Source of the DNA: a virus
Lineage: Duplodnaviria > Caudoviricetes
Strand: one strand, 5' to 3'
Length of the DNA stretch: 55,034 bases
IMG/VR virus record: IMGVR_UViG_3300022074_000051
Span: 1 to 55,034 of that record
The notes below the pieces were generated by a model. The model was given only the letters and a program-made list of their open reading frames with translations, was not told the origin of the DNA and searched no databases. How positions within the stretch are numbered: position 1 is the first letter of the stretch; the number at the start of each line of letters is the position of its first letter. Made by a program: the position numbers and the translations under genes. Shown here piece by piece: positions 1 through 55,034 of the stretch.

Positions 1-1741
1 CAGCAGCACCAGCACCTTGCCCGGTTTGTTGTAGGCCTTGATTCATATCTTTCCCACTATTTTTAACGCTTTTACCAGCCATTTTACTTGTGCCACTGAG
101 TGCTGTGAATATAGTCGACAAACCGCTAAATATTGTTACAAGTTTAGTTCCAACAAAGCCGATTAAAGTGAGGACACCAATAACAGTGACCCCATTTGGA
201 CCAAGCGCACTCAACCCAGCTGAAAATAGGTCAATTAGGCCAACTAGAGCATCGATTGCTCCATTTACCGTTTCTGAGTTGGCTGCGATTTTTGCTAAAG
301 CTTCAGTTAGTTTTTCCTGTATTGGAACAGTAGCTCTTATTGCATCATTATACTTGTTTTGTCTTATCTCAGCGGCTTTCGCATCAGCAGCTTGTTGGCG
401 ATAAGCTCCCAAGGACATTCCAAATATCCTATTTGCCTCTGCCATATCGCTGATACCGGCAGCTTGAGCGATGGCTTTTTGAGTAAAGCGGTCCATTTCT
501 CTGAACGCCACTCCCTGTCCATTAACGGTCTTTATAAGTGTCTCTATCCTCTGATCTTCTGTCATCATAAGCATTTCAGTTGCGGACATTGTCGACCCTA
601 ATATTGAGTTCAATTTGCCTGCTGCATCGGCAGCATCGGAAAAAGTATCAAACTTACCGGCTATAGATAACAAGGTGTCAACAGATGTACCAGCGTTACG
701 AGCAGCAACAGCTAAGCCCTTGAATACGTCAATCGATTTCTTACCATGCACAGCTAACACTGATGAGGCTTTTCTAAAACTCTCAGCCATCATTTTAGGC
801 CCAATCCCTAGTTCGGTTGCTGACATCGCTATTTGTTTTGTCATCTCAGCGGCTTCATCAGCGTTTACACCAAGCACAGCATTTAGGTCATTAATTATAC
901 CGACTGCAAGCTCTGCTTCAATGCCAAAACGCTTGAGTTGTCCCACTTGCATTGTTAGGTTCTCTATAGAAGTATCAGACTCGTTATTAAACCCTATAAG
1001 GCCCTGCTGAAGTGCGGTAAATGCCTCACTTGCTATTTGGCCATTTATACCGAAGTCAAGACTATTTCTAGCCACTGATGCCATTTGAGAATCAAATTTT
1101 TCACCAGTTCCGGCAAGAGATGAAAATGAAGATTGTAATTTGTCAATTTGTATAACAGCCATTACAGTTGCCGCAACTATTCCTTCAAGGATACTACCCA
1201 ATATGTTACCGGGTGAGAACGTTTTGACTAAAGAATCTTTAAATGCATTTTGATGCTTTTCACTAGTTTTTAGCAAAGTTGCCTGCTCTTTAAACTTATT
1301 AACAGACTTGTTTAAAGCAGAGTTTCCAATGCCGATTTTAGCAGCAATCCCGCCAAGCATTGAATCATATTCGTTGGCTAAATCATTATGCTCTTGTTGT
1401 AGTTTGTTCCTTTCTTTGGCAATTTCAACCATTTCTGCTGCGCGATCATTTGATTTTTCTATTCTATCTATCTGTTCGTCTGTCAGACCAGCCTGCTCTC
1501 TAAGCTGTTGAATTAAAGCTTCCTGAAGCTCTCCCTGTTGGTTTAGGGCCGCTGCTTCGGTTTCTGAAAGTGCTATAAGTGCATCTCCGGCTCTTTGGGT
1601 TTCTTCCAGCATAGCCCTTCTGGCATCACCGGCAATTTTAATTGCATTCAGTTCTGCATCTGACATACGCGCCTGATCATCGGCGATGTCTTTTAATATC
1701 TGTTTTAATTCTTTTGCACTTTTTATTTTTTCTTGACTCAT
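1..1741 (-). CDS. Tape measure protein, N-terminal part (runs off window start)
   Basis: Not in the ORF track because its stop lies outside the window. ATG at 1739-1741 reads MSQEKIKSAKELKQILKDIADDQARMSDAELNAIKIAGDARRAMLEETQRA..., which is helical and Ala/Gln/Lys-rich. It lies downstream of the sheath, tube and chaperone genes. Confidence 0.75.
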   Translation of the reverse strand, partial: MSQEKIKSAKELKQILKDIADDQARMSDAELNAIKIAGDARRAMLEETQRAGDALIALSETEAAALNQQGELQEALIQQLREQAGLTDEQIDRIEKSNDRAAEMVEIAKERNKLQQEHNDLANEYDSMLGGIAAKIGIGNSALNKSVNKFKEQATLLKTSEKHQNAFKDSLVKTFSPGNILGSILEGIVAATVMAVIQIDKLQSSFSSLAGTGEKFDSQMASVARNSLDFGINGQIASEAFTALQQGLIGFNNESDTSIENLTMQVGQLKRFGIEAELAVGIINDLNAVLGVNADEAAEMTKQIAMSATELGIGPKMMAESFRKASSVLAVHGKKSIDVFKGLAVAARNAGTSVDTLLSIAGKFDTFSDAADAAGKLNSILGSTMSATEMLMMTEDQRIETLIKTVNGQGVAFREMDRFTQKAIAQAAGISDMAEANRIFGMSLGAYRQQAADAKAAEIRQNKYNDAIRATVPIQEKLTEALAKIAANSETVNGAIDALVGLIDLFSAGLSALGPNGVTVIGVLTLIGFVGTKLVTIFSGLSTIFTALSGTSKMAGKSVKNSGKDMNQGLQQTGQGAGAA

Positions 1742-1751
1742 ACATTAGGTC

Positions 1752-2123
1752 TCAATCTTTAAATGGCCATTTTATGCCTGTGACTTGTTCAAAGTTCCTC
1801 ACAGCATTGTCCAATATTTGCTTTTGTTTTTTTGCTTGAAAATGATCTTCTCCAAACTTCATAAAGACATCTAAATACTCTTTTTCTGCGAACAACGCTC
1901 TTGCGTATGCTTGAACATCTTTGTGCTCACCACGTATCACAAACTTGAGGCTGTTGTCTGCACCTTCTTCATCTTCTTTAAGATTCTTGTGAACAGTAGC
2001 ATCCGCTGTGACTGTTACGTCCTTACCATAGATATATCTAAGTAACGTCTTGTTCCACTCTCCAAAAGCAGACAGCCAGTTTGCTTCCATCAATAGGCGT
2101 TTTTTTGTAAAATCTATTTTCAT
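1752..2123 (-). CDS. Hypothetical phage protein (123 aa)
   Basis: ORF with a GAGGGA SD and an upstream ACTATTTA motif, between the chaperones and the tape measure gene. Confidence 0.7.
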   Translation of the reverse strand: MKIDFTKKRLLMEANWLSAFGEWNKTLLRYIYGKDVTVTADATVHKNLKEDEEGADNSLKFVIRGEHKDVQAYARALFAEKEYLDVFMKFGEDHFQAKKQKQILDNAVRNFEQVTGIKWPFKD

Positions 2124-2142
2124 TATTAGTCCCTCGGTACAG

Positions 2143-2150
2143 TAAATAGT
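2143..2150 (-). promoter_or_regulatory. Candidate late promoter ACTATTTA
   Basis: Recurrent motif about 20 nt upstream of the 2123 start, just after a terminator. Confidence 0.65.
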
Positions 2151-2154
2151 TTAT

Positions 2155-2181
2155 AAACAGAAACCCGAAGTTATCTTCGGG
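2155..2181 (-). terminator. Intrinsic terminator
   Basis: CCCGAAG-ATAA-CTTCGGG hairpin followed by TTTCTGTTT. Confidence 0.7.
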
Positions 2182-2375
2182 CTTTTGATTTTTTCATCTC
2201 TTCATCATGGTGCTTCTTTTTTTCTTCAAAATGTTTTACCATACGATTGAAGAACCAATATCTCAAACCAACTGGTAAGCTATAAGCTTCAGAAAACGAC
2301 CAATTTCCATGCTGGATCAGGTTGAACATTTGTTCATACACTTGTTCCATATAGTTATCTGTCAGGCCAAAAAAA
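2171..2375 (-). CDS. Second tail/baseplate-hub assembly chaperone ORF (gp51/gpT-like), possibly a frameshift extension of the upstream ORF
   Basis: YEQMFNLIQHGNWSFSEAYSLPVGLRYWF resembles the short second chaperone ORF. It overlaps the upstream ORF end at a T7 run; an in-frame ATG at 2350 lacks a clear SD. Confidence 0.65.
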
Positions 2376-3191
2376 GTCTGCCCCAAAGGGCACCTCCAAT
2401 TCCTGACTATGTCCACAGGAAAAACAGGCAAATTGTTCTTTTATTTCTACATTAGGGCTGACTGACTTGTAAACCTCTCTAAGTGCTTTTGAATCTTCAA
2501 TAGGTATCATATCAACAAACTTGCTCAACAAAGCCGGACTTGTTTCTCCCTGTGCTGATACAATCATCATTTTATATTGATCAGTTACTAGGCTACTTTC
2601 TACTTTATTTTTCTCAATTAAAGTGGCCTTTTTAATCATTTGTTTCTCATCTTTACTAGTTAAAAGCCTAATTTCAAGCTCCACTTTCGATGCAGGCAAA
2701 ACAAATACGTAGTTGCCTTTTTCATTCATAGAGACACCTTCTGGAAGCTCTCCCTCTTTGTAGCACTTGTCGTTCAGATCGAATGTCATTTCGTTTTTCT
2801 TCCCACAAGCAGGACAATTCAAGCCTGTTTCATAAAGATTTCCATAACCAGATACTCTCGTGTCAATAATTATCGCGTTCTTGTCGCCTATCAAAAGACT
2901 ATCAACAGGAAACTGCTTATCCATCAAGACATTTTCTAAAAATCTGTCAATGGCTATTCCTTTTTTCAGGAGATGCTGGGAGCTTAGTATATCTTCATCC
3001 TTAGCTGTCATATACCGTACTTCTACTGTTTCCTGATCTTTTAAAGGGTGGCCTTCAGGATACCCTTTTCCCTTTGATGGAAGAACCACGAACTGTGTTG
3101 GTGATACAAAGTCTAATAGACTCTTCTTTTGTTCTTCCTGTGGTTGTGGGACATTTGGGGCTCCCATTCGACCCTCGTTTCTATTTGTCAA
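2355..3191 (-). CDS. T4 gp26-like baseplate hub/tail assembly chaperone
   Basis: VVLPSKGKGYP...VRYMTAKDEDIL, LLIGDKNAII, two CxxC pairs and a terminal FFWP; located after the tail tube genes. Confidence 0.75.
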   Translation of the reverse strand: MTNRNEGRMGAPNVPQPQEEQKKSLLDFVSPTQFVVLPSKGKGYPEGHPLKDQETVEVRYMTAKDEDILSSQHLLKKGIAIDRFLENVLMDKQFPVDSLLIGDKNAIIIDTRVSGYGNLYETGLNCPACGKKNEMTFDLNDKCYKEGELPEGVSMNEKGNYVFVLPASKVELEIRLLTSKDEKQMIKKATLIEKNKVESSLVTDQYKMMIVSAQGETSPALLSKFVDMIPIEDSKALREVYKSVSPNVEIKEQFACFSCGHSQELEVPFGADFFWPDR

Positions 3192-3210
3192 AGTTACCTC
3201 TCTTGTTGTT

Positions 3211-3894
3211 TTATTGTGTTTCTAAACTCAATTTTTGCAAATACGCGTTTTTAAATATAAAAGTTATATTTATTGTGTTTATTTCGTCACTTGATGCGTC
3301 TAGGTCTCCCCAATCGCAAGCTACTATTTGTGGGTTCTGTAATACCCACTCTTCACCGAGAATATCTGGTGCTATTCGAGTCCCAGTGCCATCATCTACG
3401 ACTCTAGTTCTGTTTGAGTGTAGAAACTTCTGTATTCTGATATCGCCTAGTTTTCTGCCGTACTTACTATCAGCTCCGGTTCTTTGTATTCCTCCCGCTG
3501 TCTTGTATTTTATACCATCACCAGTAAGCCACTGGTTTTCTCTTTCTATGTCTAATAGCCCTCCATGAATCAGGGCTCCAGCCGTTGGGGTTTTCATTCC
3601 AACCAGCGATGATAACGTAAGCATGCCCACCGATACCTCTAGGCCCTCGGTTCCGACACCACCAACTATATATTTAGCGTGATCATACAATTGAACACTA
3701 ATTGGTTGCCACTGAGCCGTTGCTTGAGAGTTGATGTATTGGTTACCCGCAAGATCTCTATCGTAAGTTATATCAAATTTTGGAAGATCAGCAGTTTTTG
3801 CATACCAAACAATCTGATTGCTTGGATCATCCCCAATGATTAAACGAAATCTGTGCTTTTGTTGGGGTTTGTAATTGTTTGTCCAAAAACTCAT
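3211..3894 (-). CDS. Tail tube-like paralogue (gp19 fold; possibly tube initiator)
   Basis: Shares FWT..PxxKxRF, WYAK, W.pisv.l.D, EEW.L.N and wGDLD.SS.e...I.ITF motifs with the adjacent tube gene. Confidence 0.7.
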   Translation of the reverse strand: MSFWTNNYKPQQKHRFRLIIGDDPSNQIVWYAKTADLPKFDITYDRDLAGNQYINSQATAQWQPISVQLYDHAKYIVGGVGTEGLEVSVGMLTLSSLVGMKTPTAGALIHGGLLDIERENQWLTGDGIKYKTAGGIQRTGADSKYGRKLGDIRIQKFLHSNRTRVVDDGTGTRIAPDILGEEWVLQNPQIVACDWGDLDASSDEINTINITFIFKNAYLQKLSLETQ

Positions 3895-3904
3895 TTATCC
3901 TCTA

Positions 3905-4450
3905 TTATGATTGAGTAAAGTAGTTGTTTCCTTCTACGTTACAAGATGCCCAGTCATACTTAAATGTGATTTCAATTTCTCTCATATCTTCAGATGAGTA
4001 ATCAAAATCTCCAAATTTAACAGCGGATATGAATGCATTGTTAAGGGTCCACTCTTCAAGTATTTCGTTTCCGTCTTGGCTCAAAGCTTCTAGGATAATA
4101 TTTCCGTTGTTGTTTACCAAGTCAGACTTTGCGAAAGAATCGAAGTCCGTTCCATCAGCCAAACCGCCTCCGGTTGGTATCTTATAACCGGCAAGGTTTA
4201 TAAGGCTAAGTGTCTTGTTAACGATGTCATCATCACCTGCTGGGTCAACCAGAACTACCGAAACGTCATTCCACTTGATTTTACCAGGGTAATGAAAGAC
4301 GTGATCACTGAAGTGGTGTTCAATCGAGCTTATCTCGAATGAAGGTGCAGTAATTGACTTCGCATACCAAGCTGTCTCAGCTGAGAACAGACGTACTCTA
4401 AATCTAAATTTTCTCTTTGGTTCTGCATTTGAATCTGTCCAAAAGGCCAT
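3905..4450 (-). CDS. gp19: Tail tube protein
   Basis: EPKRKFRF, YPGKIKWNDV, EEWTLNNAF, FGDFDYSS, ITFKYDW; 181 aa; directly after the sheath gene. Confidence 0.88.
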   Translation of the reverse strand: MAFWTDSNAEPKRKFRFRVRLFSAETAWYAKSITAPSFEISSIEHHFSDHVFHYPGKIKWNDVSVVLVDPAGDDDIVNKTLSLINLAGYKIPTGGGLADGTDFDSFAKSDLVNNNGNIILEALSQDGNEILEEWTLNNAFISAVKFGDFDYSSEDMREIEITFKYDWASCNVEGNNYFTQS

Positions 4451-4474
4451 GATATTAATCTCCTGTATTTATCA

Positions 4475-4482
4475 TAAATAGT
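4475..4482 (-). promoter_or_regulatory. Candidate late promoter ACTATTTA
   Basis: Motif upstream of the tail tube SD (CAGGAG). Confidence 0.65.
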
Positions 4483-4490
4483 TTTTGTTG

Positions 4491-7400
4491 TTAGAATTGA
4501 ACACCGCTTCGCGATATAATGAAATCAACAGCAATAAATTCAACGGCTCTAACAGGCTTGATGAATATCTTAGCGTATATGATGTTTCTGTCAACATAGT
4601 CAGCTGTGGTAGTGCTATCGTCAAGAACCAATCTGTACTCGCTAATTCCAAGTCTAGCTTGTGTATCAGCAAGGATGGCATTTGCTTGGAATCTAAATCT
4701 GTTCCAAGTTGTTCTTACATTCTGGTCAAACAGAATGGTATCAGCAATAAGTCCGATTCTGTACTTAAGATAGATAAGAAGTCTTCTGACATTGATTCTA
4801 TCTAAAGCAGATGCGTTCTGTTGTAGGGTCTTTTGTCCAAACACAACAATCTGATTCAAGCTTGGGAATCTTGCGATTGGGTTAATGTTTGCTTCGTACA
4901 ATCTATCTCGATCGGTCTTGGTTAAGTGTTCCCAAGTTCCGTTTACAATCGGTCCTGCTGGGCCACCAAGTTCATTGATGCCACCACGGTTGAAGCCTGC
5001 TGGCGCAAACCATAGTTCTGATAGTCCTTGTGACTTTGCAAGGGCTCCGATGGCCGCAACAGATGGAGGTGCGTACAATACGTCATTCTGTCCACCTACA
5101 CGGTCTCTGAGTCTAACCCAAGGATAGTAAGCTGCAACATAAGAGTTGTTGATAAGTCGTCCTTCAAGATTGGTGATAGTTGTATTTAAACTACCTGCAT
5201 TGACAACACCATTGTTTTCGTAGCCTGGCTGATGTCCGTTTGGAAGATCGATAATACCCAAGAAGTCCTGTCGTTTGCTAGCCAAAGATATAATCTCATC
5301 AGTTACATCTGTGTTTGTTATACCGGGAATAGCTAACACACTGTACTTAGTACTCTCTGCGTCTTCAATAGTTTCAAGAGCCTTGAAGATAGAGTTGTAT
5401 TCGTAGGAGCCTAAACGGTTCTTGTCGGTTAAGTTCTTGTTTGAGAATGGTTCAACCTCTGTCAAGTCGAGTCCGTTATGTCCTCCAAAGAATGGCGCAC
5501 GATACTGGCGAACTTTCTTCTGGAATAATGTATTAAGGCCAAGCTCAGCTGATATTGATCTCTGTGCTGAGGCTGCATTATCGTATGAACCCGATGAAAC
5601 AAAGAATTCGTTTGTAGTGTTACTTCCAGACATGATATCGTCCATTGTGAAAATGAACTGGTATTCTAGAGCATCTGGTAGTGAGGCACCTTCAGCCAAA
5701 TGATGTGTCAATGTAACAGAAGCATTTGAAGGAAGGACTCTAACGAGATCGTTATAACTATCATCTCTTCTTATCGATTGTCCTCTGTGGTGTCTTACAC
5801 CAAAGATTTGAGTTGGAGGGTAGTTCTTTCCGGTTGAGTTTGAGTTTTCGTCTGTAAGTCTCAAGCTTGGGAAGTTCAACGAACCGGTGAACAAAGGAGG
5901 ACAAGAAGCAAAGTTGTTGGCATCTCCTCCAAAGCACGGAACAGATGCATTTGCTACAACAAATGGGTGAGCAAAAAGACTTTCATCAGCACCAGAAGTC
6001 CTTGTACTTCCGGAAGCAGCAAGTCCAAAGGTAATGTCCCCAGCTGAAATTGCTCCAAAGTTATCAGTAGTTGCTCTGGCGATGTCAGATCTCATTATAA
6101 CAGTAACCTCTGGTGCGTTTTTAGTCAAATTTACTTCTGCGTTGTAACCGCTTACACTGTTTAAAAGTGTTGCCAAAGCATCCGCAAAAGAACCTGAAGT
6201 GTTTGCACCGGCAAAACCACCAGCGCCTGTTTTCATATTAGCTACTCCGGTTGTAAATGAAGTAGCAGTAGTGGTACCATCAGCTCCACTGACAGCTAGA
6301 AGCAGGCTGCCGTTTGAGCCTGTGATCCCTAGGACTTCGCCGTTTGCCATGGTACCATTTATTCTAAGCTCTAGCGTGGCAGCTTGTCCGGCAACTTGCT
6401 CATGTTCAGCCAATACACCGGATCGACCATCAATTACTTTAACATTCTTAGGCTTAAGAGGGCCGACAAAACCAACGGGTAATGCGTGTCTATCTTGGAG
6501 TTGCTGATTCTTAACAGCATCAGTTACTTCAATATAGATGTAATCAGAGGTGTTTGCATATTCACCTCGAACATTGTACTTAAGGTTTGTAGCGTCCCAC
6601 TCTAGGTATTGATCACCAATCACTTTAGCAATATAATTTTCAGAGCTTGGGTCTAAGTTAAGGTTAGAGTATTGTTCTACAACCGTTCCATTGCTTTCAA
6701 CTATCTCAAGTGTAAATGTTGAGTTTGGCTCGACAACGTTACCAAGGCTGAGATCTTTAATAACAACATCATAGTTGTTCTGTAGCCACTCTCCGTCATG
6801 CAACGCTGCACATCGGAACAATTTCTCTTGAGCTGGTTTTCTGTTTAAGAACCATCCGGTCTTTGCTGGCTTCATGTCTTTAAAGTGATCTGCGTAATTT
6901 AGTGAACCACTATCAAGAGCAACCAACATCGCATACTGGGAACCGGCAGTTGTGGCCGTTCCAGCAACAGATCTAACTGCTTCTTCGTAAGACTCACCTA
7001 GGAAGTAATTCTTGTTAGTGAGTCCAAAGTTCTTGTTAGCTTGCAGTAGCTGAGGATTGGTGCTGAACACGTCCCTGATGTACTCTGATGAGCCTGGTGT
7101 AAAGTTGAATGTAAATTCTTCAGTAGGTGTGTCAAGTGTGTCGCTTGAAGCAATATTGTTGCTAGTAAACAAGGACATTTTGAATCTCGCAACTCCACCC
7201 TCTAAAGAGTTTATCAAAGTACCAGCCGAAGCTGTACCGGCAGTAGCTCCCGGTGCCGCCACAGTTGTACCAGACAGAGCCAGAGCAGCTCCGGTTACAT
7301 AAAAGATAGCAGCGAGAGAACCGGTTGAGTTCGTCGCGGAAGATCCTGTCGCCGGAAATACAAATAGGCCGTAAGCTGACGCATTACTAAGCGGAAGCTT

Positions 7401-7793
7401 GTTCGGGTTAGCAGCGTTGTCAACAGACCACCCAGCAAGTTCTGAGTTTGCATCAGCAGCAGAGTTAGCCTCTCCAAGAAGACGCACAAAGGTAACAGGT
7501 GTTGTCTGTGAGGCAAGGTGTGCTTGAGCAGCGTATACACCATAGGTTGGACCTAGGAGGTTACCGTTTCTCCAGATGTCGTTATCACGAGCACCTTTAC
7601 CGGAAATTCCTTTTCCAAATATTTCGTTGAAGTCGTCAAGTGTCTTCACTTTAATTGGCTTCATTGCGGGTCCGCTGAGCGAACGACCAATGATAATTGG
7701 TCCTAAGTCGTCACTAACGACTGCTGGTAGTTGTGATTCATCGACCTCGTTCAATAGAACTCCGGGAGAAACAAAATCAAATCTTGTAGGCAT
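4491..7793 (-). CDS. gp18: Tail sheath protein (1100 aa, with insertions)
   Basis: N-terminal FVSPGVLLNEVD; C-terminal WFAPAGFNRG, LYEANINPI, FGQKTLQ, SALDRINVRRLL, IKPVRAVEFI. Confidence 0.95.
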   Translation of the reverse strand: MPTRFDFVSPGVLLNEVDESQLPAVVSDDLGPIIIGRSLSGPAMKPIKVKTLDDFNEIFGKGISGKGARDNDIWRNGNLLGPTYGVYAAQAHLASQTTPVTFVRLLGEANSAADANSELAGWSVDNAANPNKLPLSNASAYGLFVFPATGSSATNSTGSLAAIFYVTGAALALSGTTVAAPGATAGTASAGTLINSLEGGVARFKMSLFTSNNIASSDTLDTPTEEFTFNFTPGSSEYIRDVFSTNPQLLQANKNFGLTNKNYFLGESYEEAVRSVAGTATTAGSQYAMLVALDSGSLNYADHFKDMKPAKTGWFLNRKPAQEKLFRCAALHDGEWLQNNYDVVIKDLSLGNVVEPNSTFTLEIVESNGTVVEQYSNLNLDPSSENYIAKVIGDQYLEWDATNLKYNVRGEYANTSDYIYIEVTDAVKNQQLQDRHALPVGFVGPLKPKNVKVIDGRSGVLAEHEQVAGQAATLELRINGTMANGEVLGITGSNGSLLLAVSGADGTTTATSFTTGVANMKTGAGGFAGANTSGSFADALATLLNSVSGYNAEVNLTKNAPEVTVIMRSDIARATTDNFGAISAGDITFGLAASGSTRTSGADESLFAHPFVVANASVPCFGGDANNFASCPPLFTGSLNFPSLRLTDENSNSTGKNYPPTQIFGVRHHRGQSIRRDDSYNDLVRVLPSNASVTLTHHLAEGASLPDALEYQFIFTMDDIMSGSNTTNEFFVSSGSYDNAASAQRSISAELGLNTLFQKKVRQYRAPFFGGHNGLDLTEVEPFSNKNLTDKNRLGSYEYNSIFKALETIEDAESTKYSVLAIPGITNTDVTDEIISLASKRQDFLGIIDLPNGHQPGYENNGVVNAGSLNTTITNLEGRLINNSYVAAYYPWVRLRDRVGGQNDVLYAPPSVAAIGALAKSQGLSELWFAPAGFNRGGINELGGPAGPIVNGTWEHLTKTDRDRLYEANINPIARFPSLNQIVVFGQKTLQQNASALDRINVRRLLIYLKYRIGLIADTILFDQNVRTTWNRFRFQANAILADTQARLGISEYRLVLDDSTTTADYVDRNIIYAKIFIKPVRAVEFIAVDFIISRSGVQF

Positions 7794-7826
7794 TAAAAAC
7801 TCTCCTTATTAATACTTTATCTCTTA

Positions 7827-7846
7827 TAAATAGTAGTGTAAATAGG
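7827..7846 (-). promoter_or_regulatory. Tandem candidate late promoters (CTATTTA x2)
   Basis: TAAATAGT at 7827 and TAAATAGG at 7839 on the + strand, upstream of the sheath SD AAGGAG. Confidence 0.6.
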
Positions 7847-7854
7847 CAATCGCT

Positions 7855-8712
7855 CTATTCTCTATAATCCTTGTCCTTCTTTTTCCAAGGCACCTTATCT
7901 CCAACAATTCTTCTTTCGCTGGTAATTCTAACTTTCACTTGGTTCTCTCTTCTGGCAAGGGTGGGTCTTTTTCTAGAATAACCCTCTCCACACAAGTACC
8001 CAAGCACCTTGATGTCAATTTTTGTTTCAAACATTCGTTCTTCTTCTGCTGGATTTGTTGTGTTGTTATTCATTGAAAAATCTTGTTGAATAAACGCTTC
8101 ATACTTATGGCCGTCTTCTTTAAAAATAAAAGAATTAATTTGCCCTGTTGTTGTGATAAATGGTTGAAGCAAATCATTCATCTGCTGTTGATACTCTGTT
8201 CTTAGTGTTACTGAGTATACTATTGTCACATATACAGGTATTGGTGCCTTGAAGGTTTCATATATAACCTGATTGTTTTCATCAAGTTTAAAATTCTGTT
8301 GCTTGTTGTATGTCTTCTGCTGTGCAATTACTGATTGGAAGTTTTGAGTTTTATCTTGCTGAATTCTAGACGCAACAGCCTCGGTTCCTCCCTTGTAATC
8401 ATTTTGCTCGAAATCATTGGCTTGATAGGCTCCTTTGAAGTTTGGATCTTTTTGCATTGAGGACCGATTGATAGTTGCCAATGGCAATATCAACTTTCCA
8501 ACCTTGTCTCTTATTCTAACATCTTTCTTCACCTGCCATACGCGCTCGGACCCAAGCCACAACACAGGTACTTTATAGATACCCTTGTTTGTTTTGGTAT
8601 GCAGATCCAGAGAACCGTTAAGCCAATTGTAAAAACCAGTATCAATCGTCTCAATACTAGATGCTTTAAACTTTATATACTCTTCACTACTCGGCATTGA
8701 ATACTCCATCAC
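7855..8712 (-). CDS. Tail terminator/sheath stabiliser, gp15-like
   Basis: KVPVLW, LILPLATINR, PVYVTIVYSVTLRTEYQQQMNDLLQPF; between the neck and sheath genes. Confidence 0.7.
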   Translation of the reverse strand: MMEYSMPSSEEYIKFKASSIETIDTGFYNWLNGSLDLHTKTNKGIYKVPVLWLGSERVWQVKKDVRIRDKVGKLILPLATINRSSMQKDPNFKGAYQANDFEQNDYKGGTEAVASRIQQDKTQNFQSVIAQQKTYNKQQNFKLDENNQVIYETFKAPIPVYVTIVYSVTLRTEYQQQMNDLLQPFITTTGQINSFIFKEDGHKYEAFIQQDFSMNNNTTNPAEEERMFETKIDIKVLGYLCGEGYSRKRPTLARRENQVKVRITSERRIVGDKVPWKKKDKDYRE

Positions 8713-9178
8713 GTGCTCTTATGCATTCAGCTAAAACTTCAAACTGAACGTCTGCTTGGCCGAACAAATGTTTCGGCTCGTTTAGCTTAACTATCTCGTA
8801 AAATATCTTTCCATACTTTATATAATCTCCTTCACGAACAAAGAGATTTTGATCTTCTGTCAGACGTCGTTTATGAAACATAACTTTTAGTCCTGTTTTT
8901 TTATCAAGCGCCATGTTTTCTAAAAAGCTAGTCTCGACACCTTGATATTCAATTCTTGCAAAAACTCTCACTGGTGGCAAGAAAGTCTTTTCAACTGCTT
9001 CTCCATATATTGGATGAAAATTTGTATGATCAATATCTATTGGGAAATACAATACCTGTTGCCCCACGACCCTCTCAATGATTTCGTCGTTGACTTGTTT
9101 TACCAAATTCTTTTCTTTCTCGCCCAAGAACATCGGCGGCGGCGGAGAATCTAATTTTGACCATTTGTCATCTGACAT
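8687..9178 (-). CDS. Neck/head-closure protein, gp14-like
   Basis: GQQVLYFP..IYGEA..KTF, VREGDYI..YEI; follows the gp13-like gene. Confidence 0.7.
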   Translation of the reverse strand: MSDDKWSKLDSPPPPMFLGEKEKNLVKQVNDEIIERVVGQQVLYFPIDIDHTNFHPIYGEAVEKTFLPPVRVFARIEYQGVETSFLENMALDKKTGLKVMFHKRRLTEDQNLFVREGDYIKYGKIFYEIVKLNEPKHLFGQADVQFEVLAECIRARDGVFNAE

Positions 9179-9182
9179 TTAC

Positions 9183-10463
9183 TTATCCTACAAATATTTT
9201 AAGTGGTGTTTTACCAATCACCTTTTCTGAGTTTTCCGACATTTCAACATCCGTTGCAAGGAGTTTAGAATAAGTCATTTCTTCCAGATTCTTAGTCAAC
9301 TCTTCTCTTAGAGCTGCTTGTTCTTCTTTGGCTTGATTTAGAAGGTCACTTGCGTTTAAAGATATTTGGTCTCCGGGTATCGGTACGTTTCCTCCGAACT
9401 TGCCTCTAACTTGACCAAGAGTCTCCTTTGACAAAGCAAGGGCGAACCTTCTAATCCACTGCTTACCCATTGAATTTATACTTTCATATGGGAGGTTTTC
9501 AAACGGAATTGTGTTCATATTATTAACACCGTCTATACCAACATCCTTTTCATCAGACCAGATGTCTTTGTCTTCAATCGTGAACCTAAACCAGAATTTT
9601 TCTGGTGATACGCTGGAAGGCTCAGGGTATAATCTAAGTTTATTATCAACAATCTCATACGAGAAGTGAGAAGTCCTAGTATATAGGTGATCTTCATACG
9701 ACATAGCTTGAAGCTTGTTTTGCCAAGCTGGTATAACTTGAAACGTTGAATCGTCTGCGTATTGTCCGTAGTTGTGAAAGTCTCCTACGACATTAAGGCC
9801 ACCATAGTATCCATAGAACCTCCACATTTGTCTTGGAGTCACGTAATATACTTGTCTGATCTTGATTCTCTTATTGTTTTCTAGCTTGTTATAATAAGGA
9901 AAAGCTGCGTTATCGGCATCAAAAGCCGAGGAAGACACTATGTTTTGCAGGTCATAATCTTGAACTCCTGCAACACGGTCAAATGACGCGCTGTAAATGG
10001 GTGTTGTGCCTCCGATACCAGCTTCAGTAGCAAATGTATCAGCAATGCGATAAGATGTCTCAAATGAGAACTTAGGATATTTTAAAGCGTAATCTTGAGG
10101 CCCATCAGTAACTTCGCCTCGATGATTAAAAGAGCCGGTTTCAGAACCTAACGCCGAACCGAGAACATTTTTGGTTTGGTGAATATTAATGATGTATGAA
10201 TATTCTAAACAAGCTTCTTCATAAGCAGCAAAAACTGAACCACTCGTAAGCTCAATATCTAATACATCTCCACCCAAACGTTTAAATGTAAATGCAACCT
10301 GAGCGACTGCTCCGGTAACAAAAGAAGCAGATCCAGAATAAGCGCCGATTGGGCAAGCATCAGTGATTTCTGATAAGGCTGCTGTTGCTCCATTAAAAGA
10401 AACAGTTTTTGGTAATGTGATGGCTGATTGAGTTGATACTGGTGTTAAAGTGGGTAATGACAT
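9183..10463 (-). CDS. Neck (adaptor) protein, gp13-like
   Basis: RLGGDVLDIELT, WIRRFALALSKETLGQVRGKF..IPGDQISLNASDL..AKEEQAAL, and a C-terminal PLKIFVG. Confidence 0.8.
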   Translation of the reverse strand: MSLPTLTPVSTQSAITLPKTVSFNGATAALSEITDACPIGAYSGSASFVTGAVAQVAFTFKRLGGDVLDIELTSGSVFAAYEEACLEYSYIINIHQTKNVLGSALGSETGSFNHRGEVTDGPQDYALKYPKFSFETSYRIADTFATEAGIGGTTPIYSASFDRVAGVQDYDLQNIVSSSAFDADNAAFPYYNKLENNKRIKIRQVYYVTPRQMWRFYGYYGGLNVVGDFHNYGQYADDSTFQVIPAWQNKLQAMSYEDHLYTRTSHFSYEIVDNKLRLYPEPSSVSPEKFWFRFTIEDKDIWSDEKDVGIDGVNNMNTIPFENLPYESINSMGKQWIRRFALALSKETLGQVRGKFGGNVPIPGDQISLNASDLLNQAKEEQAALREELTKNLEEMTYSKLLATDVEMSENSEKVIGKTPLKIFVG

Positions 10464-10484
10464 TCATTAAACCTCCGGTCTCAA

Positions 10485-10492
10485 TAAATAGT
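10485..10492 (-). promoter_or_regulatory. Candidate late promoter ACTATTTA
   Basis: Between a terminator and the GGAGG SD of the neck gene. Confidence 0.65.
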
Positions 10493-10499
10493 TTTCCTC

Positions 10500-10533
10500 A
10501 AAAGAAAAGCCCCAAGCAATAAATGCAAGGGGC
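10500..10533 (-). terminator. Intrinsic terminator with UU/UU internal loop
   Basis: GCCCC-TT-GCA-TTTAT-TGC-TT-GGGGC followed by TTTTCTTTT. Confidence 0.75.
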
Positions 10534-10569
10534 ACAACGGAGGACTAAATACCTAAGTATATAGTTTTT

Positions 10570-10722
10570 TTATTCTTTTGAAGCTTCCGCTTTTTTCTTT
10601 GCAGCTGCCTTTTTCTTTGCAGCAGCTTCGGCTTTCTTTTTAGCCTCGGCAGCTTTAGCTTTGACCTTTTGGGCCTGGGCTTTGGCTTCTTGTTTTATTT
10701 TCATTCTTCTACGTCCGGACAT
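10570..10722 (-). CDS. 50-aa Lys/Ala-rich basic peptide (histone H1-tail-like)
   Basis: Below the ORF-track cutoff. AAGGAG SD, then MSGRRRMKIKQEAKAQAQKVKAKAAEAKKKAEAAAKKKAAAKKKAEASKE*. Confidence 0.75.
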   Translation of the reverse strand: MSGRRRMKIKQEAKAQAQKVKAKAAEAKKKAEAAAKKKAAAKKKAEASKE

Positions 10723-10761
10723 TGTTTACTCCTTGTGAAATTTTACTAGACATTGTTTTTA

Positions 10762-11349
10762 TTAAAAGGTTCCAGCAACAGGATCAACAAACCCATGAAT
10801 GTAAATTAACAATTTACCGGCGGTAAATTCAGCAGAGGTATCAGCTGCACCTTGACAGATGTACAAATGTTTACCGGATAATGAGTTGTCATCAATGGGT
10901 GCTGATGTGTCTTCCCCTTTTGCTGAAAGAGCGGTCAGAATTGATGTTGCTCCACCAGCTTGAGTTCCTGCTCCACCGGACGCGGACTTTCCAGCTGTGT
11001 CATTACCAAATTCCAAATCAATGTCAGCAGGTCCACCAGTAGGCGCTTCTGTCATAATTGCGCGGACTTCAGTAATAATTCCAAAATTAGCTTCTGTTAA
11101 CTCCGCAACATTAGCTAACTGATCATCTTTTCCAACTGGTGATCTATCACCGTTGGCACCGGTTCCGGAACTAATAATACCTCCAACACCCAAATCAACT
11201 GCAATCTCAGTGATTATTTCATGTCCTTGTCGATGCTGAGTTGCATACAAAATAGCATCAGCAATTCCAGGTCCAGATCCTAAAGCAATCTTTTGACCTT
11301 TTTTCTCTAAACTAAACAGTCTTTTACGACCTAATCTTCTACTTCCCAT
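10762..11349 (-). CDS. Hypothetical protein with Arg-rich N-terminal arm, possibly head decoration
   Basis: AAGGAG SD; MGSRRLGRKRLF start followed by an acidic, beta-rich body; directly downstream of the major capsid gene. Confidence 0.65.
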   Translation of the reverse strand: MGSRRLGRKRLFSLEKKGQKIALGSGPGIADAILYATQHRQGHEIITEIAVDLGVGGIISSGTGANGDRSPVGKDDQLANVAELTEANFGIITEVRAIMTEAPTGGPADIDLEFGNDTAGKSASGGAGTQAGGATSILTALSAKGEDTSAPIDDNSLSGKHLYICQGAADTSAEFTAGKLLIYIHGFVDPVAGTF

Positions 11350-11373
11350 AATATTTCTCCTTATGTTATTATG

Positions 11374-11461
11374 GACTCGTCCTCTGGTTCGTTTCTACCA
11401 GCCCCATTCCGGTAGAGACAGTGAGCAGGGGCCTCGCTCAAAGGAGACCAGAATTCAAGTC
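11374..11461 (-). ncRNA. Candidate structured leader RNA (three-way junction, complementary loops, anti-SD)
   Basis: Nested helices GACTTG/CGAGTC and TTCTGGT/ACCAGAG enclose hairpins TGAGC..GCTCA and TCTACCGG..CTGGTAGA. The loops carry GCCCC and GGGG(C). Confidence 0.55.
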
Positions 11462-11465
11462 GTAA

Positions 11466-11473
11466 TAAATAGT
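11466..11473 (-). promoter_or_regulatory. Candidate late promoter ACTATTTA
   Basis: Between the capsid terminator and the structured leader. Confidence 0.65.
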
Positions 11474-11479
11474 TTCTAG

Positions 11480-11513
11480 AAAAGAAAAAGCCCCAAGTCC
11501 GAAGACAAGGGGC
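11480..11513 (-). terminator. Intrinsic terminator after the major capsid gene
   Basis: GCCCC-TT-GTC-TTCG-GAC-TT-GGGGC followed by TTTTTCTTTT; cUUCGg tetraloop. Confidence 0.8.
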
Positions 11514-11544
11514 ATTTCGTTATTGGCTATTAGCTAATCAGAGA

Positions 11545-13353
11545 TTAGTTAGAACCTTCTTCTCCAAGAAGTCCTCGGACAAGAACGATACCGTACATGT
11601 CAGGACGAACCATCTTCTTCGCATAGCGAGTCATGACGCCCTTACGAGGTACAAAATCCTCTGTTCCGAAGATTGTTGGAGTGGTCTGTAGTGGCACATA
11701 AGGTGCATAAACATAACCAGACTCAAGGAAAGAGTTTCCTCGACGTCCAACAAGGATAGCAGCTCTTGGGAAGTAAGGATCAACGATAACGTCGAACTTA
11801 CGGCTAAGAGCACCGACCTTAACAGCTCCAATGTCACCCTTATCAGCATCAGCAGTTACGTTTGCACGGAACCCACTGGTGAATTCAAGAATGTTAGCAA
11901 CTTCAGGAGAACAAACTACAAAGTTAGCTCCACCACGAAGTGTCTTTCTGTGGATCTGAGCAGAAACATCATTGATGGTTTCAATGAGAGTCTCATACCA
12001 TTCGGAAACAGTTCCAGTGAAGTCAGGAGCAGCCGAAGATGCACCAAGTTCTTGACCAGTTTCTCTGTTAACAAAGAGTCCAGGAGAACGAGACCAGTAA
12101 TAAGTTGCAGCAGTTGCGCCGTTTACAAGGTCAGCAAGAATCTCACGGTCAATCTCAAGAGCAATTTGCTCTGAAAGGATTGAAGTCAACTCAACCTCAG
12201 CATCCAAGTTGTGGTATGCGTTAAGGTCTTGTCCCAACTCAGGAGTCCACTTAGCTTTAAGCTTTTTGGTCTGAGCTGTGATCGCTGTTGAATCAACCTT
12301 GATGTCGATTTCTGGAATGTTTGCATTCTTTTCCAATTCGAAAAGATCACCAACAACCGCACCAACAGTCGAAGAGTTGTCAATTTGATCTTTAACTGGG
12401 TATGTAAGTTTGTTCATAGCAATATCACCAGAGTCTGATGTGTTTCCAGCAGTAACAGTTCCACCTGTAAAAACGTAACGAACAGCTTTCAAAGTGGTTG
12501 CAGCATCAGCAGCAGAAGCCAAAGAGGTCAAACGACGAATTTGTGTGATTGCCGCTCCAGCAGCAACAATTCGAGCTTGCGCTTCGGTTGCATCAAAGAT
12601 GAACGCAGAAAGGTTATCAAAATCAGGATCACCCTCAGCAGCAACGTGGTCTGCCTCTTCAATATCAACTACTATAACACCCTGTGAAGAGTCAGTAATT
12701 GCTAGAAGATCTGGGTCAAATTTAATAAGCTTTTGGTTAGCTTCGCTAACTGCGCCGTCAAGGGTGAAAGCAGCTTTAACTTGATATCCGTTTGCATCTC
12801 CAGTAACTTCAGCGTTGTTACTTCCAGATGGTGAGCCATATGCATATCCGACCATACCAGAACGCCCAGGTCCTCCAAGGTCTTCTTTGCTAGAGCCAAT
12901 CAGCGAGACACCATCGATAACACCAGCACCAAGCTTGTCAGTACCATAGATGGATTGAGTTCCACCTTGTGTGTTTCCAAAGCGACTACCTGAAACACTT
13001 GATCCGCCCTCTTCGTCACCATAAGTGAAGTCAAGGAAGAAGATCAGTCCAGAAGGCAAGCTCATGGGCTGAACGCTTACAAGTTCATTTGCGATAAGTC
13101 CGGCGAATACACGACGAACGATTGGAAAAGCAACAGCAGCGAAACCTTCAACGTCACCAGCTCCCAAAGAGGAAGCCTCACGAAGAAGTTCTTTAGCTTG
13201 GTTTTCCAAGAGACGAGCCATTGAAGACTGTTGTCTTTGAGTGGTCAATCCCTCAAGTAGTCCTGTTTGAGACCACTTTTCAAGAAGAGCAGCGCCCTCC
13301 GCTTTCATATCACGGTTAACGATGCCTTCTGTCAATTTTTCAATAATAGACAT
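11545..13353 (-). CDS. gp23: Major capsid protein, T4 gp23-like
   Basis: PIVRRVF..LIANELVSVQPMSLPSGLIFFL, KLKAKWTPELGQDLNAYHNLDAEVELTSILSEQIALEIDREI, GYVYAPYVPL, PRKGVMTRY. Confidence 0.97.
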   Translation of the reverse strand: MSIIEKLTEGIVNRDMKAEGAALLEKWSQTGLLEGLTTQRQQSSMARLLENQAKELLREASSLGAGDVEGFAAVAFPIVRRVFAGLIANELVSVQPMSLPSGLIFFLDFTYGDEEGGSSVSGSRFGNTQGGTQSIYGTDKLGAGVIDGVSLIGSSKEDLGGPGRSGMVGYAYGSPSGSNNAEVTGDANGYQVKAAFTLDGAVSEANQKLIKFDPDLLAITDSSQGVIVVDIEEADHVAAEGDPDFDNLSAFIFDATEAQARIVAAGAAITQIRRLTSLASAADAATTLKAVRYVFTGGTVTAGNTSDSGDIAMNKLTYPVKDQIDNSSTVGAVVGDLFELEKNANIPEIDIKVDSTAITAQTKKLKAKWTPELGQDLNAYHNLDAEVELTSILSEQIALEIDREILADLVNGATAATYYWSRSPGLFVNRETGQELGASSAAPDFTGTVSEWYETLIETINDVSAQIHRKTLRGGANFVVCSPEVANILEFTSGFRANVTADADKGDIGAVKVGALSRKFDVIVDPYFPRAAILVGRRGNSFLESGYVYAPYVPLQTTPTIFGTEDFVPRKGVMTRYAKKMVRPDMYGIVLVRGLLGEEGSN

Positions 13354-13378
13354 AGTATTTTCTCCTTAAATGTATATT

Positions 13379-14437
13379 TTAGTCTATGCCAGCAAGCTTT
13401 TTCATTCTATCTGAGAAAGAATGGTTTTCGGTCAAAGTTTCTTGCTTGCGGCGTGGCAGAACGTGTGAGAGGTTAGACCTTCTGTTGACGGACTCACTCA
13501 GTGATTGTGGACCTTTCTGAGAGGTCCCCACTGTAGCTTCTTTAAGAGTCTCGTATAGAGATCTAGCTTCTTTTAAACTTTCTGCCTTAGCGATGGCTTC
13601 GACAATTTTTGACTTTTGTCGCTCATTCAAGGAGGCATCGCGTAAAACTTTGTTTGAGTATAGTAAACGTGCGTTTTGTACAAGAGCTTCTTCTAGGTTT
13701 CCTTTCATATCTGATATGGCACCATGAAGGCGGTCTTGTAACTTCTTATAATTAACAATAGAGTTTTTTAAATTTTCCATTTCACCGGAAAGTTCATCTG
13801 CTCTTTCTTTGTATTCTGTGGATTGTTGTCTTGCCAATTCAAGCTCTTTATCATATGCTATTGTTCCGTCATCGGTAACAAAGTGACCATGCTTGTCTTC
13901 GGAGGTATCAACAACCAATGCTTCTTCAAGATTCTCTTCCTCTTCGGATTCCTCCAACATAGACAAAAGTTCTTCAAGCATCTGTTCTTCATTGTTTTCT
14001 GATAGCAAATCTGCTAAAGGATCACCACCGGCAGGCTCTGCGGCTGGCTCGGCTGGTGGAGCACCTCCGACATCTTGAGCCACTTGTTGAGTGGTTTCTG
14101 GCTGATCACCACCAGATTCAGGATCTGCTTCTGCTTGATCTTTTAGATTGCCAAGATCCAAAGTAAAATCATTGATATCGAATTCAAATTCAATCTCAGC
14201 GGACACTTCTTGGTCTGGCTGCGTCATGGGATCAGAGGCGTACGGTATATCGTACTGGCCACCGTCAGCAACAGCTTCAGGAGCCTCTTGGATTACTTCT
14301 TTACCTTCTAACAAGGATTCAACAGCGGCCTTTATTTCTGGCGCGTACTTTTCAATTACGGAATGCTCCGCATTCTTAAGGGCAGCTTCTCGAAGAGCCT
14401 GTGCGTCGACGATTGCTTGGTCTAACATTGATGACAT
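13379..14437 (-). CDS. Prohead scaffold/core protein
   Basis: Acidic coiled coil with many L/I-x-E sites and a C-terminal RMKKLAGI, immediately upstream of the capsid gene. Confidence 0.75.
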   Translation of the reverse strand: MSSMLDQAIVDAQALREAALKNAEHSVIEKYAPEIKAAVESLLEGKEVIQEAPEAVADGGQYDIPYASDPMTQPDQEVSAEIEFEFDINDFTLDLGNLKDQAEADPESGGDQPETTQQVAQDVGGAPPAEPAAEPAGGDPLADLLSENNEEQMLEELLSMLEESEEEENLEEALVVDTSEDKHGHFVTDDGTIAYDKELELARQQSTEYKERADELSGEMENLKNSIVNYKKLQDRLHGAISDMKGNLEEALVQNARLLYSNKVLRDASLNERQKSKIVEAIAKAESLKEARSLYETLKEATVGTSQKGPQSLSESVNRRSNLSHVLPRRKQETLTENHSFSDRMKKLAGID

Positions 14438-14469
14438 TAATACATCTCCTAATAAACGTTTATCAACAA

Positions 14470-14477
14470 TAAATAGT
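14470..14477 (-). promoter_or_regulatory. Candidate late promoter ACTATTTA
   Basis: Upstream of the scaffold-capsid unit; TAGGAG SD. Confidence 0.65.
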
Positions 14478-14507
14478 GATCATAAGAAGAAAAGGCAACA
14501 GCATTAT

Positions 14508-14840
14508 TTAAGAAGGCTCCGTTGGCCACACAACATCGTCAAGAGACTGGTAGTGCTGTGTTATATCTCTGAGAGCCTGCCGGTATGTTTTCCACTCATT
14601 TGACATCGCAACACCTGTTTCTGTGGCTTTTATAACTCTCCAATCGGATTCTTTTAGTATTTTATTTCTTCTAAGTCTCAATCTCCTAAGAGGTTCTGAT
14701 GTGGATAGTTCTGCTATTTTTGCATCGATCTGCTCTTGTGTGGGATGAACTCCATCGGTAAGCCAAGTTACCTTTTCGTTTGTAACGTGGAACTGTTCAC
14801 CCGGTGCTAACTCCACTAATGCTTTTACTAAATAATTCAT
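14508..14840 (-). CDS. Tail fibre assembly chaperone-like protein
   Basis: LRLRRNKILKESDW...WKTYRQALRDIT...VVWPTEP motif typical of phage fibre chaperones. Confidence 0.8.
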   Translation of the reverse strand: MNYLVKALVELAPGEQFHVTNEKVTWLTDGVHPTQEQIDAKIAELSTSEPLRRLRLRRNKILKESDWRVIKATETGVAMSNEWKTYRQALRDITQHYQSLDDVVWPTEPS

Positions 14841-14842
14841 TT

Positions 14843-15679
14843 CTAACTCCCGTCTATTTCTAAAACTGTTATCGTTGAGGCCACTGTTGAGTGAAATCTT
14901 CCCTCTACTCCTGAATTTAAGTTATCGGTAGTTCTGTTAACATGCAAGGGATAAGCGGCATTTCTAACCTTATATATAAATGTGAACCTTAAGTCATTAG
15001 TTGTGTTAGGAGATATCATACCTGTTGCTGTATAATTCATAACCCTCTCTTCCTCTTCACCATTCCCATCAGTCTGAATTTGCGTGAATGTGATACCGGC
15101 TTCGTGAGTTCCACCAGCAGCATTATTTCCCCCAAGCGGGAATGTGTTACCAGCCCCAGCTTCGTTTACACGAATCTTCACAAGGGCGATGGCTTGTGAA
15201 TTGTCCACCATAGAGGCGTTTAGTGAAGCCATGACGATAAACTTTGAACTTGAAGCATTCGGAGTAATTAAAACCTGAAGTGGTCGGTTGGCATCATCGT
15301 TATCAGCACCGCTTAGTCCAATAACCTCAAGGACGGTTGAATTTCCACTAAAAGAGTCGGTGTAGATTGATGTAACTGCTTGAAGCACTTTTCCTCCGGA
15401 GCCACCTCCGCCACCTCCTCCGCTAACAGAAGCAAAACTTAATTGTCCATTCCCATCTGTTTGAAGAACTTGATCTGCATTGCCATCTGCGGTTGGGAAC
15501 TTGTATGCCTCGTTAAATGTTATTTCTCCGTTCGAACCGGATATCTTAAATCTAGTTGATCCATGGGTCTGTAGGTCTATCCTGTCCTCGCCAAAATCAA
15601 TCATTGTGTCTCTGTTGGTATCGTCGGCTGCTTTTATATCACCTTGGACTGTTGAGCCTTTTGAATATTTGTACGACAT
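14843..15679 (-). CDS. Fibre-like virion protein
   Basis: FPTADGNADQVLQTDGNGQLSF, poly-Gly hinge, and a GKVLQ..ITPNASSSKFIV..STITVLEI distal domain; followed by the chaperone gene. Confidence 0.7.
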   Translation of the reverse strand: MSYKYSKGSTVQGDIKAADDTNRDTMIDFGEDRIDLQTHGSTRFKISGSNGEITFNEAYKFPTADGNADQVLQTDGNGQLSFASVSGGGGGGGSGGKVLQAVTSIYTDSFSGNSTVLEVIGLSGADNDDANRPLQVLITPNASSSKFIVMASLNASMVDNSQAIALVKIRVNEAGAGNTFPLGGNNAAGGTHEAGITFTQIQTDGNGEEEERVMNYTATGMISPNTTNDLRFTFIYKVRNAAYPLHVNRTTDNLNSGVEGRFHSTVASTITVLEIDGS

Positions 15680-15696
15680 AGTTTTATCTCCTGAGA

Positions 15697-15704
15697 TAAA
15701 TAGA
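15697..15704 (-). promoter_or_regulatory. Candidate late promoter (T)CTATTTA
   Basis: Between a terminator and a CAGGAG SD. Confidence 0.55.
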
Positions 15705-15710
15705 TTTTAA

Positions 15711-15743
15711 TAAATAAAAAAGGCTGACAATAGCCAGCCTTTT
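15711..15743 (-). terminator. Intrinsic terminator (possibly bidirectional)
   Basis: AGGCTGGC-TATT-GTCAGCCT flanked by A and T tracts. Confidence 0.75.
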
Positions 15744-15770
15744 GTAAAGAACATAGAGTTCTGCGACAAA

Positions 15771-17516
15771 TTATACAATGATAAATGTGTTTGCTGCAAC
15801 GTAGTACAAAGTAACAGCGGCACTGTCAGATTCTAAAACAATGTTTGCTTGAACACCGTCAATTTCTTGACCAGAATTAACAGCAACTGTTACAGGATGA
15901 GTACCTGAGTTTCCGTATGCTTTGATGATAATTGATTCACCAGCAGTAAGACCAGCAGAAGCAGGCAATGTCCAAGTACGCTGAGCGGAAGCAGCAGCGG
16001 AAGGAGCATTGATACCAACAGCAAGAGTAGCGTCTGCATCAGCAATAACATTTACTGGAGATACACCGGATCCAATAAAGGTCTTGAGAACTGAAGCAGC
16101 CATCTTCTTGTTACTACCGCCTGCGCCATCATCAACAATGAACAAGTCAGCAGCATCCAAACTTGTAACCGCATTGGATTCGCCATCAATCTCAAGAGCA
16201 GAAAGTGCAACCTTTCCAGCAGTAGTGATTTGATTCAACTTGCCGTCCGTAATAGATCCAGCCAGCATAGCATTGCTCACTTGTGCGTAAGAAATATCGG
16301 TTCCATCAGAAGAAAGAACAGTGTTTGCTGCGCCTTTAGCAAGCAGAGCAGTTGCACCAGATGAATTACCATGAATAATAGAACCACGAGCAACCGCATC
16401 AAGCAAGTTTAACTCTGAAGGGACAACAGTCAAAGCAGTTTTCAACTCAGCATCGGATGCACTCGGATCAAAAATCGCAAGAACACCAGAGCTGTTTGGT
16501 AAGAAAACAGTTCTATCCGCATCTGGATCAACAATACCGAGAGTAGTTTCAAAATCATCAGCGACACCTTCAAATGTAAAAGATGAAGAAATATTAATGG
16601 TTGTTGAATCAACAGTAGTAGTTGTTCCCTGAACGGTCAAATCACCAGCAACAATAACACCACCACTAAATGTAGCAGTATCACTTGATTGGTTACCAAT
16701 AGTAAAGTTAGCGCCCATATCAGTATTCAAAATCGCAGCAGCAGTAATAGAACCACCAAGAGAAGTAGAAGCACCAGCAATAGTGATTGCACTATTTGCA
16801 AGCTTTCCATTCGCAATTGAACCAGCAAGCATAGCATTTGTTACACCAGAAGCCTTAACACGAAGTGCATCAGAATTCAACTCAATAGAAGAATCGTCTA
16901 CACCAACAGCAAGAACACCAGAAGATGCAGCAAGCCCGTCACCAGCAACAGCAGTCATAAGGTCAGCAATTGACTCTTTTTTAGAACTGTCGTCAGTGGC
17001 ATCAATAATAGCAATACTATCTGCGCCAACAGCTACAGCAGCAGCAGAAAGATCATTGAGATCAAGCTGAAGGTTGCTTACAGCGGCAGAACCATTATAA
17101 GATGAAAAATTAACACCACCATTAGTAGCTTTAGATAATGAATTCAAGTTTGAACCAAGAGCAATACCAGAGATAGTAGAATTTGCAAGTTTTCCGTTCG
17201 CAATTGAACCAGCAAGCATAGCGTTTGTTACACCAGAAGCCTTTACTCGAATAGTAGAAGCAGCAGAACCGTTATAGGCGGAACCAGCAGAATACTCAAT
17301 TGATGAATCATCAACAGAAAGAGCATCAAGGTTTTGACCAAGATCTTTTCCAGAAATAGTTTTTGCAGCAAGCTTTGCGATTGGGATCTCACCATTGTCG
17401 ATTTCTGCGACAATATTTGCAGCGGTAGTATCATCAACATCAGTTGCGACAAGACCGTCCTCGAATTTTGCGGAACCACTAAGTACAGCGGCCCCTAATT
17501 GAAATTTATAAGCCAT
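15771..17516 (-). CDS. Fibre-like structural protein with internal repeats (581 aa)
   Basis: Ala/Ser/Gly-rich; repeated VKASGVTNAMLAGSIANGKLANS; GDLTVQGTTTTVDST; C-terminal LPA..G..IIIK..IDG..L.S...VTLYY domain. Confidence 0.7.
   Translation of the reverse strand: MAYKFQLGAAVLSGSAKFEDGLVATDVDDTTAANIVAEIDNGEIPIAKLAAKTISGKDLGQNLDALSVDDSSIEYSAGSAYNGSAASTIRVKASGVTNAMLAGSIANGKLANSTISGIALGSNLNSLSKATNGGVNFSSYNGSAAVSNLQLDLNDLSAAAVAVGADSIAIIDATDDSSKKESIADLMTAVAGDGLAASSGVLAVGVDDSSIELNSDALRVKASGVTNAMLAGSIANGKLANSAITIAGASTSLGGSITAAAILNTDMGANFTIGNQSSDTATFSGGVIVAGDLTVQGTTTTVDSTTINISSSFTFEGVADDFETTLGIVDPDADRTVFLPNSSGVLAIFDPSASDAELKTALTVVPSELNLLDAVARGSIIHGNSSGATALLAKGAANTVLSSDGTDISYAQVSNAMLAGSITDGKLNQITTAGKVALSALEIDGESNAVTSLDAADLFIVDDGAGGSNKKMAASVLKTFIGSGVSPVNVIADADATLAVGINAPSAAASAQRTWTLPASAGLTAGESIIIKAYGNSGTHPVTVAVNSGQEIDGVQANIVLESDSAAVTLYYVAANTFIIV
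16795..17245 (-). repeat. Near-identical ~60-nt intragenic direct repeat
   Basis: Copies at about 16795-16857 and 17183-17243 both encode KASGVTNAMLAGSIANGKLAN; a degenerate third copy lies near 16240-16280. Confidence 0.8.
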
Positions 17517-17567
17517 AGAAAATCCTCCATAAAATGACTATTTTGAGATTACAAGAATCTCAAGACA

Positions 17568-17575
17568 TAAATAGC
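17568..17575 (-). promoter_or_regulatory. Candidate late promoter (G)CTATTTA
   Basis: Followed by a leader hairpin TTGAGATT/AATCTCAA (17543-17563) and a GGAGG SD. Confidence 0.55.
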
Positions 17576-17583
17576 TTTGAGGA

Positions 17584-18714
17584 TCAGTAAATGAAGAATT
17601 TTGATGAACCATCTGTGTAAATATTAACTGCTGCGAAGGGCGATTCAAGGATAATAGACGTTTGTCCGTCAATTGTTTCTACACCAGTTGTTCTGATCGT
17701 TATGTTATTAGTATTTGCATTACCTGCTTCGTCTTTTACGATAAAATGTTGACCAGCTGTATAGCCAGATGCAGCAGGCAATCTGATGTCCAAAGCAGAT
17801 GAAGCGGAGACACCTAGTATTCGAGCAGATGTCGAAGCTGTAGCGGTTGAAGTGACGGCTGTTCGTGAATAATCAATGCCTCCGGGTATCGTAACCCTTA
17901 TGTTGTTTCCACTTGGCTTTGTGGCGGTCACACCAGCACCGACAAAATCAAAAGAGACCGCTTCGGTTGTAAGTGATGAACCTTCATCTTTCACAGTTAT
18001 GTCTGAGCCGCCTCCGCTGCCTATCGAAGCAGAGAGATTTGATATTTTTTGATCCAAGTATTCTCCAACATAGAGATAAGCGGAAGCAGTGACAGGTATT
18101 TTGGATGCGTTATAGTCCTGTATGAACACAATACCAGAGTAATAATCAAATTGCCAATCGATCGCGTCAGTTTCAGAAATTTTGTTTGATGGGTTAGTCG
18201 GATCACCGGTAAATAGTTCTACAAAGTACCTATTACTACCGTCTGAACCTGGAAGCCCCGCGTCTGTTGTGAAAGGGGGAACTAGCTGTAGTCCACCACG
18301 AGATAAATATAGTCGCTTATTATTGACAAAACTACCGGTACCTTTACTGGGATTTGAGGAAGTTGTTTGATAATTTGAAGGCAATTTTAAATAATAAGCA
18401 TGATCTCCTATTGTTTGTGATTCATCACCACCATCTGCTGCGGTGGCATCTGCATCATACAAACCGTCTGATATTGCCACACAGTCAAAGTAAACTCTCT
18501 CAACAGTAGCAGGTCCACCAGCGGAAGCCGAATACAGTGTAAAGAAATCAGTACCAGGTTCTCTTGGTATAGTTTCTGCAAACACACCAGCGCCTGGCAC
18601 AGAAACATTTGATGGAAACGATTCCTCAGCATCTGTTAGCGAGGGTCTAACCTGTGTCTTGCCTAGTAATTTTTTAGCAGCAAAGTTGGTAAATGTAACG
18701 TTAGTTTTTGCCAT
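17584..18714 (-). CDS. Putative virion structural protein (376 aa)
   Basis: WQFDYYSGIVF domain; C-terminal LPAAS..AGQHFIVKDEAG.A..NNITI....ETIDG domain, shared with the 581-aa protein. Confidence 0.65.
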   Translation of the reverse strand: MAKTNVTFTNFAAKKLLGKTQVRPSLTDAEESFPSNVSVPGAGVFAETIPREPGTDFFTLYSASAGGPATVERVYFDCVAISDGLYDADATAADGGDESQTIGDHAYYLKLPSNYQTTSSNPSKGTGSFVNNKRLYLSRGGLQLVPPFTTDAGLPGSDGSNRYFVELFTGDPTNPSNKISETDAIDWQFDYYSGIVFIQDYNASKIPVTASAYLYVGEYLDQKISNLSASIGSGGGSDITVKDEGSSLTTEAVSFDFVGAGVTATKPSGNNIRVTIPGGIDYSRTAVTSTATASTSARILGVSASSALDIRLPAASGYTAGQHFIVKDEAGNANTNNITIRTTGVETIDGQTSIILESPFAAVNIYTDGSSKFFIY

Positions 18715-21700
18715 TAGTAAGCCACCTGTATTCTAGAAATATACCCTGTCCAATCTTTGTGAGCAGAGATTTTAACAATGAAATGTTGATTTTGTTTGAT
18801 TCTTCTTGTGCCAAGCGTTAAGGAAAGAGCCAAGCCCCCGCCATCAATTGTTTGGTCTTCACCAGAGAAACTACCAGCCCTGATACCAGCGCCTTCATTA
18901 TTTGGCTGGTTACTAGACTCAAATATTCTAGCCGCATCAGCAAAAGCTGTTGACTGATCATCAGCCCCAGAAAAGTTTGGATCAAACGGGACCTTAAATT
19001 CAACAAAACAGTTTTTATTTGCACCTAGAGATGCTGCGTATGTCCCGGCTTTACCAACTAAATTTGCGTCACCATAAAGAGTCATTGTGAAACTCGCAAC
19101 AGTTGATGCACCAGTGTACTGGAATCTTCTATAGAAAGTTCTGACGTTCTCACTAAGTGTTGAGTAGTTTGGATTACCCGGTGGTGCTTGAAGAGATCCA
19201 CCTTCACCCGCAGCCCTTGTATCCCCATCGTTTCCTATTTGCAATGGAGAGAAAACATAGCCATTTGCGCTAGCCATTCCATCTCCGTGAGCGTTAGCAG
19301 CGTTCATGTGAGTTTGTGAATTCCAAACGTTGGTTGATGATGTAAGAGCGGCTTGGTCAGCGTAGTTACCAGAAACAATTCGAAAAGTCTCTGTATTAAA
19401 ATACTCATTGTTTGTGACAGTGGTGCTGCCTAATGAACCTGAATAGACCATAAATGAAGTTTTAGAAGCAGTGGACGTGGTCCTGTTGGTTTTAAAGGGA
19501 TGCTTTAGCCGACCAGTGACAGAAACATCTTGAGCAGTAAAGAGGCCTAGTCCACCACTTATTGACGGAGTAGAACCATCATACTGCATGGTTCCAGTAA
19601 CCTGTATGTCTGTTGACTGACAATTGCTACCGCTATTTAGGAACGGCAAGGTAGTGCTGGCCGCAGCGACGCTGGTTGTTGTTATTCCTGAACCAGTCAT
19701 TCGGATGTTTGTAGCAGCACAGTTTGTAGTTGTTGGGAACGAAACCGCAGCAGAGTCTGAAGAGTACACGTTCTCGTAAAAATTGGAACCAGAGAAGTCA
19801 AAACTAGCGGTCGGATTGGACGCAAAGTATCCAATACCTGACTGATAGTAGACACTAGTGTGTCCAAAGTTACCAAGTGTGGGACTAGAAACAGCAGTGT
19901 TGTTTGTAGAACTTGACGTGTCGACAACCCACTGTACATAATTTGTGTTTGTATCGGAGCCATCTACACGGTGTATAACTCTCGCATAGTTCCAACCTAT
20001 CTTTTGATCATCAGCTCCAACCTGATAGGTTCCTGTTCTAAATGGTTTTGTGTAGTCTGGTATGTCATCACTGGTCGTACTGAAAGAAACAGCGCTTAGG
20101 TCGAAACCAGATGAGTTGCCATTGAAGTTATTAGAGATAGCAGACAGATTTGTTAGGGCTGTGGTATGGATCTCTGCGCCGTTAACTTCAAGGACAAGCG
20201 AACCTACAAACGCATCTTTAAATGCGTCGGCTGTATAATTATTTCCGTTTGAAGAGACATCTTCGTTGAGCGTACCAATAAATGTTGGCTTTGAAGAAAA
20301 GACACCTCTACGATCTCCAGAGACACCATAGGTACTATTGACATTAAAATCAGACAGAGATATATCCGAACCAGTTGCGTTAGTATAATTTGCTATTGTA
20401 TTTGCTGCACCGAAAGACAACTTTGCTTCTGTTCCTGTATTGTTGGCATCAATATCATCTAAGGCAGGTGCCTCAACCGCAGTGTTTGTAGTTGCACCAA
20501 CACTAAAAGACAGCTCTGAGATATAGCCACCCCAACTTTCATCAGCTAGGATTTTTATCATTACATTTTGGTTATTAGCAACAGATTGTGTTCCGAATGT
20601 AACAAAATGAGTATTGTTGCCTGAGTCAACATCGTTGGCTGCTCCGTTTATTAAAGCCCCATCACCATCAGATGTGCTACCGTAGGAGAAATTCTGCGAG
20701 ATATCCATCCAGCCGGTTGATGCCGGAATCTTTACAAAGAAATGCACGTTGGATGCTGCAAGGGATGAGTTGTTATAGGTCGTGCTGTTTTTTGTTGAAA
20801 CAATTTTCATGTCTCGTTTTGAAGCTCCACTGGAGTTTGATACAACTCTGTAAAACGTTCTAGTGCCGGTGACACCAGAATAGTTTGGTTGACCAGTCTC
20901 AACATTTGAAATACCTCCAAAGTTCCCACCATTTGGTATGTCATCATCAACAGGGCTGTATAGTCTTTGATTGTGAAACAACAAACCATCAGTGTGACCA
21001 GTTGCTCCACCTCCGGTCATATGATTTTGAGAACTCCATACCGAGGAAGCATTCGTTGTTGAGGCTTGTGTATCATACGAACCAGATGTTTTTCTATATG
21101 TTTCGTCATGAAATTTCTCTTCTAGCACTGCACTAGCGAGCGTCCTGTTATCAATTAAAAAGCCGTTCCCTGTCGTGGCGGAGCCTGTGTTCGTGATTGT
21201 GTTTTTGAGAGGGTGAGTAACAGTAACATTGCTTGTTATGGCTCCATTAAATAAAGTAGAGCCGTTGAAGTCCAAAGCACCAGTAACACCTAACACTTTT
21301 GTGTTGTTCTCCGAACCTCCTATATCTGGTACGCCTTGTGCCGAGGGTGTGGTACTGTTGACCACTGTGAATGAAATGGGCGTACCAGAGGCTGCGTATA
21401 CATTTCTATACAAGTTGTTTATGTCGGCTTTGTATTTCGCAGTTGCATCGGTATTGTACTCAACACCGGAGAGAAATTTTGATCCAGCTAATGTAACTTC
21501 TTCTATTCTAGGATTTGTTATTGACAAGTCATTGACTGCGCCAGATGGGTCGTTTATCCATTCGATATAGTTTGTTGCTGAGTCCGATGCTAGGGTGTGT
21601 ATAACTCTAGCATAATTCCAGCCAACTTTTTGATTAGCTGCATCAACTTTAAACTTCGCAGTTCTGTGTTTGAATATAAACCACTCTGCATTGTTACCAT

Positions 21701-23348
21701 CAAACGAAGAAGCCGTAACCGATACATTTGTAAAACCTGATTGACTAGTAAGAGATGTCGCAGAGCCAGTGTTTGGATTACCACTACCTGCCAAACCAGA
21801 CAATGAAACAGAGTGTATAACAACTCCGTTCAATTCAAGTTTAAGGGTTCCTTCATTGGCGTTTCCAAACGCATCATTGGAAAATGCTATTCGCCCATTA
21901 GACACAGACTCGACAGTATCATGGTTTATGAAACCTGTTATGTCTTGTGTGCCATCATAAACACCCAACCTTATGTTGGAACCAGATGTAGCAGCGGAGT
22001 AAGTACCAGTTCGCGCCACAGCACTGAATCCAGCGTTGGTACCAGAAGACACATAGCCTGAGATTGCATTTGAAGCACCAAACGATAGTTTAGCAGAGAT
22101 ACCGTCTGTGACGTCTTCATTTATTGAGTTGACCGCTGGAGCTGGAGGAGGTGCTAAGATTTTTAGAACCTCATTAAATCTATCAACAGCAGTCCCAACT
22201 GTGGTATCTGTGGTAAAGTCCGTATACAAACCGTCCGTATAGTCTCCATCCTCAGCTGCTCCGATAGTACCTCCAGAGCCACCTCCACCACCAGAGGACG
22301 ATGTTAGTATTACGTTACTGTTTGAATCAAGTGCTAAGTAGCTTGACGTTGTGGCGGTTCCGGGACTAAGATTGGAAAGTCTTAATGTAGAGCCAGTTAT
22401 TATACCAGCATTGACAACACCACCGTTTTGTAAGTTAAGAGATGTGCCTGTTATGGTTGTGAATGTAGCAGCAGCACCTGAGACGGTACTTGAGAATGTC
22501 CCAGTTGTAGCGCCTGCAATTGCTCCTGCATTCGTTATACCTCCGTTTTGTAGTGCTAAGCCTGTGGCACCTAAAGTGGTGAAGGTACCAGCAGCACCGG
22601 AAATGGTGCTTGAGAAAGTGCCCGTTGTTGCACCAGCAATAGCTCCGGCGTTCGTAATGCCGCCATTTTGCAATGCTAGGCCTGTGGCTCCCAATGTTGT
22701 AAAGGTACCAGCAGTTCCACTGACTGTGGTCGCACCTGCGATTGCTCCAGCAGCGGTTATACCACCGTTCTGTAGAGCTAGTTGTGTACCAGCGATAGTT
22801 GTGAATGTGCTAGCAGCACCAGAGAGAGTGCTGGAAAATGTTCCGGTTGTTGCTCCGGCGATGGCACCAGCGTTAGTTATACCACCATTTTGAAGAGCCA
22901 ATGACGTCCCGGCGATTGTAGTAAACGTACCCGCACCACCTGAAACAGTGGTGATCCCTGCTATCGCACCAGCGTTAGTTATGCCACCATTTTGAAGTGA
23001 AAGCGATGTACCAGCTAAGGTTGTAAATGTTCCTGCTGAACCGGACATGCGACCACTTACACTGAGAGAGCCTGTGAATTCATGAGCATCGTCTGAAGTG
23101 TCTCCGAACTTGCTTGAGCCTGTGATGCTGAGGTTTGTAACGTTCTTGTTTGTAACGTCTAAATTAAAAGCGTTAGCGTTAACAGTACCAGAGACATTTA
23201 AGGTACCTGTTAACGCTACTGTTGAAGAGGCAATGTTGTAGGTAAACTGATTCGAACCAGTAAATTCCTGGCCGATCTTAATTTGAACAGAATCATTTAC
23301 ACCACCTGCGTTGCTGCCGCTTATGAATGCCCAGCCAAGATTTGACAT
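18714..23348 (-). CDS. Large fibre/appendage protein with tandem repeats and a duplicated ~570-aa domain (1544 aa)
   Basis: N-terminal TGSSKFGDTSDDAHEFTGS; six LQNGG repeats; two copies of KLSFGA..GWNYARVIH..RTFYR..W.GYIS. Confidence 0.75.
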   Translation of the reverse strand: MSNLGWAFISGSNAGGVNDSVQIKIGQEFTGSNQFTYNIASSTVALTGTLNVSGTVNANAFNLDVTNKNVTNLSITGSSKFGDTSDDAHEFTGSLSVSGRMSGSAGTFTTLAGTSLSLQNGGITNAGAIAGITTVSGGAGTFTTIAGTSLALQNGGITNAGAIAGATTGTFSSTLSGAASTFTTIAGTQLALQNGGITAAGAIAGATTVSGTAGTFTTLGATGLALQNGGITNAGAIAGATTGTFSSTISGAAGTFTTLGATGLALQNGGITNAGAIAGATTGTFSSTVSGAAATFTTITGTSLNLQNGGVVNAGIITGSTLRLSNLSPGTATTSSYLALDSNSNVILTSSSGGGGGSGGTIGAAEDGDYTDGLYTDFTTDTTVGTAVDRFNEVLKILAPPPAPAVNSINEDVTDGISAKLSFGASNAISGYVSSGTNAGFSAVARTGTYSAATSGSNIRLGVYDGTQDITGFINHDTVESVSNGRIAFSNDAFGNANEGTLKLELNGVVIHSVSLSGLAGSGNPNTGSATSLTSQSGFTNVSVTASSFDGNNAEWFIFKHRTAKFKVDAANQKVGWNYARVIHTLASDSATNYIEWINDPSGAVNDLSITNPRIEEVTLAGSKFLSGVEYNTDATAKYKADINNLYRNVYAASGTPISFTVVNSTTPSAQGVPDIGGSENNTKVLGVTGALDFNGSTLFNGAITSNVTVTHPLKNTITNTGSATTGNGFLIDNRTLASAVLEEKFHDETYRKTSGSYDTQASTTNASSVWSSQNHMTGGGATGHTDGLLFHNQRLYSPVDDDIPNGGNFGGISNVETGQPNYSGVTGTRTFYRVVSNSSGASKRDMKIVSTKNSTTYNNSSLAASNVHFFVKIPASTGWMDISQNFSYGSTSDGDGALINGAANDVDSGNNTHFVTFGTQSVANNQNVMIKILADESWGGYISELSFSVGATTNTAVEAPALDDIDANNTGTEAKLSFGAANTIANYTNATGSDISLSDFNVNSTYGVSGDRRGVFSSKPTFIGTLNEDVSSNGNNYTADAFKDAFVGSLVLEVNGAEIHTTALTNLSAISNNFNGNSSGFDLSAVSFSTTSDDIPDYTKPFRTGTYQVGADDQKIGWNYARVIHRVDGSDTNTNYVQWVVDTSSSTNNTAVSSPTLGNFGHTSVYYQSGIGYFASNPTASFDFSGSNFYENVYSSDSAAVSFPTTTNCAATNIRMTGSGITTTSVAAASTTLPFLNSGSNCQSTDIQVTGTMQYDGSTPSISGGLGLFTAQDVSVTGRLKHPFKTNRTTSTASKTSFMVYSGSLGSTTVTNNEYFNTETFRIVSGNYADQAALTSSTNVWNSQTHMNAANAHGDGMASANGYVFSPLQIGNDGDTRAAGEGGSLQAPPGNPNYSTLSENVRTFYRRFQYTGASTVASFTMTLYGDANLVGKAGTYAASLGANKNCFVEFKVPFDPNFSGADDQSTAFADAARIFESSNQPNNEGAGIRAGSFSGEDQTIDGGGLALSLTLGTRRIKQNQHFIVKISAHKDWTGYISRIQVAY
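22385..23035 (-). repeat. Six tandem 34/40-aa coding repeats
   Basis: Unit (G/S/A)TFTT[LI]xxTxLxLQNGGITNAGAIAGATT(GTFSST)xSGxA; synonymous positions differ between units. Confidence 0.85.
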
Positions 23349-23359
23349 TTATACCTCTC

Positions 23360-23836
23360 TTAGAATGTGCTACATGCGGCTCGAACCACCATATCATTTA
23401 GAGTTCCATCATGTACAAAAGCGATTCTGTCAATCCCATGAATTGGTATTGTTACCATGAACTTGCCGTCCACAGTTGTCCATTTTGCCTCAACGTACAC
23501 ATCATTAGTGGTTGTAGCTTCTAAATTGGTATCAGCCTGAACCTTAGTACCATGTGGCAGATAAAGCGCCGCCCAAGCACCAAAGGCATAGTTATACGCA
23601 AACAGTTGCAATGTGTCATCAGTTCCATCATTCTCTATTTGAATATGAATGAACCTTTGATTTTCTGTTACGTAGCCGTTCTTTCCTGCATCTGCGCTAT
23701 TCAAATTATCGGCAAGATCTGCAACCGCCACACAGGTTACTGAAGTAGCGGATTGTTTTGATGCAACCGCTGTATCGTTCATTAATGCTTTTGGTCTTCT
23801 TGTTCGACCCCAACTACTATGTTTATGTACTGACAT
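23360..23836 (-). CDS. Hypothetical protein (158 aa)
   Basis: AAGGAG SD and upstream ACTATTTA; N-terminal SWGRTRRPK; first gene of the fibre unit. Confidence 0.65.
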   Translation of the reverse strand: MSVHKHSSWGRTRRPKALMNDTAVASKQSATSVTCVAVADLADNLNSADAGKNGYVTENQRFIHIQIENDGTDDTLQLFAYNYAFGAWAALYLPHGTKVQADTNLEATTTNDVYVEAKWTTVDGKFMVTIPIHGIDRIAFVHDGTLNDMVVRAACSTF

Positions 23837-23857
23837 TTAATACTCCTTAAACTACAA

Positions 23858-23865
23858 TAAATAGT
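23858..23865 (-). promoter_or_regulatory. Candidate late promoter ACTATTTA
   Basis: Directly after the bS21 stop codon. Confidence 0.65.
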
Positions 23866-24072
23866 CTATTTTCTACGTTTTCTCTCTTCTTTAATTCTAC
23901 GACGAACAGCACGAGCTTTTGCCTTCCTTCGTTTCTCAGAAGGCTTAGTGTGATGACGTCGTTCTCTAACCTCATCAATTATACCAAGTTTTTTACATTT
24001 TTTTATAAAGCGCTTGATGACGCGCTCAATGTTGTCTTTACGACGAACTTTTACTGAATAGTTGGTTCCCAT
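23866..24072 (-). CDS. rpsU: Phage-encoded 30S ribosomal protein bS21
   Basis: 68 aa, very basic; VKVRRKDNIERVIKRFIKKCKKLGIIDEVRERRHHTKPSEKRR matches the bS21 pattern. Confidence 0.9.
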   Translation of the reverse strand: MGTNYSVKVRRKDNIERVIKRFIKKCKKLGIIDEVRERRHHTKPSEKRRKAKARAVRRRIKEERKRRK

Positions 24073-24485
24073 TATTTACCTGCCATTTTTGACCATATAG
24101 CGGAAGACTTGCTCATAAAAGAAGAAATGTCCACACCAGGATCGCCCGGCTCAACTCCACTTAATGCGCTGTTTGTTCGTCCTTCAGAAACAGAAGGCGC
24201 TGGTGTCGTCCCTTCAAACAGATTAACACCGTTGTAAGCATCTTGGCCAACAGCTTCCATCATTTTTTTTCTTTGTTGTTCAAGTCTTGTTTTTGCTTGT
24301 TCGTTTGTTTCGTATTGTGGTTTTTGTTTTACTTGAGGAGCTTGCTTGGTTTCAACGATAGGTTGCCCCATGCCTCTAACTACCTCAGATACAACAGAAG
24401 AAAGAGCACCTTCTTCAAATATTACTTCGCGAATACACTCTTTAATCAATGGTTTTAAAACGCTTTTTAATTCTTCTTTTTTCAT
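24072..24485 (-). CDS. Hypothetical head-module protein (137 aa)
   Basis: Coupled by TAATG overlaps to the protease and bS21 genes; N-terminal MKKEELKSVLKPLIKECIREVIFE; CTATTTA at 24505-24511 just upstream. Confidence 0.7.
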   Translation of the reverse strand: MKKEELKSVLKPLIKECIREVIFEEGALSSVVSEVVRGMGQPIVETKQAPQVKQKPQYETNEQAKTRLEQQRKKMMEAVGQDAYNGVNLFEGTTPAPSVSEGRTNSALSGVEPGDPGVDISSFMSKSSAIWSKMAGK

Positions 24486-25117
24486 TAGTCCCTCAAGATC
24501 TTACTAAATAGATTGTCAATTTGATTTTGCTTGTTCTCTCTTATCTTGACACTAAAAGCATCAGAGCCGAACGCTTGCTTTTTGCTATCTGGATATACAA
24601 ATGCATCTGGTGTTGACGGCTCAGAGACAATATCAAAACAAATAAGCTGAAAGTCCTCATTAACCGTGGACGTCCCATCTAAGCCTTCGTTAACCGAGCC
24701 AAGACCTCTAGACGATATACCGAGCTTGACACCGGCATTGATAAGGTCTTTTAAAATTCTACCTGATGGTGTGTCAAGAACTTTTATCTTACCCATGACG
24801 TCATCACCCTGCCACCAGCACTCAACGATAATATGAGAAACATTTTTAAGGTTTATGACTGAGTCATCCGGGTGGTCTAGTTCACCAGTCGCTCTACTGT
24901 CTTTGACAATCTTTTGATAGTTTGTGATTTCCTTTTCTAGAACTTTACGAGGATATACTCTTCCGTTACCGTTCTTCTTACCTGCTGTTTGAATACGACC
25001 AGTAAGATAAACGGCCCCTTCCTCAACAACTTCGCGCTTTTGTCTTTCGCTAAGCATATCGAGGCAGCGCCCATTAGGGCATAATTCAAAAAATTCTGTT
25101 AATAATTGTTTACTCAT
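24485..25117 (-). CDS. gp21: Prohead protease, T4 gp21-like
   Basis: NGNGRVYP, GELDHP, VSHII, TPSGRIL, LGISSRGLGS, FDIVSEPSTPDAF. Confidence 0.95.
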   Translation of the reverse strand: MSKQLLTEFFELCPNGRCLDMLSERQKREVVEEGAVYLTGRIQTAGKKNGNGRVYPRKVLEKEITNYQKIVKDSRATGELDHPDDSVINLKNVSHIIVECWWQGDDVMGKIKVLDTPSGRILKDLINAGVKLGISSRGLGSVNEGLDGTSTVNEDFQLICFDIVSEPSTPDAFVYPDSKKQAFGSDAFSVKIRENKQNQIDNLFSKILRD

Positions 25118-25153
25118 TCATATCTCCATAGTTGCGGGCATCACCCGCTTGAG

Positions 25154-25207
25154 TCAGCTGCCTGAACAGCAACGACGAACTGGTTGTAGCATCCATTTCT
25201 TCATCAT
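25154..25207 (-). CDS. Putative 17-aa peptide MMKKWMLQPVRRCCSGS
   Basis: AAGGAG SD; ATGA overlap with the upstream stop; followed by the hairpin GCGGG-TGATG-CCCGC. Confidence 0.5.
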   Translation of the reverse strand: MMKKWMLQPVRRCCSGS

Positions 25208-25539
25208 AATGTGCTCCTTCTTGAACAGTTGCAGTTTACTTTTTGGCTTTGAGTCCTAAGCCCATCGTCATTTATTATCATGGATAAGATGTACGACGAA
25301 CCAGCGGAAACACAACCGCAAATAAATGCGTTTGCTAAATTATATTCAAATGTAAATAGTTCTGTAAATCCGTTTATAGAAAACAAAAATACTCCGACCC
25401 AGAAACCCATACAAAGCGGACAGTGAAAAAGCGTGTTCCATTTCTTTGTATAATCTTTTGGTGGACGAATATCTTCAAATATCTTGCCATACACAAGAAT
25501 AAAAGTCATGCCGTAACAGGCAAGGATAAAATTTAACAT
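25204..25539 (-). CDS. Small membrane protein with CxxC (DUF1360-like)
   Basis: About three hydrophobic segments; LFHCPLCMGFWVG; GGAG SD. Confidence 0.65.
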   Translation of the reverse strand: MLNFILACYGMTFILVYGKIFEDIRPPKDYTKKWNTLFHCPLCMGFWVGVFLFSINGFTELFTFEYNLANAFICGCVSAGSSYILSMIINDDGLRTQSQKVNCNCSRRSTL

Positions 25540-25555
25540 TTAAACTCCGTTATGT

Positions 25556-26275
25556 TTATAGTCCCTGTTCTTTTGCTAGTTCATCAGAATACACATCCGA
25601 AAAGCGATTGGCACCTCTGTCAGATAGTTGTTTTTCTAGCCATTTCATATCTTTACCATTCTTTAAATATCTGATATTCAATAAGTGATTTCTTATTAGT
25701 TTTTTGTAAGTTTGCCCTTCAGCACTTGTGTTTTGTTTTTCAAACGAATGATCTGTTGCTAGTTTGTCTGGATCTCCATATAAGCCAACGTCACAATCAT
25801 CATCCGGATCAGGAGTGCTTTTATTGTAATCAAACTCTGAGTTGTTCTCGCCGGTCTCTCTTTTGGTATACTCGGCAGACGCTTCTATTTTGCTCCAAAC
25901 TTTATCTTTTGCTACATCAGTTGTTCCAGCAGAATGGTCCGATGTTACTCCGTATCCTTTATCCTTCGCTATAGCGAATAGTGAATCATATAATATTTTA
26001 GAAAAACCTTTTCCTCTTGCCTGATTCTCAGTATAAACTGCTTCTATTTCGTAAGTTTTTGGAATGCAAGGTTCATTTGTTTGGCCGTATGTCATGTACC
26101 CAACAATGTACATTCCATTATCCGTAATAGTTGGCATCATATGATATAATATCAATTCACCATTGTCTCCATTATCTTCATGAAAAAGAGACAGCTCTGC
26201 AAACTTTTCGGGTTGATAATCGTACAAAGGGCTTTCAGTTAAGAACCTTCGCCAGTTTTCCATTATAAGTTTCAT
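25556..26275 (-). CDS. GNAT-like protein with MKLIMENW leader
   Basis: YEIEAVYTENQARGKGFSKILY resembles GNAT motif A (acetyl-CoA loop R/Q-x-x-G-x-G/A). Confidence 0.55.
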   Translation of the reverse strand: MKLIMENWRRFLTESPLYDYQPEKFAELSLFHEDNGDNGELILYHMMPTITDNGMYIVGYMTYGQTNEPCIPKTYEIEAVYTENQARGKGFSKILYDSLFAIAKDKGYGVTSDHSAGTTDVAKDKVWSKIEASAEYTKRETGENNSEFDYNKSTPDPDDDCDVGLYGDPDKLATDHSFEKQNTSAEGQTYKKLIRNHLLNIRYLKNGKDMKWLEKQLSDRGANRFSDVYSDELAKEQGL

Positions 26276-26877
26276 TAGTAAGTGTACCTTCCGTATAAAT
26301 ATGGAGCAAAGAGATTGTGCTGTACGATAGAACCTTTCTCTTCCTCGTGAGGAACTTCTCCAAGTTCCGTTGAGTGGTCGGCATCAGGCTCCAGTAGTGC
26401 ATCTTCCATTTGTTCATCATGGCCCTTTGTTGCTTCTATATATGGGGCTTCTGAGCCTATCCATTCGGATATTTGATATAGAGCAGAACTAACAGAGTCT
26501 CTTTCTTTAGACTCATGTATCTTACCCTCTAGTGAGCCATATACATTACCGCCTTGTATCGAATCATACTCAATGATCCCTACCCGACGTAAGTACTCCA
26601 TCAGCCGAGACTCAGCCCCGTAGGCAACTTCGGAAACCAAGTCTTTTGCAAAAGCAACAACTTTTTTCTTTTCTCGCATAACAATGATATCAATATCCTT
26701 GTGATCAAATATCATCAAGTCTCCGTTCAAAGCCTTGCGCATATTCAGAGCAAAATTAAGAGTCTGTTTGTTGGAATTTACAATCTCAACATTTATAGTT
26801 GGCTTAACTTCAACCTCAATATTTTTATCAACGTCGACACTGATAGTCTCTTCCGGCTGTACAATTTTAACTTTCAT
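26275..26877 (-). CDS. Hypothetical protein (200 aa)
   Basis: Coupled ORF in the portal unit with a GGAG SD. Confidence 0.7.
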   Translation of the reverse strand: MKVKIVQPEETISVDVDKNIEVEVKPTINVEIVNSNKQTLNFALNMRKALNGDLMIFDHKDIDIIVMREKKKVVAFAKDLVSEVAYGAESRLMEYLRRVGIIEYDSIQGGNVYGSLEGKIHESKERDSVSSALYQISEWIGSEAPYIEATKGHDEQMEDALLEPDADHSTELGEVPHEEEKGSIVQHNLFAPYLYGRYTY

Positions 26878-27673
26878 TTTTACTTATCTCCGCAACCAGG
26901 TCTTGAATATAAAATACGTCCTCAACCATTTTCTTATCGATTGGTTTTGTCGAAAAACTTTCCAACTTCTCTCCAACCATGGCAAGCTTGTCTTTATAAC
27001 TAGTCTCGGATAACAGAGTGACTTGCTTCTTTAATCTACCAAGCTCCTCATTCATAAATGACTTAAGCCCCAAACCGTTGTCGGAGAAAGACGTAATATA
27101 GTTAGATAGCAGTTCTCTTTGTTCTGTTTGTAGAGTTCTCTTGTATGTTTCATTAAACTTATTGACAAACGTTTTATATTCTAAGGAGTCTAAAGGTTTC
27201 ATCGCTTCCTCATTCTTTGGCCGAGAATGCGAAATAACGAGGTCTTTTACCCTATCCTCTATGAGCAGCCTAGTCTTTGGTTTAAGGCCGCTAGAATGGA
27301 AATACTGGCCAACTGTGGCTATGTTTTTATAGTTAGGTACAAAGTTTGCAAATGCGTGTGGAACATGCACATTAAATTCTTTGATAAGAATGGTTTGAGC
27401 ATTAAATATTTTTTTTCTGTCTAACTCATCCCAGTCCTTTTTGACCTCTGTGATGAACCGTTTTCCAAAACTCTCAGCAAGATCTTTTGTTTCAAGCAGT
27501 TGTTTGTACATCTGTAGATCTTCGTACAACGGGGTGCCCTTTGAGAAGTTTCTTTTAAGCATATTAACTACTGTTTCTTTTGTCTGCTCATCTTTACGTA
27601 CGATAGCTTTTGTTGTTTCTTTGATAAGACATTCATAAAGAAAAGCGGTATTTCTTTTCTTATTGTGTTTCAT
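26867..27673 (-). CDS. Hypothetical head-module protein (268 aa)
   Basis: MKHNKKRNTAFLYE start; helical; overlaps the portal stop; AAGGAG SD. Confidence 0.7.
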   Translation of the reverse strand: MKHNKKRNTAFLYECLIKETTKAIVRKDEQTKETVVNMLKRNFSKGTPLYEDLQMYKQLLETKDLAESFGKRFITEVKKDWDELDRKKIFNAQTILIKEFNVHVPHAFANFVPNYKNIATVGQYFHSSGLKPKTRLLIEDRVKDLVISHSRPKNEEAMKPLDSLEYKTFVNKFNETYKRTLQTEQRELLSNYITSFSDNGLGLKSFMNEELGRLKKQVTLLSETSYKDKLAMVGEKLESFSTKPIDKKMVEDVFYIQDLVAEISKNES

Positions 27674-29567
27674 GTTTTTTCTCCTTTAAATATAGACCTT
27701 CCAACAGGTCTTCAACTTCTTTTGATATTGAAAACAATCTTTCTTCATCGTGTTCGATATTTTCTTTTCGCTTATACAGGTTTGACATGCCACCGTAGCC
27801 CATAGCCCCATGGTGTGTTGTCCTAGGTGTTCCTTGTTCCGGCGTACTCCAGTTTGTAAACTGCTTATTGAGAGCGCCCTTGTTGGTTATATATGGTGGC
27901 CTAATAACCTCATCATCTCTCTTGGCGGGTGGAGGCTCGGCGAGAAGATCAGAATCACCCCCTTTGTCACCCCCGGTTTCCCCAGTGGGTGTCTCGCCGG
28001 CTCCAGTATCGCCAGGAGGGGTGTCGGCTTGTTCGGCATCAGATGTGCCACCAAGCGCACTCATCCCACCAGCGACTCCTCCGTCTCCGCCTGCTCCCTC
28101 AGCGGCTTCACCGCCAGCAGATGCAGCATCAAGTTTCGCAGCGTACTTTTTATCAAAGAACATTTCTCTTTGATTACGTAAGAACTCGTCTTCAGACATT
28201 CCGAGCAAGTTTTCTGCAATCCAGCGCTTTGAAAAGTAACCTTCTGTGGCTGATCCTGCAATGTCAAATTTTTGCTTCCAATGCTCAAGCTCCTGAAGTT
28301 CTGCTATTTTAGAAGGGTTGTTAAGTTGTAATTTGAAAGAAAGAAGATCATCCTCTCTATATCCTAAAGTATACAAGTGTATTATACCTATTTTTTCAAG
28401 CTCTGAGGTCATAATTCTTTGCAAGCGTTGAATGGTTCTAGCGAAACGAATATCTTTTTGAGCCAAAGTTGTCTTGTCTTCCGTGGCGCCCTCTCCCATT
28501 GAAAGGTATGATTGTGGGACTTTTAGTGCTGAAAAGAGCTTATCTCTAAGGTATTTAACATCGTCAATACCACCATTATAGGTAGCACCTGGTAGACTGG
28601 ATATATCGGTAGTACTTTGCCCGCCACGAATAGGAATGTAATAGTCTTCCTCAACAGACAAAGGATTGTATCTCAAATCAACTTGCCCTGTTTTGGGATT
28701 GGTAACTTGGTGACGTTTCATTTGCGTCATTACTTTTTGCATATATTGTTCGACTTCTTGTGGCGGAATACCGCCAACATCAATTTTAAACACACGACGC
28801 TCAGGAGCACGAACAATACGATAAGCCATCATAGCATCTTCAAGCAATATAAGCTGTCTGTGTATTCTTCTGGCTGGTTCCAAGATAGATGTTCCATAGG
28901 GAGCATGTTTGTCATTACCCAACACTCTAAAGTGTGCAACCTGCCAATTCTCTAGCGTGAGAGCGGCAGTGTTCCATTGGTACTGTACGTAATTTGGATT
29001 GGTCTCATCTTCGCCTTCTAATCTTTCTATCTCTTGGGGAGGTAAACCAATTGCTGCTCTGATGCCGAGATGCTCATCGATATCTAGGTAAAGAAAGAAG
29101 TCTCCGTACTTACACATTGTTCTGCAATATCCGAACAGGTTTTGTTCAATATTTAGCACATTGTGATACAGGTTCTTAAGAATGTGTTTTATTTCTTCGT
29201 TTGCACATTTTATCCTAAGCATTGGACGGATATCAGTGTGAGTTGTCATCTCATCAGCGTAGATGTCTAGAGACGAAGCAATCTCTGGTACGTACTCCAT
29301 TTCGTCAAAATCAACATATCGCTCAGCACGGTTCCTGTTGGATATCATACTCAGTGTCAAATTGTTAATTGGGTTATATTCCCATTTTTTAAACTGTTTG
29401 CCAGACGCTGACTTGAATCTGGATGCGTACATGTCTAAATGCCTACGACGCAATTGTCGTCCTGTCTGTGTTTTTCTTTGAGTTATCGGTCCAGAAAACA
29501 ATCTAGTCAACGCTTTAAACAAATCCGACTGCGGATTGTAGGGCGATTTTTTATTTCTATTTGCCAT
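27660..29567 (-). CDS. gp20: Portal protein, T4 gp20-like
   Basis: PYGTSILEPARR, LLEDAMMAYRIVRAPERRVFKIDVG, EEDYYIP, IDDVKYLRDKLFSALKVP, DIRFARTIQRLQ. Confidence 0.95.
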   Translation of the reverse strand: MANRNKKSPYNPQSDLFKALTRLFSGPITQRKTQTGRQLRRRHLDMYASRFKSASGKQFKKWEYNPINNLTLSMISNRNRAERYVDFDEMEYVPEIASSLDIYADEMTTHTDIRPMLRIKCANEEIKHILKNLYHNVLNIEQNLFGYCRTMCKYGDFFLYLDIDEHLGIRAAIGLPPQEIERLEGEDETNPNYVQYQWNTAALTLENWQVAHFRVLGNDKHAPYGTSILEPARRIHRQLILLEDAMMAYRIVRAPERRVFKIDVGGIPPQEVEQYMQKVMTQMKRHQVTNPKTGQVDLRYNPLSVEEDYYIPIRGGQSTTDISSLPGATYNGGIDDVKYLRDKLFSALKVPQSYLSMGEGATEDKTTLAQKDIRFARTIQRLQRIMTSELEKIGIIHLYTLGYREDDLLSFKLQLNNPSKIAELQELEHWKQKFDIAGSATEGYFSKRWIAENLLGMSEDEFLRNQREMFFDKKYAAKLDAASAGGEAAEGAGGDGGVAGGMSALGGTSDAEQADTPPGDTGAGETPTGETGGDKGGDSDLLAEPPPAKRDDEVIRPPYITNKGALNKQFTNWSTPEQGTPRTTHHGAMGYGGMSNLYKRKENIEHDEERLFSISKEVEDLLEGLYLKEKKHETQ

Positions 29568-29587
29568 GTTAAAACCTTATTTGTTAG

Positions 29588-29627
29588 TAAATAGTTTAAT
29601 TGTACCATAAAGTAAATGGTTTGTCAA
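29588..29627 (-). promoter_or_regulatory. Stacked sigma70-type promoter and ACTATTTA motif upstream of portal
   Basis: TTGACA (29622-27), 17 nt, TACAAT (29599-604) with TG extension; ACTATTTA at 29588-95. Confidence 0.65.
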
Positions 29628-29628
29628 G

Positions 29629-31212
29629 TCATCCTTTGAAAATCCAAACAAATTCTTTTGCTTGACTGATTTCTTCTTTGTACTTGTTTTCAAACTTTGT
29701 GTCATGGCTCTTCATACCTGGAATGGTTGTACTTAGAGTTTTGTTTGTTGAGTACATTGCATTGACCATCGCTTTTTGATATTCCATTTCTTTTTTCGAT
29801 ACCTCTAGGGAAGTGTCTCTAACCCAACAGGCGATTGCCATAGACATTATTAAATCATCATGATAGCTTCTCATAGCCTGTGGTTTTCCATTGTTCCAAA
29901 TAAATGTTTTAACTTCGTGAAATAGACGTGAAGATCTTGGCTTGATAAGTTTATTCCTGATATATTCTTCTAGCTTTGCTACAATGAGCGGCCTCGTTTT
30001 ACTAGACGTGGTGAAGCCCATTACCGCTCTATCGTTATATTCTCCTTGCAGTGCGTCAATATATTCATGAGTCGACTTGATAGAATAATATATCTTAGGG
30101 TATTCAAGGTCTCTTAGTTTCTCTAAAACAGATATACCGATACCAACGTTCTCAACAACAAGCAGACAGTTTCCATACTCCTTACCAGCATCATTGAGTA
30201 TATGAGAGTAATGATCTAGCGTTGGTTTTCCCTGGTACTCTGCTACAACCTCCATCGTATCAGTACGCAACACATGAAAGACCGAAGAGTCGGCGCCATC
30301 ACCTCTTGCAACATCAGCAACCAAAAGATAAGGCACACCCTCTTGATATCTCTCCCATATCCAAAGATTTCTATCAAAGCCGGTCTTGTATTCTGGTTCA
30401 CATATCTGTTCATGTATCCAAGCTATATCGTCAGGGTGTATGACAGTTTCGCCTGATGTATTAAAATTACACTCAAGCTCTTGTGCTATTTGTCTCCGAG
30501 ACATGTTTTTAGTCTCTTTCTCAAACCAAGATTGATCGCGCTCCGGGTGCACATCCCATGGAAGCGAGATAGGGTGAAACTCGTTGTCACCAGCCTCAGA
30601 ATCAACATAAGTTCTGTGGAACCAGTTACCAACACCCATAGGAGTTGATAGGGCAATGCAGCGACCACCTGTTGATAGAGTTGGGTAAAGACCTGCCCAG
30701 AGTTCTTCAAGTCCTTCGACGTGAGCAGCCTCGTCAATAATAAGAAGAGACAGTGCCTCTGAACGACCAGCATCGGCTGAGGTTCCGACGGCTTTTATCG
30801 TTGAGCCATTAGATAACTCAAACGAGTTTCTGTTGTCGATTGTAATCTTGGCCACCTTCATCCATGGTGGTAGATTCTTCATAACGCTTTTGACTTTCTT
30901 GACAAGGTTTGCGGCTGTTGTAAACTTGGTTGCCATTACAAGAATGTTCTTTTCTTTGTGAAACAACATAAACCAAACAGCATAAGCAGCCGAGATCGTT
31001 GAGATCCCAAGCTGTCTTGCTTTGAGAATGACATTGAAACGATAATCGTTAAAGTCTCTTAATAAGTCATCTTGATAAGGATAAGTATTAAAAGGAATAA
31101 GACCGCGAAGTGGGTGAGAGATCCGGCAATAGTTGTTAATAAAATATACCGGATCTTTTCCCGACTTTACGATCTCTTTTACAATCTCTTGTTTTGTTAA
31201 CTTAAGAGTCAT
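29629..31212 (-). CDS. gp17: Terminase large subunit, gp17-like
   Basis: KARQLGIST (Walker A), LLIIDEAAH (Walker B), LSTPMG, ADVARGDGADSS, and HDDLIMS in the nuclease domain. Confidence 0.96.
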   Translation of the reverse strand: MTLKLTKQEIVKEIVKSGKDPVYFINNYCRISHPLRGLIPFNTYPYQDDLLRDFNDYRFNVILKARQLGISTISAAYAVWFMLFHKEKNILVMATKFTTAANLVKKVKSVMKNLPPWMKVAKITIDNRNSFELSNGSTIKAVGTSADAGRSEALSLLIIDEAAHVEGLEELWAGLYPTLSTGGRCIALSTPMGVGNWFHRTYVDSEAGDNEFHPISLPWDVHPERDQSWFEKETKNMSRRQIAQELECNFNTSGETVIHPDDIAWIHEQICEPEYKTGFDRNLWIWERYQEGVPYLLVADVARGDGADSSVFHVLRTDTMEVVAEYQGKPTLDHYSHILNDAGKEYGNCLLVVENVGIGISVLEKLRDLEYPKIYYSIKSTHEYIDALQGEYNDRAVMGFTTSSKTRPLIVAKLEEYIRNKLIKPRSSRLFHEVKTFIWNNGKPQAMRSYHDDLIMSMAIACWVRDTSLEVSKKEMEYQKAMVNAMYSTNKTLSTTIPGMKSHDTKFENKYKEEISQAKEFVWIFKG

Positions 31213-31221
31213 ACTCTCCTA

Positions 31222-31596
31222 TTAGGACTTGCTATCAAATCCATACGATGAAAACTCTTCACCAGCTCGACCTCTAAGTTCCGGTGATCTCATACTAGCA
31301 GACATTCTGCTGGCGAGTTCATCATCAAAAATATCTATTGTTGGCCCTGATGGGTCCATGTACACTCTGGCCATTAATTGACCAGTTGTTTCATCTATAT
31401 AGTCTACTACTTTTTGGCCTTGCATCTCGCGCTCTTCTTCTCTGGTATTTTTTTCCATTTCTGATGTTGCTATGTTGTATGCTTGGTTTTCTAAATTATC
31501 CAATGTCAGTAAAGGTCGCGGACCAGACTCTTCGCTCATTACGGCTTCGAGTTCTTCTTTAATAATTTGTCTTAGTTGTTCTTTCGTGATTCTCAT
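31222..31596 (-). CDS. Hypothetical protein with MRITKEQLRQIIKEEL leader
   Basis: AAGGAG SD; ATGA overlap with the upstream gene. Confidence 0.65.
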   Translation of the reverse strand: MRITKEQLRQIIKEELEAVMSEESGPRPLLTLDNLENQAYNIATSEMEKNTREEEREMQGQKVVDYIDETTGQLMARVYMDPSGPTIDIFDDELASRMSASMRSPELRGRAGEEFSSYGFDSKS

Positions 31597-32147
31597 TTTT
31601 GATTATCTCCTTTCTTACGAGTATCATTGCTTGGCCTCTTGTCAGAAAACTGAGAAAGGAACTTTCTAGTGATATCACGAGTGTGATCAACTGAAGGCTC
31701 AAGAATAGGTAAAGATTCAATACCGGAAACTTTATAGTGTTGGTACGCTTGTACAAACGAACGAACCCGTGAGGTTGACTGTACTAGTATTTGTGGTTCG
31801 CCTTTTGCTTTAAGAGTGACCGAGTTTCCGGTAACAGCCCGATACTCTTTTTGTAAAAACTTTTTTACTTCGTTGAGTCGTCTAGATATCTCATTTTCGA
31901 AGTCATTTGCATATACCTCACGAAGAGCGATATCGGACTGGTAATTAATAATCATTGAGTCGCCGTAGAATTTAATAGAGAAGCCATCCATAACTCTTGT
32001 GTCCATCAGCGGACAACCTTGTTCTCTTTGGAGACCGACTTGTTTTGTTTGTCCATCAAGCGTATAACGTTCATCATGCGCACCATCATAGGCATTTGCT
32101 GCTGCCTGTGCGAGTCCTTGAATTATCTCTAGTGTTTTACTGCTCAT
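31593..32147 (-). CDS. Hypothetical protein (184 aa)
   Basis: Coupled ORF with a GGAG SD. Confidence 0.7.
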   Translation of the reverse strand: MSSKTLEIIQGLAQAAANAYDGAHDERYTLDGQTKQVGLQREQGCPLMDTRVMDGFSIKFYGDSMIINYQSDIALREVYANDFENEISRRLNEVKKFLQKEYRAVTGNSVTLKAKGEPQILVQSTSRVRSFVQAYQHYKVSGIESLPILEPSVDHTRDITRKFLSQFSDKRPSNDTRKKGDNQK

Positions 32148-32514
32148 TTGGTCTCCATCCTTTTAGCCATCTTTCCTCACGTCCCTCAACCCATTGAATG
32201 TAACACTTTTCACAACATTTAAACTTTGACATATAAACATCATCATTAGACTTAAATGAGTATGTATTGCAAACCGGGCAAGAACGCTTGGTTTCTTTCA
32301 TAAGTAGTTTATTTGATATAAAAACTCCATTTAGTTCAACGTGTTCTTGTTCGCAAACACCAGAACCGCTGTATAGATCTTTGAGCTGCTTGACGTAATC
32401 TCGCTCTTTGTCATCGGTCCAGCTGCTTCTTGGGTGCTTTACGGTGTCTTCTCCATACTTTTTTACTATCGCTTGTTCAACCTTGACAGCATAATTAGGA
32501 TCTTTACTTTTCAT
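32137..32514 (-). CDS. Hypothetical Zn-finger protein
   Basis: Likely start MKSKDPNY at 32514 (GGAGGT SD); CPVC...CCEKC. Confidence 0.65.
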   Translation of the reverse strand: MKSKDPNYAVKVEQAIVKKYGEDTVKHPRSSWTDDKERDYVKQLKDLYSGSGVCEQEHVELNGVFISNKLLMKETKRSCPVCNTYSFKSNDDVYMSKFKCCEKCYIQWVEGREERWLKGWRPNEQ

Positions 32515-32926
32515 CAAAACCTCCAGAGTTTTTCTTTTGCCATTCGGCTGATTCTTTATCTGTTTTGATTGGGCCGCCTTTTGCCCAAGTATGACAAGCA
32601 CGAGCAGAATGACATTTAAAGTGGTGCATCCAACAATATCCGAGCACTCCATCGTCATCAAACGTATCACCGGGTAAACACTCCTTCATGCGAGGAGATA
32701 TATCAAACGCAACGCAGTTGTAACATACAGACTTCTTTGCTGCTTTCAAGCTGGTCTTCCAATACTTTGCTATCTTATCCCAATAGTCCGCTGGTTCGTC
32801 AACATTAAGAGGTCCGTAGTTGTACTTCTTTATTGTTGCGTCTCGGTTCTTTGTATTGAGAGCGAGATCTTGAGTTGCCGGTGGACAAACCAACTTCTTT
32901 ATTTTCTTTATTATTTTTACTAACAT
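32504..32926 (-). CDS. Cys/His-rich metal-binding protein
   Basis: CYNCVAF...GYCWMHHFKCHSARACHTW. Confidence 0.6.
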   Translation of the reverse strand: MLVKIIKKIKKLVCPPATQDLALNTKNRDATIKKYNYGPLNVDEPADYWDKIAKYWKTSLKAAKKSVCYNCVAFDISPRMKECLPGDTFDDDGVLGYCWMHHFKCHSARACHTWAKGGPIKTDKESAEWQKKNSGGFDEK

Positions 32927-32927
32927 A

Positions 32928-33323
32928 TTAGTTTACCGCATTTGCTATGGCTATTGTTGTGCCTACGCCAGTAATTAGTCCCAAGCCAAACCAAAGTCTG
33001 CTTTTTGGCGGGGTTTTCAACTCTTCAAGTTCTTGGATGCGCTTTTGTTGTTCTAGGATCTTTGCATCGTGAATTTCATTGTTAAACTTCATTGTGCTCT
33101 TGAGCTTTCTTATCTCTTCGTTTTTATCTGCTTCAAGCATCGCAAGTTGATATTGCATTTCAATACGGCACTCTTCTGGTGCGTTTACAATCTCTTGAGT
33201 TATGAGGTCAATCGCTGCGTCGCTCATCAGGCGTCCGTTGAATGGTGCGATATCTCCTGCTTGAAGGTAAGTGTATTCGGGGCTTGAACCCCATGCTAGT
33301 GATGATAGTAGTATTAAAATCAT
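32928..33323 (-). CDS. Exported, C-terminally anchored coiled-coil protein (spanin-like?)
   Basis: Short hydrophobic signal, central coiled coil and C-terminal TM LWFGLGLITGVGTTIAIA. Confidence 0.5.
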   Translation of the reverse strand: MILILLSSLAWGSSPEYTYLQAGDIAPFNGRLMSDAAIDLITQEIVNAPEECRIEMQYQLAMLEADKNEEIRKLKSTMKFNNEIHDAKILEQQKRIQELEELKTPPKSRLWFGLGLITGVGTTIAIANAVN

Positions 33324-33655
33324 TTTCTGTCTATTCCTAAGTCTTGTAAAACCTTGTCAGCGTCAATATCTCTCTTCAAATCTTCAAGGTCTTGTCGTTT
33401 CTTTTCTTCTATTCTTTTCTTTATCTCTTCAACCTTCTTGTCAATCTTTTGATCTCGCTTGTTCTTATCTCTTGCTGCTTCCTCGATTGCTTCGGACTCT
33501 GCTTTATATTGTGCCTTTGCTGCTTCTGCTTGGGCTAGTAAGCCTCGTGCTCCTTTCTTTCCAAGAGCATAAGCCAAACAGAACAAGCCCACAAGAACCA
33601 ACCAGTTCCAGTGAGCTTTTATCCATGCTTTTATTTTAGACCAACTAACCACCAT
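33320..33655 (-). CDS. i-spanin-like membrane protein
   Basis: N-terminal TM WLVLVGLFCLAYALG followed by a charged coiled coil; likely start MVVSW at 33655. Confidence 0.5.
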   Translation of the reverse strand: MVVSWSKIKAWIKAHWNWLVLVGLFCLAYALGKKGARGLLAQAEAAKAQYKAESEAIEEAARDKNKRDQKIDKKVEEIKKRIEEKKRQDLEDLKRDIDADKVLQDLGIDRK

Positions 33656-33938
33656 GTTTCCACATCTTTGCAAAATCAACAGCGGTTTGACCACCGATGT
33701 ATATCATAGCAATCATTCCCCAAGTCTCCGGATCAAGTTGAGCCGAAGCAAGGAGAGCGGTTGCACAAATAAAAACAAGAAGCTTGCGAGATATCAGCCT
33801 CTCTTGTACTGCATCCAAAATACCTTTCTTGGGGTTGTTTAAATGAAGTGCTTTTTGAAAGTCTGCACTCGCAAGCTTCTCTTGGCTTGCTTCTACTATA
33901 CTATCGTTGATAGTATCTAGAATCTTATCTTTGTCCAT
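33645..33938 (-). CDS. Holin-like two-TM protein
   Basis: SRKLLVFICATALL...WGMIAMIYIGGQTAVD pattern of small phage holins. Confidence 0.55.
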   Translation of the reverse strand: MDKDKILDTINDSIVEASQEKLASADFQKALHLNNPKKGILDAVQERLISRKLLVFICATALLASAQLDPETWGMIAMIYIGGQTAVDFAKMWKHGG

Positions 33939-36900
33939 TACACGTTTACCTTGGCGTAGCCATTATGCTTTTGTATGTCGATAGTTGTGTCAACGCAATC
34001 CTTTAAAACATCCAAGTGCGATATCAAAAGGATAGTTTTGAACTTTGTCTTTATCATCTCCAAAAGTCTTATGAACCCTTCCATATGCTCTTGATCAAGC
34101 GCAGTTGCAGGCTCATCCATAATAAATAGTGTGCTTTTGGGCAAATTTGTAATAGAAATAAGAGCAAGGCGTATAGCCATCGCAGCGATCGTCTTTTCAG
34201 CACCAGAACCCATTGATATTGGACGAGAGTCATATTGTGGGTGTTTTATATTGATGTTAAGGTTCCTACCGTCTTCTTCAAAGTTTATTTCAAAGTCGAC
34301 AATGGTTGACAAACATTTCTGTATCTCTTCATTGATGATCGGTAGTTTTCGCTTAATGACTTCATAAGCAATACCATTTGGATGCATACATCTCATAAAA
34401 AGATCATAAGCCACCCAACCACGTTCTAGAACATCTTGTTCTGCTTTTTCTGAACGTATAATCTTGATTGCATGCTTCATTGCTCCAAGCTCTACAAGGT
34501 AATCTTGAATCTTGTTGTCACACTTGTCCTTCCTGGTTTTAGCTTCCGACATCTTCGTCTTGATTGCATGTCTCTCTCTGGATAGCGACGACAAGTTTTC
34601 TATGATGTGTTTGTTATCCTCATACTCTTGTTGTTTTTCTCGCAAAGTTTCCAATTCATTTTTATACAAAGATATCTTTGAGGATAGAGAGTCTATCTTC
34701 ATTTCTAAATTTTTGTTTTGTGCTAAGATTGTTTTCTTTCTATTTTTAAACTTATCAACCTTTTGTAAGTCTCTGTGGATTGCTTCTATATCTAAAAAGT
34801 TCATTTTTTCATCAAGATCAGCGATACTAGCAGAAAGTTCGGCTATCTCTTTTTGAATGGTCGGTAGAGTTGTTCTTGCCTTGTTTGCATCTTTTACAAA
34901 TTTGTTTTCACAACAATATTTACAATCCGGATCATACTCATGCTTATCAAGTATTTTTATTTTTCCAGTAGCGTTTTTCTCTTTTACGGCTAATGTTTTT
35001 GTTTTGTTAACGGCAGTAGTGTGCTCTTTCTTGTATTCGTTCCATGTTTCTTCCATAGACTGTAGTCTCTCTTGGGACAAGCAGGAAATGAACGTGACTA
35101 TCTCACTTGCTACCTCTTTGTTCTTTGCTATTTCCTTCTTACTGGTGTCAATTGTCCTAACGCAAGATAAGATATCTTCTTGCTTTTGTGCAATCGCATC
35201 TTCAATCTGATGTATGTCCACAATTTCTGTGGGGATAGACGAGATCTCTTCGCTTATCTTATCAAATTCTGCTTTAAGTTCTTCGTATCTACTGTTGTGC
35301 TTCTTGCACAGATCTGTTTGCTTGTCTATATCGTCCTTGATTTCTTCGATAGTTTCCTGCTTTATTACTAGCTTTTTAGATAATTCTTTATTCTTAAAAC
35401 GCTTTATCAAAGTAGAAATCTCAGCAGAGTCTTTTTTGGCTAGTTTGAACTTCTTATCAAATATCTCAAGGTCCAAAAACTTTGCAAGTATTTCCTTACG
35501 CTTGGTCGAACCTTCTTTGATAAACGATAGAGAATCCATCTGACTAGCCATCGATGTAATCATAAAGTCTTCGATAGAGCCGAGAACCCGCCGTATATTC
35601 TTATCAGAGTCCTTTACAGAGTCGCCATTGCAAGAGCTATCGGTGCTGATATTATGAAAGTCAAGATCCCCAGCGGCACTAACGACGGACTTTCCTTTGA
35701 CGGTCTTACTAGACTTATTAAGATTCCTGCATATTTGATACTCTTGGTTATCTGCTTCAACAACCATTTTGATGCTTGCTGTGTTCTTATTTTGATTAAC
35801 GATGTGTACGTTCTTTCTCTCCCCCTTGGAGGTCGTATTAAAAAGCCCATACAAAGCAGAATCAATAACAGAAGATTTACCGCTGTAGTTCTTGCCAAAA
35901 ATGCCAACAATTCCAGACAGCTTATTAAAATCAACCCTATTGTCTGATCCATAATTGAATAGATTGCTGAACTGCATCTCTTTAATATTCCATGTGACAT
36001 TTCTTCTGACTTCTTCATTCTTTTCTGCTTCCTTATTGTATTTAGAGTTCAAGTCAAGTACTTCTTGTACTATTTCCTCATCAAGTTCATAATCTTTCAA
36101 ATAGTCTCGAATCCAACGTTCTTGTACGGATAGTTCTCGAAGGTTTTCCATTTTCTGTGTTCCTCCAAGCGAGGACGTGAATTCTGAGTTGCTTTTGTCT
36201 ACAAAGGTAACAGAGGTAGGGCTGTATGTTGCGTGGGCTAATTCGGTAACCTTGCGTATTTGTGACGATGCTAAATTTGTACGCCCTATTAGCCTGAGAC
36301 GGGCACCACGTGGAATATGGTAATGCTCTGGTATGTTCCCTGCTTTATCTAAATCAAGCGTCATAAACGGCCTAGGAGAGACAAAGGTGACGTGCTGTAC
36401 ATCAAATGTATCTGCGTCTTTAATGTTCCAGAGTTTGTACCCCTTGCGTGTGCCTTCTGAGAAATTCTGCTGTATAGTTGAGCCAGCATATTGAACTCGA
36501 CCTTCGGGGTCTAGTATCTGCGGTTTGTGTATATCTCCAAGCATAGCAAAGTCATGACCTTGGAAGACAGAGATATCGTCGTCTCCATGTTCCATTGCCC
36601 AGCCGGTGCCAGTTCGAGAGCCCATCACAGCACCGTGATAGAGTGCGATACTTATTGTATCTTCATCCGGGTCTTGCCAATGGTGTCTATCAAATATGGA
36701 GAGAACATTAAAGGACAATCCTGAATCTACCTTGTAGTTTCCTGAGTCCTTGAGCAAATATAGGTTAGGGTGTTCCAGAGCGTTAGCGATAGGAGAGACT
36801 GCGTCTTCCCTTCCGGAGTTCTTTAAATTGCCATCGTGGTTTCCTAATATAATATAGGTTGGTGCGATATCGGCAAGGTTCTTAAGAAACTCAGCAGCCA

Positions 36901-37081
36901 GAGCAAAGTACTCTGGTGATAGTTGAGTTTTGGTGTGAGCAAGGTCGCCACAGTGAACAATCATATCAACGTCCTGTTCTCGAAGCTTCTTGTACATCTG
37001 TTTGAATACGAAGCGGTATTCATCGTGATATTTAAGATTACGAATGTGTGTATCCGCAAAGTGTGCAATTTTATAAGTCAT
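33938..37081 (-). CDS. Fused SbcD(Mre11/gp47)-SbcC(Rad50/gp46) nuclease-ATPase
   Basis: Phosphoesterase motifs DTH, GD, GNHD, HG, GDIH; then Walker A GKNYSGKS, coiled coil, CKYC hook, signature-like GSGAE, Walker B IMDEP and ISH. Confidence 0.92.
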   Translation of the reverse strand: MTYKIAHFADTHIRNLKYHDEYRFVFKQMYKKLREQDVDMIVHCGDLAHTKTQLSPEYFALAAEFLKNLADIAPTYIILGNHDGNLKNSGREDAVSPIANALEHPNLYLLKDSGNYKVDSGLSFNVLSIFDRHHWQDPDEDTISIALYHGAVMGSRTGTGWAMEHGDDDISVFQGHDFAMLGDIHKPQILDPEGRVQYAGSTIQQNFSEGTRKGYKLWNIKDADTFDVQHVTFVSPRPFMTLDLDKAGNIPEHYHIPRGARLRLIGRTNLASSQIRKVTELAHATYSPTSVTFVDKSNSEFTSSLGGTQKMENLRELSVQERWIRDYLKDYELDEEIVQEVLDLNSKYNKEAEKNEEVRRNVTWNIKEMQFSNLFNYGSDNRVDFNKLSGIVGIFGKNYSGKSSVIDSALYGLFNTTSKGERKNVHIVNQNKNTASIKMVVEADNQEYQICRNLNKSSKTVKGKSVVSAAGDLDFHNISTDSSCNGDSVKDSDKNIRRVLGSIEDFMITSMASQMDSLSFIKEGSTKRKEILAKFLDLEIFDKKFKLAKKDSAEISTLIKRFKNKELSKKLVIKQETIEEIKDDIDKQTDLCKKHNSRYEELKAEFDKISEEISSIPTEIVDIHQIEDAIAQKQEDILSCVRTIDTSKKEIAKNKEVASEIVTFISCLSQERLQSMEETWNEYKKEHTTAVNKTKTLAVKEKNATGKIKILDKHEYDPDCKYCCENKFVKDANKARTTLPTIQKEIAELSASIADLDEKMNFLDIEAIHRDLQKVDKFKNRKKTILAQNKNLEMKIDSLSSKISLYKNELETLREKQQEYEDNKHIIENLSSLSRERHAIKTKMSEAKTRKDKCDNKIQDYLVELGAMKHAIKIIRSEKAEQDVLERGWVAYDLFMRCMHPNGIAYEVIKRKLPIINEEIQKCLSTIVDFEINFEEDGRNLNINIKHPQYDSRPISMGSGAEKTIAAMAIRLALISITNLPKSTLFIMDEPATALDQEHMEGFIRLLEMIKTKFKTILLISHLDVLKDCVDTTIDIQKHNGYAKVNV

Positions 37082-37092
37082 GTATCCTCCTG

Positions 37093-38028
37093 TTATATGT
37101 TTTGCATCATTCTTTCAAAGAAATAAAAGTCCGACTCTATTGGTTCGGCATTTTGGAAAGCATTATAGAACTGTCTCTCGGACATTGATCCAATATCTTC
37201 AACTGTCGAAGTATCAATCCTATAAACCTCCATATCATATTGTAACATGTTTTTTATCATTTGTCCAGCTTTTTTTTCTGCATCGGCGTCGAGTCCCAGA
37301 TAAACTGGAGTATCGTTGATTGACAGAGCTTGGAACAGGCGCGAGTTAGTCCTTAGAGTGGAGCCGAGGATAGGAACGGCTTGTGTTCCTGCTACGAGGG
37401 CATCGAAGACGCCTTCGACAAGAACCACCGGCTCATCCCAATCAATGATAAGCTCATTGAATATAATATCCTTGGAAGCCAAAGGGTTGAGATACTTCCT
37501 CTTGTGACCAACATACGAACGAGCAATAAAATAATTAGGCTCTCCGTTCATATTGAATGATGGCACAATAATGCGGCCTCCGTATCTTCCCTCCGTGCAG
37601 TAGCCTATTTTCCAAAGCTTTATCTGCTCCATGGATATCCCTCGGTCTCGTAAATAATCTAAGGGCTTTTGAGATGACTTGGGGAGTCGCTTGTTACAAA
37701 GCGATATCATCTCTTTTGGCAAGTCAATAACTTGCTCTACTTCTACCTCGTTTAGTTCGTTGAAAAGCTTATCAAACTCTGATAGGTCTAAGCGACCTTC
37801 AAGTTCAAGCCACTTCTGGCGTTGGTTATAATTACCAAACTTACGAACAATCCTGTAGATGTTCTTACCTCTTGTGTCGCAAACCCAACATTTGAATACG
37901 CCTTGTGCAAAATTGACAGACATCTTCTTTTTGTGGTGCTTGCAGTAGGGACAAGAGTATAGGTGTTCATTTCCCTTCCGAACATACCTCCCAAGTATGT
38001 CGGAAACGATCTTACGTTTCTCTTCCAT
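37093..38028 (-). CDS. DNA primase (Zn finger + TOPRIM)
   Basis: CPYC..H..CWVC; YLRDRGI; RIIVP; LVEGVFDA; LDADA. Confidence 0.9.
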   Translation of the reverse strand: MEEKRKIVSDILGRYVRKGNEHLYSCPYCKHHKKKMSVNFAQGVFKCWVCDTRGKNIYRIVRKFGNYNQRQKWLELEGRLDLSEFDKLFNELNEVEVEQVIDLPKEMISLCNKRLPKSSQKPLDYLRDRGISMEQIKLWKIGYCTEGRYGGRIIVPSFNMNGEPNYFIARSYVGHKRKYLNPLASKDIIFNELIIDWDEPVVLVEGVFDALVAGTQAVPILGSTLRTNSRLFQALSINDTPVYLGLDADAEKKAGQMIKNMLQYDMEVYRIDTSTVEDIGSMSERQFYNAFQNAEPIESDFYFFERMMQNI

Positions 38029-38046
38029 GTTATCCTCCGATAATTT

Positions 38047-38074
38047 AGTATAACACGTTTTGAATATTTGTCAA
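38047..38074 (-). promoter_or_regulatory. Sigma70-type promoter for primase-SbcCD
   Basis: TTGACA, 16 nt ending TGT, TATACT; then a GGAGG SD. Confidence 0.75.
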
Positions 38075-38083
38075 ATTGTTTTT

Positions 38084-38545
38084 TTACCCACCGGCTGCGG
38101 CTATTGAATTTAAATCAGTTTGGGCGCCTTTTTTCATGATGGTTGCAACTGTTTCGAGATCATCCATATCTAAATCACCAGCATACCATTTAGATGCTGC
38201 ATACGCCAATGCCATTATCGCAGGAGCTGCATTCGCTAGTTTCTGTCCGCCGGGACGATCTTTTAAGGCATCAATCATCGACATGCCTTTAACCGATAAA
38301 GAAGCCATAGCATCATCAATAAGTCCTTCGTCTACGGGTAGGGCTTCAATTTCAGAAAAGAACGACATCAATTCTTTGAACTGTGCGTCTTGTTGTAGTT
38401 TGTCAAAAACGGCTTCAACCTTTTCATCAGGCAAAGAATCCTTAGCAGCAGAGTTCAGGAACGTTGTAATTTGTTTCTGATCGGCTTCTAGTAATAAGCG
38501 ACTGGTTCTCCAGTTCTCCATTATAAGTTTCATATCGTTAGACAT
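38084..38545 (-). CDS. Hypothetical protein with MKLIMENW leader
   Basis: Likely start MSNDMKLIMENWRTSRLLLE at 38545 (GAGGTG SD); ACTATTTA at 38564-71. Confidence 0.65.
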   Translation of the reverse strand: MSNDMKLIMENWRTSRLLLEADQKQITTFLNSAAKDSLPDEKVEAVFDKLQQDAQFKELMSFFSEIEALPVDEGLIDDAMASLSVKGMSMIDALKDRPGGQKLANAAPAIMALAYAASKWYAGDLDMDDLETVATIMKKGAQTDLNSIAAAGG

Positions 38546-38562
38546 AAACATCACCTCTATGC

Positions 38563-39075
38563 CTAAATAGTTTTTAAACCTGCATTTGCTATAACAATCG
38601 CGTCGGCTTTATCATCTGTGCCGGGCTTTGGGTTGCCATGTCTTGTGTATTCAACTATAAAATCTTTTGGATATTTCGCCTCAACCCACTCAATAACCTT
38701 GAGCTTCGTCTTTTCTCCACGCTTGATCTTAAGTCCAACAAGCCCTCTTGCTTTATTAGCCTGTATGAGTGTTGCAGGAAAACCAAATAGCAAACGGAGG
38801 ACATAGCAGCACATACCATTAAAGCGTTGCAACTTTGCCATAGTAGCTGCCGTCGTCTTGCCTCCTGAAAATGCGATGAACGGCTGTTCGACGAATACGT
38901 GTTTGATTTCATATTTCTTCTCCACTTCAGTTATGATACTGAAGAATAGATCTGCTCTTGTTTCTAAAGAATCTGAAGATTTTAATTTAATTAATTGACA
39001 TTCAATTAAATTTGTGCTACAATCAATCACAGAGTAACCAATCTTACTTGTACTAATATCTATTCCTAAAATCAT
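38563..39075 (-). CDS. ruvC: RuvC-like Holliday junction resolvase
   Basis: MILGIDIST..IGYSV, VFVEQP and DDKADAIVIA catalytic motifs. Confidence 0.85.
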   Translation of the reverse strand: MILGIDISTSKIGYSVIDCSTNLIECQLIKLKSSDSLETRADLFFSIITEVEKKYEIKHVFVEQPFIAFSGGKTTAATMAKLQRFNGMCCYVLRLLFGFPATLIQANKARGLVGLKIKRGEKTKLKVIEWVEAKYPKDFIVEYTRHGNPKPGTDDKADAIVIANAGLKTI

Positions 39076-39081
39076 AATTCT

Positions 39082-39110
39082 ATTATAACATATAATCTGG
39101 AGGTTGTCAA
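39082..39110 (-). promoter_or_regulatory. Consensus sigma70 promoter, probably producing a leaderless mRNA
   Basis: TTGACA-17-TATAAT with TGn extension; only 6 nt between the -10 box and the ATG. Confidence 0.8.
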
Positions 39111-39111
39111 A

Positions 39112-40539
39112 TTATAAATCTAACTTTAATTTAAAAGTATATTGACGGTCTTCTGTTTTCCTCACAGGATTGGCAACAGAGGCTATGCCTATAAGATTTC
39201 TTTTGTCATCGTATATGGCAACTTTGGTTATATAGGTTTCTCTTTTTTTCTCTGGTGTGTACTCAGCGAATTGTGTATCAGTTACATTGGCAGCCAACAC
39301 ATCTTGCTCTGTATAGTTGTATATATTGGATGAATATGCTCCTAAGTAGGGACTTGTGCTATCAACGAACGTAGGGTTGTTTGACCAGTTAAGTTCTCCA
39401 TATTTAGCATGAGCCATCATCATCATGGTTGGTGTTTCAGTAGTTCCCTGGAACTTTACTTCATAAGAAGCAGACGCCAACGTTGGAGGTATTGCCATTG
39501 ATCCTGTGACTCCACCTGAACCGAAGTGTGTCCACTTATTGATGCTAGCTCCTAATACATTGCCATAGTGATCAATATAGCTAATGTCATTGTCGACACC
39601 CAGTTGATACGAACCAGTTAACAATATCAGGCCCTCATTATAAAGAACAATACCCGCTACTGAGCCTGAGTAATCCTCTGGAGATGACGATGTAATAAAC
39701 GTCTGTATAAGTTCTCCATTGTACCCTCGATCCTTCAATGTACCAACAACAGAGCCTGAGATGTAGTAGTTTAGTTCAACGGAGCCAGGCTTAATTTTCT
39801 TTCCGTAAAATATGGAAGGAATAGAAACTACCGCAACCTCGGCTGTTTTCAAGTCACGAACAGGTAATGGAGCAGCTGTTACCATCTTGAAGTGAGGCGA
39901 TTTGAAAGTGTACTTGTCGAGCGTATTTTCTATAGTGAAGAAACCAGTGAAGTCAGTTCCACCCTCACCAGGTTGGAAGGTTTTCTTCCCAGCAATTACT
40001 CTAGCTATCCTACTTAGGGACTCTTGATATATATATGATGATATTGAAGCCGAAAGGTTACTTGAACCCTCTACAAGTTCACCAGAATCAAAGAGCACGT
40101 TATAATCTGAATTCTCATATATTTTCAAAGAGTTCTTGAATCCATCACGAAACACAAACGGTCGTATAAGAGAACCTGTTGCATCCGTTTCGGAAACCCT
40201 GACGGTTTCGATAATTGGGTCACCAAATTGATTTGTACCATATAGATCACCATTGCTGTCTGTTGTTCCTTCATCTCGAACCACAGTGAGAATAGAACCC
40301 GATGGTCTATTAATGTTTTTTTCGTATAACGAAATAGAGCCTTCAGCGACACCAAGAACTGGGGCGCCCTCAAACTTTGCGCCAATACCAGTACCGTTAG
40401 TATATCCGTTAAAAGACCCAGACAGATTGGGCTGGTTATCTATGTACACACTACCGCTGGCCATATAGAAGCTTGCCTCTGGGTATGCTTCTAAAATGTT
40501 TATGAAGACATCGTTGTCATCAAACTTAAATAAAGCCAT
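39112..40539 (-). CDS. Putative baseplate/virion protein (475 aa)
   Basis: C-terminal TYITKVAIYD..NLIGIA....PVRK.....TFKLKLDL; paralogous to the next gene; ACTATTTA at 40555-62. Confidence 0.6.
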   Translation of the reverse strand: MALFKFDDNDVFINILEAYPEASFYMASGSVYIDNQPNLSGSFNGYTNGTGIGAKFEGAPVLGVAEGSISLYEKNINRPSGSILTVVRDEGTTDSNGDLYGTNQFGDPIIETVRVSETDATGSLIRPFVFRDGFKNSLKIYENSDYNVLFDSGELVEGSSNLSASISSYIYQESLSRIARVIAGKKTFQPGEGGTDFTGFFTIENTLDKYTFKSPHFKMVTAAPLPVRDLKTAEVAVVSIPSIFYGKKIKPGSVELNYYISGSVVGTLKDRGYNGELIQTFITSSSPEDYSGSVAGIVLYNEGLILLTGSYQLGVDNDISYIDHYGNVLGASINKWTHFGSGGVTGSMAIPPTLASASYEVKFQGTTETPTMMMMAHAKYGELNWSNNPTFVDSTSPYLGAYSSNIYNYTEQDVLAANVTDTQFAEYTPEKKRETYITKVAIYDDKRNLIGIASVANPVRKTEDRQYTFKLKLDL

Positions 40540-40563
40540 GTTTGCACCTCAAGGTAAATAGTA

Positions 40564-41694
40564 TTAGTAATCTAATCTAACTCGAAGAGTAAACTCCTGG
40601 GATGGTGTCTTTTTAAGTGGTTCTGATAGTTTTGCAACAGCCATCAACTCGTTAGCAGCAGAGTATAGTCCTATAGTTGTGATATAAGCAATGGGATCAT
40701 CTGTTGCTCTTTCTTTGACTCGTATCTTAGATGAGCTAAGGTAAGTTGGATTGGAAGAGTAGTTAAACTCGTTGTGGTTAGCTCGACAGAAATAGATTGT
40801 AGAGTTAAGTTCAGTGGTGTTATTGAACGACAGATTGTATATTCTGTTTCTAAAGTTATCAGATGAGCCGGTTATTAGAGAACCGGTCAAAACAGCATTT
40901 AGCTTTTCAGCAGTAGTGCTAGGACCGGACATTGAAATGTTGTGATAAGTATCATTTAAGATTCCACCCTCTGTTGCGGTATTGAAAATAGAACCACTAA
41001 TCACAGCAATACCTGCTTGATAATAAATTAAACCAACAGGAAACCTTCTATTAGCAGATAGCATCTGAGGGTTCAGGCCATTGTTAGCTGTGGTTCCATG
41101 TGTGGAGGCTGTAGCGAATAGAACTCCGTACTCACCTGCTGGTGAATTAACAAAGAATCCAGTAGAGCCGCTAAAGTCAGTAATAAGAAGCCTTCGATCA
41201 AATACTGAGCCATTTTGTGAATACGCTGGGAGCATTCCTAACTCTAGATTGAACGAACCTTTTTTGATTTCATCTTTTACTAAAAGACGAGAAAATGGAA
41301 GTATGAACACTTCCTGTAGTTTATCACCACCGGCAAGAATGTTTCCGTCGGCATCAAAGTCTAAAACTGAACCTGTGACATCATAGCCAACTAAAATCTG
41401 TGCCATCTGATTGTAGATGTTCTTCTTTTTCTTGTTTTGCACATTTGTCGTATTGAAGAGGCCGGAATTAGTTCCAAAACCTGTTGTGATATCAAAAATG
41501 TGATTTGCTGAGGAACTTAGAAACGGATAGTCGTATATTGTCTGAAACATGCCATGGGCATGAAATTTGACATTCGCATCAGCGTAAGTCCCAGAAACTA
41601 TCGAACCGGTCAAGGGTATAGCTTCGTGTAGTAAGGTGCGCGTGGAAACGACATCGTTTGCACCAAGTGTTTTAAATGCTCCAATATTAGCCAT
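40564..41694 (-). CDS. Putative baseplate/virion protein (376 aa)
   Basis: C-terminal EFNYSSNPTY..YITTIGLY..ELMAVAKLSEPLKK..FTLRVRLDY. Confidence 0.6.
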   Translation of the reverse strand: MANIGAFKTLGANDVVSTRTLLHEAIPLTGSIVSGTYADANVKFHAHGMFQTIYDYPFLSSSANHIFDITTGFGTNSGLFNTTNVQNKKKKNIYNQMAQILVGYDVTGSVLDFDADGNILAGGDKLQEVFILPFSRLLVKDEIKKGSFNLELGMLPAYSQNGSVFDRRLLITDFSGSTGFFVNSPAGEYGVLFATASTHGTTANNGLNPQMLSANRRFPVGLIYYQAGIAVISGSIFNTATEGGILNDTYHNISMSGPSTTAEKLNAVLTGSLITGSSDNFRNRIYNLSFNNTTELNSTIYFCRANHNEFNYSSNPTYLSSSKIRVKERATDDPIAYITTIGLYSAANELMAVAKLSEPLKKTPSQEFTLRVRLDY

Positions 41695-41707
41695 GTTTTA
41701 TCTCTCT

Positions 41708-42664
41708 TTAAGTTGCTTTAAATTTTACAAATCTAACTGGTACGTCAATGGTGTATCCTGTGGATATACCTGTAATCCTTACGTTAGAATCTATGTGATA
41801 CACTTCCGTACTCGTACCGTCACGTGCGCCTAATCTTGAAGTGCTACCTATCTCTGTAAATAAGAAGGTACTTGTATTTAGCTCCAAAGAAGCTGCAATT
41901 TTAAACTCTAGGATAGTGCCACGAGGACCAGCGATCACTTGTCCAGTTGTGGCATTAAGTCTGTCTGTGTTCTCTCTTACTATACCGTCCTCTTGTGTTA
42001 CGTTATAGAATGCTATATCATCATCATCGATGTAATCCAAAGAGACGCTAGTTCCTGTTGTGGTTGCAATTGCTCCAAGCCTATTGTCAATTTGAATTGT
42101 GTAACTGCTTTCAATCATATCCGGATTGGTCTGGGCCAAATTTTGCTGGAATGAAATAGCTGTTGTGTCAAGCCCCTGATCGAGCCTAATGGCTGTACCT
42201 CCAGCCACTGTTTGTCCGTGCATTATACCAGTGACTTCATTGCCATTGCTGTCAAAACCAATTCCGTTTTGCGTGGAATCACTTCCATTGTCATTTTCAG
42301 TGAGACCATCGACAGCAACAATAAAAGAACCAGAAGCATGTCTTTGGTTAGATGATGCCACTTCGTTCAGCTTGACCACTGGTAGGTATAGTAAATCTAA
42401 ATTTTCATAGGTTACAAGCTTTGATTTCATTGATACTGCATTATCTGTGAATGCTTCTAAGATTGGTGTTTGTAAGATCTCAATATCATAATACGCTGAA
42501 CCATTTGTGTTGGTTGAGTCATACAGAGCATAGTCTATCTCCTCATCACCAACGGCAAACTTAACAATCTGAAAAGAACCGTCTCCTTTTGAAAGAACCT
42601 TTCTCCCATGATCGGTTAAAACGGCATCTAATATGATGTCACCGCTATTATCTAAAAAGCCCAT
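41708..42664 (-). CDS. Putative baseplate/tail-collar-like protein (318 aa)
   Basis: N-terminal DAVLTDHGRKVLSKG..FQIVKFAVGD; TAGGAG SD; variant motif ACTACTTA at 42687-94. Confidence 0.55.
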   Translation of the reverse strand: MGFLDNSGDIILDAVLTDHGRKVLSKGDGSFQIVKFAVGDEEIDYALYDSTNTNGSAYYDIEILQTPILEAFTDNAVSMKSKLVTYENLDLLYLPVVKLNEVASSNQRHASGSFIVAVDGLTENDNGSDSTQNGIGFDSNGNEVTGIMHGQTVAGGTAIRLDQGLDTTAISFQQNLAQTNPDMIESSYTIQIDNRLGAIATTTGTSVSLDYIDDDDIAFYNVTQEDGIVRENTDRLNATTGQVIAGPRGTILEFKIAASLELNTSTFLFTEIGSTSRLGARDGTSTEVYHIDSNVRITGISTGYTIDVPVRFVKFKAT

Positions 42665-42710
42665 AGTTGTATCTCCTAGTCTATAATAAGTAGTTTTTGA
42701 TGCATTTTTG

Positions 42711-44681
42711 TCAATTATTATGATTTTTATTCAAAATGAATTTTAAATTTAAATCTAATTTACGACCTGTATCTCTTGATGTAAGCCTCACTTTAAACCT
42801 TATACCTTGATTTGTTTCAACTCCATTAAGCTTGGTGTACCACATTTTCTCACCAACAACCCCCAATGTTGGAATTGGATCGCTGTCTGAATATTGGGCA
42901 AAGGTTCCACCATTTAATTGAGCAGAGTCAAATGAAGACTGGTTTAAAGAGGGGACAATCTGTAATAACCTAGACATTGTCTTGTCTAATTTATACTTGT
43001 CTTGATTTGGTTTAGCAAAACCAACAACATTTGCATGTAAAAATGTTTCATCTGCATCTCTGGTTTTTTCAATCTGCCATATTGGTGACGGATTTGATGG
43101 ATACCCATAAGCGTTTATGGCTCTAAAAACATAATAGTATTTTTTAAACGGCACAATGGAGTCCGTTAGGGTTGCTAATGTTCCGCCAAATGGGGCTTGA
43201 ATTCTAGTAACAGTTGAATTTGTGGCTATGTTTTGATATGGATTACCATCAGGTCCTTGTTGGGGTTGTGTTTCCATTTTGTATATTTCGAAATCCCCTG
43301 CTTGTGATTCATAGGTAAATTTATCTTTTTCTCTTGTTATATCATACTCGGACTCTCTTTGATCAAAATCAGCCTTTTCTGATTCAAATAGGCCAAAGAA
43401 TTCTGGTGGGTTTTCTGAGTTTGCAGATAGGTTTAAATTTATCTTTATTTTATTTTTTGAATCTTTTACATTTGAAAAGCTTACCTGCGGTACTGGTAAA
43501 CTCGGCTGTTCAATTTTACACGTCTGTTCAAAGATTGGAACCTTAAGTAGCCAATATTCGGGCACTCCGTCTTGTATCCGCCCAGCCATCACATAGGCAT
43601 AAAATTCATACCTATATCTATTTCCTGAGCCTACATGAACTTGTGTATCAAATACTTTGACGCTATTGTTTCCAAAATTTCCAATCCAGAATGATTGTTT
43701 TTTACCGTTACTTCCTCTACCGCCACCTACTTTGTACTTTTGTATTTCAAAGAAAAGGTACTCATCTCCGCTGAGATTTGGGTGGTTGAATGTGCCTAAA
43801 TTACTTATTTTTTGTCTTAAATTTAAATAATAAAGAGATTTATTCGAATCAAAAATAGAATCAGTTATGGGAGCAATGTGTGTATAAAACAGTCCCTCAT
43901 CGGTGTTTACTGCTCTTTGAGTTAAGCTGTCGTCAGGGTTGTCGCCACCCCAGAGTTTCCAACCTTCAAGCGTTTGCTCTCCAAAAGTAAAATTGGTCGG
44001 ATCTGGCATGTCATTGACAAAATCTGATATTAAATGGTAGTATCCAAAAGCGTTCTGTAAACGGTATTGTAAAGAATTTACGGAGGTGTTGTTTTTGGCA
44101 AACCTTCTAGATAAACCAGGACCTCCAAGTGAAATTTCTACGTATTGAGGAAAGTATTTTGACTGATTGCCGACACGGACGGTAGAATGAGCACGATTTA
44201 TCATTCCTCCATTCGCTAAGACAATGTTACTAAATTCATCTGTATATTCAGTATTACGCTCCGATATTTCATAGGGAATAACTGAGCCGCCCTGATTACC
44301 GTACCCTGTGAATATTAGCCTTGGATTTGTGTTGGAGTTCTCGTTTCCAGAGTCAATAATTCCACCCTTTAACATGTTAAAACCTGGTGTTGAGTAAACC
44401 TCCTCTATCTCATCGCATTCTTGAAAGACCTCACTATATGGCGTTGGCAATAATCTCTCATCTTTTCCAGAAAAAGCATCATTGTATCTTTTAGCTATAT
44501 AATTGAATTCTGGTCTTAAAACGTGTTCAAATTCAAATCTACCACTTGAAGTGTTAGCAAGACCCCCAAAAAGCACACTAGACCCCAATTTCGGTGTAGA
44601 CTCTGTGGACGGCGCTCCATCAAGTAACCTGCTACTATTGACTTTAAAATTAAAATTGTTACCTAAATATCTAATAGCCAC
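42711..44681 (-). CDS. Hypothetical virion protein (656 aa), FN3-like segments
   Basis: YRYEFYAY and KKYYYVFRAINAYGYPSNPSPI strands. Confidence 0.55.
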   Translation of the reverse strand: MAIRYLGNNFNFKVNSSRLLDGAPSTESTPKLGSSVLFGGLANTSSGRFEFEHVLRPEFNYIAKRYNDAFSGKDERLLPTPYSEVFQECDEIEEVYSTPGFNMLKGGIIDSGNENSNTNPRLIFTGYGNQGGSVIPYEISERNTEYTDEFSNIVLANGGMINRAHSTVRVGNQSKYFPQYVEISLGGPGLSRRFAKNNTSVNSLQYRLQNAFGYYHLISDFVNDMPDPTNFTFGEQTLEGWKLWGGDNPDDSLTQRAVNTDEGLFYTHIAPITDSIFDSNKSLYYLNLRQKISNLGTFNHPNLSGDEYLFFEIQKYKVGGGRGSNGKKQSFWIGNFGNNSVKVFDTQVHVGSGNRYRYEFYAYVMAGRIQDGVPEYWLLKVPIFEQTCKIEQPSLPVPQVSFSNVKDSKNKIKINLNLSANSENPPEFFGLFESEKADFDQRESEYDITREKDKFTYESQAGDFEIYKMETQPQQGPDGNPYQNIATNSTVTRIQAPFGGTLATLTDSIVPFKKYYYVFRAINAYGYPSNPSPIWQIEKTRDADETFLHANVVGFAKPNQDKYKLDKTMSRLLQIVPSLNQSSFDSAQLNGGTFAQYSDSDPIPTLGVVGEKMWYTKLNGVETNQGIRFKVRLTSRDTGRKLDLNLKFILNKNHNN

Positions 44682-47600
44682 TGCCTCCGCCTCCTGTTCT
44701 TACTGGTGTGCTTCTTGCTTGTTGTTGGGACGCTGGCCTTTGTTGCCTCTGTCGTTGGGGTGCTGGTCTTTGTTGTGCCTGCCGTTGAGGAGCTGGTCTT
44801 TGTTGTCTTTGTTGTTGAGGAGTTGGTTGCTGCTGGCTACGCTGAGGTGGTCCTTGGGTATTGTTTGAACGTTTGCTTTGCATAATCTGTTTTTTTTGTT
44901 CATCTATTTCTTTTTTACTTTTTCTTCTCTGCATTTCATTTTGTTCCTGTCGTTGTCTGCTTTTCTTGGAAGCAGCAACAAGGGCCCCTTTTGGTGGTGG
45001 AGCTTGTTTTGGTATATGCCGCTTTCTTTCTTTAGGCTCTATATTGTCTGTGTTTCTTAAATACTCACTTTGGTAATATCTTCTTTGCCTTGACGTTTGT
45101 AAATTACTATCCAATCTGTTTCTAAACTGAAATTGTCCAACGTTTCTTGTCTTTTTAAATACAAAATCATCCGGCACTATTACAAAAAACGAATTTATCA
45201 CTGTGAAATCTTCAAAGTTGTTTGTGTTTTTCAAACGTGGTTCCTCATAAGTTACCAAGCGACAGAATAAAACCTCATCAGTTGGAGATTGAGAATTGTA
45301 CTCTCGCAGCAATGGTGCACCAATTAATACTCTATCGTTGCTATCTGACTGGTATGAATTATAGTATACAATCTTTTGCAAATTAAAGAAAGCTGCGTCT
45401 GCTGTAAACGGGCGATTGTTGAACAATTCAGCTTCAGAACCAAACGTGTCCGCAATCTGTTGTTTGTTAAACAACGTCCGTATCTGAAATGGGGTTCTGA
45501 GGGCTTCTTGATTGGTTTTGTTTGCAAAATAATTTTGCTCACTGGTTGGACTTAGCACACTTTGTGTTTCTCTTTGTTGCTTTGTTTGCGAGCCCATCTT
45601 TCTTAAAATTGTTTTGTTTGGCTTTGTTGAACTTATTTGTTCTTCAAACAAATCAACATCATTAGTAAAATTAGTTCCCGTTCCAAGATTTTTTTCTGCT
45701 CTGCTTTTATTCGCAGACGGTTCTTCAAACAGTTCTACATGTAAATTTTTACCAAATAAAGAGCCAAGGTTCGGTTCTAGCTTGCTAGTTGCTACATCTC
45801 TTAGCTTTTCCTCGTTCAGTTTTTCTATTGCACCAAATGTGGTGTTTTTGTTTCTATTCGATATTGTCAAAGGGCTTAAATATGATGAATCGTATGCATC
45901 ATCATTAGCAGCAGATATTCGACTAGGGTCTCTAAACAACTCTGGTTGTAATTCAAACGATAGGCTTTGGAATTTTTGCTTCTCATTGTCAACTATGTTT
46001 CTAAATTGGGTTTGAGTAAAAACAGGAACAGGAAATGCTTGGTTGTTAATTTGTCTAAAATAGGATATTGCCTTCGGGCTTTTACGATATTTGATATTGT
46101 ATTTCTTTATTATGGAGTATTCACGTATACGACCACCTTTAGATCCAGCTGGTTCCGTGTTATCTCCATTATTTGCTCTGAGTGAGTACGTTGTTACAAA
46201 CTGATTCAGTACCCTATTAAACTGATTAATAAAGTATTCAACAGACTCTGGTGTGCAGGTCTTTGGTGACATATTCTCAAACGCTCTGTCTGTCTCGAAG
46301 GACGTTACGCTTTCATTCATTTTTTCTACTAATGTTTTGATTTTCATAAAAATATCAACTGGTGAATACCAAATATTTGTTTTGTTCTCGAAATCTGTTA
46401 CCAATGCTAGTTTATTAAATGTCTTAGTTTCCCTAGAGTAATACTTGCTACTAAATATCTTCGCCCTATAATCAGACAATTTTCTTTTTTGTGTTTTGGC
46501 TTGAATAAGCAAATCTTCTAAATATTTTTCAAATGGATCATCTAGTTCAACATAGGCTGTCACATCTGATATCTCTTTTGAATTTAGTTGAAATGCAATA
46601 GTTCTTACGGTCGGAGTGTCATCAAATTCTATTTCTGCGACACGGGAGAACAATATCGAATTGGCCTTCCTAGACAAGCTCTTTCGAGGAGATGAACTGT
46701 AGGAGTCCATATAATAATACGCTTCAATTAATTTAGAGTTGTTGTCTTTTGTTGAAAATGCTGTTCTGACTCTCTTGGTTTCATCTTGGTATGTCACTTT
46801 CAGTTTTTTAATACTAATATTCTGAGCAATAGAATTAAAAACTGCTTGATTGTACTGCTTCAATGTGCCTGAGTATTTGCCAATGTTCATCATAATCTGT
46901 TTGGTGTTAAAAGAGAACATGAGATTCGCAATACCGTTTTGACCTTGGCTGTGCTCTAGACTTGAAAAGAAATATTTATCTGTTTGCTTTAGACTATCGG
47001 GTGTGTTTTGTATTTCGCTAGGTTTTGTTTCTCTATAATCTTTTATTTTAAAATTTCTAGATAGCACTTTTTCAAGGACGGTGTGTGGTGATGAAACATG
47101 AAACGAGCCAACCATAGGGACGCCCTCATGTTTATGGATCGGCCCAGTCCAGATTTGTTTAGTCAGAGGATCTACGTAATAGAATGAGTTTTTAGATACC
47201 ACACCGTCTATCATTACAGACTCTGCGGCACTTGGTCCGATAGATGATGCGTCTCGTTTCATAATACAGGCTGAAAATGCATAAGTGTCTATTTGACTGT
47301 TTAATGTGACTTGTTTTTTTATCTTTATTTTCGTTACCTTGTCCATTCTTAGCTTGGATATATCTAGCCTCGGCAGGTCTAAATACTCTACTTTCAGATT
47401 GCCCAGAGGTTGCTGGTCGCGTATGTACAAATGTTGTTGAGTCTCGGTCTCTAAAGCCAAGAAAGCGCTAAAAGTCTGTTGATTGTAAAAATTTACAAAT
47501 CTAACAGCATACGGTGTGCTACTTTCGTTTGCGTATTGAAAAACAGGACGGTTTGGTCTCTCTAGAGAATTGTTGAAACACATATCAACCTTTACTCTCA

Positions 47601-47700
47601 CACCAGCATTTTCATTTGAATCATGAGAATCTTCAATAGATATGTTTTCAACATAAATATTTGGTATACCTTCTCGACCTAATATATCTTTATCATACAT
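44671..47700 (-). CDS. Hypothetical large protein (1009 aa) with low-complexity C-terminus
   Basis: Long ORF in the structural unit; Q/R/P-rich tail ending GGGGSGY. Confidence 0.65.
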   Translation of the reverse strand: MYDKDILGREGIPNIYVENISIEDSHDSNENAGVRVKVDMCFNNSLERPNRPVFQYANESSTPYAVRFVNFYNQQTFSAFLALETETQQHLYIRDQQPLGNLKVEYLDLPRLDISKLRMDKVTKIKIKKQVTLNSQIDTYAFSACIMKRDASSIGPSAAESVMIDGVVSKNSFYYVDPLTKQIWTGPIHKHEGVPMVGSFHVSSPHTVLEKVLSRNFKIKDYRETKPSEIQNTPDSLKQTDKYFFSSLEHSQGQNGIANLMFSFNTKQIMMNIGKYSGTLKQYNQAVFNSIAQNISIKKLKVTYQDETKRVRTAFSTKDNNSKLIEAYYYMDSYSSSPRKSLSRKANSILFSRVAEIEFDDTPTVRTIAFQLNSKEISDVTAYVELDDPFEKYLEDLLIQAKTQKRKLSDYRAKIFSSKYYSRETKTFNKLALVTDFENKTNIWYSPVDIFMKIKTLVEKMNESVTSFETDRAFENMSPKTCTPESVEYFINQFNRVLNQFVTTYSLRANNGDNTEPAGSKGGRIREYSIIKKYNIKYRKSPKAISYFRQINNQAFPVPVFTQTQFRNIVDNEKQKFQSLSFELQPELFRDPSRISAANDDAYDSSYLSPLTISNRNKNTTFGAIEKLNEEKLRDVATSKLEPNLGSLFGKNLHVELFEEPSANKSRAEKNLGTGTNFTNDVDLFEEQISSTKPNKTILRKMGSQTKQQRETQSVLSPTSEQNYFANKTNQEALRTPFQIRTLFNKQQIADTFGSEAELFNNRPFTADAAFFNLQKIVYYNSYQSDSNDRVLIGAPLLREYNSQSPTDEVLFCRLVTYEEPRLKNTNNFEDFTVINSFFVIVPDDFVFKKTRNVGQFQFRNRLDSNLQTSRQRRYYQSEYLRNTDNIEPKERKRHIPKQAPPPKGALVAASKKSRQRQEQNEMQRRKSKKEIDEQKKQIMQSKRSNNTQGPPQRSQQQPTPQQQRQQRPAPQRQAQQRPAPQRQRQQRPASQQQARSTPVRTGGGGSGY
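44715..44850 (-). repeat. ~30-nt coding tandem repeat (QQRPAPQRQx)
   Basis: QQPTPQQQR QQRPAPQRQA QQRPAPQRQR QQRPASQQQA. Confidence 0.8.
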
Positions 47701-47701
47701 G

Positions 47702-48775
47702 TTATGTGCTCACTATATCATCATCACAAGGATCTTCTTCACAATCATCACTGCTAGATGGATTTGGAGGAACAGAGCCAGTGGTCTGTGCTAGGATGTC
47801 AGGACAAACAACGTTATAATCATTAACATACAATCCTCGACTTTCAAGTTCAGAAATCCCCAGACATATATCATATTGCGGTATTTCTTCATCCACTCTT
47901 AAATCAAAGTAATATTCGACCACGTTTGGATCATCAGCTATTAAAGGCTCTGGTTCGTCATCAAAGAAAATATCTTTCTCTACCCTATAGTTTTTTCCAA
48001 TCGTTCTGTTTAGAAATTTGAGCGGTAGAAGTTTATCCTTGTTTGTTTCATCGTACTTGAACACTTGAATATCAAAAGCTTCGTCGTGTACAAAGCCATT
48101 TTTTTCAAGCAAATCTATGATAACCTGATCATCGGAGATGTCCAAATATGTATTACCAGCGGTTCTACTACTCACCGATTGTAAGTTGGCGCTCGAACCC
48201 GCTTGGCTGGCTTCGACACCTATTTCCTTCACCTGAATGTCGTAAACAACCTCGCAGTCAATTTGTGGAATGTGTACCACTGATGCCGATGGTGAAGGTA
48301 TACCTGTGTTATTGGGCAAAGAAGATGTGTGGTTGATTGCTGACGCTATCTCCCCTCTGATCATCTTGGCACTCCAGCGAGGTGCCTTATCAGTTCCATG
48401 CTTCGACGTCCCAATTGTGTTTTGTAGAAATCTAGTATTGGCATCACTGGCTGGTCTGAAATTATTTGAATAGATATTGTTATAGTCTTCTATCTTAACT
48501 TGGTTTCTAGAAAGCTCTATGGTTTCGCTATCTACTAACTCAGTTTCCACTGAATTGAAGGTTGTCATTGGCTTTAAAGATGGTGTTTCATCAATAATTC
48601 TTGTTTTTATCGCTGAATTGTTTTCTGTGAAGGAAATGTGAGAAGAATCATATAACACATCTTCATCCAAAAAAGAATAGTATTTTGGCATAAGTTTGCC
48701 TTTAGACAACAAATGTCTTCCATATGGTGTTAGCTGTATGTCTAAAACATCTTCTTTTTTATCAAAAAATGGCAT
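47702..48775 (-). CDS. Putative baseplate protein (357 aa)
   Basis: N-terminal LDIQLTPYGRHLLSKG..YYSFLDEDVLYD resembles the N-terminus of 41708..42664. Confidence 0.55.
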   Translation of the reverse strand: MPFFDKKEDVLDIQLTPYGRHLLSKGKLMPKYYSFLDEDVLYDSSHISFTENNSAIKTRIIDETPSLKPMTTFNSVETELVDSETIELSRNQVKIEDYNNIYSNNFRPASDANTRFLQNTIGTSKHGTDKAPRWSAKMIRGEIASAINHTSSLPNNTGIPSPSASVVHIPQIDCEVVYDIQVKEIGVEASQAGSSANLQSVSSRTAGNTYLDISDDQVIIDLLEKNGFVHDEAFDIQVFKYDETNKDKLLPLKFLNRTIGKNYRVEKDIFFDDEPEPLIADDPNVVEYYFDLRVDEEIPQYDICLGISELESRGLYVNDYNVVCPDILAQTTGSVPPNPSSSDDCEEDPCDDDIVST

Positions 48776-51700
48776 TACTCTGGTTTGACCTTATGTGGTT
48801 TTATAAACGCTTGATTTAACTCAATTGATTTTTCCGTGTCTATGTTTCCGAACTCAATCGACGCGTCTAACTTAATTAGTTCCACCAAGGAAAAGAAATC
48901 GTAAGGCCAGTTGTAACTTATCTTTTGTCTCTTACCCAGTGCCGTCGCTACAATCTCATCAGAAGAAATGTCCGCTCCAGATTCATTTCTTTCAAAAATC
49001 TTATCAAAGTAACTGGAAGATGCTCTCTTTTTCACTTTGAACACCATCCATCTAATGTCTGATGGCAAGTTACTGAGCGCAGTAAACTTTTGCATCTGTC
49101 CGGTTGCAGAGTCTATAAGCGGTGTGGTTCCCAAAAACTCCTGTGAGAACAATTCATGAGAGACGGTTGCTGTTGCTGTTTCGTGAGTTCTGCCTATAGT
49201 GGGCGGCAGGTTTTGCCAAATGTCAGCAAGGTCTTGTTTTGTTAGTGAGTGAGAGAACTCAAACACATACATTGCCAGAGGCTTAACAATACGATTGTTT
49301 AAAAAGTCGAACTGTGGTGGGAACACATATTTTCTAATTTGGTTTACCAAGTTTCTCACAGTTTCTCCTGCTTTCTGAGGTTCGCCATTTAAAATGTTTT
49401 TAACTTGCGCTACATCAATCTCAAAGAACACACGATCCCCATCTCTTTCTAAGAAAGGTATGGCAACAACAGCCTCCTCTATAACTTTTGAATCTTTTAT
49501 TTCTCCAACTCTCAGAGGGTCTGTTGTGAAACCACAAAGATTTAACAGCGAGCCAGTTTGGTTTGTGTTTCCACCATAAGCGCCTTCTGTCCAGTTTTTC
49601 GGTATCTCCTCTACCTGTATGAAGATACCCTCATTTGTGTTCTGCGGTATCCTACCGTACTGGTGCCACATACCAATCGGTACAGATGATGTGCCGATGT
49701 TTGGCATTGTTATTGAATCATGCGAATGGTGATTAAAATTAAGAGTTGGGGTCTCGAACTTTGACTGCATAATCCACCTGTATTTGTTCTCAAGCTGACT
49801 GTCTACTGTCACGTTGCCAACTTGCTCAATGTCTTGTCTCAAGATACCCTTAGAAAATATGTTCATTGATGAAGCAATTTGCATCGCTAACTCGTTTGTT
49901 GCAACCGTTCCGGAAGTAAACGTTCCAAATGATGCATGATTCGAGCCACTTTCATAGAATCTACAAAACTCAACAGAAGAGTGGTTTATAATTTCCGGAA
50001 GGGAATACTTCTTAGTACCATCCGGTGGCACAAAAATAATGTCAGCCCAAGCTTCTCCGTGATAATAAGGAGGAGTGTATGGGAAATTGTAGCCCAAATC
50101 TGGACCCATCATATGAACCGGCCCCAGTGTCGAAGAGGTGTTATAAGTGAACTGTACGCAACCTACTTTCTTAAATACGTTCCACTGTTCTGTCTTGAAG
50201 CCAGCCGATGCTGAGAAGTTAACAGGGGGTCCAAAGGCTGAGGGTCTAGAGTACATTGTGAATGCTTCGCCCATAGAACCAGTGTCTTGTGGGACTCCGA
50301 ACTTTATGCCAAGGTTTGATACCTCTGGTGGTTTACTACCGGTGATTGTTCTATACATCTTGAGCCTCAATGCATACACCTTGTCTCCCTCGGCGTTTCC
50401 AAAGTTTGGATCACCTTGTGGGAGAGATGCAATTGTCGTGTAGTTTTCGTTTTCCAAAAAGAAGCCACCAACTTCTGATAAGAAGTTATTCATTTGTAGT
50501 TTGTACAAGTTATTTCCTTGACCGTTCCAAATAGTTTCAGTTTGCGTGTTTCCATTTGGATCTGGTTCATTAGAAAACAATCTTGTGTTTGCCAAGTGTT
50601 TTTCTGGCTCCACAAGGGCTTCAAATGGAATCCTAGCATCGAACCTATCATTTATCATGTAGTTTATGTCGTCTGTTGTTGAAACGTTCATAGATGATGT
50701 TAAAATTGGATAGTCACATGCAATACCAGATCTTATTGTATTAAACAACACTCCGGGGCCAAACAAAGGATTTAGCAAGTATTGCTTTGGAAAGTTCTGC
50801 CCTTCGGCTATAACCCCAAAGCTACTGGTAGAAAATGTATTGTCTCCATAGGAACTGTAGAACTGTTCTGCTATTTGCACTGTTCTTTGTGCTGGATAAA
50901 ATCCATCATAAGGCAAAAACTTCTTTATAGCTTTACACTCTAGCGTTACTTTATACGGATCAAAAATTTCAGCGTGGTCTTCCTTTACTTGTGCGAAGTG
51001 TTTTAAGAAGTCTGTGTTTGTGTATACCTTATAAAAGTTATCTTGCGAGCTGTTTTTTAAAGTTTCCAGGCCTCCAGAAATTTCAAAAATGTCGTTCTTG
51101 GGCTCCAATGGTCCTTGTGATAAGTAGTGATTTATGTGATCGCTAATTTTAAACTCTGGTACGATTGAAAATTCTTTACCCAATCCTCTGAATTCTTCTG
51201 CGAATAGGTCGTACGAATCATAAAAAGGAACTTTGGAACTAGAAACAAAGGAGCCGTCAGCATCAAAAAACCCAGCTTGATTTGGAGCATCCCAGTTGGC
51301 AGTGCCCAAATAAAGATGAACGGGTATTACAGGATAAATTGTTGATGACGATAGGTTTCTAAAAAATGGATTAACAACAGACAAAGAAGATGTTATACTG
51401 TGTCTTCTAGAATAGAAACAGGATGCCGACATCTGTGCGTCGATAGTTACTGCTGCATTTAGAGACAGGTTTCTACTAAACTGTGAGTAAGAATTCTGAA
51501 GCAGCCCTCCGCCGAACTGTGAATTGAAGCCTGTTCCTCCGCCTATAGGCACTGCTGCTTCACCCGGTGATACAAAGCTTTCAATTATACCAACAGAATT
51601 TGAAACTCGCATTGCGTATGTGTCTAGGTTGTTACCTGGTGTTAATGTGAAGTCAGCGTATGATCTGTTATCGAGTCTAAAGAATTGAGTTATAGGCTCA

Positions 51701-54700
51701 ACATAGCCATAAATATCAATTACTGTACTGAGATCTCTGCTTTGCCCAGAGCCAGAATAATCATAAGCAGCGCCATAAAGCTGATCAGCGGCCGATCTTA
51801 ATCCAAAATCAGTGCTTGTATTTTGAAATGTAGCGCCTAAGTGGTCTTTCATAAAATCATACCACAAGAACGGCCCACTCAATTCCGTAATAACCCCAGC
51901 ATCGATGGGGCCGGGATAATCTACATACCTGATTGAGCCGGCTGCTGTTGAGGTTAGCGCTTCAGAGGCCTTTACTCCACCACAAAGGTGTTTGATTTTA
52001 TTTTCTAATCCAACCACAGTCAAATCATTGTGGACAAAGGCTCCGCTAAAAACCGCAATATCAGAAAAGTACATTTCATTCATGTATGTGTCGTCAAACG
52101 CATTACCTGCCTGAAACCAAAACACATCTGTTGGAGCCGAAGCCGTACATGCTGCTGTCCACATGGACGCTGTGTAACCAACAGCACCGCCACTACCGGT
52201 TACTCCAAATCTGTGATTAAGTCCGTTAAAGAAGCCCCACTGGTCATTAACAGCACTGGCTGAAAGCACCTCTCCGTTTATAGCCAATAATACATTTCCG
52301 GATGGATTTAAATTAGCTGCTGGTGTCAAATGTGATTGGCTTAACGACAAGTAAAAATGTTGTTGTCGACCTAGCATTGGTTTTAAATAAAAATCACCAG
52401 AGTCAGAAACTCCAAAAGGATTGTTATCGGTGTAAATTTTATCAAATATATATTCAACTGCTCCACTTTCAGGGACGTTGCCATAATGAACAGAGCCATC
52501 GTTTTTAAACCACTTCGTGCCTAATCTGACAACAAGTCTTGGGTGTTTATAGCTTGTAAACCCTGAATCGTTTAATGCCTCTGAGCCTGTGGAAAAATAA
52601 ATCTGTCTATTTAAGGCAGTGATGTTATCGTTTTTAAAACTTATGGCATCATCGTTGTAGGTTACATCAACAGCGGCAATAGATGCCGACACGTCAAACA
52701 TCAAAGTGTTATAAGAATCAATGGGGTGGTTGTAGAGCGCATTCCAAAATGAAATACCACAATCAACAGAACAACTGTGCCAGTGTTGTCTGTATGTTTC
52801 ACTCTTACCAGCAGGAGCAGCACGGTCCCTAGATATGTTCTGAATAAAAAAGTTTCGTCGGGCTGAGCTTGGTGTTGGTAAGCTACCAAGATCAGACAGA
52901 TAAATACCAGGACGAGTTACGTATGTGGCATCAAATGTCACATCGCTGTGAGCAGGAAAAGATGGGCTTGTATCTAAGAAATGATCCCTCACAGTTTGCC
53001 AAGAGTATTGAACTCCGTAAAGTAAGTGAGCACCATTCGGCTCTACGACAATGTCTGTTTCATCGGCTGATAATCCTCTTTCAACCCAATTGTCCTGAGA
53101 TATGTCGAATCCGTTGTTAGTGAATTCAGTTGCAAGACCTGCTGTTCTTGTGAAGTAGTACAGAATCGATTCAGCGTCTGGGTCTAGTTTATTAAAGCCC
53201 CAACCAGTTGCATTTTCTGGTGTAGATGTTGTAGATGCTGTTGCATAAGCCGGGCCATAAAGTTTAAAAGTACCGGGAGTGCTTACAAGTGTTCCGTTTT
53301 CAAAGTTACTCTCTGCGTCTAAGACCCACACTGATTGTGTTGGTATACTGTGTCCGAAACCGTTTGTTCGTTCAATCTCAGCTCTTTTAAGTCTATCGTC
53401 TCTCCAATAACCAGAGATAAAATTTGGCCTTTGACGTACATTGGTTTTTGTAATTTGCAGCTCTGTTGGGAAAATTGTTTGACTTAACTTGACAGACTCC
53501 ACGCTATCTATAACTGAGTCTTCGCCTTTGCTTTTCATGTAGGTATCTTTAAAATTTTGATAATTTCCATGAGTATCTAAGCGAGTATTTGCTTCGACAT
53601 TTAAGCGTCTGTTTTTGAAAAAAGTAGTTTCATTTGAATATGGTGTTTTAACAATTAGTTTTTGTTCTAAAATCTCAAACTCGTCTTCATACTTTGCATT
53701 TATAATCGATGAAATGGGCTTGTTCACCGTTACAACCGGTTCTTCAAAATTTAAAATAGGTCCATGCTTATCTGTGTGAATTGACAAAATTCTACCTTGA
53801 GAATCTGTCACTGTCCTTTGTTCAGCGTGTTGTCCTATTATTGAAAAAATGTTATTTTTGTTGTGGAATCTAGTAACAGGATTTTCTGCTGCTCTAAGTT
53901 GTTTAAAAGTAGAATGACCGTACGGTCCGTTTCTGTGTGTGTTCAATGCGGCAAAATACTCAGAGTATGGCACTGTGGCTACAAGCTTATTCCTAGTTTC
54001 AGGTGTGGGCCCTTCAGAAACAAAAATGTTGTTTTTTGCCTCCAAGCTGTTTAGACCCAAAGTAGGTTTGATAATTGTGCCATTTGGAACTTGATCGTCT
54101 ATTTCCAAAGAAGACAACTCAGGTTCAGGCCCCAATCTCCAGTAATCAACAATTCCTTCAATTATAGGACTTCCATCTAATCGCGTTATGCCTCTCAGGT
54201 CGTTTATAAATCCATTGCTGTAAATTCTTATTGCATCGGAAGACTCTAATTGAGTTTTGTAAAAGGCTAAATCTCTGAGTGAACCTAGGGAAGGGCTAAG
54301 CGAATCTCCGGGGAGATCGTCTTCAAAAACAAACAGCTCTCCGAAGATCCTCCTAGCAGTACCACTAGACGGAGTAGTGTCAGTTGACACGTTTTCCGCT
54401 TCGACACCATTTATCCAAAGTACAGGTTGTTCGGCAAAATTACCTGACCAAGAAAGTGCATAGCATCTCCAAGTATCATGATTAATTACCGAATCGGTAA
54501 ATTGAAAAAACTTGCTATCACCAGACAAATCAAGCGCTATAAAGATAAATTTATTACTACTCCAATAAGCATAAGCAGCCGTATCTTGCCCAGAGGTGTT
54601 CGCCCACCAAAGTCTTTTGGTGGAAGTGGTTTGGTTGTCATCAGACTTATACCAAAATGAAAAAGAAAACGCCCCCGTAGAACCGTAGCCTTCTAAACTT

Positions 54701-54852
54701 AAATTTTGCAAACTGATATCTAACGTAGAACTGTAGGCCACAGATGGCGACCTCAACGCTTTTGTAGTTGCTTGTCCTATTGTGTTTGTATCTGGGTCGA
54801 TTTCTTCTCGAACCAAAGTGTTCAAACCAACAAAATCTAGGTTTATGGGCAT
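48775..54852 (-). CDS. Giant putative virion protein (2025 aa) with N-terminal LamG/ConA-like domain
   Basis: FSFSFWYK...WRCYALSW...LWINGVE...LRDLAFYK..L....IYSNG...YWRLG pattern. Confidence 0.6.
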   Translation of the reverse strand: MPINLDFVGLNTLVREEIDPDTNTIGQATTKALRSPSVAYSSTLDISLQNLSLEGYGSTGAFSFSFWYKSDDNQTTSTKRLWWANTSGQDTAAYAYWSSNKFIFIALDLSGDSKFFQFTDSVINHDTWRCYALSWSGNFAEQPVLWINGVEAENVSTDTTPSSGTARRIFGELFVFEDDLPGDSLSPSLGSLRDLAFYKTQLESSDAIRIYSNGFINDLRGITRLDGSPIIEGIVDYWRLGPEPELSSLEIDDQVPNGTIIKPTLGLNSLEAKNNIFVSEGPTPETRNKLVATVPYSEYFAALNTHRNGPYGHSTFKQLRAAENPVTRFHNKNNIFSIIGQHAEQRTVTDSQGRILSIHTDKHGPILNFEEPVVTVNKPISSIINAKYEDEFEILEQKLIVKTPYSNETTFFKNRRLNVEANTRLDTHGNYQNFKDTYMKSKGEDSVIDSVESVKLSQTIFPTELQITKTNVRQRPNFISGYWRDDRLKRAEIERTNGFGHSIPTQSVWVLDAESNFENGTLVSTPGTFKLYGPAYATASTTSTPENATGWGFNKLDPDAESILYYFTRTAGLATEFTNNGFDISQDNWVERGLSADETDIVVEPNGAHLLYGVQYSWQTVRDHFLDTSPSFPAHSDVTFDATYVTRPGIYLSDLGSLPTPSSARRNFFIQNISRDRAAPAGKSETYRQHWHSCSVDCGISFWNALYNHPIDSYNTLMFDVSASIAAVDVTYNDDAISFKNDNITALNRQIYFSTGSEALNDSGFTSYKHPRLVVRLGTKWFKNDGSVHYGNVPESGAVEYIFDKIYTDNNPFGVSDSGDFYLKPMLGRQQHFYLSLSQSHLTPAANLNPSGNVLLAINGEVLSASAVNDQWGFFNGLNHRFGVTGSGGAVGYTASMWTAACTASAPTDVFWFQAGNAFDDTYMNEMYFSDIAVFSGAFVHNDLTVVGLENKIKHLCGGVKASEALTSTAAGSIRYVDYPGPIDAGVITELSGPFLWYDFMKDHLGATFQNTSTDFGLRSAADQLYGAAYDYSGSGQSRDLSTVIDIYGYVEPITQFFRLDNRSYADFTLTPGNNLDTYAMRVSNSVGIIESFVSPGEAAVPIGGGTGFNSQFGGGLLQNSYSQFSRNLSLNAAVTIDAQMSASCFYSRRHSITSSLSVVNPFFRNLSSSTIYPVIPVHLYLGTANWDAPNQAGFFDADGSFVSSSKVPFYDSYDLFAEEFRGLGKEFSIVPEFKISDHINHYLSQGPLEPKNDIFEISGGLETLKNSSQDNFYKVYTNTDFLKHFAQVKEDHAEIFDPYKVTLECKAIKKFLPYDGFYPAQRTVQIAEQFYSSYGDNTFSTSSFGVIAEGQNFPKQYLLNPLFGPGVLFNTIRSGIACDYPILTSSMNVSTTDDINYMINDRFDARIPFEALVEPEKHLANTRLFSNEPDPNGNTQTETIWNGQGNNLYKLQMNNFLSEVGGFFLENENYTTIASLPQGDPNFGNAEGDKVYALRLKMYRTITGSKPPEVSNLGIKFGVPQDTGSMGEAFTMYSRPSAFGPPVNFSASAGFKTEQWNVFKKVGCVQFTYNTSSTLGPVHMMGPDLGYNFPYTPPYYHGEAWADIIFVPPDGTKKYSLPEIINHSSVEFCRFYESGSNHASFGTFTSGTVATNELAMQIASSMNIFSKGILRQDIEQVGNVTVDSQLENKYRWIMQSKFETPTLNFNHHSHDSITMPNIGTSSVPIGMWHQYGRIPQNTNEGIFIQVEEIPKNWTEGAYGGNTNQTGSLLNLCGFTTDPLRVGEIKDSKVIEEAVVAIPFLERDGDRVFFEIDVAQVKNILNGEPQKAGETVRNLVNQIRKYVFPPQFDFLNNRIVKPLAMYVFEFSHSLTKQDLADIWQNLPPTIGRTHETATATVSHELFSQEFLGTTPLIDSATGQMQKFTALSNLPSDIRWMVFKVKKRASSSYFDKIFERNESGADISSDEIVATALGKRQKISYNWPYDFFSLVELIKLDASIEFGNIDTEKSIELNQAFIKPHKVKPE

Positions 54853-54853
54853 T

Positions 54854-55034
54854 CTATTCTCCGTATATTTCTGATGCTGAAGGGAACGTTATTGCTGATA
54901 CCAGTATGTTATTTACTCGGTTTAGACCGTCTTTTGGCCAATAACCAAACACTTTTTGTGTTCCACTTCTTACAGAGTAATTATCTCCAAGTGAAGAAGT
55001 TGTCCAAGAATAGTTGTAGTCTGATGCTGGTATT
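54854..55034 (-). CDS. C-terminal end of an upstream gene (partial)
   Basis: Open frame IPASDYNYSW...AITFPSASEIYGE*, ending 1 nt before the next ATG and containing that gene's GGAG SD. Confidence 0.65.
   Translation of the reverse strand, partial: IPASDYNYSWTTSSLGDNYSVRSGTQKVFGYWPKDGLNRVNNILVSAITFPSASEIYGE

Follow-up and report, generated by a model that had tools for sequence, protein, structure and literature searches.

Genes and features at the locus

The window analyzed here spans 55,034 bp and comes from an uncultured virus; CheckV estimates the fragment to be ~30% complete, and its long open reading frames (ORFs) lie nearly all on the minus strand. Sequencing runs that contain this stretch are labeled as marine, seawater, or viral metagenomes. 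The gene upstream of the region of interest (11545-13353, minus strand) encodes a 602-aa gp23-like major capsid protein, which matches Pfam PF07068 Gp23 (E 6.7e-74) as well as the PHROG 138 major head protein (E 5.5e-72). Its closest cultured relatives, from Flavobacterium phage immuto, Microcystis phage Mel-JY01, and Rhodothermus phage RM378, are 41-47% identical over 57-71% of the protein, and this low identity places the window in a distant, uncultured T4-like branch. A blastn search of positions 10700-11700 against 50,697 phage records returned no relatives, and the group of phages bearing the leader described below has no cultured member, the closest capsid protein from a cultured phage sharing 45-47% identity.

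The capsid gene transcript is closed by a terminator-like hairpin (11513-11490, minus strand) followed by a U-run (11489-11485). Folding gave this hairpin -18 kcal/mol (z -4.96), which 0 of 200 shuffles equaled; a simple terminator scan missed it because its stem contains two U-U mismatches. Relatives carry a GC-rich hairpin and a T-run at the equivalent position. Next on the same strand is the late-promoter-like motif ACTATTTA (11473-11466), which occurs 13 times in the window, always on the minus strand, compared with 2.88 +/- 1.65 copies expected, a count reached by 0 of 100 shuffles. The form CTANTTA is present in 77/77 aligned homologues, the selection of which demanded the motif.

The order following the capsid gene is terminator-like hairpin, ACTATTTA, leader, Shine-Dalgarno (SD) sequence, and ATG. 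The SD, AAGGAGA (11362-11356, minus strand), and the start codon (11349-11347, minus strand) belong to an ORF encoding a 195-aa protein (10762-11349, minus strand). While 9 of the 12 other ACTATTTA copies have an SD and ATG 15-33 nt downstream, the leader at this locus measures 116 nt, in agreement with the sequence-only reading, which had singled it out as longer than the others. In one metatranscriptome, a 152-nt contig spans 11330-11443 and diverges inside the coding region, such that it proves neither transcription nor the ends of the RNA.

The leader folds into a kissing-loop three-way junction

The MFE fold of minus-strand positions 11350-11461 is a three-way junction in which P1 encloses P2 and P3, a structured domain that MFE folds and covariation place at 11374-11461. 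P1 comprises P1a (GACTTG/CGAGTC, 11461-11456 with 11379-11374), which has family-wide support, and P1b (TTCTGGT/ACCAGAG, 11453-11447 with 11388-11382), the two being separated by a 2x2 internal loop. P2 is a 5-bp hairpin (TGAGC/GCTCA, 11440-11436 with 11426-11422) with the loop GAGGCCCCT; this hairpin (11422-11440) with its 9-nt loop L2, GAGGCCCCU, is helix 2 of the covariation analysis. P3 is a 7-bp hairpin (TCTACCG(G)/(C)TGGTAGA, 11416-11409 with 11401-11394) that is closed by a G-U pair and capped by loop L3. The L2 bases GCCCC (11432-11428) are complementary to GGGGC of L3 (11405-11401), forming a kissing-loop pseudoknot, and the pyrimidine tract UCUCCUU in the J1/2 junction strand (11447-11441) is the exact complement of the SD at 11362-11356. 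These helices and both complementarities had been read from the letters beforehand, and we recovered all of them on the minus strand, with the MFE fold giving the same junction.

The thermodynamics of the window sequence by itself are unconvincing (z -1.4 to -2.1). Folding of 141 nt gave a z-score of -1.39, with 16 of 200 shuffles folding equally well, and folding of 129 nt gave -1.73. The 92-nt core reached -2.08, with 6 of 200 shuffles as good.

Covariation supports the stems and the loop-loop pairing

Homologous leaders were collected by several routes. A search with the 195-aa protein yielded two related viral contigs in which the loops are changed yet still complementary. A search with the C-terminal half of the capsid protein gave at least 598 relatives, and we retained the 80 best loci; this set was chosen independently of the RNA, and the covariance model R1, built later, detected the leader in 12 of them. 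A degenerate DNA pattern matched at least 119 stretches, and a second pattern in which the J1/2 tract was left free matched 120. In total, we obtained 120 distinct leaders from IMG/VR viral contigs, with the promoter-like motif upstream and an SD and ATG downstream, and P1, P2, and P3 were kept in 120/120. Since most homologues came from DNA patterns in which parts of J1/2, L2, and L3 were fixed, the invariance of those letters is partly by construction, whereas the complementarity of two free loop positions and the covariation of the stems were not built into the patterns.

Alignment A1 contains 77 distinct leaders, which are mutually related, and RNAalifold independently recovered P1, P2, and P3 from them. 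When the loop-loop pairing was included, 98.7% of cells in the 77 leaders could pair compared with 84.5% in column shuffles, and cells with double changes numbered 194 compared with 46.8 in shuffles, a count that 0 of 500 shuffles reached. Sliding the partners by 1-3 columns lowered pairing to 29-47%. P2 showed compensatory changes at three of four pairs, with 99.0% of its cells paired, while P3 (helix 4) showed them at four of seven pairs. The G-U pair closing P3 is present in 77/77 leaders, and the frequency of G-U pairs, this invariant one included, indicates that the structure forms on the minus-strand RNA, i.e. the mRNA strand.

The two variable positions of the kissing pair are Watson-Crick in 120/120 leaders, in four combinations: CA/UG (95, a count inflated because the second pattern searched for the CA/UG type), CC/GG (12), GG/CC (10), and CG/CG (3). 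Pattern matches outside the family context were complementary at these positions in 4 of 35 cases, near the 1 in 16 expected. Covariation thus bears out both the three-way junction and the loop-loop pairing that had been proposed from the window alone.

The window belongs to a minority subtype, B, which comprises 12 distinct sequences and has the long P1 made of P1a and P1b. Within subtype B, 99.7% of cells pair, and compensatory changes occur at seven pairs (five in P1b, one in P1a, and one in P3); its P1 has 13 pairs, six of them with compensatory changes, and 99.4% of P1 cells are paired. P2, P3, and the loops are invariant within this subtype and draw their support from the family as a whole. 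The subtypes have the loops and the tract in common, and the junction strands J2/3 and J3/1 vary by subtype (UAGAAAG, UUUGAAG, UUGAAGA, and ACUG). Unpaired purines are conserved in both loops, namely G-R-G in L2, which the search pattern fixed, and G-A-R in L3, which it did not. The leader is a conserved, folded RNA in many uncultured marine T4-like phages.

The leader matches no catalogued Rfam 15 family. At gathering score, Rfam 15 gave 0 matches over the whole window and 0 in the 12 homologous loci. With the threshold relaxed to E 10, positions 11200-11650 gave eight weak matches, the best ones on the terminator hairpin and none on the leader, and one homologous leader (L009, 1340-1510) gave a single 10-bit match. 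The view that this RNA has the conserved core of neither a purine riboswitch nor a pRNA therefore held. Specifically, the purine riboswitch model (RF00167) was unmatched even at E <=10, despite the presence of the junction and the P2-P3 loop pairing. The phi29-type pRNA model was unmatched as well, and the complementary loops here belong to the same molecule, with an SD and ATG always downstream. Models of the hammerhead and other small self-cleaving ribozymes were also unmatched, and the strand joining the kissing helices varies between subtypes.

The junction tract is complementary to the Shine-Dalgarno sequence

UCUCCU is present in the J1/2 tract of 12/12 leaders found via the capsid protein alone. 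When retrieval left the tract free, 73 of 90 distinct CA-type leaders had UCUCCU, and the remaining 17 had UUCUUC (7), CCUCCU (4), UUCUCC followed by G or C (4), UUCUCU (1), or UUCUUU (1), such that the tract was pyrimidine-only in 90/90. Across the 120 leaders, the tract was complementary to the SD in every case, and the tract-SD duplex averaged -9.9 kcal/mol (range -11.7 to -6.1) compared with -5.4 +/- 0.16 for shuffled tracts.

No covariation signal was detected between the tract and the SD, both of which are near-invariant: matched partners averaged -9.89 kcal/mol compared with -9.82 +/- 0.07 for permuted partners, and 34 of 200 permutations were as good. In the four leaders with the CCUCCU variant, one pair is lost and the SD carries no compensating change. 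Furthermore, a match of at least 7 nt to AAGGAGAA at this gene was found in 10 of 13 relatives with the leader and in 25 of 60 without it; because a strong SD is also common where the leader is absent, a pyrimidine tract would match the SD whatever its role. Of the built-in anti-SD that the sequence-only reading had described, the complementarity thus stands in every leader, while the pairing itself lacks a covariation signal. From this complementarity, we infer that tract-SD pairing would block ribosome binding.

Two predicted states and two subtypes

To compare the two conformations, we ran two constrained folds on each of 77 leaders, one keeping the SD unpaired and the other imposing the tract-SD pairs, using an energy model that is blind to the kissing loop and to any pseudoknot. 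The difference between the SD-paired and SD-free folds had a median of -0.1 kcal/mol, and 59 of the 77 leaders fell within 3 kcal/mol; since the sequences are related, this tight balance does not amount to 77 independent observations. In unconstrained folding, the SD-paired form was the MFE in two of seven leaders.

The majority subtype, A, carries a perfect palindrome directly 3' of P1 that has three bases in common with the P1 3' strand, and the palindrome is perfect through its center in all three variants seen. In the SD-free fold of subtype A, P1 formed in 55/65 leaders and the palindrome hairpin, P4, in 0/65; in the SD-paired fold, P1 formed in 0/65 and P4 in 37/65. For subtype A, the P1 state and the anti-SD:SD state are therefore predicted to be near-isoenergetic. 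P4 is absent from subtype B, and the nested SD-paired fold was worse by 1.7-16.5 kcal/mol in 11 of its 12 leaders (+5.2 kcal/mol in the window), the exception being L202, in which the SD-paired fold was favored (-4.4 kcal/mol). For the subtype B leader of the window, the P1 state is predicted to be much more stable.

The strong preference of subtype B for the closed P1 fold would suit a constitutive 5' structure that does not switch and that either guards an abundant late mRNA from 5'-end-dependent decay or fixes its translation level, with the tract contributing to tertiary structure or binding a ribosomal protein instead of pairing with the SD. P1 starts only 4 nt 3' of ACTATTTA in the window, and 3-6 nt in relatives, so P1 is probably at or near the 5' end of the transcript, which would then be base-paired. 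Relatives that lack the leader often have simple hairpins straight after the same promoter-like motif, and the lack of covariation between anti-SD and SD points in the same direction. However, a plain hairpin would suffice for such a function, whereas the kissing junction, the SD-complementary tract, and the subtype A hairpin overlapping P1 are all conserved, and we regard a purely constitutive structure as quite improbable.

The leader occupies a single cis position

The position of the leader is constant: the promoter-like motif always precedes it, and the SD and ATG of the gene following the gp23-like capsid gene come after it. R1 detected the leader once in the 55-kb window and once in each of the 12 relatives. 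On larger records, R1 gave exactly one strong match in each of four, among them a complete 195,459-bp genome with terminal repeats, and none in a fifth relative. R1 found no additional copies or regulon, the second matches being weak palindrome matches on the opposite strand (E 0.05-1). The canonical CA-type pattern, which covers one variant only, gave 0 matches across 185,579 prokaryote species represented by one genome each. These searches and the covariation data together establish how the leader folds, its kissing loop, the strand on which it forms, and its single position in cis.

Two features would fit a role other than that of a leader, i.e. a released small RNA that functions in trans or in virion assembly like pRNA, or an element acting at the DNA level: the three-way junction with loop-loop pairing recalls phi29 pRNA, and the subtype A palindrome is perfect through its center, which a hairpin does not require. 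Against a released RNA, L2 and L3 pair inside one molecule, the domain is always fused to an SD and ATG, a simple terminator scan gave no hit in the stretch from the domain to the SD, and there is no Rfam pRNA match. Against a DNA element, the G-U pairs, including the one closing P3 in every aligned leader, exclude a double-strand DNA reading of the stems, and the palindrome occurs once in the complete 195,459-bp genome and thus is not a repeated operator. We consider either of these roles extremely improbable.

The downstream gene encodes a variable protein with a conserved N-terminus

The 195-aa protein has a basic N-terminal arm, MGSRRLGRKRL, and a predicted jelly-roll body; its AlphaFold2 model, a confident one (pLDDT 84.9), shows an N-terminal helix followed by the jelly-roll. 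The proteins encoded downstream of the leader share the N-terminus MG(N/S/K)RR(L/I/M)G(R/A)(K/R)RL, while their bodies vary in both sequence and length (149-373 aa among complete ORFs). Codons 2-6 barely vary, synonymous sites included, and later codons vary freely; the conserved codons include GGA (49/54), AGA at codon 5 (54/54), and TTA for the leucines at codon 6 (28/30). The leader and the first codons look like a recombining module placed before a highly variable capsid-linked protein.

Searches with the 195-aa protein gave no Pfam or PHROG match, an empty PDB profile search, and an empty tblastn search against cultured phages. Foldseek against the PDB returned nothing at E <=0.001 and otherwise generic jelly-roll and cupin folds, and the BFVD matches were uncharacterized phage proteins only. 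In VIA-align, phage capsid and cement chains ranked highest, with scores (Z 6.6-7.2) that fall in the noise range, below the tool's meaningful level of Z 8; these included cyanophage Pam1 capsid chain H (Z 7.2), the Helicobacter phage KHP40 cement protein (Z 7.1), and Ralstonia phage GP4 capsid chain J (Z 6.6). A protein atlas lead, Phage_cement_2, scored 0.76, which is under the trust level. Judging from where the gene lies, from the basic arm and variable body of its product, and from these weak structural matches, the product is probably a capsid accessory (cement or decoration) protein.

The co-occurrence of the leader with the conserved basic peptide MG(N/S/K)RR(L/I/M)G, while the body of the protein varies so widely, would fit a leader that senses an effector. 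In such a switch, the kissing-loop junction would be an aptamer or a protein-binding site, and binding would shift the balance between P1 and anti-SD:SD pairing; the effector could be a metabolite, the arginine-rich N-terminal arm of the product itself, or the capsid protein. The architecture resembles that of translational purine riboswitches, the P1 3' strand is also part of an alternative hairpin, the unpaired G-R-G of L2 (pattern-fixed) and G-A-R of L3 are conserved, and near-isoenergetic states would suit a small binding energy. Nevertheless, J2/3 and J3/1, which would line the pocket, differ between subtypes, no Rfam aptamer matches, and simple adjacency would by itself keep the leader linked to the N-terminal codons. 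We accordingly view an effector-sensing switch as possible but unlikely.

Discussion

Our analyses suggest that the leader probably limits translation of the gene following the capsid gene by hiding its SD. As the best explanation, to which we lean slightly, we propose a cis-acting 5' leader whose junction tract occludes the SD, with time as the preferred trigger. A leader of about 112 nt would be transcribed from its own late-promoter-like motif, and the loops of P2 and P3 are locked by a 5-bp kissing interaction within the three-way junction. The J1/2 tract would then pair with the SD ~80-100 nt downstream and stop ribosome binding. For subtype A, the ON state would have P1 closed and the SD free, while in the OFF state P1 would be open, the tract paired with the SD, and the palindromic P4 formed from the P1 3' strand. 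We prefer time as the trigger since P1 is transcribed before the SD: in the nascent transcript, P1 would form first and leave the SD open for a burst of translation, and later refolding would shut the SD, as for the MS2 maturation gene.

Stabilization of one of the two states by a protein or metabolite would be a less likely alternative trigger, and since J2/3 and J3/1 differ between subtypes, one common small-molecule pocket is unlikely. In subtype B, to which the window belongs, P1 is 13 bp long and P4 is lacking. A pseudoknot on top of the intact junction would be the only way for the tract to pair with the SD in this subtype, and repression by SD occlusion would be weaker or would work differently.

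The leader is widespread, marine viral contigs carrying at least 120 sequence variants of it, and it provides a compact and testable model for the way in which large DNA phages could set the dose of a virion protein post-transcriptionally. Should an effector exist, the leader would be an orphan riboswitch in phage late gene control. It is rather doubtful that it represents a true sensing riboswitch class in abundant ocean T4-like phages that gates the synthesis of a capsid accessory protein, in response either to a metabolite of the host or to the arginine-rich arm of the protein itself; if it did, virion composition would be tied to the state of the infected cell, and this would be the first riboswitch-type control of a T4-like late virion gene.

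In the available text of the literature, we found no description of the leader motif. The available text of one study reports that no riboswitches were found in pelagimyophages (PMC7029224), and that of Fremin et al. 2023 reports more than ten thousand candidate structured RNAs from IMG/VR and other viromes and mentions the autoregulatory leader pseudoknot of T4 gene 32 (PMC10690425). The supplementary candidate lists of the latter study may include the leader described here.

In function, the closest documented case for the proposed mechanism is the maturation-gene leader of MS2 and other leviviruses, in which, according to the available text of PMC4615214, an upstream complement base-pairs with the SD to close a multi-arm structure, and a transient earlier hairpin delays this closing and creates a short translation window. 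In that system, however, it is an RNA genome that folds during replication, rather than the mRNA of a large DNA phage, the arms have no kissing loop, and the long-distance pairing covaries (PMC4615214, available text), while the near-invariant anti-SD and SD here give no covariation signal. The likeness lies in a phage leader with an upstream SD complement, structured arms in between, and a known or probable virion protein gene downstream, and it is one of working rather than of homology.

Several other RNAs share single elements with the leader. The SAM-III (SMK box) riboswitch exerts translational control through anti-SD:SD pairing within the regulatory fold itself, as is proposed here; the two differ in fold and in hosts, and no Rfam match connects them. 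The T4 gene 32 leader forms an H-type pseudoknot that is bound by protein and controls translation. It shares with the present RNA that it is a pseudoknotted 5' leader in a T4-type phage, with the translational control of the downstream gene that is proposed here, although its simple H-type pseudoknot differs from a kissing-loop three-way junction. The pRNA of phi29 is free-standing, and its loops pair between molecules to form a ring on the packaging motor. It resembles the leader in being a phage RNA with a three-way junction and loop-loop pairing, whereas the leader pairs intramolecularly and is fused to an SD and ATG in a T4-like genome.

In shape, the closest system is the purine riboswitch, in particular its translational adenine form. 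In purine riboswitches, which reside in 5' UTRs, P1 encloses P2 and P3 with loop-loop pairing, and the P1 3' strand takes part in an alternative structure. The leader shares the P1/P2/P3 layout, the loop pairing, and the 5' UTR site, but the strands of its junction have greater length and lack conservation between subtypes, and it carries its SD-complementary tract within J1/2 instead of on a separate expression platform. Translational control by structured leaders is already known, and among such RNAs this leader is a distinct family on the basis of its purine-riboswitch-like shape, the anti-SD in its junction, its unusually clean loop-loop covariation, and its wide spread.

A promoter-like motif and a reused terminator-promoter cassette

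The motif ACTATTTA is strongly over-represented in the window, with a motif count giving 13 copies compared to the 2.9 expected, all on the minus strand and spread over positions 2143-40562. Most copies sit 15-33 nt ahead of a start codon with a Shine-Dalgarno (SD) sequence (SD/ATG start), and a terminator-like hairpin often immediately precedes the motif. ACTATTTA looks like the late promoter of the window's phage group; related phages retain it as CTANTTA.

The stretch that precedes the kissing-loop leader, running from the last part of the terminator hairpin through the spacer to the promoter-like motif, is repeated on the minus strand at 10483-10516 (86% identity over 34 nt), before the next gene, 9183-10463. 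Late genes therefore reuse this terminator-promoter cassette.

The leader and the first codons behind it

The 195-aa ORF that follows the leader opens with 11 codons at 11317-11349; in this ORF and its homologues, synonymous sites in codons 2-6 are nearly fixed. The leader and the first codons form a module that moves together ahead of very different protein bodies, which range from 149 to 373 aa among complete ORFs. One contig from an RNA library matches the window at 11330-11443, with divergence then beginning within the coding region.

A palindrome in subtype A leaders

Directly 3' of P1, leaders of subtype A, the majority form, carry a perfect palindrome, as exemplified by loci L009 (1457-1470) and L074 (3189-3202); this palindrome is absent from the window, whose own leader belongs to subtype B. 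A complete 195-kb genome contains a single copy of it. The palindrome could serve RNA-RNA dimerisation or be bound by a dimeric protein. Three variants are found in the alignments, all self-complementary through the centre, which is more than a hairpin needs.

A different leader after the capsid gene

At seven related loci (L015, L023, L031, L058, L067, L075 and L081), a different conserved leader follows the capsid gene in place of the kissing-loop leader. It consists of a variable 5' hairpin, a second hairpin, a conserved A/U-rich block and a G-rich SD, with the A/U-rich block a short way 5' of the SD. The proteins encoded behind it begin with MG(T/S)KR(V/I)GLAR. This gene may thus have two families of structured leader, with the alternative leader as the second.
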